A stretch of 64,000 nucleotides of DNA from contig OZ024740.1 in assembly GCA_964016885.1 (NCBI GenBank), positions 57,598,001 to 57,662,000 on the forward strand, in the 5' to 3' direction. Source of the DNA: Eledone cirrhosa (lineage: Eukaryota). The translations under genes and the position numbers were made by a program. Each line of letters starts with the position of its first letter. The stretch's first letter is position 1. Shown one piece after another: positions 1 to 64,000 of this stretch. The notes under the pieces are model-generated. The model made no database searches. It was not told the DNA's origin and was given only the letters and a program-made list of their open reading frames with translations.

Positions 1-75
<75 letters not shown>

Positions 76-1797
76 CTTCTAAATGAGGAGAATAAATGGG
101 AGAAAGACAGTCTCCCCCACATCGACCCAATAGAGGGACCGGCAGTGTTAGTCGAAGGTAGTATAATAAGTAAGGCAATCAAAGATATGAAGATGGGTAA
201 GGCGGCTGGGCCTTCGGAAATAGTTGCTGAGATGCTGAAAGCCTCTGGAACGGTGGGACACACCATGGTCACCCGGATAGTAAACCAAGTCATACAGCTT
301 GGGGTTGTTCCGAAGGACTGGCATAGCAGCATCATCATTAACTGTTACAAGGGTAAAGGAGATGCCCTAGATAGGAGTAACTATAGGGGCATTAAATTAA
401 TCAACCAGGTCATGAAGGTCACGGAAAAAGTTATAGCGCAACTAATCAGAGAGAGACTTGATCTAGATGAAATGCAGTTCGGTTTTGTGTCAGGCAAAAG
501 TGCCACAGACGCTCTTTTCATTGTACGACAACTACAGGAGAAGTACCTAGCTAAAAGTAAACTAGCTTTTGTTGACCTGGAGAAAGCCTTCGACAGAGTC
601 CCCCGTTCCATTATCTGGTGGGCTCTTAGAAAACTAGGTGTTGACAAATGGCTTGTGAGAGCTATACAAGCCATGTATAAAGAAACAGTCAGCAAGGTTA
701 GAATTAACAACGAATATAGTGAAGAGTTTAGTGTAAAAGTTGGTGTACATCAGGGCTCTGTTCTTAGCCCCCTACTATTTATTATTGCCCTTCAGGCTAT
801 AACAGTGGAGTTCAAGACCGGCCGCCCATGGGAACTCCTATACGCAGATGATCTAATGCTCATAGCTGAATCAATGGCCGAGCTAGAGAAGAAATTCCAA
901 ACATGGAAGCATGGCCTAGAATCAAAAGGGCTTAAAATTAACCTGGCTAAGACTAAAGTTCTAGTTTGTAGGAAAGAAAATAAGGCAACGGTCCCTTCCG
1001 GGAAATGGCCATGCTCAGTGTGTAGGAAAGGCGTAGGTAGAAACTCCATTTTATGTCCCAAATGCAAAGTATGGGTGCATAAAAGATGTAGTGGGATCAC
1101 AGGTAAGCTAACTAAGAACATAGATTTTACATGTGGCCGGTGCTCTGGTGTAATAAGTAGCAGCAAGTACCCACAAAATACTAGCTCTTTCAATTGCGCA
1201 GAGGGTTCTATAGAAATAGTGGACAGCTTCCGTTACCTGGGTGACAAAATCAGCAGTGTGGGAGGGTGCTCTGAAAGTACAGTAGCTAGAGTCAGAACTG
1301 GATGGAAAAAGTTCAGAGAGCTTATACCACTATTAGCCACTAAAGGGTTCTCCCTAAAAATGAAAGGCAGGTTGTATGATGCCTGCATACGAACAGCAAT
1401 GTTGCATGGCAGTGAGACCTGGGCATTGTGTGCAGAGGATATATGCAGACTAGAGAGGAACGAAGCTTGCATGCTCCGCTGGATGTGTAATAGTAACATA
1501 CGTTAACGGCAAAGCATAAGCGAACTAAGGAAAAAATTAGAAATAAGAGGGATCAGATGTTGTTTACTCGAGAGAAGGCTACGTTGGTATGGTCACGTGA
1601 TGCGCATGAAAGACGACAGCTGTATAACAAAGTGCAGGGCAATAAAGATAGATGGTAGCTACGGAGTAGGCAGACCCAGAAAAACCTGGGACGAGCTGAT
1701 AAATTCCGACCTCACACACTTACACCTCTCCAAGACAATGTCACTGGACCGAGACCTTTGGCGGTACTCAGTAATAGAGAAGACCCGCCTTACCTAA
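76..1797 (+). pseudogene. RTE reverse transcriptase ORF remnant with premature stop
   Basis: TAA at 1504-1506 where other copies have GAA; same frame continues to ..EKTRLT* at 1797; 9-nt in-frame deletion of PLY near 560. Confidence 0.9.
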
Positions 1798-2190
1798 ATA
1801 CAAAGTAAAACCTACTACAGTCAGTAGGCATCTCTAACAAAATACACCCCCGTACCACCACCCCCACCCCATCCACACCGCCCCTTTCAATGTAAAGTTA
1901 TGTTGGTGCCACAACATCCAGGCCGAAACAAATGAGATCGTGTAGGTGTCACGACAAAAAAACAGACAGTCCACGCTGTAATGTGGCCGTGTAGGCAACA
2001 CGGTAAAAACCTCCCAGCCCCACACTGTAAATGTGGTTGGTGTTAGGAAGGGCATCCAGCTGTAGAAAACCCGCCAGACAGTCCTATGCGAGCAAGACAA
2101 TCACTCTTGCCTCAAGTGGGAAAACCCCCGTCCAAACCCATGCAAGCGTGGAACACGGACGTTAAACGTTGATGATGATGATGATGATGA
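76..2190 (+). mobile_element. 5'-truncated RTE-clade LINE, subfamily A
   Basis: RT motifs ([45 protein letters not shown]), C-terminal RRLRWYGHV..GRPRKTW, 3' UTR ending in (GAT)n; (TA)n on both sides. Confidence 0.95.
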
Positions 2191-2354
2191 TATATATGTG
2201 ACGAATATATATGGACTCTAACTCCTCATAGAGTCATATGTGGCATGGGCATAGTGATATACAGCATTTCTTTGGCACTTTAAACCTGTATATAGCCAAG
2301 ACACAGGACTAGAGAGGAAGTTAGAAAGAGATGTACTAGAAGAGTCACCTTCAG

Positions 2355-2500
2355 TATTGGACGTTTACTTTTTTTATCAACCTTGAAAGGATGAGATGAA
2401 AAAGTTGACTTCGGTGGGATTCAAACTGAAAATGCAAAGAGTTGGAAGGATGCTGCAAAAGATGCTATCCAATGTGCTAACGACTCAGCCAATTCATCAC
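2355..2500 (-). mobile_element. Degenerate tRNA-derived SINE head (octopus-type)
   Basis: Similar to 62236-62375 and 63390-63520 (gaaaggatg..aaagttgacttcggtgggattcaaact..gccaattca); family recognised from recall. Confidence 0.55.
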
Positions 2501-2519
2501 TATATATATATATATATAT

Positions 2520-2580
2520 ACCCGTCTAACCCATGCTAGCGTGGAATAACAGACGTAAAACGATGATGATGATGATGATA
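2520..2580 (+). mobile_element. RTE subfamily B 3'-terminal stub
   Basis: cccgtctaacccatgctagcgtgga..acgtaaaacg(atg)n matches the 3' end of the 41618-44700 element. Confidence 0.85.
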
Positions 2581-2594
2581 TGAATATATATATA

Positions 2595-3190
2595 TACGTT
2601 GGTATGGTCACGTGATGCGCATGAAAGACGATAGCTGAATAAAAAAGTGCAGGGCAATAAAAATAGATGGTAGCCACGGAGTAGGCAGACCCAGAAAAAC
2701 CTGATAAATTCCGATCTCACACACTTACACCTCTCCAAGACAATGTCACTGGACCCAGACCTTTGGCGGTACTCAGTAATAGAGAAAACCCGCCTTACCT
2801 AAGTACAAAGTGAAACCTACTACAGTCAGTAGGCACCTCTAACAAAATACACCCCGTCCCACTACCCCCACCCCATCCACACCACCCCTTTCAATGTAAA
2901 GTTATGTTGGTACCACAACATCCAGCCTGAAACAAATGAGGGCGTGTAGGTATCACAACAAAAAACACACAGTCTACGCTGTAATGTGGCCGTGTAGGTA
3001 ACACGGTAAAAACCTCCCAGTTCCACACTGTAAATGTGGTTGGTGTTAGGAAGGGCATCCAGCCGTAGAAAAGCCGCCAGACAGTCCTATGCGAGCAAGA
3101 CAACCAATCTTGCCTCAAGTGGGAAAACTCCCGCCCAAACCCATGCAAGAGTGGAATATGGACGTTAAACGATGATGATGATGATGATGA
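2595..3190 (+). mobile_element. RTE subfamily A 3' fragment
   Basis: Near copy of 1580-2190 with small deletions; (GAT)n tail. Confidence 0.92.
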
Positions 3191-3979
3191 TATATGTATG
3201 TATATATGTGTATATATATATGTGTATATATATATATATGTGTATATATATATATGTGTGTGTGTATATATATATATGTATATACATATGTGTGTATATA
3301 CATATATATATATGTGTGTGTGTATATATATATATATTAGAAACAGAGAGAATCCCCAATAATGTAAAATAAAATTAGTTTCCCTCTTTTATTTTAAAGT
3401 TAGCCCACAACACGCACATATAAAATATAAGAATAATCATGTAAAATAATGCAAAAAAAAGAAATAGCTACAATTTAAAAAAAAAATACAATACAATAAT
3501 AAAATTCCAATCAACAACAACAACAGTAATAATAATAATCGAACCTGATTGGATCTCAAAGAAAAGATAACAACAGCAACAGCAGAAGCAACAGCAAGAA
3601 CAACAACTGCAACAGCAACAACAACAATAACCATAACAGCTACAATGTGTAGGGTGCAGCACTGAGCTGGTAATGCTGATTCTGTTTATTTTTTCTATTC
3701 AGTGTAAAAAATATGTAAATTATGTCTAAAAGAAAAAAGGAATTGAGTTCTAAATATGAACTCATGGCCCACTCCTCTGCCATGTACACATGCAATGTGC
3801 ATTAGTTTTCGGTGCTGCTACTCATTTAAATTGCATCTATTATTTGTTAGAATTATGAAGAATTCAGTAAATTTCAAAGACATGGAATATTATTAGCAAA
3901 GCTGATGAATAACATGGATCAGTTCCATATTATGGAACTAACAGAACCAGAAGGTAGAAATATGTTAAGATCATAATCC

Positions 3980-4430
3980 TCATCATCATTATCATCATTT
4001 AACATCTGCTTTCCATGTTAGCAACGGTTGGATAGGTCTCCATAAACCAAGTCAGTATTGAAGTGGTGTTACTGACCTCCCAGACAGGCATAGGGTTCTG
4101 CACTCTGCTTACGCATAGCCATATCAAGTGCAGAGGAGAAGTTGTCATGCCATTTGAAACAAACTGAAGGGTCCTCCTAACTCCTTGTTTGGCAAGTTTT
4201 CTACAACTGGGTGCCCTTCCTGACACCGACCACTTTAGTGAGTGTAATGGGTGCTTTTATTGAATAGATCACCAACACTAGAGAGGTTGTTGTGTCTTTG
4301 ACACAACTAAATGGTCATCCCAACCCTTTTAGGCATGGTTTCTACAGCGAGATGTCCTTCCTGTCACCAACCATCCTTACGGAGTGTAATGGGGGCATTT
4401 TTTGTGACACCATCAAAGAGAAGTTGTTGG
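3980..4430 (-). mobile_element. Degenerate RTE-type 3' UTR/tail
   Basis: (CAT)n tail plus repeated ttctaca.ctgg.tgcccttcct..cacc.acca motif shared with RTE 3' UTRs. Confidence 0.55.
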
Positions 4431-4550
4431 TTATAAACCCAATTGTAGATATCTCTCTGCTCTGAAGAGAGGGGGGGGGGGGGTTACATAAAATAATAAC
4501 AAAAACAAAGCTAAAAATATTTTAGACAAATTAACACTGACCTAACACAA

Positions 4551-4710
4551 GTACAGGTATGGCTGTTTAGCTTAAGAAGAATACTTTGAGATTGATTCCA
4601 CTGTGTGGTAACTTGGACAGGTGTCTTTTACTTAGAGCGTTGGGTTGATCAATGCCTTAGGAGTGAATTTAACAGATGGAAATATGTGAAGAAGGCTATC
4701 ATGTGTATAT
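4551..4710 (+). mobile_element. Degenerate tRNA-derived SINE
   Basis: ggtatggctgt..ttccactgtgtggtaacttggacaggtgtcttttact..gccttaggagtgaattt resembles a common octopus SINE (recall); related remnant near 61710-61820. Confidence 0.45.
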
Positions 4711-4769
4711 CTGCTTCCATATCATCAGTGCTTAAAGCAAGTGTTGATGTTTGTTTATGTCTTGCATAA

Positions 4770-5057
4770 ACAATATGTCCCACAACTTAGTGGCAGAGGA
4801 CAAAGGGAGATGGAGAGTGACCATCAAAATAGCTGCAGCCAGCTTTGAAGAGTGTAGGAAAGTGGCGGCTGAAGATAAAAATCAAAGAAGAAAGCTGTCC
4901 GCGACCCAACCACAAACTGACCAAATAGACACTTGCCGCAACTGTACCAGAATTTGCGGGTCCAGGATTAGCCTCTACAGCCACCCCAGGGTGTGCCATT
5001 GCATGAAACAGAACAATAATTCTTCCCACTGATCTTCGCAAGCAAAGAATCTGCCAT

Positions 5058-5060
<3 letters not shown>
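4770..5060 (+). mobile_element. 3' end of a BovB-like RTE LINE (third family)
   Basis: Translation DKGRWR..FEECR..CRNCTRICGSRISLYSH is the C-terminal zinc-knuckle region of RTE/BovB ORF2; ends at (TA)n. Confidence 0.7.
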
Positions 5061-5104
<44 letters not shown>

Positions 5105-5229
5105 GGGAAGTAAGGTTCTATATATATATATTCCCTAAATACCACTCTTCATCCACATACTTCAATCCACCCCATACACTTCCCTTATCTAACTCATACC
5201 AGATGGAAGATGTGTCTCCCCTACTCACA

Positions 5230-5640
5230 CCACATACCTGATTCGCTCCCTTGTCCAACCCATGCCAGCTTGAAAATACAGATGTAACTCACTCTCTCCA
5301 ACGCCACTCTCATGACCTGACGCTTTTTCTGTCCTTACTCCTATCAATGCCTTTGTAGTGATGGTGCCATAAAAATACACCCAGCCCACTCTATAGAGTG
5401 GTAGTGCTGGTGCCACAAAGAAAAGCACCCTGTTCAAACTGTAATGTGGTAGTTCCAGAGTCACAATAAATGTTCCCACATTGTAATGTGGTTGGTGTTA
5501 GGAAGGGCATCCAGCTGTCGAAACCAAGTCAAATATGGAACGTCCAAGCAGGACATTGTTACCTAACAAAGTAATGCTTGACAACATAACCTATCTAACC
5601 CCTGCAAGCCTGGAAAATAAATGTTAAATGGTGGTGATAT
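5230..5640 (+). mobile_element. Degenerate RTE-B-type 3' UTR
   Basis: gttggtgttaggaagggcatccagctgt motif, terminal ctaacccctgcaagcctgga and ggtgat tail. Confidence 0.6.
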
Positions 5641-8600
5641 ATATATCAAAAATAAAGTATTGGTTGGCATCAGGAAGTACATCCATCTGAAGAAAAACTG
5701 CCTTCAGCATGTCACCCAACCCTTTCTCTTCCACATTACAGTGAAGGCTGAATGTATTTTATTACGGTACCAGTACTTACTACTTTTCAACACTAGGACA
5801 TTTGTGTCCTTGGCCAGACTGAGAGAGTAGTGATAAGGAATAAGCAGAAAATTTCATCAAAATCTCATTATGAAACAGTGATAAGAAACTCTCAGGAAAG
5901 CTGGACAGCAGGTCTTCAGAGAAGAACCCCCACCCACCTCAAGCAAGTGTCTCAGCCCTTTACTTCTTACACTCTAAAGGGGGTAGGTCACATCCAGGTC
6001 ATGGTTCCAGGGTGTCCTGCTGACATTTAGCCATTCAGATATTGGAGACTTGTGCATTTAAACAGTATGAAGATCTAGCTGGAACTCCTCTCTACTAACT
6101 CTGCTTCCAAACTTATATTTAAATGCTTTCTTGAGTTTGGAAAAATAATAATAGTAGTCATGGTAGCGGTGAGATGCCAACAGTGTCACCGCCGCCACCA
6201 ACACAACAGCTATGACTCACTCATGAGATTTTATTTAGTCAAATTCATTAACAGCATAGACAAATATAAAAATTAATTGAAATACACAGGCAATTTATTC
6301 ATTAGAATTATGCTCATGAAAGGTTTAAATTAATGTTGTATCTTGCCTAAGCCGCTGCTGTTGTTGTTGTTTTTAACCCCAGGTAAACACTGATGAAGTA
6401 GACAAGATTGAAGGCTCTCAAACTGTGACCATCACAGCCATGCCTGTGCCTATAATATATATATCTGTGAGTGTGTGTGAGAGAGAGAGAGAGGATTCAC
6501 ACATAAACAGAGGCTCTGATCATGCTTGGACACAGCAAAGAACAAACTCAATAAAGAATATTCTTATATTTTTAAAAATCATGCATTATATATTAAAGAA
6601 ATAGAGAGAAAGAAAGACACATAAAAACTTGCCAAAAACAAGCAAGTAAACAATTTCCTTTTTATCAAATTAAAACACGAAGGAACTGTTGGTGGTATTT
6701 TCCTATCATGATAAAAGCAGTTTTATGATGTGCTAGTTAGAAATCAAACAAATTTGCTTTGCTATATAATCATAACAAACTTTTGTTTTAAAAATCATTA
6801 ACTTTCCTACATTTTTAAAGAATCAAATTATTTTCAGTTTCAACAAAACACCATTTGACAACTTCCTTTTCATATTCACTCATCAATAATTGCTTATCTA
6901 AACTGAATCTTAGTTTCTTAGATAACTGGATTATTTTCTCTTCATTGAATTACACCGAAGAAAGAATCACTTACAGAAAGCAATATATCTTCCAAAAGTG
7001 AAGTAATTTTTTGTCATTAGTATTATTCCATTTTTGATAAAGCAATTTACTTCAACAAACTTCCCTCACACCTCCAAACAAAAGTGAGCAGAAAAAAATT
7101 TTTTTTTAGTAAATTTATAAGCTATTTTTACATTGAATTGAATTGTTTTTCTTCCTGTTTTATCTAATATGACTATTTTATTTCCTGGAAGAATAATTCA
7201 TTTAAAGCAAACATCACGTGAAAATTAAATAACTAGATAACACTGTACCAGAATAGTGTGACAACAGATAAAAAAAAAAATTTTAAACCTCAGGATGCAA
7301 TGTTATTATAAAGAATTTATACTGCTTATTTCAGATTGATATTGCAAACATTAAATCACATTTCTAAGATTTCAACAGGAATAAAATTTGTTTATGAAAT
7401 TCATACCTAATTCACTCACAAAGTTTGCCAACAGCTTCTTTTCCTTGACTCTTTATAGAACAAAGTTTAGTTGACAGGCATCTTAGTGAGAGATAAAGAT
7501 TAGAAGAGATTTTAACTGCTTAAACATCTTTTAACGAAAAGATTCATTAACATGTCTATCTAATAGCATAAATATAGTTATCGCCAGAAAGTTCAGTGCA
7601 GCACAATCATCGCTAATGATCAATCAAGTTTTCCTATTTGGCAAGAGAATAACTCTTATTTCCAAACTTGAAATGCAAGACCATTTATTTTCTATTTCTG
7701 GATTCCTAGGGAGGGAACATAACATATTTTAGTTACTAGGGTTATCATTTGGACATGAAAATAATGCTGGCTCTTTAAAAGATTAAAGCAGTAAAACTAG
7801 TTTATATAAAAATGACTATAAAAATAAACAGATTGGCCATTATATCTTCTGTCACATTCTTGGCATTTTTGATTCATCACTGCACTTCTCAAGGTAAATG
7901 TGTACTAATTAGTTACTAGCTGTCAAGTCTTGAATTAAAAAGAAAACATTCAGGACTACATCAAAACCAAAGAGTCTTTTTATTGAAACAATATAGGTTG
8001 ATATATCTAACATCAATAACAAGACAAGAAGAATGTTGTCACTTAAAATAGTGATGAATTGAAAGACTGAACAGCTAAAACAATAAGTAAGACAAAACTA
8101 ATATATAATACAAAAATTTCAATACATTAATCACACTTTTAGTGAACGAACAGGAAAGAATAATGCATTAACACAAATTTAACATTACAGTTGTAAAGAT
8201 GTCATTAAATAAGCAACATTTTAACCAAATTTCAGCAAACTATATGAAACAATCATGCCTGTATTAATTTTACAAGGATTATGTCCTCTATAAATTTATA
8301 TTATGATTCCTTACTTACAACAAACCACAAATAAAACCAGGAGATTTCATGGAAATGTTCAAAAAAACTTTCATTACCATATTTCTAATAAAAGACACTG
8401 CCTTTGATTTTCAAATCATTTTGAAAATAATCGAGAATTTGTGAAGAGTAATATAAGTAACTTTCTCATTTGTATGGAGTTCACCTTGAACAATGGTAGT
8501 GCTGTTGCTACAACAACAAAAAGCAAGCCTTTTGCTGTCCTTTCAGTTTAACCCTGTCAGTTTTAACTTTGTCCAAACTAGTATTAAAGTGAAAAGTTTA

Positions 8601-10521
8601 AAGGAGAAAGGAGATGGTAAGTAAAAAGCACAGGAGACAAAGATCAACCACTTCCAGAAAGCTATTTAAAGGTAATTTAAGTAAGAGTGAAAGTTTAAGT
8701 TAATCAAATCACTGCTGTTTTATAATGGACTTCATTGAGAACATCAATAATTAAGGTCACTGGAGAGCCAATAGTTTATATTCAAAAGCAATCACAGACA
8801 ATGATTCAGAATCAATTAATCTTATTTCAATGTTTACCATCATTACTTTTTTCACATGTTGTTGTCAATGTTTAGCCCCAGGTCGGTTCTGTTTAAGCAG
8901 GCCTATGATCATAGATGTAGCCATGTCCATCTCATCTTTTTCTCAGCCAGAATGTAGATAAGATTACACCATTCAATGTGCCTCCATTTTTTTTTTAAAG
9001 ATGGTAGGGTGCGATTTGGCTACTATTTCTAGCAAGACAGATGACCACATAGCTTTTGATTTTATGCTTTTCTATACTGACTAGTGTTAGAGGGGTCTGT
9101 AATAGAGCATCTGTATTTCAATCGAACAAGCTTCTCAAATTTCCTTAATCAGTGGCAGGATTTAATGTTATTTTGGGTCACATTGCTTATCATTACAATG
9201 AGAATTGCCTGTGCTCAATTTATAACATTTTTTTCAAACCTTAAAAAGTGTATAAATATTCAAAGAATACACAGTATATTCTCATTTAAATCAACCATAA
9301 TTGTTCATTCATTTCTATGTACTATACATGCACCTTTGATGAATTGTGCACCTGAGCACTGTACACAATAATTTCCATTATATATTACATACATAAACCT
9401 ACACCTTTCACCACTTTTGACTTGAAAGGCGAGATGGTCTAGAGAGGAGAAGACATCTTTGCCATATAAGGGCAAAAACAACCTCTCTAGAATTGGCACC
9501 AAAATAAAATGGACCATGTATTCAGTAAAGTGGTTGACAGTCAGATTGTAAACAATGTAGGTAGAGAGGGCTCTTTAGAGTTGTTGAGGACACGGCAGCC
9601 TCTCTAGTGCAGGTAACATGATAAAATGCACCCAGTACAAGCTGTAAAGTAGCTGATATTAGGAAGGGTACTCAGCTGTAAAAGCTATGTTAAAAGTTAG
9701 AGCGTACAAGAAAGGCATGATTTTCCTATCCATCTAGTAGGGCAATAAAAACTGACTCAGACTGTAAAACCCATCTATTCTAATGTCAGTATTGAAAGCA
9801 AATATAAAATGATGATAATGAGGATGATGAGATGTTGATTTACAATCCAATAATTTAAAGATAAAAATTTTAAAGGTCATGTTGCATAGCACAAAAGCCC
9901 TGAAGCAATAAAGGAGTTTTCTCTTAAAAGTTAATGTTTTCACTTAATGCATTTCAATAAGATAGGATTACTTTAAATGACATTCCTTTTTATATAATAT
10001 ATTCCATTAAAAATATACACTGACAATAATTTCAATTTATATTATATACTTTGAATGTAGTTATCATCAGTAAATATCCCATATTTAGTCAAACTCTCTG
10101 TTGTGGATGAAAGAAAAACTTAATTTTCATGTCCCTGAGAATTTATAGAGCTAAACAATAAATCAAGCATATAATAGCATGATACAGTGATAGATCGTAA
10201 AACAAACCTTATGCTATAGTAAGAAAATTGGTTGAATGATGTCTTATTACACAAAACACTCAGTATTTTACCAAATCGGAGTATTAGTGATCTGGTTAAG
10301 TTGTTATTGTTGTTTAATCCTTTAGCATCTAAACCAGCCATATGCAGCCAGAATTTTCTCAGCTCTTTCTGTTCAAACCAGCTTTAACCAGCCACTCATA
10401 CTAATGTTAAGGTATGGTTCTCAAAATAAATAATATCAAAACCTCATAGATTCAATATTATGTGAGACAATTATGCGAAATAAAGTGTTTACAGTGAAAA
10501 TACAATAGTAAATATAGAGTA

Positions 10522-10871
10522 ATCATCATCATCATCATCATCATTTCATTTTACGTCCGCTTTTCCCTACTTGCAAGGGTGGGATGGGAACTGATTCTGG
10601 CTTGATTTCTACAGCTGGATGCCCTTCCTAACACCAACCTCATTTACAGTGAGTGCTGGGTGCTTTTTTGCCGTGGCACCTCCACGACCACTTTGCAGTG
10701 GAATGATAGGGACCCCAGTCCCTATCATCTCATTCCTACAGCTGAGTAAACTGGAGCAATGTGAAATAAAGTGTCTTGCTCAAGGAAACAACACATCACC
10801 CGGTCTGAGAATTGAACTCACAACCTTTCGATTGCAAGCCCAATGCTCTAACCACTAAGCCATGTGCCTCC
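10522..10871 (-). mobile_element. tRNA-derived SINE with RTE-B-derived 3' tail
   Basis: Near-exact reverse complement of 23083-23425; A/B-box-like head; (GAT)n tail. Confidence 0.9.
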
Positions 10872-11222
10872 ATGCAAATGCTAAAGGGTTAAACCCAAGT
10901 CGGCTTCTAATTAAGCATACAAGCCTATGACTAAAAAGCATTCCAGGTATGACAATCCTGTCATTTTTTTCATTGTTTTTAAGATACATGCTGGACCCAT
11001 GACAAGCTTGGTTGTACTCATCATAGATTTGTGTTGACCAATACATTGTGAATGAAATTTGATTTATTGAAACCATAGCAATGGTCATCATATATACATA
11101 AATACATATAAAAGAGTTGGGAGGGCTCTTCAGCTGTGTCAAAGATATGACAACCTTTTTAGTGTTGCTGATTTACATGATAAACGCACTGAAGACTGGT
11201 TGGTGATAGGAAGGGCATCCAT

Positions 11223-11575
11223 GGAGGGCACATAGTTTAGTGGCTAGAGCATTGAGCTTGCAATTGAAAGGTTGTGAGTTCAATTCTCGGACCGGGTGAT
11301 GTGTTGTTTCCTTGAGCAAGACACTTTATTTTACATTGGTCCAGTTTACTCAGCTGTAGAAATGAGATGATAGGGACTGGGGTCTATATCATTCCACAGC
11401 AAAGTGGCCGTGTAGGTGCCACGGCAAAAAAGCACCCAGCACTCACTGTAAATGAGGTTGGTGTTAGGAAGGGCATCCAGCTGTAGAAATCAAGCCAAAA
11501 TCAGTTCCCGTATGAACAAGACAAGGTCAGCTGACCAGACACTGCCCACTAACGTGGAAGAACGGACATAAAATG
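11223..11575 (+). mobile_element. tRNA-derived SINE with RTE-B-derived 3' tail
   Basis: Same family as 10522-10871 and 23083-23425; tagtttagtgg A box, gagttcaattc B box. Confidence 0.88.
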
Positions 11576-11845
11576 GAATCTATGTAAGTGAAATACAGAT
11601 CCCAGTCCATCTGAGAGGTCAGGTGCTCCACATAAGTAATAACTGGTCTGTATCTACCCAATCCACCCTTGCTAGCAGAGATAATGGACATTAAAGGATG
11701 GTGATGATGATTATTATTATGATGTATGTGTGTGTGTGTGTGTGTATGTGTGTGCATGTGTGTGTGAATGTGAGTGGGTGTAGCCCCCTAGTACTGTAAT
11801 GAGGTAGTGCTGGTGTCACAGCAACAGCACCCAATGCACCCTAAA

Positions 11846-13025
11846 CAGGGCTGCTCAGTTCTTTGAAGACACATCTTTTAATAGCTCTATCTTTTTCTAA
11901 CTTGAGCTGATTATAATTTTGCAGATAAATGACAGACAATAAGCTAATTCAGCAAATAAAAAGACACACTGTAATTGTTGCCTTAAAGGCAGAACATAAT
12001 GATTTGAGATAGCTTGCTTCCTGAAAGTTGCATGCACATTTGTTGTCAAAGAGCTGGCAGCAGCTGGTGGAGATTCTACAACAACAGCAAATGGAAAATA
12101 CCTGCTAAGGGTCCTAATATCATCAAAACACCCAAACTTGTATGAAAGATGCAGAGAATCCCAGAATGTCAATTAGCAGTTAAGGAGTTATGGTTTCAAG
12201 GAAACATATCAGAAGAATTGTGCATGAGAACCTTCAATACAAGCCATATATGATGCAGATAGGCCAACTTACGTCTGCAAAGATAAAAGATAACTGTCAG
12301 ATCTGCGCAAAGCACTTGTTGAGCAAGTTGAAACATCAAGAGCCTGGAATGCTAAGGTTTTTCTCTGATAAGAAAAAGTTTGTTCATGACGAAAAGGTCA
12401 ACCGAAAGAATGAAAGATGTTTACACAGAGACTTTAAAGATGTTCCAGCAGTCATGCACATGATGTTTCTGGCAACTATGATGGTTCAGGGAGATGTCAT
12501 GCCTCCTCACTTCTTTCCTTGGGGCTTAAGAGTCAATGCTGCTGTTGGAGAACATTGTGAGAATTTGGTTAGAGGGTGTGAACAAAGGAAGACTATATAT
12601 CCACCAACAAGACTTTGCACAATTTCATGAAGCCAAGATGACCCAAGAATGAATGAGTTGTAATTTCCACAATCATGTCACTCTAAATATATGGACTCCT
12701 AGCTCTCCAGATATGAATCTGTTTGTCTATTACGTATGGGGCATAGTCAAGAAGGAAGTTAATCAACACTATAAAATTTCTGAAGTTTGCTATAACTAGC
12801 ACAATATTCAAAATAGTTAAAGATCATCTGATTCAGGTGTTTCAGACCTCATATTGAAGCAGTCATCAATGCTAACAGCAGAGTCTTCAAGTAGATGCAT
12901 CAAAAACAATCTCAAGAACATTCATGCCAATTTTTTCTCAAATAAACCTCTTCTTTCATGACTTATGTGTCTATGTGTCTTTTACTAAATTCATGTAATT
13001 GTCCTCAATGAATTGAGTAGTGCTG
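11846..13025 (+). mobile_element. Old Tc1/mariner (maT-like) DNA transposon, degenerate
   Basis: Imperfect TIRs cagggctgctcagttctttgaagaca / tgtcctcaatgaattgagtagtgctg; remnants FFSDKKKF, GDVMPPHFF, WTPSSPDMN resemble the 53291-54565 transposase; interrupts an RTE-type 3' UTR. Confidence 0.8.
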
Positions 13026-13439
13026 CAGTGCTGAGACCACAACAACAAGCACCCGGTCCACCCTGTAGTGCTGGAGTCATGTTAAAATGGTCCCAGTACA
13101 CACTGTAAAGTGGTTGGTGTTAGGAAGAGCATCCAGCTATAGAAACTATGCTCCCAATTCACACTCTACAGTGGTTAGCATTAGATGATGATGATATATA
13201 TATATAAACAAGTTTACTAAGTAGAGAGAATACATTCAAGGCATAACCCAATAATTTCACATATGTAACATCACAGATTAGGAATAGGTTATATCCCTTA
13301 TGTTGTATCAAATTTAAAATATCCACCTCTTTATACATTGCATACCATATTGAAGTAATGTTTTTTTAATAGTGTTTATATATCTCTGTACTTCTGAATA
13401 TGTCACTGTAATATTAAAACATCTCTTTCAGGGGAGATA

Positions 13440-14210
13440 CTCTTCTCTCTATTTTGATAAATGTCATTAATATATGCCACAAACAAAAGGGGGCCAAGAA
13501 CAGATCCCTGTGGTACACCAGATGACATCTCATACGGTGAGGAATGCTGTCCTAGAACCGTGACTGAGAATGAAGGACTTCAACCAGTTAAAAAGATGAT
13601 CCTTCACACCCATTGCAGAGAGTTTTGCCATAAGTCTTTTGTGTGGCACAGAATTGAAAGCTTTAGCAAAGTTAAGGTAAACAACATCCACCCATGAGCT
13701 GCCATCAGTGATAAGTTGATCACAGCAGCTGGAGTTAGAGATAAATCCAAATTGTGAGGGCCAGATAAGACTGTGAGAGTTCCAGAAGTTCCAAAGTGTT
13801 CCTCTGACACAGGATTCCATCAGTTTGGCAATACAGCTAGTAAGACTGACTGGACGGTAGTTCACAGGTGATGTGCGGTCACCCTTTTTGAACAGGGGAA
13901 TGACACTGGCAGTTTTCCACTGTTCTGGAGTAGCACCATTGTTCGGACAGAATTGGAAGAAGCGTGATAGCTGGTGCAGAAGGCAGTACCCACCACGTTT
14001 GAGAAGCAGATACGTAACACCATCAAGACCAGGAGAGGCATAGTTGCGTTTATTTTTAAGGTGACGTCGCAGCATTGCAGGTGTAAATTCCATAGTTGTA
14101 ATAGAATCCGATGTCAGAGGTGGTGGAGATGGTTCACTCTGGTCTTCAACAGTGAAATGCCTGCATAGCATTCAGCAATAAGTTCTGCGCATTCCTTGGT
14201 AACCTGGCTT
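13440..14210 (-). mobile_element. CR1/L2-group LINE RT fragment
   Basis: SPGLDG, WKTASVIPLFKKGDR, NYRPVSLTS, QFGF, VVYLNFAKAFNSVPH, then [13 protein letters not shown] in a shifted frame. Confidence 0.85.
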
Positions 14211-14334
14211 GTGTGGGGATTGCGAAGAGGACCTACTGGAGAGTGAGGCCTCTGCTTCGAGTGAACATAGTTCCAGAACACCTAACTGTCAGGGTTGATT
14301 GCTATGTGCTGAATATGAATAAAATATATATATA

Positions 14335-14622
14335 TATATTAAGAATCAGAGGCCAAAAGATCAAAATTTCAGTTCAACATATTTTATTCATAATCATGCA
14401 TGTGTTTCACAAATGACCAGCTCAGAGCTTTAATTAATAAATCAGAGATGAACATACCACAATTCTGATTTAAACTGTGTCAGATGAAAAAAAATCAATC
14501 CCAGAGTTGTAGCTGATTATAATTGATTAAGGTTCTCAGCTGGCCATTTGCAAAACACGTTACGCGTAATTACAAATAAAATATGTTAAACATAAATTTC
14601 CCAATCTCTCATTCTTGAATAT
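14335..14622. mobile_element. TA-flanked imperfect fold-back element
   Basis: 14372-14445 is the approximate reverse complement of 14513-14590; outer ends also match loosely; arms carry a GAAACAC-like HHR 3' half and AATAAA. Confidence 0.65.
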
Positions 14623-14764
14623 AAATGCTCTGCATATTATACCAATAACAAATATGTCAGTACTAATAATACACACTTTTAACACTGAATACTTAATTCA
14701 TGTAAAAGCATAGTGTGCTCAAACAGGTGCTACTTAGAGTAATATATTAATGTGTATATATATA

Positions 14765-14848
14765 CACTCCCCACAACAGGACAACCCATCTAACCCATGC
14801 TAGCATGGAAGCACAGACGTAAAACGGTGATGATGATGATGATGATGA
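14765..14848 (+). mobile_element. RTE subfamily B 3' stub
   Basis: cccacaacaggacaacccatctaacccatgctagcatggaagcacagacgtaaaacggt(gat)n. Confidence 0.85.
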
Positions 14849-14891
14849 TATATGTATATATATATATATATATATATAATCATCATCATCA

Positions 14892-14922
<31 letters not shown>

Positions 14923-14988
14923 ATATATATATATATGTATGTGTGTATATATATATATATGTATGTGTGTATATATATATATATATAT

Positions 14989-15076
<88 letters not shown>

Positions 15077-15294
15077 ATATATATATATATATATATGTAG
15101 ATAAATCTACCAAAAGTTTACGGTAGTGTCCAATCCGTATGAAGAACTCAATGTAATCCGGATATCATGAAAAGAAGAGATGCATTCAAAAACCACTTTC
15201 GGTGAAAGATAAACGGAAAACAGAGTCAAGATAATTTATTAAAAAAATAATGAATAAACAAAGAAACAGTTCCTTATATTAAACAAAAAAAGTT

Positions 15295-15433
15295 CATTAT
15301 TTTACGATCGTTTCTAGGACATATATGTGTTAGAATTGGTATGCATATTCAAAAGATCTATGTACAAAATTATACAAACTATCAGAGGGAATATTCATAC
15401 CTTCACATATATATGCTGTCTTCAGAAATAATG
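15295..15433 (-). ncRNA. Type I hammerhead ribozyme with ~104-nt stem II
   Basis: Minus strand: cattattt-CTGAAGA-[104-nt hairpin]-GAAA-CGATCG-TA-aaataatg; 8-bp perfect stem I; palindromic stem III. Confidence 0.85.
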
Positions 15434-16132
15434 ATGCTTGTTTATTGATAATAACAACAATTCAATACAATAGGTCTGTTTGGGAACAGATTTTGAATAG
15501 ACCAATGAAATAGAGATTGAAATTCATCAAGAAAATATAGTTAGGTGTGTGTATATGTATGTAAATACGCTCACAGATGTGCATATATGTGTATGCTCAT
15601 ATGTATACGTATAGTGAAAAAGTGTGTGTAAATCTAAAATTTAGGGCTAATGTATCTGTATGTCTGTAATCAACAGACGGAATAGATACATCATAAGTAT
15701 ATGAATATTGAGGTGCTCACATAAACACGCCCACACACACTTACATTTAGATGCGGAAGTAAAAGAGGTAAGGGAGTATAGTAATTAAAGGAAAGTGTCA
15801 ATCTCGACATACTTATAAAAATGTATCAATAAATTAGAAATAAAAAATAAAATGTTTTTTTTTTATAAGAAAAGACAAAAAAAGACAAAAAAAGGGGGGG
15901 GGGTACATACATACACAGACACGCATGTCTCAAAAAGAAACATAAAAAAACATAAAAGAGAGACATAAAATTATACATGCTTATATACACGCACATTTAC
16001 ACATCCATACGTTCGATACGTACATACATACACACACACATACACATACTTACACTCACGCATATTGACCTGTTTGTATGCACACGCATAAAAATAAGTA
16101 AAACATATACCCATACATATATATATATACAC

Positions 16133-16165
<33 letters not shown>

Positions 16166-16266
16166 TACACATGTATATATACAACCACTCACACACACAC
16201 ACTCAGACATACATATATATAGACATACACAGTCAGACACATATACACATACATACACACATCCCT

Positions 16267-16297
<31 letters not shown>

Positions 16298-16489
16298 TGC
16301 ATACATAAGTATTTTTATCCTCACATACATACACACATACATAGATACACACTTACATATACATCCACGCTTACATATACATATAATTATTGGGGGGGGG
16401 GGGATTAAATTTATTAGTGGGAAATAGTAAATATATAGGTTTCAAGGAACATAGAATACTAACCTGCAGTTAAAGCTTTATATGTGTTT

Positions 16490-17480
16490 ACTTAGTGGTA
16501 TCAGTTTTAGGAAATGGTATTTGTAAGAAGGAAAGCCAAATTATGTATTTTAATATAAGTAGAATATTAATTATAGGTTAACTAAAATAAAAATAGTTTA
16601 TATATTAATTTCTAAGGTGTATACTAATTAGGTTTATAATATTTAAAGCGGAATTTTGAAGTTCAACAGTATTAGAGTATTAATTATGGCTTAACTAAAT
16701 TAAAAATAATTACATATATTTACTTGATGGTATCAGTTTTAGGAAATGAATTTTGTAAGAGGGAAAGCCAAATTAAGTAGTTCATCGGTAGTAGATTATT
16801 AATTATAGGTTAACTAAATTAAAAAAAAAAAAAAAAAAAAAATTTTGTATATTAATTTCTATAGTATATGTTAATTAGGTTTATAATATTTAAAGCAGAA
16901 TTTTGTATTTTATCTATAGTAGAATTTTAATTATAGGTTAACTAAATTAAAATTAATCTATATATTAATTTCTAAAGTGTATATTAATTAGGTATATATT
17001 TAAAAGTTTTTCTCAGTTTATGATTACACGATATTTTGTATTTCATCTGTAGTAGAATTTTAATTATAAGTTAACTAAATTAAAATTATAGGTTAACTAA
17101 ATTAAAATTAATTTATATATTAATTTCTAAATTGTATATTAATTAGGTTTATAATATTAAAAAGTTTTTCTCCGTTTTTAATTACACGATATTTTGTTGT
17201 ATTTCATCTGTAATAGAATTTTAATAATAGGTTAAATAAACTAAAATTAATCTATATATTAATTTCTAAAGTGTATATTAATTAGGTTAATAATATTTAA
17301 ATGTTTTTCTCAGTTTATGATTATACGATATTTTTTATTTCATCTGTAGTAGAATTTTAATTAAATTAAAATTATAGGTTAACTACATTAAAATTAATTT
17401 ATATATTAATTTCTAAAATATATATTATTAATTAGGTTTATAATATTTAAATGTTTTTCTCAGTTTATGATTACATGATA
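16490..17480 (-). repeat. AT-rich degenerate tandem repeats (~120-150 bp)
   Basis: Recurrent attaggtttataatatttaaa..tttttctcagtttatgattacacgata..ataggttaactaaattaaaatt units. Confidence 0.85.
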
Positions 17481-17794
17481 TTATTAATTCCTGTCGCTTA
17501 TTTAATAGGATATCCTTAGATTTCATTATTTCAAATAGTTCTTGGGAACACAATCTACATTCATTTCTATTATTTTGATAAGGGGTGGCTCTTTTGAGCA
17601 CACTCCAGGTCATATCATATTCTATATTCCTCTTTCTATAACTATTAATTTTTTCTGCTAGAGATGTTGTATTAGCCAGTGCGGCATTTTTAAAATTATG
17701 TTTGTGGGTATTAAATCTTACCTTAAAATTGTTAGAAGTAGCTCCTATATATGAGCAAAAAGAATCCGAATTCTTTATCCAAAGAAGAATCCGA
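17428..17794 (-). pseudogene. Second, N-truncated PLE GIY-YIG endonuclease domain
   Basis: SYIGATSNNFKVRFNTH..TTSLA..WSVL..CRLCSQE..LLNKRQE..SCNH parallels the C-terminus of the 18078-20768 ORF; upstream FIFIFI is microsatellite-encoded. Confidence 0.85.
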
Positions 17795-18077
17795 ATAAAA
17801 ATAAAAATAAAAATAAAAATAAAAATAAAAATAAAAATAAAAATAAAAATAAAATAAAATAAAATAAAATAGCGTAAAATATATAATCTTATATATATAT
17901 TCATAAGGTGTTAATAGTGAAAATTTAATGCGTAAGAAGATAGATATGGTACAGTAGCCAAAAGATTATGAGAGCTAGAATAAAGAGTCATCAAAAACCA
18001 ATGATAATAATGATGATAATAATAATGGTGGTAAACAAAAGAACCTAAACTAAAAAATAAGTAATGGAATATATCAG

Positions 18078-20768
18078 CTAATGGGTACAATTTGTACTAC
18101 TAGAACGTTTAGGTTTATAATAAAAGTATGAATTAGAAATAGCGTGGGGGCAAGAAGAGAATATCTCAGACTTTCTATTAAGTAAGGATTCGCTAGAGAA
18201 AATTATAGAGTGTGTCTCGAGGATACAGAGATTACAAAACTTAGTATGTGTAGAAAGGTGGTTAGAGCGTGCTACTAAACGCCAGTTAAGGCTATATGGT
18301 ATATTAGCTCCCTTAAGATCCCAGATATAATGTGCTAAAGAAGTAGAATTCTTAAACTTAACATGTTTGAAATTAGAGATATGAGAGTTAAACCTAGTCT
18401 TAAAAGTGTTAGATGTAGAGCCTATATAAGTTCTATTAGAGGAATTAGTTATAACTTCGCAAGCATAGACAATGTTCTTAGAAAAGCAGTTACCGTTTAA
18501 AGGGCAGTTAGCACTCACTCTACAATTGCACTTCCGGGTGTTATTGGTTGGCTCAAGTGGTGATGCATTACATGTATGATTGCTATTAGATAAGGTCTGT
18601 TCTGGTGGTAATGCATTTCCAGATCTGTTCAGACTAGTAGTATGTAGAGAGGAGAATCCATCCCTAATTTTCCTATTGTTAGTGCTAGCTAAATGAGAAC
18701 TAATATTAGGGGTGGTAGAGAATGAAAGTTTAATAACATTTTTATTAAAAATACTATGGTATTTATGAGAAGGGGGGAAATTTTTCTCTAAGATAGAGAA
18801 GAAAGACCTAGGGATATTAGTTGATACTTCCTGATTATATGGCGGGTTAAAATAAGTATTTAATCGCCTTCTATTTTTATTCTTACCGACTCTACCATTA
18901 TCAAATATCCCACCATCGAGACTAGGGTTACTACAAGGATTAGTTAAAACCGCATTCATAGAATCAGCCAAAATTTCATTAAGTCTATTACAGTTTCTAC
19001 CTCCAGTAGATCTGCTGCTGTCCGGAATCCCATCAAAAGGATTAGGGCCAATGATAGGATCAGTAGGAGCAACATTATTAGAATAAGATCCAGCAAAATT
19101 ATCACCAATGAGTGAGCGCTCAGAGGGTTCAACTTGTTTCCTAGAGGTATTATATTCACTATTACGAGTCCCGTGGGTTAACTTATGGATGGGTTCAGAT
19201 ACACCTATATAATTTTTACGGTTATTATGTTTCCTACTCCCATTCATGGCCATGTTATGTGATATTATGTTATTATTATTAAAAGTAAGCAGAGACTTTC
19301 TAAGGTTACTATTATTATAATGTATTTTACTAGAGTAACCGGAATTTGCTAGGGCATTATTATAGTACTCAACATGTTCATTAAATGTTCCTACGTCCTT
19401 AGAGAGTGTGGAAATCCTATTAGATACACCCTTAATTATAGAGCTTATCATAGACTTGGGGTGGTTAGAATTGGGACTAACATAAGAAAGTATTTCATTA
19501 GGCTTATGGAAGGGTTTAAAAAAACTATTAGTGACCAAGTCCAAAGTCACATCTAAAAAGTTAACCGCTCTATCATTTCTATCTATCGTGATCGAAAGGT
19601 TATAGCTTTTAAAAAACTTATAAAGCTTCTTCTTATTATGCTCTACATTGTTGGTGCTAGAGTTAATTACAAACAATGCATCATCGCGATATAGTCCGCC
19701 TATAAGGTGCGGGAAGGTAGCATATAGTTCATTAAGGAGGAACAACCCAACAAGATCAGTAACCTGGGCCGAATCACTCGAACCCATTGTAACGTCGAAA
19801 TTATTGGGCGTGTTTTTACGGGTCCAAAATGTGTCCTCAAATTTAATAATAGTTTTACGGGCTGCTAGTATAATATCTACCTGTGATCGTGTAAGGCTGG
19901 ACACTCTCATGGCCAACATTAAAGCTTTATTGAGGAGGATGGGTGAAATTGATGTGTAGTAGGCATCAATATCGAATTGGATAAACTTATTAGATTCAAG
20001 TCTATTAATCCCAGAGAACCAATCTATAACTTCCTTAGTGTTCCCCCATAGGTTAAAATTAACCTTATCCCTAACATCTGGTATAATAAGGTCAAGGATT
20101 TTTTTACTGATAATGGCTATATCAGACTTAGAAGGACAGATGAGTCTAACAGAGGGGTTACTAATAAAATCAACCTTATGATCCTTAAGAGTGAATCTCG
20201 GTTCTCGAGGGTAATATGGCTGGGTATACTTATCGAGGCCGAGGTCAGAGACAATTCTAAGACCCTCACTATTGATGTGGTTCAAATTCTCAAGCGTAGT
20301 TTTTTTATAATTTCTATGTAGCTCCTTATAAATAAAGTCACGGTAAGCACTATAATCCATGGAGTATAGATTCTTAGTCTTATCTGCCGGGACAAGAATG
20401 GACTTATTCTCACCGAAACCCTTAACAATATTTTTAAGTCTAGACTGGAACTTCTCAAAATTATTATAATTTCTATGTCTATTATTTGGCCTATACCTAA
20501 TATTTTTGACAAGAGAGAGTAAGTCACTTTCAAAACTATCTAATAGAATATTATGTGGTGGGCTCTTATAAGTTTTGAAGCTGTAGTTATTAAAATTTGT
20601 TCCATTCCTGGGGTCCTTCCTATTCTTATTATTATCATAGTGGAAAGCACGCCATCTAATCCTTTTTACAAAGGAGTTAACACTAGCTATGAATAGTTTT
20701 TCGTAAGTATTCTTAGAGGGGGTGGGAATATTCTTCAGAGATAAAGGCAGGTAACTCTTTGTTAGCAT
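18078..20768 (-). CDS. PLE polyprotein: reverse transcriptase plus C-terminal GIY-YIG endonuclease (~896 aa from first ATG)
   Basis: SLKNIP, ADKT, FDIDAYYTSI, GSSDS, LYRDD, NFLDVTL, SNHP, FNPPY, CNCRxxxxCPLxGxC, IVY..YIG..FKTR, CNLC; frame open from 20921 (TTG), first ATG at 20768. Confidence 0.92.
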   Translation of the reverse strand: MLTKSYLPLSLKNIPTPSKNTYEKLFIASVNSFVKRIRWRAFHYDNNKNRKDPRNGTNFNNYSFKTYKSPPHNILLDSFESDLLSLVKNIRYRPNNRHRNYNNFEKFQSRLKNIVKGFGENKSILVPADKTKNLYSMDYSAYRDFIYKELHRNYKKTTLENLNHINSEGLRIVSDLGLDKYTQPYYPREPRFTLKDHKVDFISNPSVRLICPSKSDIAIISKKILDLIIPDVRDKVNFNLWGNTKEVIDWFSGINRLESNKFIQFDIDAYYTSISPILLNKALMLAMRVSSLTRSQVDIILAARKTIIKFEDTFWTRKNTPNNFDVTMGSSDSAQVTDLVGLFLLNELYATFPHLIGGLYRDDALFVINSSTNNVEHNKKKLYKFFKSYNLSITIDRNDRAVNFLDVTLDLVTNSFFKPFHKPNEILSYVSPNSNHPKSMISSIIKGVSNRISTLSKDVGTFNEHVEYYNNALANSGYSSKIHYNNSNLRKSLLTFNNNNIISHNMAMNGSRKHNNRKNYIGVSEPIHKLTHGTRNSEYNTSRKQVEPSERSLIGDNFAGSYSNNVAPTDPIIGPNPFDGIPDSSRSTGGRNCNRLNEILADSMNAVLTNPCSNPSLDGGIFDNGRVGKNKNRRRLNTYFNPPYNQEVSTNIPRSFFSILEKNFPPSHKYHSIFNKNVIKLSFSTTPNISSHLASTNNRKIRDGFSSLHTTSLNRSGNALPPEQTLSNSNHTCNASPLEPTNNTRKCNCRVSANCPLNGNCFSKNIVYACEVITNSSNRTYIGSTSNTFKTRFNSHISNFKHVKFKNSTSLAHYIWDLKGANIPYSLNWRLVARSNHLSTHTKFCNLCILETHSIIFSSESLLNRKSEIFSSCPHAISNSYFYYKPKRSSSTNCTH

Positions 20769-21012
20769 ACTGTCAGATATATATATATAAAGGCCAAAAT
20801 ACCAGTATATATGAGGAAGCTCGACCGATCGGGAGCAGTGACAAGGGTTAAAATACTGGAGCGTGTTGGAGTCAAACACCCTCTTCGTATTATAGAAATG
20901 ACAGTAAAAGGTATAGCTCAATGTAGTTAAACAGAGCCGAAAAATTAAGAAAGTAAAACAAAGAAGCCTTCAATACTTCAATCTGCCGATAATACTTCTT
21001 GTTGTTTTAATT

Positions 21013-21050
21013 GCCCTGATTAGTCCTTAATAGGACGAAACATTGTCGGC
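21013..21050 (+). ncRNA. Minimal type I hammerhead ribozyme, G8>U variant
   Basis: gcc-CTGATTA-gtcct-taat-aggac-GAAA-catt-GTC-ggc followed by AATAAA. Confidence 0.75.
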
Positions 21051-21142
21051 TAATAAAGACTTTTGATGTATTGAAGGCTTCTTTGTTTTACTTTCTTAAT
21101 ATATATATATATATATATGTGTGTGTGTATATATATATATAA

Positions 21143-21184
<42 letters not shown>

Positions 21185-21270
21185 ATATATATATATATAT
21201 GTGTATATATATATATATATATATGTGTGTATATATATATATATTTATATGTGTATATATATATATATAT

Positions 21271-22319
21271 CTCTGGTGCAATAAGTAGCAGCAAGTGCGC
21301 ACAAAATACTAGCTCTTTCAACTGCGCAGAGGGTTCTATAGAAATAGTGGACAGCTTCCGTTACCTGGGTGACAAAATCAGCAGTGGGGGAGGGTGCTCT
21401 GAAGGTAGAGTAGCTAGATTCAGAACTGGATGGCAAAAGTTCAGAGAGCTTATACCACTATTAGCCGCTAAAGGGTTCTCCCTAAAAATGAAAGGCAGGT
21501 TGTATGATGCCTGCATACGAACAGCAATGTTGCATGGCAGTGAGACCTGGGTATTGTGTGCAGAGGATATATGCAGACTAGAGAGGAACGAAGCTTGCAT
21601 GCTCCGCTGGATGTGTAATAGTAATATACGTGAACGGCAAAGCATAAACGAACTAAGGAAAAAATTAGAAATAAGAGGGATCAGATGCTGTTTACTCGAG
21701 AGAAGGCTACGTTGGTATAGTCACGTGATGCGCATGAAAGACGATAGCTGTATAACAAAGTGCAGGGCAATAAAGATAGACGGTAGCCACGGAATAGGCA
21801 GACCCAGAAAAACCTGGGACGAGCTGATAAATTCCGACCTCACACACTTACACCTCTCCAAGACAATGTCACTGGACCGAGACCTTTGGCGGCACTCGGT
21901 AATAGAGAAGACCCGCCTTACCTAAATACAAAGTAAAACCTACTACAGTCAGTAAGCATCTCTAACAAAATACATCCCCGTCCCACCACCCCCCACCCCA
22001 TCCACACCGCCCCTTTCAATGTAAAGTTATGTTGGTGCCACAACATCCAGACCAAAACAAATGAGATCGTGTAGGTGGCACGACAAAAAAAAACACAGTC
22101 CACGCTGTAATGTGGCCGTGTAGGCAACACGGTAAAAACCTCCCAGCCCCACACTGTAAATGTGGTTGGTGTTAGGAAGGGCATCCAGCTGTAGAAAACC
22201 CGCCAGACAGTCCTATGCGAGCAAGACAATCACTCTTGCCTCAAGTGGGAAAACCCCCGTCCAAACCCATGCAAGCGTGGAACACGGACGTTAAACGTTG
22301 ATGATGATGATGATGATGA

Positions 22320-22320
<1 letters not shown>
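21271..22320 (+). mobile_element. RTE subfamily A 3' fragment
   Basis: ORF tail SGAISS..EKTRLT, 3' UTR, (GAT)n; flanked by (TA)n. Confidence 0.95.
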
Positions 22321-22418
<98 letters not shown>

Positions 22419-22435
22419 ATAAAAGCACTGGATAT

Positions 22436-22478
22436 GTAATCCTGATGATTTCTAATAAGAATGAAACGCGTAGGTTAC
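22436..22478 (+). ncRNA. Type I hammerhead ribozyme (copy 1)
   Basis: gtaatc-CTGATGA-t-ttct-aata-agaa-t-GAAA-cgc-GTA-ggttac; predicted cleavage after 22472. Confidence 0.9.
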
Positions 22479-22747
22479 TTCCCTTGCTTTTATCGAGAAT
22501 CTCAAATTGTAATACGTGACGTATTCTATTCTATGGCGATTGGGTCTTCGAAATGTTTATTATAAACATACAGAATATTTTCGAATATTCTATGTTTGTC
22601 TTCACATATATATCGCTATTTCAGAGCATTATATCCAAATTCTAATTTCTGCCGGACCGGCAACCGCTCTTTCAAACCAGTTCCTGTACACAGCTAAGTA
22701 TTCTATAAGTCTCTAGCTGTGTCATTCTCGATAAAAGCACTGGATAT

Positions 22748-22790
22748 GCAATCCTGATGATTTCTAATAAGAATGAAACGCGTAGGTTAC
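22748..22790 (+). ncRNA. Type I hammerhead ribozyme (copy 2)
   Basis: Identical core; stem I extended by attctcgataaaagca / tgcttttatcgagaat; predicted cleavage after 22784. Confidence 0.9.
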
Positions 22791-22912
22791 TTCCCTTGCT
22801 TTTATCGAGAATCTCAAATTGTAATACGTGACGTATTCTATTCTATAGCGATTGGGTCTTCGAAATGTTTATTATAAACATACAGAATATTTTCGAATAT
22901 TCTATGTTTGTC

Positions 22913-23468
<556 letters not shown>

Positions 23469-23789
23469 GGTGGCTGCCAACTCGTTTTCGAGTACGGCCA
23501 CTACTTTATATCCATGTAGGAGAACCCCTACCAATGCGCTGAACGAGTGTTACTTTTTAGTCCAGCCAGCGACTTGAAAACTCTGGTACAAACACTACAC
23601 TTGTGACATTTATTGACACATAGTGCTGGGCCCTTGGTACCATGTGACGACAAGTGCAGAGAGATCTCCAGATATAAAGCAATGCCTGTGCTGTGAAGCT
23701 TTTCTAGTGAGCAAAGTCACTGCACAAAGCCAGTCCCACTCTCTTAACCAAGATGATATTTACCAAAAAGAAGAACAATTCAACATCAT

Positions 23790-24080
23790 TGGATACCATC
23801 AGGGTTGCAGGTGTTATATCAGAGTTTTCCTTCTCCTAGAATTTTGCCTTGACAAAGGCTAAGGGGTCATCTCTCCCAGTGATTTTGGATGGCTATTGAC
23901 TCTTAAGAGCCCCTTTGCCTTTTGACAGGTTTTGTTTTTAGTCCTGCAGGATGTCCAAAGCCACCCTCCTCACCAAGAAACCTTAGTGGGGTTGCCAGTT
24001 TAGTCGCCAACGACCCGACCATGAGACAGGTTGTACTGGGATACATGTTACCAATAGCACCAACTGGTGACCTGACATAA
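23790..24080 (+). mobile_element. Possible RTE-type 5' UTR fragment
   Basis: agagttttccttctcctag..ttgcct..caaaggct resembles RTE 5' UTR motifs; recall only. Confidence 0.3.
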
Positions 24081-24170
24081 TATTGTCTTCCCAACTTCAT
24101 TGTTAATCTCTGAAAATGGAATTAGAATTGATAAAAATCTACTGATGTTAACTTGGTTGACCTCTTTTGC

Positions 24171-24516
24171 TGACACAGTGTTTTCTGTCAGGTATGCAGA
24201 AACAGTCGAACAAGTAAATTTTCTCCTGATGACAACAAATATCTTTTGTTTTGAAATAAAATCAGTATTTTATGGAAATATCTTAAGCTTAGTAATTGAA
24301 TGTCTAATTTAACAAACATACCTGCCAACATATATATATATATACATATATATATATATGTTGGCAGGTATGTTTGTTAAATTAGACATTCAATTACTAA
24401 GCTTAAGATATTTCCATAAAATACTGATTTTATTTCAAAACAAAAGATATTTGTTGTCATCAGGAGAAAATTTACTTGTTCGACTGTTTCTGCATACCTG
24501 ACAGAAATATGTGTCA
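24171..24516. repeat. Long inverted repeat (~150-bp arms) centred on a (TA)n tract
   Basis: 24183-24330 is the reverse complement of 24360-24507. Confidence 0.92.
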
Positions 24517-24556
24517 AGGTCCCAAGCTTCAATTGTTTAATTCTCTGAAAATGGAT

Positions 24557-28685
<4,129 letters not shown>

Positions 28686-30031
28686 TTGCACATGCGGTAG
28701 GGGCCAGCATAAAACTAACCCTTAAGGAACATATGTTCAAATTTAATGGTAAAACATATGCCCAAGAGGAAGGAGCAGCCATTGGTGTTAGCATTGCAGG
28801 CGACATAGCTAACTTATTCATGGTATGGTGGGACAGTAGACTTAAACAAAAACTTAATGAACAATTAGAAGACAGCTTAACCCTGATAATGTACTCCCGC
28901 TACGTAGATGATATAAACATCGTAGTTAAGACACCCCCACTAGAGAACAGTCAGGAACTAGAGAAAAACACAATGGAAAGCATCCAGCAAATAGCAAACT
29001 CCATCCACCAGAGCATTAGAGTTACTATAGACTACCCAAGTAGACACCCCAACCATCGATTACCTGTACTAGACACAGAGCTCTGGTTAGATACTATTAA
29101 CAACCAAAAACAAATCCTCCATTCCCATTATGCCAAACCCATGACTTCCAAACATCTGATACACCGAAACTCGGCCATTTCGGACCATACCAAAATCAAC
29201 ATACTGATTGCGGATTTGGTACGGGTGATGAGAAATGTGTCCCGCATGTGCAACCCCGAAGAACTAGAGAGACACATACAACACTTCATCCACCGTATGC
29301 AGTTCTCTGGCTACAATCAGAGAGATAGAATCAGAGTGTATAAAGGAGCCAGAACCAAATGGGAAAAAATGGTAAATAATGACATAAATGGGACCTGCCC
29401 CTTGTATAGGAGCATATTTTGGAATAGAATAGAAAGAACTGAGAACAAGGCCAATAGAATAAACTCATGGTATGATAGCAATAAATACCAGAGTGTAATG
29501 TTCATCAATACAACCCCTAGAGGCGAACTAGCCTACAAATTTAGAAGGGCCCTAAAGAAACATAATCTCAATATTAAGATAGTAGAAAGACCTGGTACCT
29601 CCGTAAAAACACTTATTAGCAAGACATACCCGTTCCAAAGACCCTCATGTATAGATAAGAAATGCATAACCTGTAAAATAAGCCCCCATATTAACTGTAA
29701 AACTAGAAATGTAGTATATAGCATAAGATGTACTGAAGGACAATGTAGAAACAAAAATGTAGTGTACATAGGTGAGACAGCTCGTAGTATAGGGGAACGA
29801 ATAAATGAACACTGGCGAGACCTCCAAGATAGTAAAGAATCATCTGTGCTCTACCAACATGCTAAGATAGAACACAGGGGTAAATTAGAGAGCATAGAAA
29901 TAAAAATAGAATCCACACACAAGAAAGACGCAATGTTTAGGCAAATTACAGAGGCAGTAAGCATAAAAGAATTAAAACCAAAATTAAATAGAAAATATGA
30001 GTGGAACAGCAACATCACAACTTACAATTAA
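28686..30031 (+). CDS. PLE RT (partial) plus GIY-YIG endonuclease with CCHH motif
   Basis: FKFNG..Q..GAAIG, RYVDD, LPVLD, YAKP, CxxxxCxxC, VVY.IRC..C..YIGET.R..R..EH..H..H, EA..I...P.LN; open but lacks its N-terminus. Confidence 0.88.
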
Positions 30032-30261
30032 GGACAAAATGAAAACACACACACACATAGAACAAACAACCAACCAACAATAAATAAATAAATAAACAAA
30101 CAAATAGAAAAATATAAATAGAAAAATAGAAAAATGAACACAAACACACACACAGACACCCGGATGTGGCGCATGCGCAAACTGAGCACGCAACCCACAC
30201 ACAAACAAAATGGCGTAGGATAGAAGAAAGGAAAGGCACAGAAACGAAGAAAGAAATCCCC

Positions 30262-30306
30262 AGTCACTGAAGAGGTCACAGAGTGTGTGACGAAAGAACT
30301 ATGACT
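30262..30306 (+). ncRNA. Minimal type I hammerhead ribozyme in PLE 3' pLTR
   Basis: agtca-CTGAAGA-g-gtcaca-gagtg-tgtgac-GAAA-gaa-CTA-tgact; predicted cleavage after 30301. Confidence 0.88.
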
Positions 30307-30465
30307 ATATATATATAAACAACTATCTGGTTGTGGAACCAACCAACCAACCAGAAATTTATAAATTTATAAATTTGTAAACTTATAAATATTTAATAAA
30401 TTAAATTGAAGTGAAAGCAACTGGTGCGTGTGTTTCTTATTGGCAACATGACCCTCCCAAAGTAT

Positions 30466-34523
<4,058 letters not shown>

Positions 34524-36318
34524 CAGGTCATGAAGGTCACGGAAAAAGTAATAGCGCAACTAATCAGAGAGAGAATTGACCTAGATGAAATGCAGTTCGG
34601 GTTTGTGTCAGGCAAAAGTACCACAGACGCTCTTTTCATAGTACGACAACTACAGGAGAAGTACCTAGCTAAAGGTAAACCCCTCTACTTAGCTTTTGTC
34701 GACTTGGAGAAAGCCTTCGACAGAGTCCCCCCGCTCCATTATCTGGTGGGCTCTTAGAAAACTAGGCGTTGACGAATGGCTTGTGAGGGCTATACAAGCC
34801 ATGTATAAAGAAACAGTCAGCAAGGTTAGAATTAACAACGAATATAGTGAAGAGTTTAGCGTAAAAGTTGGCGTCCATCAGGGCTCTGTTCTCAGTCCAC
34901 TACTATTTATTATTGCCCTTCAGGCTATAACAGAGGAGTTCAAGACAGGCTGCCCATGGGAACTCCTATACGCAGACGACCTGACACTCATAGCGGAATC
35001 AATGGCCGAGCTAGAGAAGAAATTCCAAACATGGAAGCACGGCCTAGAGTCAAAAGGACTTAAAATTAACCTGGCTAAGACCAAAGTACTAGTTTGTAGG
35101 AAAGAAAACAAGGCGGCGGTCCCTTCTGGGAAATGGTCGTGCTCGGTGTGTAGGAAAGGCGTAGGTAGAAACTCCATTTTATGTCCTAAATGCAAAGTAT
35201 GGGTGCATAAAAGATGTAGTGGGATCACAGGTAAGCTAACTAAGAACATAGATTTTACATGTGGCCGGTGCTCTGGTGCAATAAGTAGCAGCAAGTGCCC
35301 ACAAACTACTAGCTCTTTCAATTGCGCAGAGGGTTCTATAGAAATAGTGGACAGCTTCCGTTACCTGGGCGATAAAATCAGCAGTGGGGGAGGGTGCTCT
35401 GAAAGTACTGTAGCTAGAGTCAGAACTGGTTGGAAAAAGTTCAGAGAGCTTATACCACTATTAGCTGCTAAAGGGTTCTCACTAAAAATGAAAGGCAGGT
35501 TGTACGATGCCTGCATACGAACAGCAATGCTGCATGGCAGTGAGACCTGGGCATTGTGTGCAGAGGATATACGCAGACTAGAGAGGAACGAAGCTTGCAT
35601 GCTCCGCTGGATGTGTAACAGTAATATACGTGAACGGCAAAGCATAAACGAACTAAGGAAAAAATTAGAGATAAGAGGGATCAGATGTTGTTTACTCGAG
35701 AGAAGGCTACGTTGGTATGGACACGTGATGCGCATGAAAGTCGATAGCTGTATAACAAAGTGCAGGGCAATAAAGATAGACGGTAGTCACGGAATAGGCA
35801 GACCTAGAAAAACCTGGGATGAGCTGATAAACTCCGACATCACACACTTACACCTCTCCAAGACAATGTCACTGGACCGAGACCTTTGGCGGTACTCAGT
35901 AACAGAGAAGACCCGCCTTACCTAAATATATAGTAAAACCTACTCCAGCCAGTAGGCATCTCTAACAAAATACACCCCGTCCCACCACCACCACCCCCAC
36001 CCGATCCACACCACCCCGTTCTATGTAAAGTTATGTTGGTGCCGCGCCATCGAGGCCGAAACAAATGAGATCGTGTAGGTGTCACGACAAAAAAACACAC
36101 AGTCCACGCTGTAATGTGGCCGTGTAGGCAACACGGTAAAAACCTCCCAGACCCACACTGTAAATGTGGTTGGTGTTAGGAAGGGCATCCAACTGTAGAA
36201 AACCTGCCAGACAGTCCTATGCGAGCAAGACAATCACTCTTGCCTCAAGTGGGACTACCCCCGTCCAAACCCATGCAAGCGTGGAACACGGACGTTAAAC
36301 GTTGATGATGATGATGAT
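34524..36318 (+). mobile_element. 5'-truncated RTE subfamily A
   Basis: RT from QVMKVTEK; +1 frameshift in the C run at ~34727-34732; ORF to 35925; (GAT)n tail. Confidence 0.95.
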
Positions 36319-36325
36319 ATATATG

Positions 36326-36460
<135 letters not shown>

Positions 36461-36471
36461 ATATATATTTA

Positions 36472-36622
<151 letters not shown>

Positions 36623-36682
36623 ATATTATATATATATATATATATATCTTTAAAAGAATAGAGGTATAACACACGAGTTGTG

Positions 36683-36874
36683 ATATATTGGTAAAAGGAA
36701 AAGAAAATGCTAACAAATTGTTCCCAGTGAAAAATAGTTTAATTACGAATAAGTAAAAATTAGTTATAAGTATTGGTTAGTATTCAGAACCAATACTTAT
36801 TACTAATTTTTACTTATTTCTAATTCAACTATTTTTCACTGGGAACAATTTGTCAGCATTTTCTTTTCCTTTTA

Positions 36875-36880
<6 letters not shown>
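36683..36880. mobile_element. TA-flanked fold-back palindrome (~95-bp arms, ~8-nt loop)
   Basis: attggtaaaaggaaaagaaaatgct..aagtattggtt / aaccaatactt..agcattttcttttccttttaccaat. Confidence 0.85.
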
Positions 36881-36912
<32 letters not shown>

Positions 36913-37319
36913 TTGAAAGGATAACAAAGGATGTGATGATATGATCGTGGTTATGGTAACTTACTGGGATGGGCTGTGGTATAAGGCCAGTGGATTGTCG
37001 GTAGACGGGTTGGCGTGTGTGGGGATGTGGTTGTGGTGTTGTTGTTTATGGTAGTGGCGTTTGTGGTGGTGTGGTGGATGTGTTGGTTGTGTCAAGTCCT
37101 TACGGAGATACATAGCTAGACGCTCTTCGTCTGACAAATACGTTGTATATATGTATACACACACACATATGTATATATGCGCACATATATTGATGTATAA
37201 ACACACACAAAACACATATACGCACACCCTCGCCCACACATATCGACACGCGCACACACAGTCATATGTATATATAAACACATGTATGTGCATGCGCGCA
37301 TGCAGACACAAATATGGAG

Positions 37320-38773
37320 AGTGGCTTATACCGGGATGATGCCCTACTATTGACCCATGGACTTAATAATAGCCAATTAAATAGACTACACAAACGACTT
37401 AGGTACATCTTTAAGACCCAAGGTTTAGCAGTAGAAATTGAATCTAACAATAGGACAGTAAACTTTTTAGATGTCACCCTAGAATTAGACTCAGGCCTCT
37501 ACCGTCCATACCACAAACCTAATGAAAATCTTAAATATGTCAATAGACACTCCAACCACCCTAGGAGCATAATTAACTCAATAGTTAAAAGTGTCTCCAA
37601 CAGAGTGTCCACACTGTCGGCTAATGAAAACATCTTCAAGCAGCACGCGGAATAGTACAACTCCGCACTTATAAACGCTGGTTATACTGAGAAGATTTCT
37701 TACATCGACCCAAATAGAACCGTCACGCCGCTAAACGTAACCGGACCCTTAGAAACGAACATAGAAGAAACCTCCACACCTAGGACACACAATAACCTAA
37801 GACCCTCCATAGCCGGCAGCGCAGACAGCACCACACATAACTGTCTAGGAGATAAAGCCATACTCTCCAGCCCCAATAACAAGGGACATAACGCCAATAG
37901 ATTACCTGGAACCTATATGAAACATACGCCTGACCAAAACACACACAAACTACCACCTAATCACAAAAACCTCACTAAACACCGCAGAAACCGAAGTAGA
38001 CTTGTCACATGGTATAACGCCCCGTATTCTATACATGTCGCCACTAACATACCGGTAACCTTCTTCAGGGCTCTCGAACAATCTTTTCCATGCACACACA
38101 AATACCACAAGCTCTTCAATAGACACACCGTAAAATTCTCTTTCTCCACAGCACCAAATCTAGGCCACACAATAGCACACATTAATAGGGCAAAAATACG
38201 AAAACACATGGTTTCCCCACAACCCAGAACGAAACCACACACACAACACAACAACCCACACACCAGACCCACACCGCATGACACCAACCGCCGACGTGCC
38301 ACCACACTGGTTACACCCAACTGCAACTGCAAAAACAGGCCGAATGCCCACTAAATGGGGAGTGCCTCGTTAAGAATATTGTTTACCGGTGTGATGTCAC
38401 AGCCGGCAATAAGGAGTACTCATATATAGGTGCGACATCCACTACGTTTAAGGAGCACTGGTATAACCACAGAAGTTCCTTCAAACATAGACTGAAACGA
38501 CCCCAAACCAGACTGGCCGACTTGATCTGGGACCTCAAGGACAGGAATATTGAACCCCAGATTTCGTGGTCAGTGAAAAGATGCGTGGCACAAATCCCCA
38601 GGGACAGAAACCACTGCAGATTATGCCTGGCTGAGGCGGCGGAAATAATTAAATTTAAATCCGCCATAAACTATAGGTCGGACATAATTGTCAATTGCAG
38701 ACACACCAGGCTGAACACCTTTTCCGCACAAACATTCGGGGGAGAGCCACGCTCTAACCATGACCCACCATAA
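37320..38773 (+). pseudogene. PLE RT-GIY-YIG pseudogene
   Basis: GLYRDDAL, NFLDVTL, SNHP, WYNAPY, CNCK..CPLNGEC, NIVY..YIG, CRLC; stops at 37653 and ~37858, frameshift at ~38343. Confidence 0.9.
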
Positions 38774-39077
38774 TAATAACCACCTCTGCCCCGTATCACC
38801 ATCGCCCATCTCAACGAATTTATTAATTTTATTTTACTTTATCTTATTTTATTGTATTGCATGTAACTATCTGTAAGCCCGTATTTTGTATATCATGCCG
38901 CATACATCACCCCCACCAAAAATCACACTAACCATGACCCAGCATAATAATAACCACCTCTGCCCCGTCTCACCATCGCCAATCTCAGTGAACTTATTTT
39001 ATTGTACTGCATGTAACCATTTCTAAGCCCGTATTTTGTATATCATGCTGCATACATCACCCCCACCAAAAATCACA
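38753..39077 (+). repeat. Tandem duplication (~150-175 bp x2) starting at the PLE stop-codon region
   Basis: ctaaccatgaccca.cataataataaccacctctgcccc..ccccaccaaaaatcaca occurs twice. Confidence 0.9.
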
Positions 39078-40054
39078 TCACCATACACCCCTCATCCTTG
39101 CAACATTGTGTTCGATCGGTCTCCTATGATAGGTTTTACCTTACAATCCATAGTAACATGGGATCTTGTAAATACAATGTTGATCATATCACACCATCGT
39201 CACCACCACCCCACCACACATCGTCATATGTCTACCATACACACCCGCAACCTTATCCCCCCATGTCCCCTCTGTCTACCCTAACCTACAATCCCACGCT
39301 AAATTCGACCCTGTAAATATACTGTCGCACGCACACACAACCACCGCTAGATACATCCACATTCTTCAACAATCATTAACATCATTAACATCATCAACAC
39401 ATATCATCCCTCACTCCCAGATCGACTGCCTTACCCTGTAACACACCGTAACTTCTGATCATGTAATCATTTTGTCGAACATATCACCCCAGCACCACCA
39501 CCACCACCATGACCACAACACACATCGCCATACGTCCATAAACTATTCTCCCCCGCGTTCCCTATGTCACCTTTTAACCCATCGCACTATTCGATCCTGT
39601 ATATTTTTGTCACTCACAACTCCACCACCACCACAAGACACAACTCCATACTTCATCAACACCGCCAACACATACCTCCACTTCCAAAGCAACGCAAGTG
39701 TGTGTGTCTGTGTGTAAGTATTTTTTACATATACGGGTGTATAAATATGCGTGCATGTACGCATATATATATATATATATATGTGTGCATATATATGTAT
39801 GTATATGTATATATATCTACATATATGTATATAGGTGAATCTGTGTGTATGTGTATGTGTGCGCATATATGTGCATGTATGTGTATGTGTGTGTGTGTCT
39901 GTGTATGTGTGTGTATATATATGTGTGTGTATACGTGTGTGTGTGTATGTGTATGTTTTGTATACATGTGTGTGCGTGTATATGCCCATATCCGTATGAG
40001 TGTATGTATGTGTATGTATATATGTATAACACCTTCTCCATAGCCTCTCACCTT

Positions 40055-40693
40055 CACATAGCCAGTGACAAATTTAAAAGCTTATTACTTGATGCCTTTG
40101 ACAATAAGGAAGAGCAATTAGAGACGTGCAATATAGAGGAACAATGACAATTCTTGAAAGTGAACCTGCTGAAAGCAACGGATGAAATCTGTGGCTGGAG
40201 CAGACCTATTGACAGGAGGAGAGTAACTTGGTGGTGGAACAGTAAGGTGGAAGAGACAATCAAGGCCAAAAAGCAGGCTTGGAAAGTATGGCAGGATGGA
40301 GGAAGTAGAGAGCACTATCAAGTGGCCAGGAGAGAAGCTAGGAGACAAGTGTACCTTGCAAAAAGGGTAGCAAAGGATAGAAAGTTCAAGCATGTTCTGC
40401 AATATGAGGACCAAAAACGTGAGGTGTTCAGGATTGCTAGACAATGTGTCAAGGAAAACCGTGATATTGTCAGGGAGAAGTGTGTCCGTAATGATAATGG
40501 TGTACTTGCGCTCACTGATACTGATAACAAAATAGCTTGGAAGTGTCACTACGAGAGACTATTAAATGAGAATAAATGGGAAAAAGATAGTCTGCCCCAA
40601 ATCGATCCAATAGAAGGACCAGCAGTGCAAGTTAAAGGTAGTATAATAAGTAAGGCAATCAAAGATATGAAGACAGGCAAGGCAGCTGGGCCT
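40055..40693 (+). mobile_element. Internal RTE fragment (endonuclease-RT linker)
   Basis: [24 protein letters not shown]. Confidence 0.9.
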
Positions 40694-40975
40694 GACTGCA
40701 ACCCCCTCGACTTCTTTGTGTGAGGCGCAGTGGAACAAGACACCAACAGATCTAGCTGCAATACGAAAGACAATCTGAAGGCCAGGATCACAAATGCCTT
40801 TAGGGGCCTAAGTCGGGGGACAGTGATGAAGGCCTGTAGCCGGTTCCGAGTGAGAATGAAAGAACAAGTCATGAAGACAAACTGACCCAAGTTTGATAAA
40901 TATATCTTAAAAAATAAAACTACTGTGTTATTTTGACCTAGACAATAATCTTGTGAACAAATATCGTCCGCACCC

Positions 40976-40977
<2 letters not shown>
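40691..40977 (+). mobile_element. 3' part of maT transposon with right TIR
   Basis: Matches 54244-54565 with an internal deletion; ends gaacaaatatcgtccgcaccctg. Confidence 0.92.
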
Positions 40978-41025
<48 letters not shown>

Positions 41026-41157
41026 CACATCGGTTCGGGATACATTTACAGCTGACGATGGAAACTCCTTTCTTCCTTTCTCCTCCTGTTCCGTCCTAAC
41101 CACCATCCTAAACCTTGTTCTTAGTAACCGCACAGCTCCTTTCGTTTCATAACTTTT

Positions 41158-41196
<39 letters not shown>

Positions 41197-41198
41197 AC

Positions 41199-41236
<38 letters not shown>

Positions 41237-41400
41237 TTATACATATACATATATGTATGTATACATATATATATATATGTATGTATACATATATATATAT
41301 ATATATATATGTATGTATACATATATATATATATATATGTATGTATACATATATATATATATATATGTATGTATACATATATATATATATATATGTATGT

Positions 41401-41442
<42 letters not shown>

Positions 41443-41554
41443 ACATATATATATATATATATATGTATACATATATATATATATACATACATATATATAT
41501 GTGTATGTATACATATATATATATGTATACATACATATATATATATATGTATGT

Positions 41555-41586
<32 letters not shown>

Positions 41587-41617
41587 GTATGTCTACATAT
41601 ACATATATATATATATA

Positions 41618-44600
41618 CATCATCATCATCACCGTTTTACGTCCGTTCTTCCACGCTAGCATGGGTTAGACGGGTTGTCCTGTTGTGGGCAGTGTCTGGT
41701 CGGCTGACCATGCCTTGCTCATACAGGAACTGATTTGGCTTGGTTTCTACAGCTGGATGCCCTTCCTAACACCAACCTCATTTACAGTGAGTGCTGGGTA
41801 CTTTTTTCGTGGCGCCTACACATCCACTTTACAGTGTGGGCTGGGTGCTTTTTTTCCGTGGCACCTCCACGACCACCTTGCGGTGGGGGGTGTGGGGGCA
41901 TATTGTTTATATGCTTCAGCATGTACCCATGGGAGGTCGGGTACTCTGTATTACTGCGTGACGCCAGAAGTCACGGTCGTGTGTCATTGTCTTTGAGAGG
42001 TGTAATTGGGTAAGGTCGGCTTTTATCACCTCATCCCAGGTCATCTTGGGTCTCCCCACTCCGCGGTTTCCATCAACTTCTAGTGCTCTGCACCTTTTTA
42101 TGCAGCTGTCATCCTTCATACGCATCACATGTCCATACCAGCGCAACCGCCTCTCCTGCACACAGCATTTGATTCCTCTTATGCTCAGTCTCTCTCTCAA
42201 TTCATTTATGCTTTGTCGTTCACGTATATTACTGTTACACATCCATCGGAGCATGCAGGTTTCGTTTCTCTCTAATCTACGTAAGTCTTCCACCTTCAGC
42301 GCCCAGGTCTCACTACCATGCAACATCGCTGTTTGGATACACGCATCATACAGTCTGCCTTTCATTCTGAGGGAGAAGCCTTTTGCAGCTAGCAGTGGTA
42401 GTAGTTCCCTAAACTTCTTCCATCCCGTTCTTACCCTAGTTATTGTACTTTCTGAACACCCACCTCCGTTGCTAATTCGGTCACCTAGGTAGCAAAAGCT
42501 GTCTACTGTTTCTACAGGGCCCTCCCAGAGATTGGTGGTACTTGTTTCCTGTGGCTGTTTGCTGCTTGCTGTTTCAGCACAGCTGCTGCATGTGAATCCT
42601 ACATTCTTAATTAAGCTTCCTGAGATCCCGCTACATCTCTTGTGTACCCATTGTTTGCATTTGGGGCAGAGAATGGAGTTCCTACCTACACCTTTCCTAC
42701 ATACTGAGCAAGGCCATTTCCCTGAGGGGATCTGGGTTCTGTTTTCTCGTCTACTTACAAGGACCTTAGTCTTTGTCATGTTGACTTTGAGACCCTTTCT
42801 TTCTAGTCCCTGCTTCCAGGTTTGGAATTTATTCTCTAGTTCTACCATAGATTCAGCTATGAGTGCGAGGTCATCAGCATACAGGAGTTCCCATGGGCAT
42901 CCGGTCTTAAACTCCTCCGTTATTGCCTGCAGGACTATGATGAACAGGAGAGGGCTAAGAACAGAGCCCTGGTGGACCCCAACCTGTACGCTAAATTCCT
43001 CGCTATACTCATTGCTAATCCTAACTTTGCTGACTGCTCCCCTATACATGGCTTGTACTGCTTTCACAAGCCATTCATCTACTCCTAGTTTTCTAAGAGC
43101 CCACCAGATTACAGCGCGTGGAACTCTGTCAAAGGCTTTCTCAAGGTCGACAAATGCCAAGTAGAGTGGCTTACTTTTAGCTAGGTACTTTTCCTGTAAT
43201 TGCCTCACAAGGAAGAGGGCATCAGTGGTGCCTCTTCCTGGTACAAACCCAAATTGCATCTCGTCTATTTTTACCCGGTCCCTAATCAGCTGTGCTATAA
43301 CTCTTTCTGTTACTTTCATGACCTGGTCCATCAACTTTATACTTCTATAGTTTCCTCTATCTAGTGCATCGCCTTTACCTTTATAGCAGTTGACAATGAT
43401 GCTACTGCACCAATCTTTTGGTATGGCCCCTTCTAGTATTACCTGGTTAACGATACGTGTGGTTATAGTGTGACCTACAGACCCAGATGCCTTCAGCATC
43501 TCGGCAGCTATACCCGATGGACTGGTTGCCTTCCCCATCTTCATATCTCTGATTGCCTTACTTACTACGCTGCCGCTGACTTGTACTGCTGATCCCTCTA
43601 TAGGGTCTACTCGGGGTAGGGTCTCTTCTTCCCATGCATTCTCCTCATTTAGTAATCTATCATAATGACTCTTCCATGCATCTTTCTTCTCAGCACTTGT
43701 GAGGGCAAGCTTACCTTTATCATTCCGGATACACTTCTCTCCAATGACATCACAACTATCTCTGACACACTGCCTCGCAATCTTGAATACCTCCTGTTTC
43801 TGGTCCTCACGTTGTAAAACATGCTTGAATTTTCTATCCTCTGCTTCCCTCCTAGCTAAGTATACTTGTCGCCTAGCTTCCCTCTTGGTCTCTATGTAAT
43901 GTACCCTGCTCCCCCCGTTCTTCCATTCTTTCCATGCCTGTCTCTTGGCCTTGACTGCTTCATCTACCTTATTGTTCCACCACCAAGTCACTCTCCTCCT
44001 GCTTGAGGTCTTACTCCAGCCACAGACCTCGTCCGTCGCCTCTAGTAAATTATTTTTTAGGAACTCCCAGTTCTCTTCTACATTAAATGTCTCTATCTGT
44101 TCTTCTTTACTGTCGTAGGCGTTGAGTAAAATATCTTTAAATCTGTTACTGGTTGAGGGGACTTTCAGCTTCCAGATCTTTCTTCTCCAGGTTGGCCTCT
44201 GTTTCAGGGCTCGTCTAGTTCTGACCGCGAGGTCGCTGACAACTAAGCTATGTTGGGATGTACATTCCTCACTAGGGAAGGCTTTTGTGTTTACGACCGT
44301 CCATCTGTCACGTCCTCTGACGAGGATAAAATCTAACTGACTAGAGTGCTCCCCTGATCTATAGGTGATCAGGTGGTTGTCGGGTTTTTAAAGTTTGTGT
44401 TACATATTGACATGTCATTGGCGTCGCAGAATTCTAGAAGTCTGAATCCTTCCTCATTCCTTGTGCCAACTCCATGGCCTCCATGTACTCTATTGAAGCC
44501 GTCGCAGTGTTTACCTACGTGTCCGTTAAAATCTCCTGCAATGATTAGGAAGTCCTTGTTGTCTGTTAGAGCAGTAGTGTGTATTAGGGACTCGTAAAAC

Positions 44601-44700
44601 CTATCCTTAAGTTCGTCTGGCAGCCCCGATTGGGATGCATAAGCTGATATTATTGTGGTAATTGTCTTATTCAGGACTAGTCTGAGGTTAATGATTCTTG
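41618..44700 (-). mobile_element. 5'-truncated RTE subfamily B
   Basis: APE remnant (GDFNGHVG), 691-aa RT ORF at 41916-43991, distinct 3' UTR, (GAT)n tail. Confidence 0.95.
41916..43991 (-). CDS. RTE-B ORF2, RT portion with PHD-like insertion
   Basis: Complete RT motifs with YADD; upstream endonuclease portion disrupted and truncated. Confidence 0.8.
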   Translation of the reverse strand: MTWWWNNKVDEAVKAKRQAWKEWKNGGSRVHYIETKREARRQVYLARREAEDRKFKHVLQREDQKQEVFKIARQCVRDSCDVIGEKCIRNDKGKLALTSAEKKDAWKSHYDRLLNEENAWEEETLPRVDPIEGSAVQVSGSVVSKAIRDMKMGKATSPSGIAAEMLKASGSVGHTITTRIVNQVILEGAIPKDWCSSIIVNCYKGKGDALDRGNYRSIKLMDQVMKVTERVIAQLIRDRVKIDEMQFGFVPGRGTTDALFLVRQLQEKYLAKSKPLYLAFVDLEKAFDRVPRAVIWWALRKLGVDEWLVKAVQAMYRGAVSKVRISNEYSEEFSVQVGVHQGSVLSPLLFIIVLQAITEEFKTGCPWELLYADDLALIAESMVELENKFQTWKQGLERKGLKVNMTKTKVLVSRRENRTQIPSGKWPCSVCRKGVGRNSILCPKCKQWVHKRCSGISGSLIKNVGFTCSSCAETASSKQPQETSTTNLWEGPVETVDSFCYLGDRISNGGGCSESTITRVRTGWKKFRELLPLLAAKGFSLRMKGRLYDACIQTAMLHGSETWALKVEDLRRLERNETCMLRWMCNSNIRERQSINELRERLSIRGIKCCVQERRLRWYGHVMRMKDDSCIKRCRALEVDGNRGVGRPKMTWDEVIKADLTQLHLSKTMTHDRDFWRHAVIQSTRPPMGTC

Positions 44701-44831
44701 CATACATATACATATATATATATATACATACATATATATATATATATATATACATACATATATATATATACATACATATACATATATATATATATATATA
44801 CATACATATATATATATATACATACATATAC

Positions 44832-44865
<34 letters not shown>

Positions 44866-44907
44866 ATATATATATACATACATATATATATATATACATA
44901 CATATAC

Positions 44908-44940
<33 letters not shown>

Positions 44941-45274
44941 CATACATATACATATATATATATATATACATATACATACATATACATATATATATATAAA
45001 CACACATATACATATATATATATACATACATATACATATATATATATACATACATATACATATATATATATATACATACATATACATATATACATACATA
45101 TACATATATATATATATACATACATATACATATATATATATACATACATATACGCAAGCATGGAACATGGACATTAAACGATGATGATGATGATGATACA
45201 TATACATACATATATATATATATACATACATATACATACATATACATACATACATATACATATATATATATACA

Positions 45275-45305
<31 letters not shown>

Positions 45306-45311
45306 ATATAC

Positions 45312-45352
<41 letters not shown>

Positions 45353-45362
45353 GTATGTGTAT

Positions 45363-45790
45363 ATTGTTAATAACTCCCTCTGGTCGAGCAATCTTTGAGG
45401 TGTGGGGACAGCTGGAAAGCTTCCATTACTCATACTTCTCGCCTTCTTCACCACTTCTTCTACGGCCTCGATATAAATACCCCCTCCGCCTCCGTGGTAT
45501 TTTCTTCGGGGTTATAAGAGGCTTAGCTCTGTTTCTCGACCGTTATATCACGTGACTATCTCCCCCTCCGCCTTTTGGGATTCTTTCTCACGTCGTGTAG
45601 ACGCGCTCTTGAGACTAGTAAAATGAGGTATCCTCTTGATAAGTCGGCAGACCTCGCAAGGACTCTATATCTTTATGATATATTGTTTTTGTTTATGCCA
45701 CGAAACTACGTAGTCGAGGAATTTAGGAGCAGTTTAGGTATGATACATTTTATTACTAATTATATCTAAATGTTTCTTCTCTCTTCATAA
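45363..45790 (+). mobile_element. TA-flanked 430-bp non-coding insert with an HHR (pLTR- or retrozyme-like)
   Basis: Unique sequence between (TA)n tracts containing the HHR at 45631-45720. Confidence 0.75.
45631..45720 (+). ncRNA. Type I hammerhead ribozyme, U3:A8 variant, long stem II
   Basis: tcctc-TTGATAA-gt(c)ggca..tgccac-GAAA-ctacgta-GTC-gagga; palindromic ACTACGTAGT stem III. Confidence 0.85.
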
Positions 45791-45817
45791 TATATATATA
45801 TATATGTATATATATAT

Positions 45818-48350
45818 ATCATCATCATCGTTTAACGTCCCTGTTCCACGCTTGCATGGGTTTGGACGGGGGTTTTCCCACTTGAGGCAATAGAGGTTGT
45901 CTTGCTCGCATAGGACTGTCTGGCGGGTTTTCTACAGCTGGATGCCCTTCCTAACACCAACCACATTTACAGTGTGGGGCTGGGAGGTTTTTACCATGTT
46001 GCCTACATGGCCACATTACAGCGTGGACTGTCTGGCGTGTTTTCTACAGCTGGATGCCCTTCCTAACACCAACCACATTTACAGTGTGGGACTGGGAGGT
46101 TTTTACCGTGTTGCCTACATGGCCACATTACAGCGTGGACTGTCTGGCGTGTTTTCTACAGCTGGATGCCCTTCCTAACACCAACCACATTTACAGTGTG
46201 GGACTGGGAGGTTTTTACCGTGTTGCCTACACGGCCACATTACAGCGTGGACTGTGTGTTTTTTGTCGTGACACCTACACGATCTCATTTGTTTCGGCCT
46301 GGATGTTGTGGCACCAACATAACTTTGCATTGAAGGGGTTGGTGTGGATGGGGTGGGACGGGGGTGTATTTTGTTAGAGATGCCTACTGACTAGTAGGTT
46401 TTACTTTGTATTTAGGTAAGGCGGGTCTTCTCTGTTACTGAGTACCGCCAAAGGTCTCGGTCCAGTGACATTGTCTTGGAGAGGTGTAAGTGTGTGAGGT
46501 CGGAATTTATCAGCTCGTCCCAGGTTTTCCTGGGTCTGCTTACTCCGTGGCTACCATCTATCTTTATTGCCCTGCACTTTGTTATACAGCTGTCGTCTTT
46601 CATGCGCATCACGTGACCATACCAACGTAGCCTTCTCTCGAGTAAACAACATCTGATCCCTCTTATTTTTAATTTTTTCCTTAGTTCGTTTATGCTTTGC
46701 CGTTCACGTATATTACTATTACACATCCAGCCGAGCATGCAAGCTTTGTTCCTCTCTAGTCTGCGTATATCCTCTGCACACAATGCCCAGGTCTCACTGC
46801 CATGCAACATTGCTGTTCCTATGCAGGCATCATACAACCTGCCTTTCATTTTTAGGGAGAACCCTTTAGCGGCTAATAGTGGTATAAGCTCTCTGAACTT
46901 TTTCCATCCAGTTCTGACTCTAGCTACTGTACTTTCAGAGCACCCTCCCCCACTGCTGATTTTGTCACCCAGGTAACGGAAGCTGTCCACTATTTCTATA
47001 GAACCCTCTGCGCAATTGAAAGAGTTAGTATTTTGTAGGCACTTGCTGCTACTTATTGCATCAGAGCACCGGCCACATGTAAAATCTGTGTTCTTAGTTA
47101 GCTTACCTGTGATCCCACTACATCTTTTATGCACCCATACTTTGCATTTGGGACATAAAATGGAGTTTCTACCTACGCCTTTCCTACACACTGAGCATGG
47201 CCATTTCCCGGAGGGGACCGGCGCCTTATTTTCTTTCCTACAAACTAGAACTTTAGTCTTAGCCAGGTTAATTTTAAGGCCTTTTGATTCTAGGCCGTGC
47301 TTCCATGTTTGGAATTTCTTCTCTAGCTCGGCCATTGATTCAGCTATGAGCGTTAGATCATCTGCATATAGGAGTTCCCATGGGCAGCCGGACTTGAACT
47401 CCTCTGTTATAGCCTGAAGGGCAATAATAAATAGTAGGGGGCTAAGGACAGAGCCCTGATGGACACCAACTTTTACGCTAAACTCTTCACTATATTCGTT
47501 GTTAATTCTAACCTTGCCAACTGTTTCTTTATACATGGCTTGTATGGCTCTCACAAGCCATTCGTCAACACCTAGTTTTCTAAGAGCCCACCAGATAATG
47601 GAACGGGGGACTCTGTCGAAGGCTTTCTCCAAGTCGACAAAAGCTAAGTATAGGGGTTTACTTTTAGCTAGGTACTTCTCCTGTAGTTGTCGTACAATGA
47701 AAAGAACGTCTGTGGTACTTTTGCCTGACACAAACCTGAACTGCATTTCATCTAGATCAATTCTCTCTCTGATTAGTTGCGCTATTACTTTTTCCGTGAC
47801 CTTCATGACCTGGTCGATTAATTTAATGCCTCTATAGTTACTCCTATCTAGGGCGTCTCCTTTACCCTTGTAACAGTTAACGATGATGCTGCCACGCCAG
47901 TCCTTCGGAACAACCCCATTCTGTATGACTTGGTTTACTATCCGGGTGACCATGGTGTGTCCCACCGTACCGGAGGCTTTCAGCATCTCAGCAACTATTT
48001 CCGAAGGCCCAGCCGCCTTACCCGTCTTCATATCTTTGATTGCCTTACTTATTATACTACCTTCGACTAACACTGCTGGTCCCTCTACTGGGTTGATGTG
48101 GGGGAGACTGTCTTTCTCCCATTTATTCTCCTCATTTAGTAGCCTTTCGTAGTGACACTTCCAAGCTACCTTCTTATCAGCATCAGTGATGGCAAGTACG
48201 CCATCATCGTTAAGTACACACTTCTCCCCGACAATATCACAGTTTTCCTTGACACATTGCCTAGCAATCCTGAACACCTTACGTTTTTGGTCCTCGCATT
48301 GTAGAACATGCTTGAACTTTCTTTCCTCTGCTTCCCTTCTTGCGAAGTAT
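45818..48350 (-). mobile_element. 5'-truncated RTE subfamily A with triplicated 3' UTR segment
   Basis: Open RT frame 46412-~48350; (GAT)n tail. Confidence 0.95.
45913..46255 (-). repeat. 3 x 112-bp tandem repeat in RTE 3' UTR
   Basis: Units start at GGACTGT at 45913, 46025 and 46137; normal sequence resumes at 46249. Confidence 0.95.
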
Positions 48351-48395
48351 ACATACATATACATATATATATATACATATATATATACATATATA

Positions 48396-48845
48396 TTCTA
48401 TGAGACGTTAATGCTCACTACCTCCCAAATAACCGACAGTGACTACATAGTTATCGCTGGCGACCTAAATGGTCACATTGGACAACATTGTGATGGCTAT
48501 GACGGAATCCATGGAGGCTATGGGTTTGGTACTAGAAATGAGGAAGGCTCCAGAATCCTGGAATTCTGTGACGCAAATAACCTAACTATCTGTAACACTA
48601 ACTTCAAAAAACGAGACAATCACTTGATCACCTATAGATCGGGGGAACACAGAAGCCAGGTAGATTATATCCTTACCAGAAGACGTGACAGAGTGTCTGT
48701 TGTAAACACTAAATCCCTCCCCCCATGAAGAATGCACCTCTCAATATAGACTCATAATTAGCGACCTCATAGTCAGGACGAGACGTACTCGACAACAGAA
48801 GAGGACTATCCTCAGGAGAAAAATATGGAAGTTAAAGGACCCCAA
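48396..48845 (+). mobile_element. Inverted RTE-A endonuclease fragment
   Basis: FYETLML..GDLNGHIG..SQVDYIL; reverse complement of ~57435-57890. Confidence 0.92.
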
Positions 48846-49097
48846 AGCCAAACTGCATTTCATCTAGATCAATTCGCTCTCTGATTAGTTGCGCTATAAC
48901 TCTTTCTGTGACCTTCATGACCTGGTCAACTAACTTAATGCCTCTATAGTTTCCCCTATGTAGAGCATCCCCTTTACCCTTGTAGCAGTTAATGATGATG
49001 CTGCTATGCCAGTCTTTCGGTATGACCCCATTCTGTATTACTTGGTTAACAATACGGGTGACCATAGTGTGTCCCACCATACCAGATGCCTTCAGCA
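48846..49097 (-). mobile_element. RTE RT internal fragment
   Basis: LKASGMVGHT..DEMQFGF. Confidence 0.9.
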
Positions 49098-49099
49098 AC

Positions 49100-49227
49100 T
49101 ATATATTTATTTGGTTCCTTTATCGGTTTCGCAGTTGTGAGAAAAACCACAGACCGTCCATCTCAACTCTACTTTTGAAAAGCGGAAGAACTGCGAAACC
49201 GGTAAAGGAACCAAATAAATATATATA
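49100..49227 (+). mobile_element. TA-flanked mini element: HHR plus inverted copy of its 3' tail
   Basis: Inverted repeat 49101-49136 / 49189-49224 overlapping the HHR 3' half. Confidence 0.85.
49172..49207 (+). ncRNA. Minimal type I hammerhead ribozyme, U3:A8 variant
   Basis: ctt-TTGAAAA-gcgg-aagaa-ctgc-GAAA-ccg-GTA-aag; palindromic ACCGGT; stem I is short. Confidence 0.75.
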
Positions 49228-49340
49228 TTTTTTTTAAAAATAAGACTCCAGTTGCATTTTCAATTTCACCTTTTTTTATTTATACTTTCACTCGTGTAGG
49301 ACACCTCAGTTATTTTTCATTTTGTAAAAGAAAACCTCAC

Positions 49341-49378
<38 letters not shown>

Positions 49379-49381
<3 letters not shown>

Positions 49382-49610
49382 AAAAAGTATGACCCCGATG
49401 GCAGAGCTCAAGGCGTTTCGACGGCTATTTCTGGACTCTTTTTCCTATTTCCCACTCTACTACCCAAGTATTGAGTACTCTGGTGCGTTATGGTCCATCT
49501 GGTTCCTTGAGTACTTAATACTTGGGTAGTAGAGTGGGAAATAGGAAAAAGAGTCCAGAAATAGCCGTCGAAACGCCTTGAGCTCTGCCGTCGGGGTCAT
49601 ACTTTTTCCT
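49379..49610. mobile_element. TA-flanked fold-back palindrome (102-bp arms, 28-nt loop) related to the 50711 HHR
   Basis: Arm end gtccagaaatagccgtcgaaacgccttgagctctgccgtcggggtcatactttttcct matches 50763-50820. Confidence 0.92.
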
Positions 49611-49641
<31 letters not shown>

Positions 49642-49755
49642 AGTCCTATGCGAGCAAGACAACCACTCTTGCCTCAAGTGGGAAAACCCCCGTCCAAACC
49701 CATGCAAGCGTGGAATACGGACGTTAAACCTGATGATGATGATGATGATGATGAT
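49642..49755 (+). mobile_element. RTE-A 3' stub
   Basis: agtcctatgcgagcaagac..ggacgttaaacc(tga)n. Confidence 0.9.
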
Positions 49756-49776
49756 ACAAAGTGTTGAAACCATCAA

Positions 49777-49874
49777 ATTTTAGTTTAGAACATTTTTTAG
49801 CTGACAATTGTTTCTTCCAGAGGGAAGTCTGGAATCATCGGAGTATAAGGAATGTCGAAACATGTAACTAAAAT
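49777..49874 (+). ncRNA. Decayed long-stem-II hammerhead ribozyme (5' core lost)
   Basis: attttagt/actaaaat stem I, paired stem II, GAAA-cat-GTA intact; CUGANGA replaced by ttagaa. Confidence 0.55.
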
Positions 49875-50710
49875 CCTAGTCATTTAGAACATTTAGGTAC
49901 ATAATTGTTATTAGTGCCAAAGGCATCATGTGGAGAGTCAGGAGTTAAAAAGATGTTCTGCTTGAAAGAACACAATTACAGCCAGCACTGGTTGGAAGTG
50001 TAATAGGTATAATTAAAAAGCACAAGCAAAAAAATATCATAAGCTAGAAAAAACACAGGCAAAAAAGTTATAAGCAAGGAAAATTGGTGTACAATGCAGG
50101 AGTCGTCAATGCAGGAGTCGTCAATACAGTTAATAAGGCATGTATGAGGAAAGAGTTATAATTCAGTTGAAGTACACATATTTTGTGTGGGATGTTAAAG
50201 CATGTTATAATTGTTATAAGTGTTTAAGATAGTGTGCAATTTGTTATAACAATTATAACAATTATAACATCTAGCAACTCATTCTATAGCATTAGCCGAA
50301 ACTAAATATAGCAGCTGTGTTAGACTCCTTAGTTTTTGTTTTATTTCACTTCTCACTTTCCAATCTTATATTCTGATATATCTTTCTCTCATTTTTTATT
50401 ATATTCTTTTTTATTATATTTTTTCATTGTCCCCTAATCTCATTTGATTTACTTTTCTACAACGTCCCTCCTCCATTTTCTAAAGAAACCTTTTTTCGCC
50501 AACCTCCTCTGGCCTACTTTCATACACATTCCTTAGAATTTGCCGTAGATTTCACCTTCAATGCTTGACCGGCTCTACCCACTCCCCTATCGTTCTACAG
50601 GCAAGTTCAGCCACCCCACCCCACACCCACTGCCATGATAGATTTTCTGTGTCTGCCACAAACTTTGACCAATCCTCTTGACAACTACAATCTTCCCATA
50701 TAAGGAAGTA

Positions 50711-50806
50711 CCCCTTGAAAAGTTTGGCTATTTATTTACCAGACTAAAAAACTCTTACTTTAGTCCAGAAATAGCCATCGAAACGGCTTGAGCTCTGCCG
50801 TCGGGG
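50711..50806 (+). ncRNA. Type I hammerhead ribozyme, U3:A8 variant, extended stems II and III
   Basis: cccc-TTGAAAA-gtttggctattt..aaatagccatc-GAAA-cggc-ttgagctct-gcc-GTC-gggg; stem I extension ggaagta/tactttc; (TA)n follows at 50821. Confidence 0.88.
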
Positions 50807-50888
50807 TCATACTTTCTCCTATATATATATATATACACATACATATATGTACATATATATATCATCTTGATATATATATATATATATA

Positions 50889-51262
50889 CAGAAGACCCAA
50901 CTTCCCATGGGCACAAGCCAAAGCTGAAGCATATAGACAGTATGTCCACCACCCCCTCCCACTGTAAAGTGCTCAAAAAAGCACCCAGTCCACTCTGTAA
51001 AGTGGTCGTGTAGGAGACATAGCAAAAAGCACCCAGCACACACTGTAAATATGGTTGGCATTAGGAAAGGCATCCAGCCGTAAAAAGCTGGTCAGAAACA
51101 GTCCTATATGAGAGAAACACGGTTACCTGACTCAACTTGCCTCAAATGGGGCAAACCCATATAACCCACTCTAGCGTGGTAAATAGACGTTAAATGATGA
51201 TAATCATCATCATCATCATCTTTTAAACATTCATTTTCCATGCTAGCATGGGTTAGACGGGA
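50889..51262. mobile_element. Two RTE-B-type 3' ends, tail to tail
   Basis: Plus-strand tail 50889-51203 and minus-strand stub 51204-51262. Confidence 0.75.
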
Positions 51263-51269
51263 TATATAA

Positions 51270-51304
<35 letters not shown>

Positions 51305-53290
51305 CCAATACATATATAAATACACATACATATATGCACACACATATATATAAAATGCACCCAGTACACTCTGTAAAGTGGTTGGTATTAAGAAGGGCGC
51401 ACCATATATTGGATGCAACATGATCTCCTGTCCCAGTAGAGTTGATTAAATATTAATTTGGACTATAACAAATCATCCAGCTCATACCAGCATGAAACAA
51501 TGATATATAGTAAGCAATGTCAATTTGGAAAGGACAGGAGAAAAATGACTAGGCAGAGAAAAACTGAAAGTAAGCAGAGCCAAGTATTTGAGATTGTGAA
51601 TGAGAAATAGAGATACTGAGTAAGCATGTGAGAGAGAGAGAGAGAGAGAGAGAAGAAGAAGAACGAGCAATTAATTATAATTGGTAGGCAAGGAATGTGA
51701 GAAAAAGAAAAGTGGTTTGATATGAAGAGAAAGTATAAGAATGTCTGGGAAGGAAAATGAAAAATAAAAAAAGACTATACTATCTAAAAAGCCACTGAAT
51801 ATAGTTTAGTTTAAATTTTCATATAAGAATTGTTGATTTCTCAAACTAATATATATTTCACCTTGACATTGGCTATTGACATTTGTTTTTACTCTGAATC
51901 TCGTTAAATATAAAAGCAGTGTCTAAAAATAATTGATTTTAAATCTATTGCTTTTGGAAATAAATTTTATGTAAATTCAGAAATGTATATTGTAAATATT
52001 GATATTGAAAACGATTATAAGAAAAATAGAAAGTGATTTGCCTTTAATATAATTCAATTAAAGACAACACAAGACCTCTCCTGAGAACTGGAAAGAAATA
52101 CTGTGTTTTCTTTATATTATATATCATTGAAAATAAATTGTTAAAAGATCTTTGATGTTTGTTTATCAATATATTAAATAATAGTTAAATTAAAGATGTG
52201 TGTTTGTAGATATATTAAATAGAACCATCTGGAATATTATAGAGCTAAAGTAGTAGTGTATTTGCATGCCTGAATTGTTTAAGTGAAATTCATTTGAAAT
52301 GCATGAAAAATTATTTTGTTCAAATCCTATATCTGCAGCTATGTAGATAATAACAATTTCATTCAGCTTTGAATGACTGAAAGAATGAGTGAATGAATGA
52401 ATGGATAAATGTAGTGAAGTACTAAGAGACAGTCATTCATACATATAGGAGTAGTTAATAGCACCATCTTTATAGTGGATTGATTATTGACCTTTCAAAC
52501 TTTAATCTAATGAAGGTCAACTTCATTTCCACTATCTCCAGTAATTAATAGAAGGGGTACAGGTCAAAACAGTTATATGTAGCCAGTGGGAAATGTACAG
52601 GATTTTGATGTTAATGGTGTGGCAACATTAAATTTGCTGTATAAATTGGAAGCAGCAGCAAAAAAAATCAATTTTGAATGTAGCAAATCTATATCTTGTT
52701 ATAACACAGTTATCAGTTATCTAAAGAAATACCAAAATGAGTAAAAATTGAGCAATTGTATTTGCATTTTGTATATTCATGAACAATTTATAAATAAAAA
52801 TTGCATGTTATAGGTTATATAGCAGGATACAAATTACCTGTATTAGCAATTTATGACATTTATTTTTATATGTCCATCTTTACAGAGAAAAAAAAAAATC
52901 TATTTATTTGACAAAAAACATATTTTGTTCTTACACATCAAAGAAAACTATAGAATTCAAGAACTCATTTTACCAAGTTCTTTATAAATGAAAAAGCAAA
53001 TTAAAAAAACACAATGCTTCAATTCAAAAGATTCTTTAAAGCTTCAGGAAAATCGAGACCATAAATGATATTTTACAGGAATATATATATATCATCATCA
53101 TCAATGTTTATATATATATATCACCATCATCACCCTCATCGTTTATATGAGGATCCACTAAGGTGAAACAATTGTTCTCGGTATGGTGAACTAACTGTTG
53201 TGTAACCACTTCTACCTAACTCGTCCCATGGACTGAGTGCTCTACCACTACGGATATTACCTTCCAGTGTTCTACCACTATATATATATA

Positions 53291-54565
53291 CAGGGTGTGG
53301 ACGATATTTGTTCGCAATTTTCAACTGCAAATTTTTTTTACTTCCGTTCTCACTCTTGTCTTCATAAAAACAGTGACTATATTTCCATTATTTATTTTCA
53401 GAATAATTGATTATGAATATTTATGAACCTCCAAATTTGTGGAAGAAACACGGAGTTCTTCTTGGAATCCACGCCGGGAGGACAAATAAGGAAATTTCAG
53501 ACTTTCTCAGCGTCAGCAGGAGAATGGTGAAAAAGGTCAGAAAGGAATTGGAAGATTCAGGATTCAACTACGAAGCAACATCAAAGAGGAAAACACATGA
53601 TCGACGATCTGACGCCTCCAGAACGCTTGAGTTTGTCGCTGAAGTTCAGGATATCATCAACAATGACCCTAGCAAGTCGATGCGTGCCATTGCAAGGGAG
53701 AAATGCATGGATGAAAAGCTCATTAGGCTGGTGGTACATGAAGACATTCGCTACGTTTCATACAAGATGAGGAAAGGACAATTTCTGTCAAAGGCGATGC
53801 AAGAAAAGCAACTGAAGCACGCAAAGAAGCTAATCAACAAGTTGAAACACCCACTGGAGCCAGACATGCTGTGGTTTTTCTCCGACAAGAAAAACTTCTG
53901 CCAAGACCAGAAGATCAACTCCCAGAACAACAGGTGGCTTGCTGTTTCATCCAGAGTCATGCAGACAAAGTTTTCAGCAACAACATTGGTCTTAGGTGTC
54001 GTCAGCAGTCAAGTTGACGTCATGCCACCTCACTTCTTCCCTGAGGGTCTCAAGCTGAACACTGATGGCTACATCCGCGTTCTAAGTGAGGTAGTAAAGC
54101 CCTGGATTGACTAGGTAGCTGCAGGTAGGCCGTACATGTGGCAGCAAGACTCAGCGCCCTGCCATACCAGCCGAAAGACCCAAGCCTGGCTGTCAGAGAA
54201 CTTCGTCGACCACACTTCACCTGACAGCTGGCCTCCCAGCTTGCCTGACTGCAACCCCCTCGACTTCTTTGTGTGGGGCGCAGTGGAACGAGACACCAAA
54301 AGATCTAGCTGCAATACGAAAGACGATTTGAAGGCCAGGATCACAAGTGCCTTTAGGGGCCTAAGTCGGGGGACAGTGACGAAGGCCTGTAGCCGGTTCC
54401 GAGGTGGCCTTGAGGCCGTCATCAAAACGAATGGCGGGTTTATCGAGTGAGATCGAAAGAACAAGTCATGAAGACAAGCTGACTCAAGTTTGATAAATAT
54501 ATCTTAAAAAATGTGTTATTTTTTCCTAGACAGTAATCTTGCGAACAAATATCGTCCGCACCCTG
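53291..54565 (+). mobile_element. Tc1/mariner DD37D (maT) transposon, full length
   Basis: 27-bp TIRs cagggtgtggacgatatttgttcgcaa / ttgcgaacaaatatcgtccgcaccctg; TA flanks. Confidence 0.95.
53413..54450 (+). pseudogene. DD37D transposase with in-frame stop
   Basis: [23 protein letters not shown] with 37 residues between the second and third Asp; TAG at 54112-54114. Confidence 0.92.
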
Positions 54566-54681
54566 TATATATATGTATATATATATATATATATAGTAAT
54601 AATATTAAATTTGAAGACTAAAATCCAAAGAGGGCTCGATAAGGATAAATATATATAAAATATATAAGAAACGTAGAGCAA

Positions 54682-54818
54682 ATATTTATTAAAATAACAG
54701 ATTAAAGTTTAAGCAAAGAATCGCTGCTTTCATCCTTAACGAGATCTTCAGAAGATCCCGTTAAGTGTGAAAGCAGCGATTCTTTGCTTAAACTTTAATC
54801 TGTTATTTTAATAAATAT
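54682..54818. mobile_element. Fold-back palindrome centred on an HHR-like core
   Basis: 68-bp arms meeting at gatcttc-a-gaagatc; minus strand reads CTGAAGA-tctcgttaaggat-GAAA; AATAAA then (TA)n. Confidence 0.8.
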
Positions 54819-55219
54819 ATATATATATATATATCATCATCACCGTTTAACGTCCGTGTTCCACGCTTGCATGGGTTTGGACGGGGGTAGTCCCACTTGA
54901 GGCAAGAAGAGTGATTGTCTTGCTCACATAGGACTGTCTGGCAGGTTTTCTACAGTTGGATGCCCTTCCTAACACCAACCACATTTACAGTGTGGGTCTG
55001 GGAGGTTTTTACCGTGTTGCCTACACGGCCACATTACAGCGTGGACTGTGTGTTTTTTGTCATGACACCTACACGATCTCATTTGTTTCGGCCTGGATGG
55101 TGTGGCACCAACATAACTTTACATAGAACGGGGTGGTGTGGATGGGGTGGGGGTGGTGGGACGGGGGGGGGGTATTTTGTTAGAGATGCCTACTGGCTGT
55201 AGTAGGTTTTACTATGTAT

Positions 55220-58200
55220 TTAGGTAAGGTGGGTCTTCTCTGTTACTGAGTACCGCCAAAGGTCTCGGTCCAGTGACATTGTCTTGGAGAGGTGTAAGTG
55301 TGTGAGGTCGGAGTTTATCAGCTCGTCCCAGGTTTTTCTAGGTCTGCCTATTCCGTGGCTACCGTCTATCTTTATTGCCCTGCACTTTGTTATACAGCTA
55401 TCGACTTTCATGCGCATCACGTGTCCATACCAACGTAGCCTTCTCTCGAGTAAACAACATCTGATCCCTCTTATCTCTAATTTTTTCCTTAGTTCGTTTA
55501 TGCTTTGCCGTTCACGTATATTACTGTTACACATCCAGCGGAGCATGCAAGCTTCGTTCCTCTCTAGTCTGCGTATATCCTCTGCACACAATGCCCAGGT
55601 CTCACTGCCATGCAACATTGCTGTTCGTATGCAGGCATCGTACAACCTGCCTTTCATTTTTAGGGAGAACCCTTTAGCAGCTAATAGTGGTATAAGCTCT
55701 CTGAACTTTTTCCAACCAGTTCTGACTCTAGCTACTGTACTTTCAGAGCACCCTCCCCCACTGCTGATTTTATCACCCAGGTAACGGAAACTGTCCACTA
55801 TTTCTATAGAACCCTCTGCGCAATTGAAAGAGCTAGTATTTTGTGGGCACTTGCTGCTACTTATTGCACCAGAGCACCGGCCACATGTAAAATCTATGTT
55901 CTTAGTTAGCTTACCTGTGATCCCACTACATCTTTTATGCACCCATACTTTGCATTTAGGACATAAAATGGAGTTTCTACCTACGCCTTTCCTACACACC
56001 GAGCACGACCATTTCCCGGAAGGGACCGCCGCCTTATTTTCTTTCCTACAAACTAGAACTTTAGTCTTAGCCAGGTTAATTTTAAGGCCTTTTGATTCTA
56101 GGCCGTGCTTCCATGTTTGGAATTTCTTCTCTAGCTCGGCCATTGATTCCGCTATGAGTGTCAGGTCGTCTGCGTATAGGAGTTCCCATGGGCAGCCGGT
56201 CTTGAACTCCTCTGTTATAGCCTGAAGGGCAATAATAAATAGTAGGGGGCTGAGAACAGAGCCCTGATGGACGCCAACTTTTACGCTAAACTCTTCACTA
56301 TATTCGTTGTTAATTCTAACCTTGCTGACTGTTTCTTTATACATGGCTTGTATAGCTCTCACAAGCCATTCATCAACGCCTAGTTTTCTAAGAGCCCACC
56401 AGATAATGGAGCGGGGTACTCTGTCGAAGGCTTTCTCCAAGTCGACAAAAGCTAAGTACCTTTAGCTAGGTACTTCTCCTGTAGTTGTTGTACAATGAAA
56501 AGAGCGTCTGTGGTACTTTTGCCTGACACAAACCCGAACTGCATTTCATCTAGGTCAATTCTCTCTCTGATTAGTTGTGCTATTACTTTTTCCGTGACCT
56601 TCATGACCTGGTCGATTAATTTAATGCCTCTATAGTTACTCCTATCTAGGGCGTCTCCTTTACCCTTATAACAGTTAACGATGATGCTGCTATGCCAGTC
56701 CTTCGGAACAACCCCATTCTGTACGACTTGGTTAACTATACGGGTGACCATGGTGTGTCCCACCGTGCCAGATGTCTTCAGCATCTCAGCAACTATTTCC
56801 GAAGGCCCAGCCGCCTTACCCGTCTTCATATCCTTGATTGCCTTACTTATTATACTCCCCTCGACTAACACTGCTGGTCCCTCTATTGGGTCGATATGGG
56901 GGAGACTGTCTTTCTCCCATTTATTCTCCTCATTTAGTAGCCTTTCATAGTGACACTTCCAAGCTACCTTCTTATCAGCGTCGGTGATGGCAAGTGTGCC
57001 ATCATCGTTTAGTACACACTTCTCCCCGACAATATCACGGTTTTCCTTGACGCATTGCCTAGCAATCCTGAACACCTCACGTTTTTGGTCATCGCGTTGT
57101 AGAACATGCTTGAACTTTCTTTCCTCAGCTTCCCTTCTTGCTAAGTACACTTGTCTCCTAGCTTCCCTCCTGGCCACTTGATAGTCTTCTCTACTTCCCC
57201 CATGCCGCCATACTTTCCAAGCCTGCTTTTTGGCCTTAATTGACCCCTCCACCTTACTGTTCCACCACCATGTTACTCTCCTCCTGCCTACAGGCCTGCT
57301 CCAGCCACAAACTTCGTCTGTCGCCAACAGCAGGTTTGCTTTCAGAAATTCCCACTCTCCCTCTATATTGTCCAACTCTAAATGTTCTTCCTTACTGTCG
57401 AAAGCATCAAGTAATATGCTTTGAAATTTATTCCTGGCTGTGGGGTCCTTTAGCTTCCATATTTTTCTCCTGAGGATAGTCCTCTTCTGCTGTCGAGTAC
57501 GTCTCGTCCTGACTATGAGGTCGCTAATTATCAGTCTATGTTGGGAGGTGCATTCTTCATGGGGGAGGGATTTAGTGTTTACAACAGACACTCTGTCACG
57601 TCTTCTGGTAAGGATATAATCTACCTGGCTTGTGTGTTCCCCGGATCTATAGGTGATCAGGTGATTGTCACGTTTTTTGAAGTTAGTGTTACAGATAGTT
57701 AGGTTATTTGCATCACAGAATTCCAGGATTCTGGAGCCTTCCTCATTTCTAGTACCAAACCCATAGCCTCCATGGATTTCGTCGTAGCCGTCACAATGTT
57801 GTCCAACGTGACCATTTAGGTCGCCTGCAATAATTATATAGTCACTGTCGGATATTTGGGAGGTAGTTAGCATCAGTGTCTCATAGAATCTGTCTTTTAT
57901 AGTGCCGGGCAGTCCGGATTGGGGTGCGTACGCAGATATTACTGTCACCGCAGTTCTATTGAGGACAAGTCGTATTTTAATTATTCTGTCGTTCACTCTA
58001 TTTACGTCTATTATCTTATCTGCCCACTTTTCTGCTACCATGATTCCTACTCCACCCAGCCCATCGTCGTTTCCCACCCAGAAAAGCTTATAACATCGTT
58101 TTTTACCCTCAATGAATCTAGCAGACCCACCCCTCCACCTGGTCTCTTGAATACAACAAACATCGACCTCCTTACGTTCAAGCATTTCTACAACCTCGTT

Positions 58201-58290
58201 AGCGCGACCCTTTAGGGTGCCTACATTTATGGTACCAACTCTGAAGTTTTGGATTGCGTTTGGGGGTTGGGGGCGGTGGGCGATGGGGTC
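55220..58290 (-). pseudogene. RTE-A ORF2 (APE+RT) split by a 10-nt deletion
   Basis: ORFs 56452-58185 and 55220-56440; aacccctcta missing at ~56458 relative to the copy at 34671-34695. Confidence 0.92.
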
Positions 58291-58482
58291 ATGTTAGCCG
58301 TCCGCGGTCGAAACAATGAGGAGTGCTCGCATTCTCGTCCACGAGGTGAATTTGTCTTTATCTTTATCTTTGGCATTGTCGCTGAGCGTCCAGATTTTTC
58401 TCTCTCTCCTCCACTCTCCAGGATTCCGCAGTCCATCCATCCATCATATATCGAAAGGCAACCAGGCAAGCGATAGTATAGG

Positions 58483-58581
58483 CCTCTGGCTTATGATTGG
58501 TCCGCGTAATAATAATACTGGTGATGCGTGGGGGCTCTGGCTTATGATTGGTCCACGTAATAGCAATGGTGGTGCATGGGG
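58483..58581 (-). promoter_or_regulatory. 2 x ~51-bp repeat with CCAAT boxes in the RTE 5' UTR (candidate internal promoter)
   Basis: ctctggcttatgattggtcc.cgtaat duplicated; reads GACCAATCA on the element sense strand. Confidence 0.45.
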
Positions 58582-59159
58582 GCGGGAAGGAGGGGTGTTG
58601 GGTAGCTAGATAGAAGGTAATGATTGAATGGGGTCCTTGCATTTAACAAGCGATTAACAAAAATACAAAATTCATTCTGTTCAATACGACAAAAACTTTC
58701 GTATCTAACAATTAATGATACAAAAAATGTAGATTGTTTTAGCAATAGATTGGCTATTTGGACTCGATACGAAATAGGATTATGGAGGTAGAGATGAAAG
58801 AAAAATATGTACATTACGTTACATGAATATCGTGGGGGAGACAGCAATGCAATGAAATTTGGCGAAGTGAATTTCTATCTTATATATATATATATTTGGC
58901 GAAGTGAATTTCTATCTTATATATATATATATATATAGAGAGAGAGCGAGAGAGCTAAGAGAGAGAGGGGGGGGGGGGATAAAAAGATATCATTCTGCTG
59001 TTGTCATACAATGTACAGATATTTCAAGCACACAATATTTATTATAAAAAGACAAAAATAAAAAATAAAATAGAAGCTGCTTCGTTTGACAAAACATCTC
59101 TCTCACTGATATTTTGGATTTCCGTGTTCTACCTCACATAAACAGGTTGTATTGAAATC

Positions 59160-59990
59160 AACATCATCATCGTTTTACATCTGTTTTTCCATGATTGCAT
59201 GGGTTGGACAAGTCCTGTTCAGAAGAGCATCTCTTCACATGTTGCAATCCTTCATCATCTTCACTGTGAGTCTCAGTGATTTAAGATCAGTTCTCACCAC
59301 TGCTGCCCAGGTCTTCCTCCATTGTGGCTTCCTTCTACTGGGATTTCTTGGCACTTCTTCACCTAGTGATCACCATCCATACTCATCGTATGTCCATACC
59401 AATAAACTCTTCTCTCTTATACCCAGTTTTTCACTCAGTTCATCCAACCTCTGTCATTCTCTTACATCAGCATTGCAAATCCATCAAAGTATGCTTGTTT
59501 CATTTTTCTCCAGCTTGTGCATAACCTCCGCAGTCACTGCCCATGCTTCACAGATATGCAGTATAGCACTTCAAACACAGGCAACATACAGCCAGCCTTT
59601 CATTTGAAGGAAGAAACCTTTCGTTGTCAACAGAGGTAATAGTTCTCTATACTTCTTCCATCCTATCCATATTTTTTTGAGCAGTGCACCAGTGACATTT
59701 GTAACGCAGTTTTCCTCAACAATATCCTGATTCACACTGGCACACTACCTTGAAATGTGGAACACCTCACATCACAAGACATTGGCAAACCTTCTTCTTT
59801 CAGCCTCTAATCAAGCTATGTATACTAGCTTCTCTCTTGGCTACCCGTTACTGGTCTCTGCTACTCCTATTTTTTTCAGTCCTTCCATGCCAGTCTCTTG
59901 GCTTTAATGACTCTATCCACTGTGCTGTTCCAGTACCAAGTCACTCTCTGTCTGGCTGATGCTTTGCTCCAGCCACAAGCCTTATCAGTA
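59160..59990 (-). mobile_element. Highly degenerate, internally deleted RTE
   Basis: Remnants of WYGH, GWKKYRELL, F.LQMKG and RREAS; (CAT)n tail. Confidence 0.75.
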
Positions 59991-60044
59991 GTTCATAATA
60001 GGTTGTGGCATAAGAATTTTATATTATCTTCTATGTCATATATA

Positions 60045-60280
60045 TCTAATGCAATATCAAAACAATATTGATACAATATTGAAAAAATATCAGTACAATA
60101 TTGATGCAATATCAGGAAAATATCGATATAATATTGAAAAATATGAAACCATATTGATACAATCAACATCATCATTTTTACGTCCATTTTTCCATACTTG
60201 CATGGGTTGGACAATATTGAAACAATATCAGTACAATATCGATATAATATCAAAAGAATATTGATACAAAATCGACAAAA
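60045..60280. repeat. ~10-bp unit minisatellite interrupted by an RTE stub
   Basis: Repeated (t/a)acaatat(c/t)ga units; stub at ~60164-60210. Confidence 0.8.
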
Positions 60281-60299
60281 AAAGCAGTTGTCATGCCAA

Positions 60300-60555
60300 A
60301 AAAGTAGGTGTCACAACAAAAAAGCACCCAGCCCACACTGTAAAGTGGTCTTGTAGGCACCATGGTAAAGAGGCACCCAGTACTCACTGTAAATGAGGTT
60401 GGTGTTAGGAAGGGCATCCAGCTGTAGAAATCAAGCCAGAATCAGTTCCCGTATGAGCAAGACATAGTCACCTGACCTGGCATTGCCCACAACAGGACAA
60501 CCCGTCTAACCCATGCTAGCGTGGAAGAATGAATGTAAAACAGTGATGATGATGA
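60300..60555 (+). mobile_element. RTE-B 3' UTR fragment
   Basis: Reverse complement of 60556-60800. Confidence 0.9.
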
Positions 60556-61215
60556 TCATCATCATCATCACCGTTTTACGTCTGTTCTTCCACGCTAGCA
60601 TGGGTTAGACAGGTTATCCTGTTGAGGGCAGTGTCTGGTCGGCTGACTTTGTCTTGCTCATACGGGAACTGATTCTGGCTTGATTTCTACAGCTGGATGC
60701 CCTTCCTAACACCAACCTCATTTACAGTGAGTGCTGGGTGCTTTTTTTCCGTGGAGCCTACATGTCCACTTTACAGTGTGGGCTGGGTGCTTTTTTGCCG
60801 TGGCGTCTCCATGACCACTTTGCAGTGGGAGGGTGTGGGGGCATATTGTCTATATGCTTCAGCTTCGGCTTGTACCCGTGGGAGGTCGGGTCTTCTGTAT
60901 TACTGCGTGACACCAGAGGTCATGGTCGTGTGTCATTGCCTTTGAGAGGTGTAATTGGGTAAGGTCTTCTTGGGTCTCCCCCACTCCGCGGTTTCCATCA
61001 ACTTCTAGTGCTCTGCACCTTTTTATGCAGCTGTCATCCTTCATACACACATGTCCATACCAATGCAACTGCCTCTCCTGCACACAGCATTTGATTCCTC
61101 TTATGCTCAGTCTCTCTCTCAATTCATTTAATCTTTGCGATTCATGTATATTACTATTACACATCCATTGGAGCATGCAGGCTTCGTTTCTTTCTAATCT
61201 ACACAAGTCTTCCAC
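60556..61215 (-). mobile_element. RTE-B 3' fragment
   Basis: VEDLCRLERNE..HWYGHV..TRPP plus 3' UTR matching 41618-42290. Confidence 0.92.
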
Positions 61216-62235
61216 AAAATCAAATTTCAAAGCAATAGGACAAACATTTTTCTCTGAGAGTTCCCCATATTCTGAAGAAGGGATTTTTAAGTCCTGAAAT
61301 ATTAGGACAAAAACAAAAAAGACAATAATAAATACCAGGTAACAAACGCTTTCATTGCCATCATTTTACCGTTCATTTTGCATTGTCTTAGCTTTCTTAA
61401 ACATATCATTTTCTACAGTATATCATCATCATCACCATTTTACGTCCGTTCTTCCACGCTAGCGTATACACATACATATATATATATATATATAAAAATG
61501 TTAGCTATGATTAAATCATTAAACTTGCCTTATCCTGGCAGGTTAAAAACATACATTAATCATCTAACTTGACAGAAAGTGGCTAATAACATTAACATTA
61601 CACTAAGTTGATCTAACAACTTGAAAACTGTTAAATAAGTACAAACTAACTACAGCTGTGTTAGCAACTAAAAATGAAGGTTACAAAAATAAAACAATGT
61701 GGATGAAATCATGGCTGTGAAGAGAAAAATGTTTGCTTCACAACCACATAATTCTGGGTTTAATCTCGATTGCCCAACCTTATGTTGAGTAACGTGTTTG
61801 GTAAATAGAAATTGCATGCATACACACACACATATACATATATATACATGTAAGTGTGGAACAGTGGACATAAAATGATGATGATGATGATATACATACT
61901 CTGTGTATCCCTGCTTGTTGTAACAGGTGGCTAAAAGAGTTGGCATCAGAAAGGACATTTGGCTGTAAAACAGTGTTTCAAAACATCCTGCCTTAGCTGT
62001 GCCAGAATGGAAAAGTAACCGTAAAAAAGATGACTCCAGTACTGGACTGGTATTTTATACTTACATATGGCTTATGTATAATATACATATATCATTATTA
62101 TTAGAGGACATTGTAGTTTGCTTGAAGCATTCTGTAGAGTGTAGACAATATTGTGTTTTTTAGAGGGCTACAGCAATGCAAATGCTAAAAATAATTGTTT
62201 CTACTTTTGGCACAAGGCCAGTAATTATCTCAGTA

Positions 62236-62375
62236 CATTACTGTTACTTTATTTTATCGACCCCATGAGGATGAAAGGCAAAGTTAACCTTGGCGGGATT
62301 TGAACTCAAAATGTAAAGGGACGTAACTATTCTATAAAGCATGGCGTCCGATCCTCTACCGATACTGCCAATTCA
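62236..62375 (-). mobile_element. tRNA-derived SINE head (octopus-type)
   Basis: tttatcgacccc..ggatgaaaggcaaagttaaccttggcgggatttgaactca..ctgccaattca; family recognised from recall. Confidence 0.65.
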
Positions 62376-63389
62376 AATGCTAAAAATAATGATAAAGAGA
62401 TTGCAATGTTACCTTGGAGTTGTTTAATAGTCCTTATATTTCAGAATAAAATACCTTCATCAAAAGAAAAACTGAGAAAACTAATTCAGAGGAGGATATC
62501 TTGTGTTGTTCTTATGCTGGAATTTTTTTAATCTGAAAGCTGTGGGTTTTTTCAACGTCGAAAATGGTGAATGGATCATTATAGTGTATTCTAAGCTATA
62601 GCTACATCTACTGTTGAAGTGGAAGGAAGTGTGGCAGTATGCCTGTCTATGTTAGTCACTGGGTTGAAATTACATTAACACAATCCAACTTCTATACATC
62701 AATGTCAAAGAACAACTCATAGACAAGTGCAAAAACACAAAGAAGGATTTCACAGTTACCATGAAAGCCAGGGATAGCCATACTGGCAACATCCGAATCA
62801 AGGAATCTATTCTAAAAGCCAAACACAAACCCCAAATCCTCCTATTCTGCTACTACACTGGACTCCGCTTGCATAACACTTCCACTCTGGTCCACCTGAT
62901 TCACTCATCTCTTCTCTTGTGACAATAAGCATTTTACTTAGCCCTTCTTTCACAATGCCAGCCCTCAGGAGTCCCTTCTCTACTCAGGTTTTGCATTTAA
63001 AAATCTTCAAATGCATCCATCTCACCTGACTCAGCTGGTATAGAAAGGCCATGTACACAACCCCTTCCACAAGATCAAACAAAAGTTATGGGAAGGCTGT
63101 ATATTTTTTACAGTTTAGTCAAGAAGAAAAGAACAGTAGCTATGACTCTTTAATTCTTTCAGAGACTCTGAGCCTGGTGGGAAGACAGAAGAAATTATTT
63201 TCAAACTTGGCCAAAATGTTTGCAACAAAATGAACTCTGCTAAAGGCAACCAAAGATAAAGGGGTGGTGTTAAACTGGACAACAGATTAAGCCTACCACC
63301 TGAGAACTTAAAAACACAAAGAACTGGAATAAATACCACAAAGCATCTCATTTAATGCTCTAACAATTCTACCAATCCAAATCTACCAC

Positions 63390-63520
63390 TCTGGACTGGT
63401 GCTTTATTTTATTGAGCTAAAAGGAAGTAAGACTAAGTTGATTTTGATGGAATTTGAACTAGAGTATAGAACAAATAACAAAACATTTTGTCCAGTGCTT
63501 TAATGACTGCCAATTCACTA
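63390..63520 (-). mobile_element. Degenerate SINE head, same family
   Basis: gactggtgctttattttattga..ggaatttgaact..gccaattcact. Confidence 0.5.
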
Positions 63521-63591
63521 GGTTAACATATGAGTTAACATCAACAAAACGCTTTTTTAGTTGAGCTTTTATTTTTTTAAAGTAATTAGTA

Positions 63592-63633
<42 letters not shown>

Positions 63634-64000
63634 CACAGTATTTGTAGGACCTCCCAAACTGGTGAGATTGATGTAGTTAATGTTTAGTTTGAACATCTGT
63701 GAGTTGACACCCACAGAGAAAATGTTGGTGGGAAAAAGTTAATCTCAGAGTGATGCTGTTCTGGAGAGGAAGGAAGGGTTGGATGAGATATTTAGACTGA
63801 GATTTGGGAAGCAAGACCACAATATTAAAGACAAGATGATGGGAGAGAGAGAGAGAGATAGATATGTGTCATATGTGTTCATTCTTGTAGCAAATATACA
63901 CCAACATTAAAGGATAACAACCAAATTGCATGCCTACAAAGAGTATTTTAGATATCTTGAAGTTATTTCAGTTTGAAGTGAAACAGATTTGTTAATGAAA

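Follow-up and report, generated by a model that had tools for sequence, protein, structure and literature searches.

A palindrome and a hammerhead in the window

The window analyzed here is a stretch of 64,000 nucleotides of the Eledone cirrhosa genome (assembly GCA_964016885.1, contig OZ024740.1, positions 57,598,001 to 57,662,000, forward strand; genome size 3.0 Gb). It contains a 232-bp palindrome (49379-49610) with (TA)n on either side, lying within the (TA)n that follows the tail of an insertion of another hammerhead family (family 2, 49100-49347), and, further downstream, a longer and separate copy of the palindrome's own family (family 1). Coordinates are those of the window; positions within family 1 are numbered from the end of hammerhead stem I, which is position 0.

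49100..49347, plus strand: mini insertion of family 2, with a 37-bp mirror arm at 49100-49136 and a sense arm from 49137
49347..49378: left flank, a (TA)n target microsatellite adjoining the tail of this second Penelope-like insertion
49379..49437, minus strand: outer left arm, element -58..0, the tail-less end
49438..49508, plus strand: element -8..0 and the first 62 nt of the 85-nt tail, including the unpaired spacer 49481-49508
49509..49551, minus strand: return copy of tail +34..+1 and of 0..-8, beginning at the self-complementary GAGTACT(C) of the tail
49552..49610, plus strand: outer right arm, -58..0; 49552 is the stop hotspot of the family and a predicted transcription start
49611..49641: (TA)n-rich right flank, beyond which there is no mirroring
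50268..50822, plus strand: longer, separate, 5'-truncated, tail-less copy of family 1 (3' UTR/pLTR)
50703..50820, plus strand: type I hammerhead predicted by folding, core UUGAAAA at 50715-50721 (U3-A8), stem II at about 50722-50779, GAAA at 50780-50783, predicted cleavage after 50802
50729..50735, plus strand: TATA-like TATTTAT, a putative promoter element 33 nt before the stop-site A at 50762

The arms of the palindrome (49379-49480 and 49509-49610) are 102 bp each with 2 mismatches, and the 28-bp spacer between them (49481-49508) is asymmetric and unpaired. A first-pass annotation of this DNA had seen both arms ending with the 3' half of a hammerhead and lacking the 5' core, and this description holds: aligned with 50762-50820, the outermost 59 bp of either arm show 93-95% identity and comprise the stem II 3' strand, GAAA, stem III, the cleavage triplet and the stem I 3' strand without the 5' core. 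The same annotation placed a very long stem II and the point of fold-back within the palindrome, which is not what the inner sequence contains. In each arm, the inner 43 bp consist of the final 9 nt of stem I and then the first 34 nt of the family 1 3' tail, and the spacer is further tail sequence, so that the centre of the palindrome lies 3' of the ribozyme, in the tail, and not at stem II or loop II. In family coordinates the order is reverse -58..0, forward -8..+62, reverse +34..-8, forward -58..0.

Among the best genomic matches, 28 other loci span one arm plus the spacer and none is a 232-bp palindrome; in longer copies the sequence of the inner arm and spacer is an optional extension immediately 3' of stem I. 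Two variants common to both window arms are missing from all 204 arms and all 99 tails of the position-picked loci, and one arm was therefore copied from the other. The window copy is one ordinary stump of the family doubled about a point in its tail.

The hammerhead of family 1

The region 50700-50822 folds as a type I hammerhead (z -3.1) with the three-way junction, a conserved core, a free position 7 and a paired 3-8, in line with the intact ribozyme that had been annotated at 50711-50820. Rfam at its gathering threshold called no hammerhead in the window and named two tRNA-like SINE heads alone. In 76 long copies position 8 is A throughout and position 3 is U in 70, positions 4, 5, 6 and 9 are each kept in 74, and free variation is confined to position 7. 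This is the substitution pattern of a real hammerhead core with a U3-A8 swap. C3 occurs in 4 of the 76 copies, and a few long copies (L363, L365) combine C3 with A8, a broken core pair. By eye, the stem II 3' strand at -47..-30 could pair with the stem III 5' strand in an RNA beginning at -58.

The U3-A8 variant has been described in the pLTRs of Schistosoma PLEs of the Cercyon type, together with opposite-strand motif pairs 100-700 bp apart (PMC4209133). Family 1 hammerheads differ from those of the Cercyon elements in that stem III has its full 5 bp and stem II is long and interrupted, and the short copies of family 1 hold only half a ribozyme.

Other repeats in the window

A fourth hammerhead unit, canonical and minimal, is present at 22420-22930 as two head-to-tail copies with a distance of 312 bp and (TA)n flanks; they may be either retrozyme-like or a partial tandem of a PLE. 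The tRNA-like heads at 10805-10862 and 23089-23146 score just above the Rfam threshold and probably belong to tRNA-derived SINEs; we presume that the SINEs of this genome resemble those of octopus. SINE-like fragments with (GAT)n tails occur at 49640-49755 and 50900-51220. Fragments at 47731-47988, 48500-48860 and 48843-49100, which include a 258-bp direct repeat at 87%, contain what we take to be LINE-like endonuclease and reverse transcriptase pieces. Between 24001 and 34000, long stretches have a GC content of 5-12%, apparently a very long TA-rich microsatellite.

The parent element is a Penelope-like retrotransposon

Long copies of family 1 have an ORF upstream of the hammerhead. In one locus (L083) the order is hammerhead, tail, ORF, 3' UTR, hammerhead, tail, and the period is 3101 bp; elsewhere four tail-ORF junctions lie about 3.54 kb apart in tandem. 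Family 1 shares with EN+ Penelope-like elements a tandem or partial-tandem pLTR organization with a hammerhead, a single reverse transcriptase (RT) ORF (here with a YRDD motif), 5' truncation, inverted 5' copies and an optional one-sided tail. A structure model of the ORF (pLDDT 86) matches reverse transcriptases including TERT (E ~4e-5). A homologue search found 1133 relatives, mostly unnamed; Pfam gave no RT match on pieces of the ORF, and a PDB sequence search was likewise without useful match. A C-terminal GIY-YIG endonuclease is proposed by motif only (VIY...YIG...R...E...N at the ORF end) and was named by neither library nor fold match for the ORF.

The ORF motifs LRWRT, SDKTG, CNCPDRSTC, CNLC and CKH correspond to the RWR, DKT, CxCX5C, CxxC and CxH of the Hydra clade, and a CCHH motif was not seen in the ORF by eye. 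Our first assignment, to Neptune, was replaced on these motifs. As described for the Hydra clade (PMC8557442), there are RW(K/R), DKT, a CxCX5C linker and CxxC plus CxH around conserved E and N, a C-terminal endonuclease and (TA)n targets; in family 1, TA repeats adjoin 42 of the 47 ends that lack a tail and 34 of the 39 tailed ends that were scored. Membership of the Hydra clade fits these motifs and targets. Family 1 differs from that clade in its unit of 3.1-3.5 kb (under 3 kb there), its U3-A8 core (canonical there) and its tens of thousands of copies. Exact 26-mer matches, which are lower bounds, number 8,814 for the 3' end, 38,015 for the tail and 407 for the tail-ORF junction. At L352-L355 (G000:C1:91.475-91.489 Mb) and in similar sets, units of family 1 form near-identical tandem arrays with a period of about 3.54 kb; arrays of this kind, with ORFs that stay open over 502 codons or more in the loci inspected, are a young subfamily.

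The window palindrome is therefore a doubled stump of a Penelope-like retrotransposon and not a DNA-transposon MITE. A non-LTR retrozyme identity was also considered and rejected: such elements are defined as head-to-tail short repeats each with a complete hammerhead (10.64898/2026.07.22.740005), and the copies here are head-to-head stumps with half a ribozyme.

Mirror stumps with a common edge and one tail

The anatomy of the family was read from the first 100 of the 8,814 matches to a 3' anchor, all on contig C1. Stop positions were taken with this anchor because two samples drawn with other queries were biased by those queries. The 100 matches gave 101 arms, probably with one duplicate. The 3' ends fall into two discrete classes, 47 at +5 or less and 52 at +80 or more, with 2 between. 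The 5' ends cluster at -51..-65 (77 arms, the calls at -65 being mostly -58 arms lengthened by chance similarity), with 9 nearer (-23..-49) and 15 further. Fifty-five of 86 insertions parsed as inverted pairs, 53 of them with exactly one tail; a recount gave 54 of 56 (p 4e-14 against 50%). The automatic "solo" class contained some unparsed pairs; 12 short copies are truly mirror-less, and 9 of these stop at -51..-63. The edge is also seen in 5 of 30 family 1 copies that run into the ORF, which begin at -52..-60 behind a mirror arm.

Exact mirror centres in distal stem II number 13,869 genome-wide against 0 in the control. The centre at stem II that the first-pass annotation proposed for the window copy is thus found across the family, and the arm lengths vary between copies as it had anticipated. 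An arm extends beyond -70 in no more than 2 of 56 pairs, so loop II, to which it had proposed mapping the centres, and the 5' strand are normally absent. Copies vary in total length between about 60 bp and several kilobases, and most of 91 centres inspected are unique.

Of 36 clean junctions, 15 have a longer tail-less arm, 16 a longer tailed arm and 5 arms of equal length; the other 20 of the 56 pairs were left out of this recount for mutation-inflated fillers (ungapped walk) or for their tail count, and the unfiltered pairs give 25, 24 and 5. Both arms carry the same subfamily letter at -50 in 36 of 36 pairs, so their templates were one RNA or sister RNAs. Short self-templated fillers (e.g., GAAAT) and one favoured joining register are common at the junctions, and some local snap-back occurs during joining.

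Inverted copies with one-sided tails are known features of PLEs (PMC8557442, PMC3846280). As these sources describe them, EN+ Penelope-like insertions resemble those of family 1 in having a head-to-head inverted, 5'-truncated copy with a tail at one end, a pLTR with a hammerhead, and microsatellite targets. Unlike the insertions described there, those of family 1 are mostly minimal stumps that share a sharp 5' edge, located at a TATA-spaced site, and the tail is about 85 nt rather than 30-40.

The stop site follows a TATA-like box in three families

The modal edge of family 1 is the A of TTAGTC or TCAGTC, a motif that we take to be initiator-like. TATTTA lies 31 nt upstream of the stop in 16 of 19 long copies, and the stop falls 29-33 nt after the box overall; in another subfamily, TATTTAAA precedes TTAGTC or TCAGTC by 29 nt. 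As a TATA box, that of family 1 is non-canonical. The spacing was tested in two further hammerhead families of the genome.

Family 2 has 13,151 genome matches, from which 70 loci with 74 arms were taken. Forty of the 74 arms end within -1..+8 of the point exactly 30 nt after TATAAAA, 9 further downstream and 5 at -4..-45, the remaining 20 being long. The stop lies about 40 nt upstream of an intact ribozyme core and is also the 5' base of a weak hairpin. The family 2 insertion beside the palindrome contains a complete minimal U3-A8 hammerhead, a palindromic stem III and a tail, and its sense arm (from 49137) begins 4 nt after the TATA-spaced start of its family. The family 2 ORF is known from one GIY-YIG-like C-terminal endonuclease fragment, upstream in L265.

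Family 3 (L162, L121, L128, L283 and others) has a canonical CUGAUGA core, mirror stumps and a one-sided tail; no ORF was found upstream of its long copies. TATAAATA lies 35-39 nt before the hammerhead core, and 34 of 46 arms end 0..+22 from the point 30 nt after it, with a mode of 0 and none at -1..-6; 8 of the rest are long, and 4 upstream calls resemble alignment overrun. Families 2 and 3 stop outside stem II at the TATA spacing, and the stop is therefore not tied to stem II: across three families it follows the spacing from the box, at what we predict to be start sites. A rough post hoc estimate puts the chance of a box at the observed spacing at 0.03-0.12 per family.

A hand count of the base following the -58 edge in 100 arm ends (50 of 3,295 centres) gave A in 61, C in 21, G in 15 and T in 3. 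The A may be templated by the T run at -59..-61 or may be untemplated, so the edge is not single-base. C accounts for 21 of the 39 non-templated first bases beyond the -58 base of the cDNA and is what a copied cap would add; this is suggestive only, because for about half of these ends a templated CAG filler is an equally good reading. We also considered a 3' splice site (YAG) at the edge and set it aside, as arms usually keep the AG and mirror-less copies lack a common upstream exon. Transcription starts inside the pLTR have been described for Penelope and Chlamys-3 (PMC2377424, PMC8557442). Our search of the openly readable literature found no report tying PLE truncation hotspots to transcription starts; subscription papers may bear on this point.

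A model for the origin of the stumps

We infer dual priming, run-off at the transcript 5' end, end joining and, in the window copy, a later fold-back, and give this reading as a whole a probability of about 0.7. The element would be transcribed from a TATA/initiator promoter inside the pLTR, with the RNA starting in the stem II 3' strand at -58. Its RT-endonuclease would cut both strands of a (TA)n target, with a first cDNA beginning at +85, where the tail ends, and a second at +2, the pLTR end. If these signals are used in their 5' copy, some 60 or 140 nt of synthesis would bring each cDNA to the RNA 5' end. Both cDNA ends would then be nibbled, given short fillers and joined head to head, yielding a hairpin element of about 200 bp with a tail on one side only. 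In the window copy, the resulting stump (the tail and 9 nt joined to a -58 arm) would have been doubled when the DNA folded back at GAGTACTC in the tail, with rejoining inside the (TA)n flank.

The enzymology has a precedent in the anole Poseidon element PAc, which in vitro cuts and extends both strands of AT-rich targets, starts reverse transcription at two internal sites bounding the tail, makes cDNA whose length is set by the template 5' end, and is predicted to be a dimer (PMC11167929). Unlike the stumps seen here, the products described in the accessible part of that report include neither joined mirrors nor a truncation hotspot at a start site.

Alternative explanations

The first-pass annotation explained the palindrome by a single (TA)n-primed cDNA that copies into stem II, snaps back and copies itself; a related self-priming proposal has been made for PLEs (PMC3846280). 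To leave one tail, the endonuclease would also have to trim the return arm at +2. This reading has in its favour the family centres in distal stem II, the shared -50 letter, and the fillers and favoured register noted above, and we still find it quite improbable. A tail-initiated copy-back must have the tailed arm furthest 5', and a +2-started cDNA cannot gain a tail; two cDNAs are favoured for this reason, and snap-back is largely refuted for the pairs in which the tail-less arm is the longer. Units without overlap cannot be copy-backs, the window's own stump, whose arms overlap by only 9 nt, being an example. The scarcity of pairs passing -70, the mirror-less copies that share the stop site, and the stops of families 2 and 3 outside stem II also speak against it. 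Alternatively, two cDNAs may be involved with a stop set by a structural or protein roadblock or an RNA cut instead of a transcription start. The family 1 stop does lie within a helix and that of family 2 at a hairpin base, the edge is a few bases wide, and the start site is a prediction from genome sequence. We nevertheless regard a roadblock or cut as unlikely: arms seldom end where stem III or stem II would be entered from the 3' direction (the 9 of 101 at -23..-49), there is no peak at -18, the predicted position of the ribozyme cut, and TATA spacing is the sole feature common to three families of different fold.

Amplification of a few non-autonomous master copies together with their junctions would account for centres that recur, such as a 16-nt centre present in 8 of 91, and is hardly plausible given that the remaining centres are mostly unique and that the commonest centre, found in two subfamilies, can have the tail to its left or to its right. 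Little more credible is that the doubling in the window arose in assembly or from a chimeric read: tail-centred mirrors are rare (6 loci in a pattern search, including the window copy), but the window arms differ at 2 of 102 positions and the five other loci each have a different junction. Contigs of one sample compared with the locus span neither its junction nor its flank. A true Tc1/mariner-type MITE with a TA target duplication, for which the argument is the inverted ends and the TA flanks, which are microsatellites here, has almost no probability. Its ends would be shared with an element encoding a DDE transposase, and here they are the 3' end of an RT-encoding element; the first-pass annotation had likewise proposed a MITE look-alike made by retrotransposition rather than by a transposase. 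Copies of uniform length with terminal inverted repeats at both very ends, which would have pointed to a transposase, are likewise absent from a family of such variable lengths, arms and centres, one end of which carries an 85-nt extension.

Implications

By itself the window locus is a minor, rare rearranged copy. In retroviruses and LTR elements, minus-strand strong-stop DNA is a run-off product at the RNA 5' end, and in L1 twin priming both target ends are primed in one insertion. The stumps described here differ in that they would be target-primed and integrated as such, and in that their arms usually overlap, unlike those of twin priming. More tentatively, and with considerable doubt, most insertions of these families might be integrated pairs of "strong-stop" cDNA, with the enzyme acting on the tail signal near the RNA 5' end, both strands primed and run-off at the cap, and full-length copies arising via an LTR-like strand transfer. 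If so, each mini-palindrome would record a transcription start, and full-length copies would need a jump from the run-off end to the matching pLTR sequence at the RNA 3' end, a transfer that would regenerate the pseudo-LTRs. A promoter overlapping stem II would then keep the 5' ribozyme incomplete and the 3' one whole.

The origin of the inverted copies, one-sided tails and pseudo-LTRs of PLEs is described as unresolved in the literature consulted. The natural junctions of this genome, thousands in number, speak for two cDNAs rather than self-priming and indicate that the stop is fixed. If our reading is true, PLE promoters could be located by their truncation edges with nothing more than a genome sequence, and animal repeat libraries may contain many retrotransposon stumps among their TA-flanked "MITEs".
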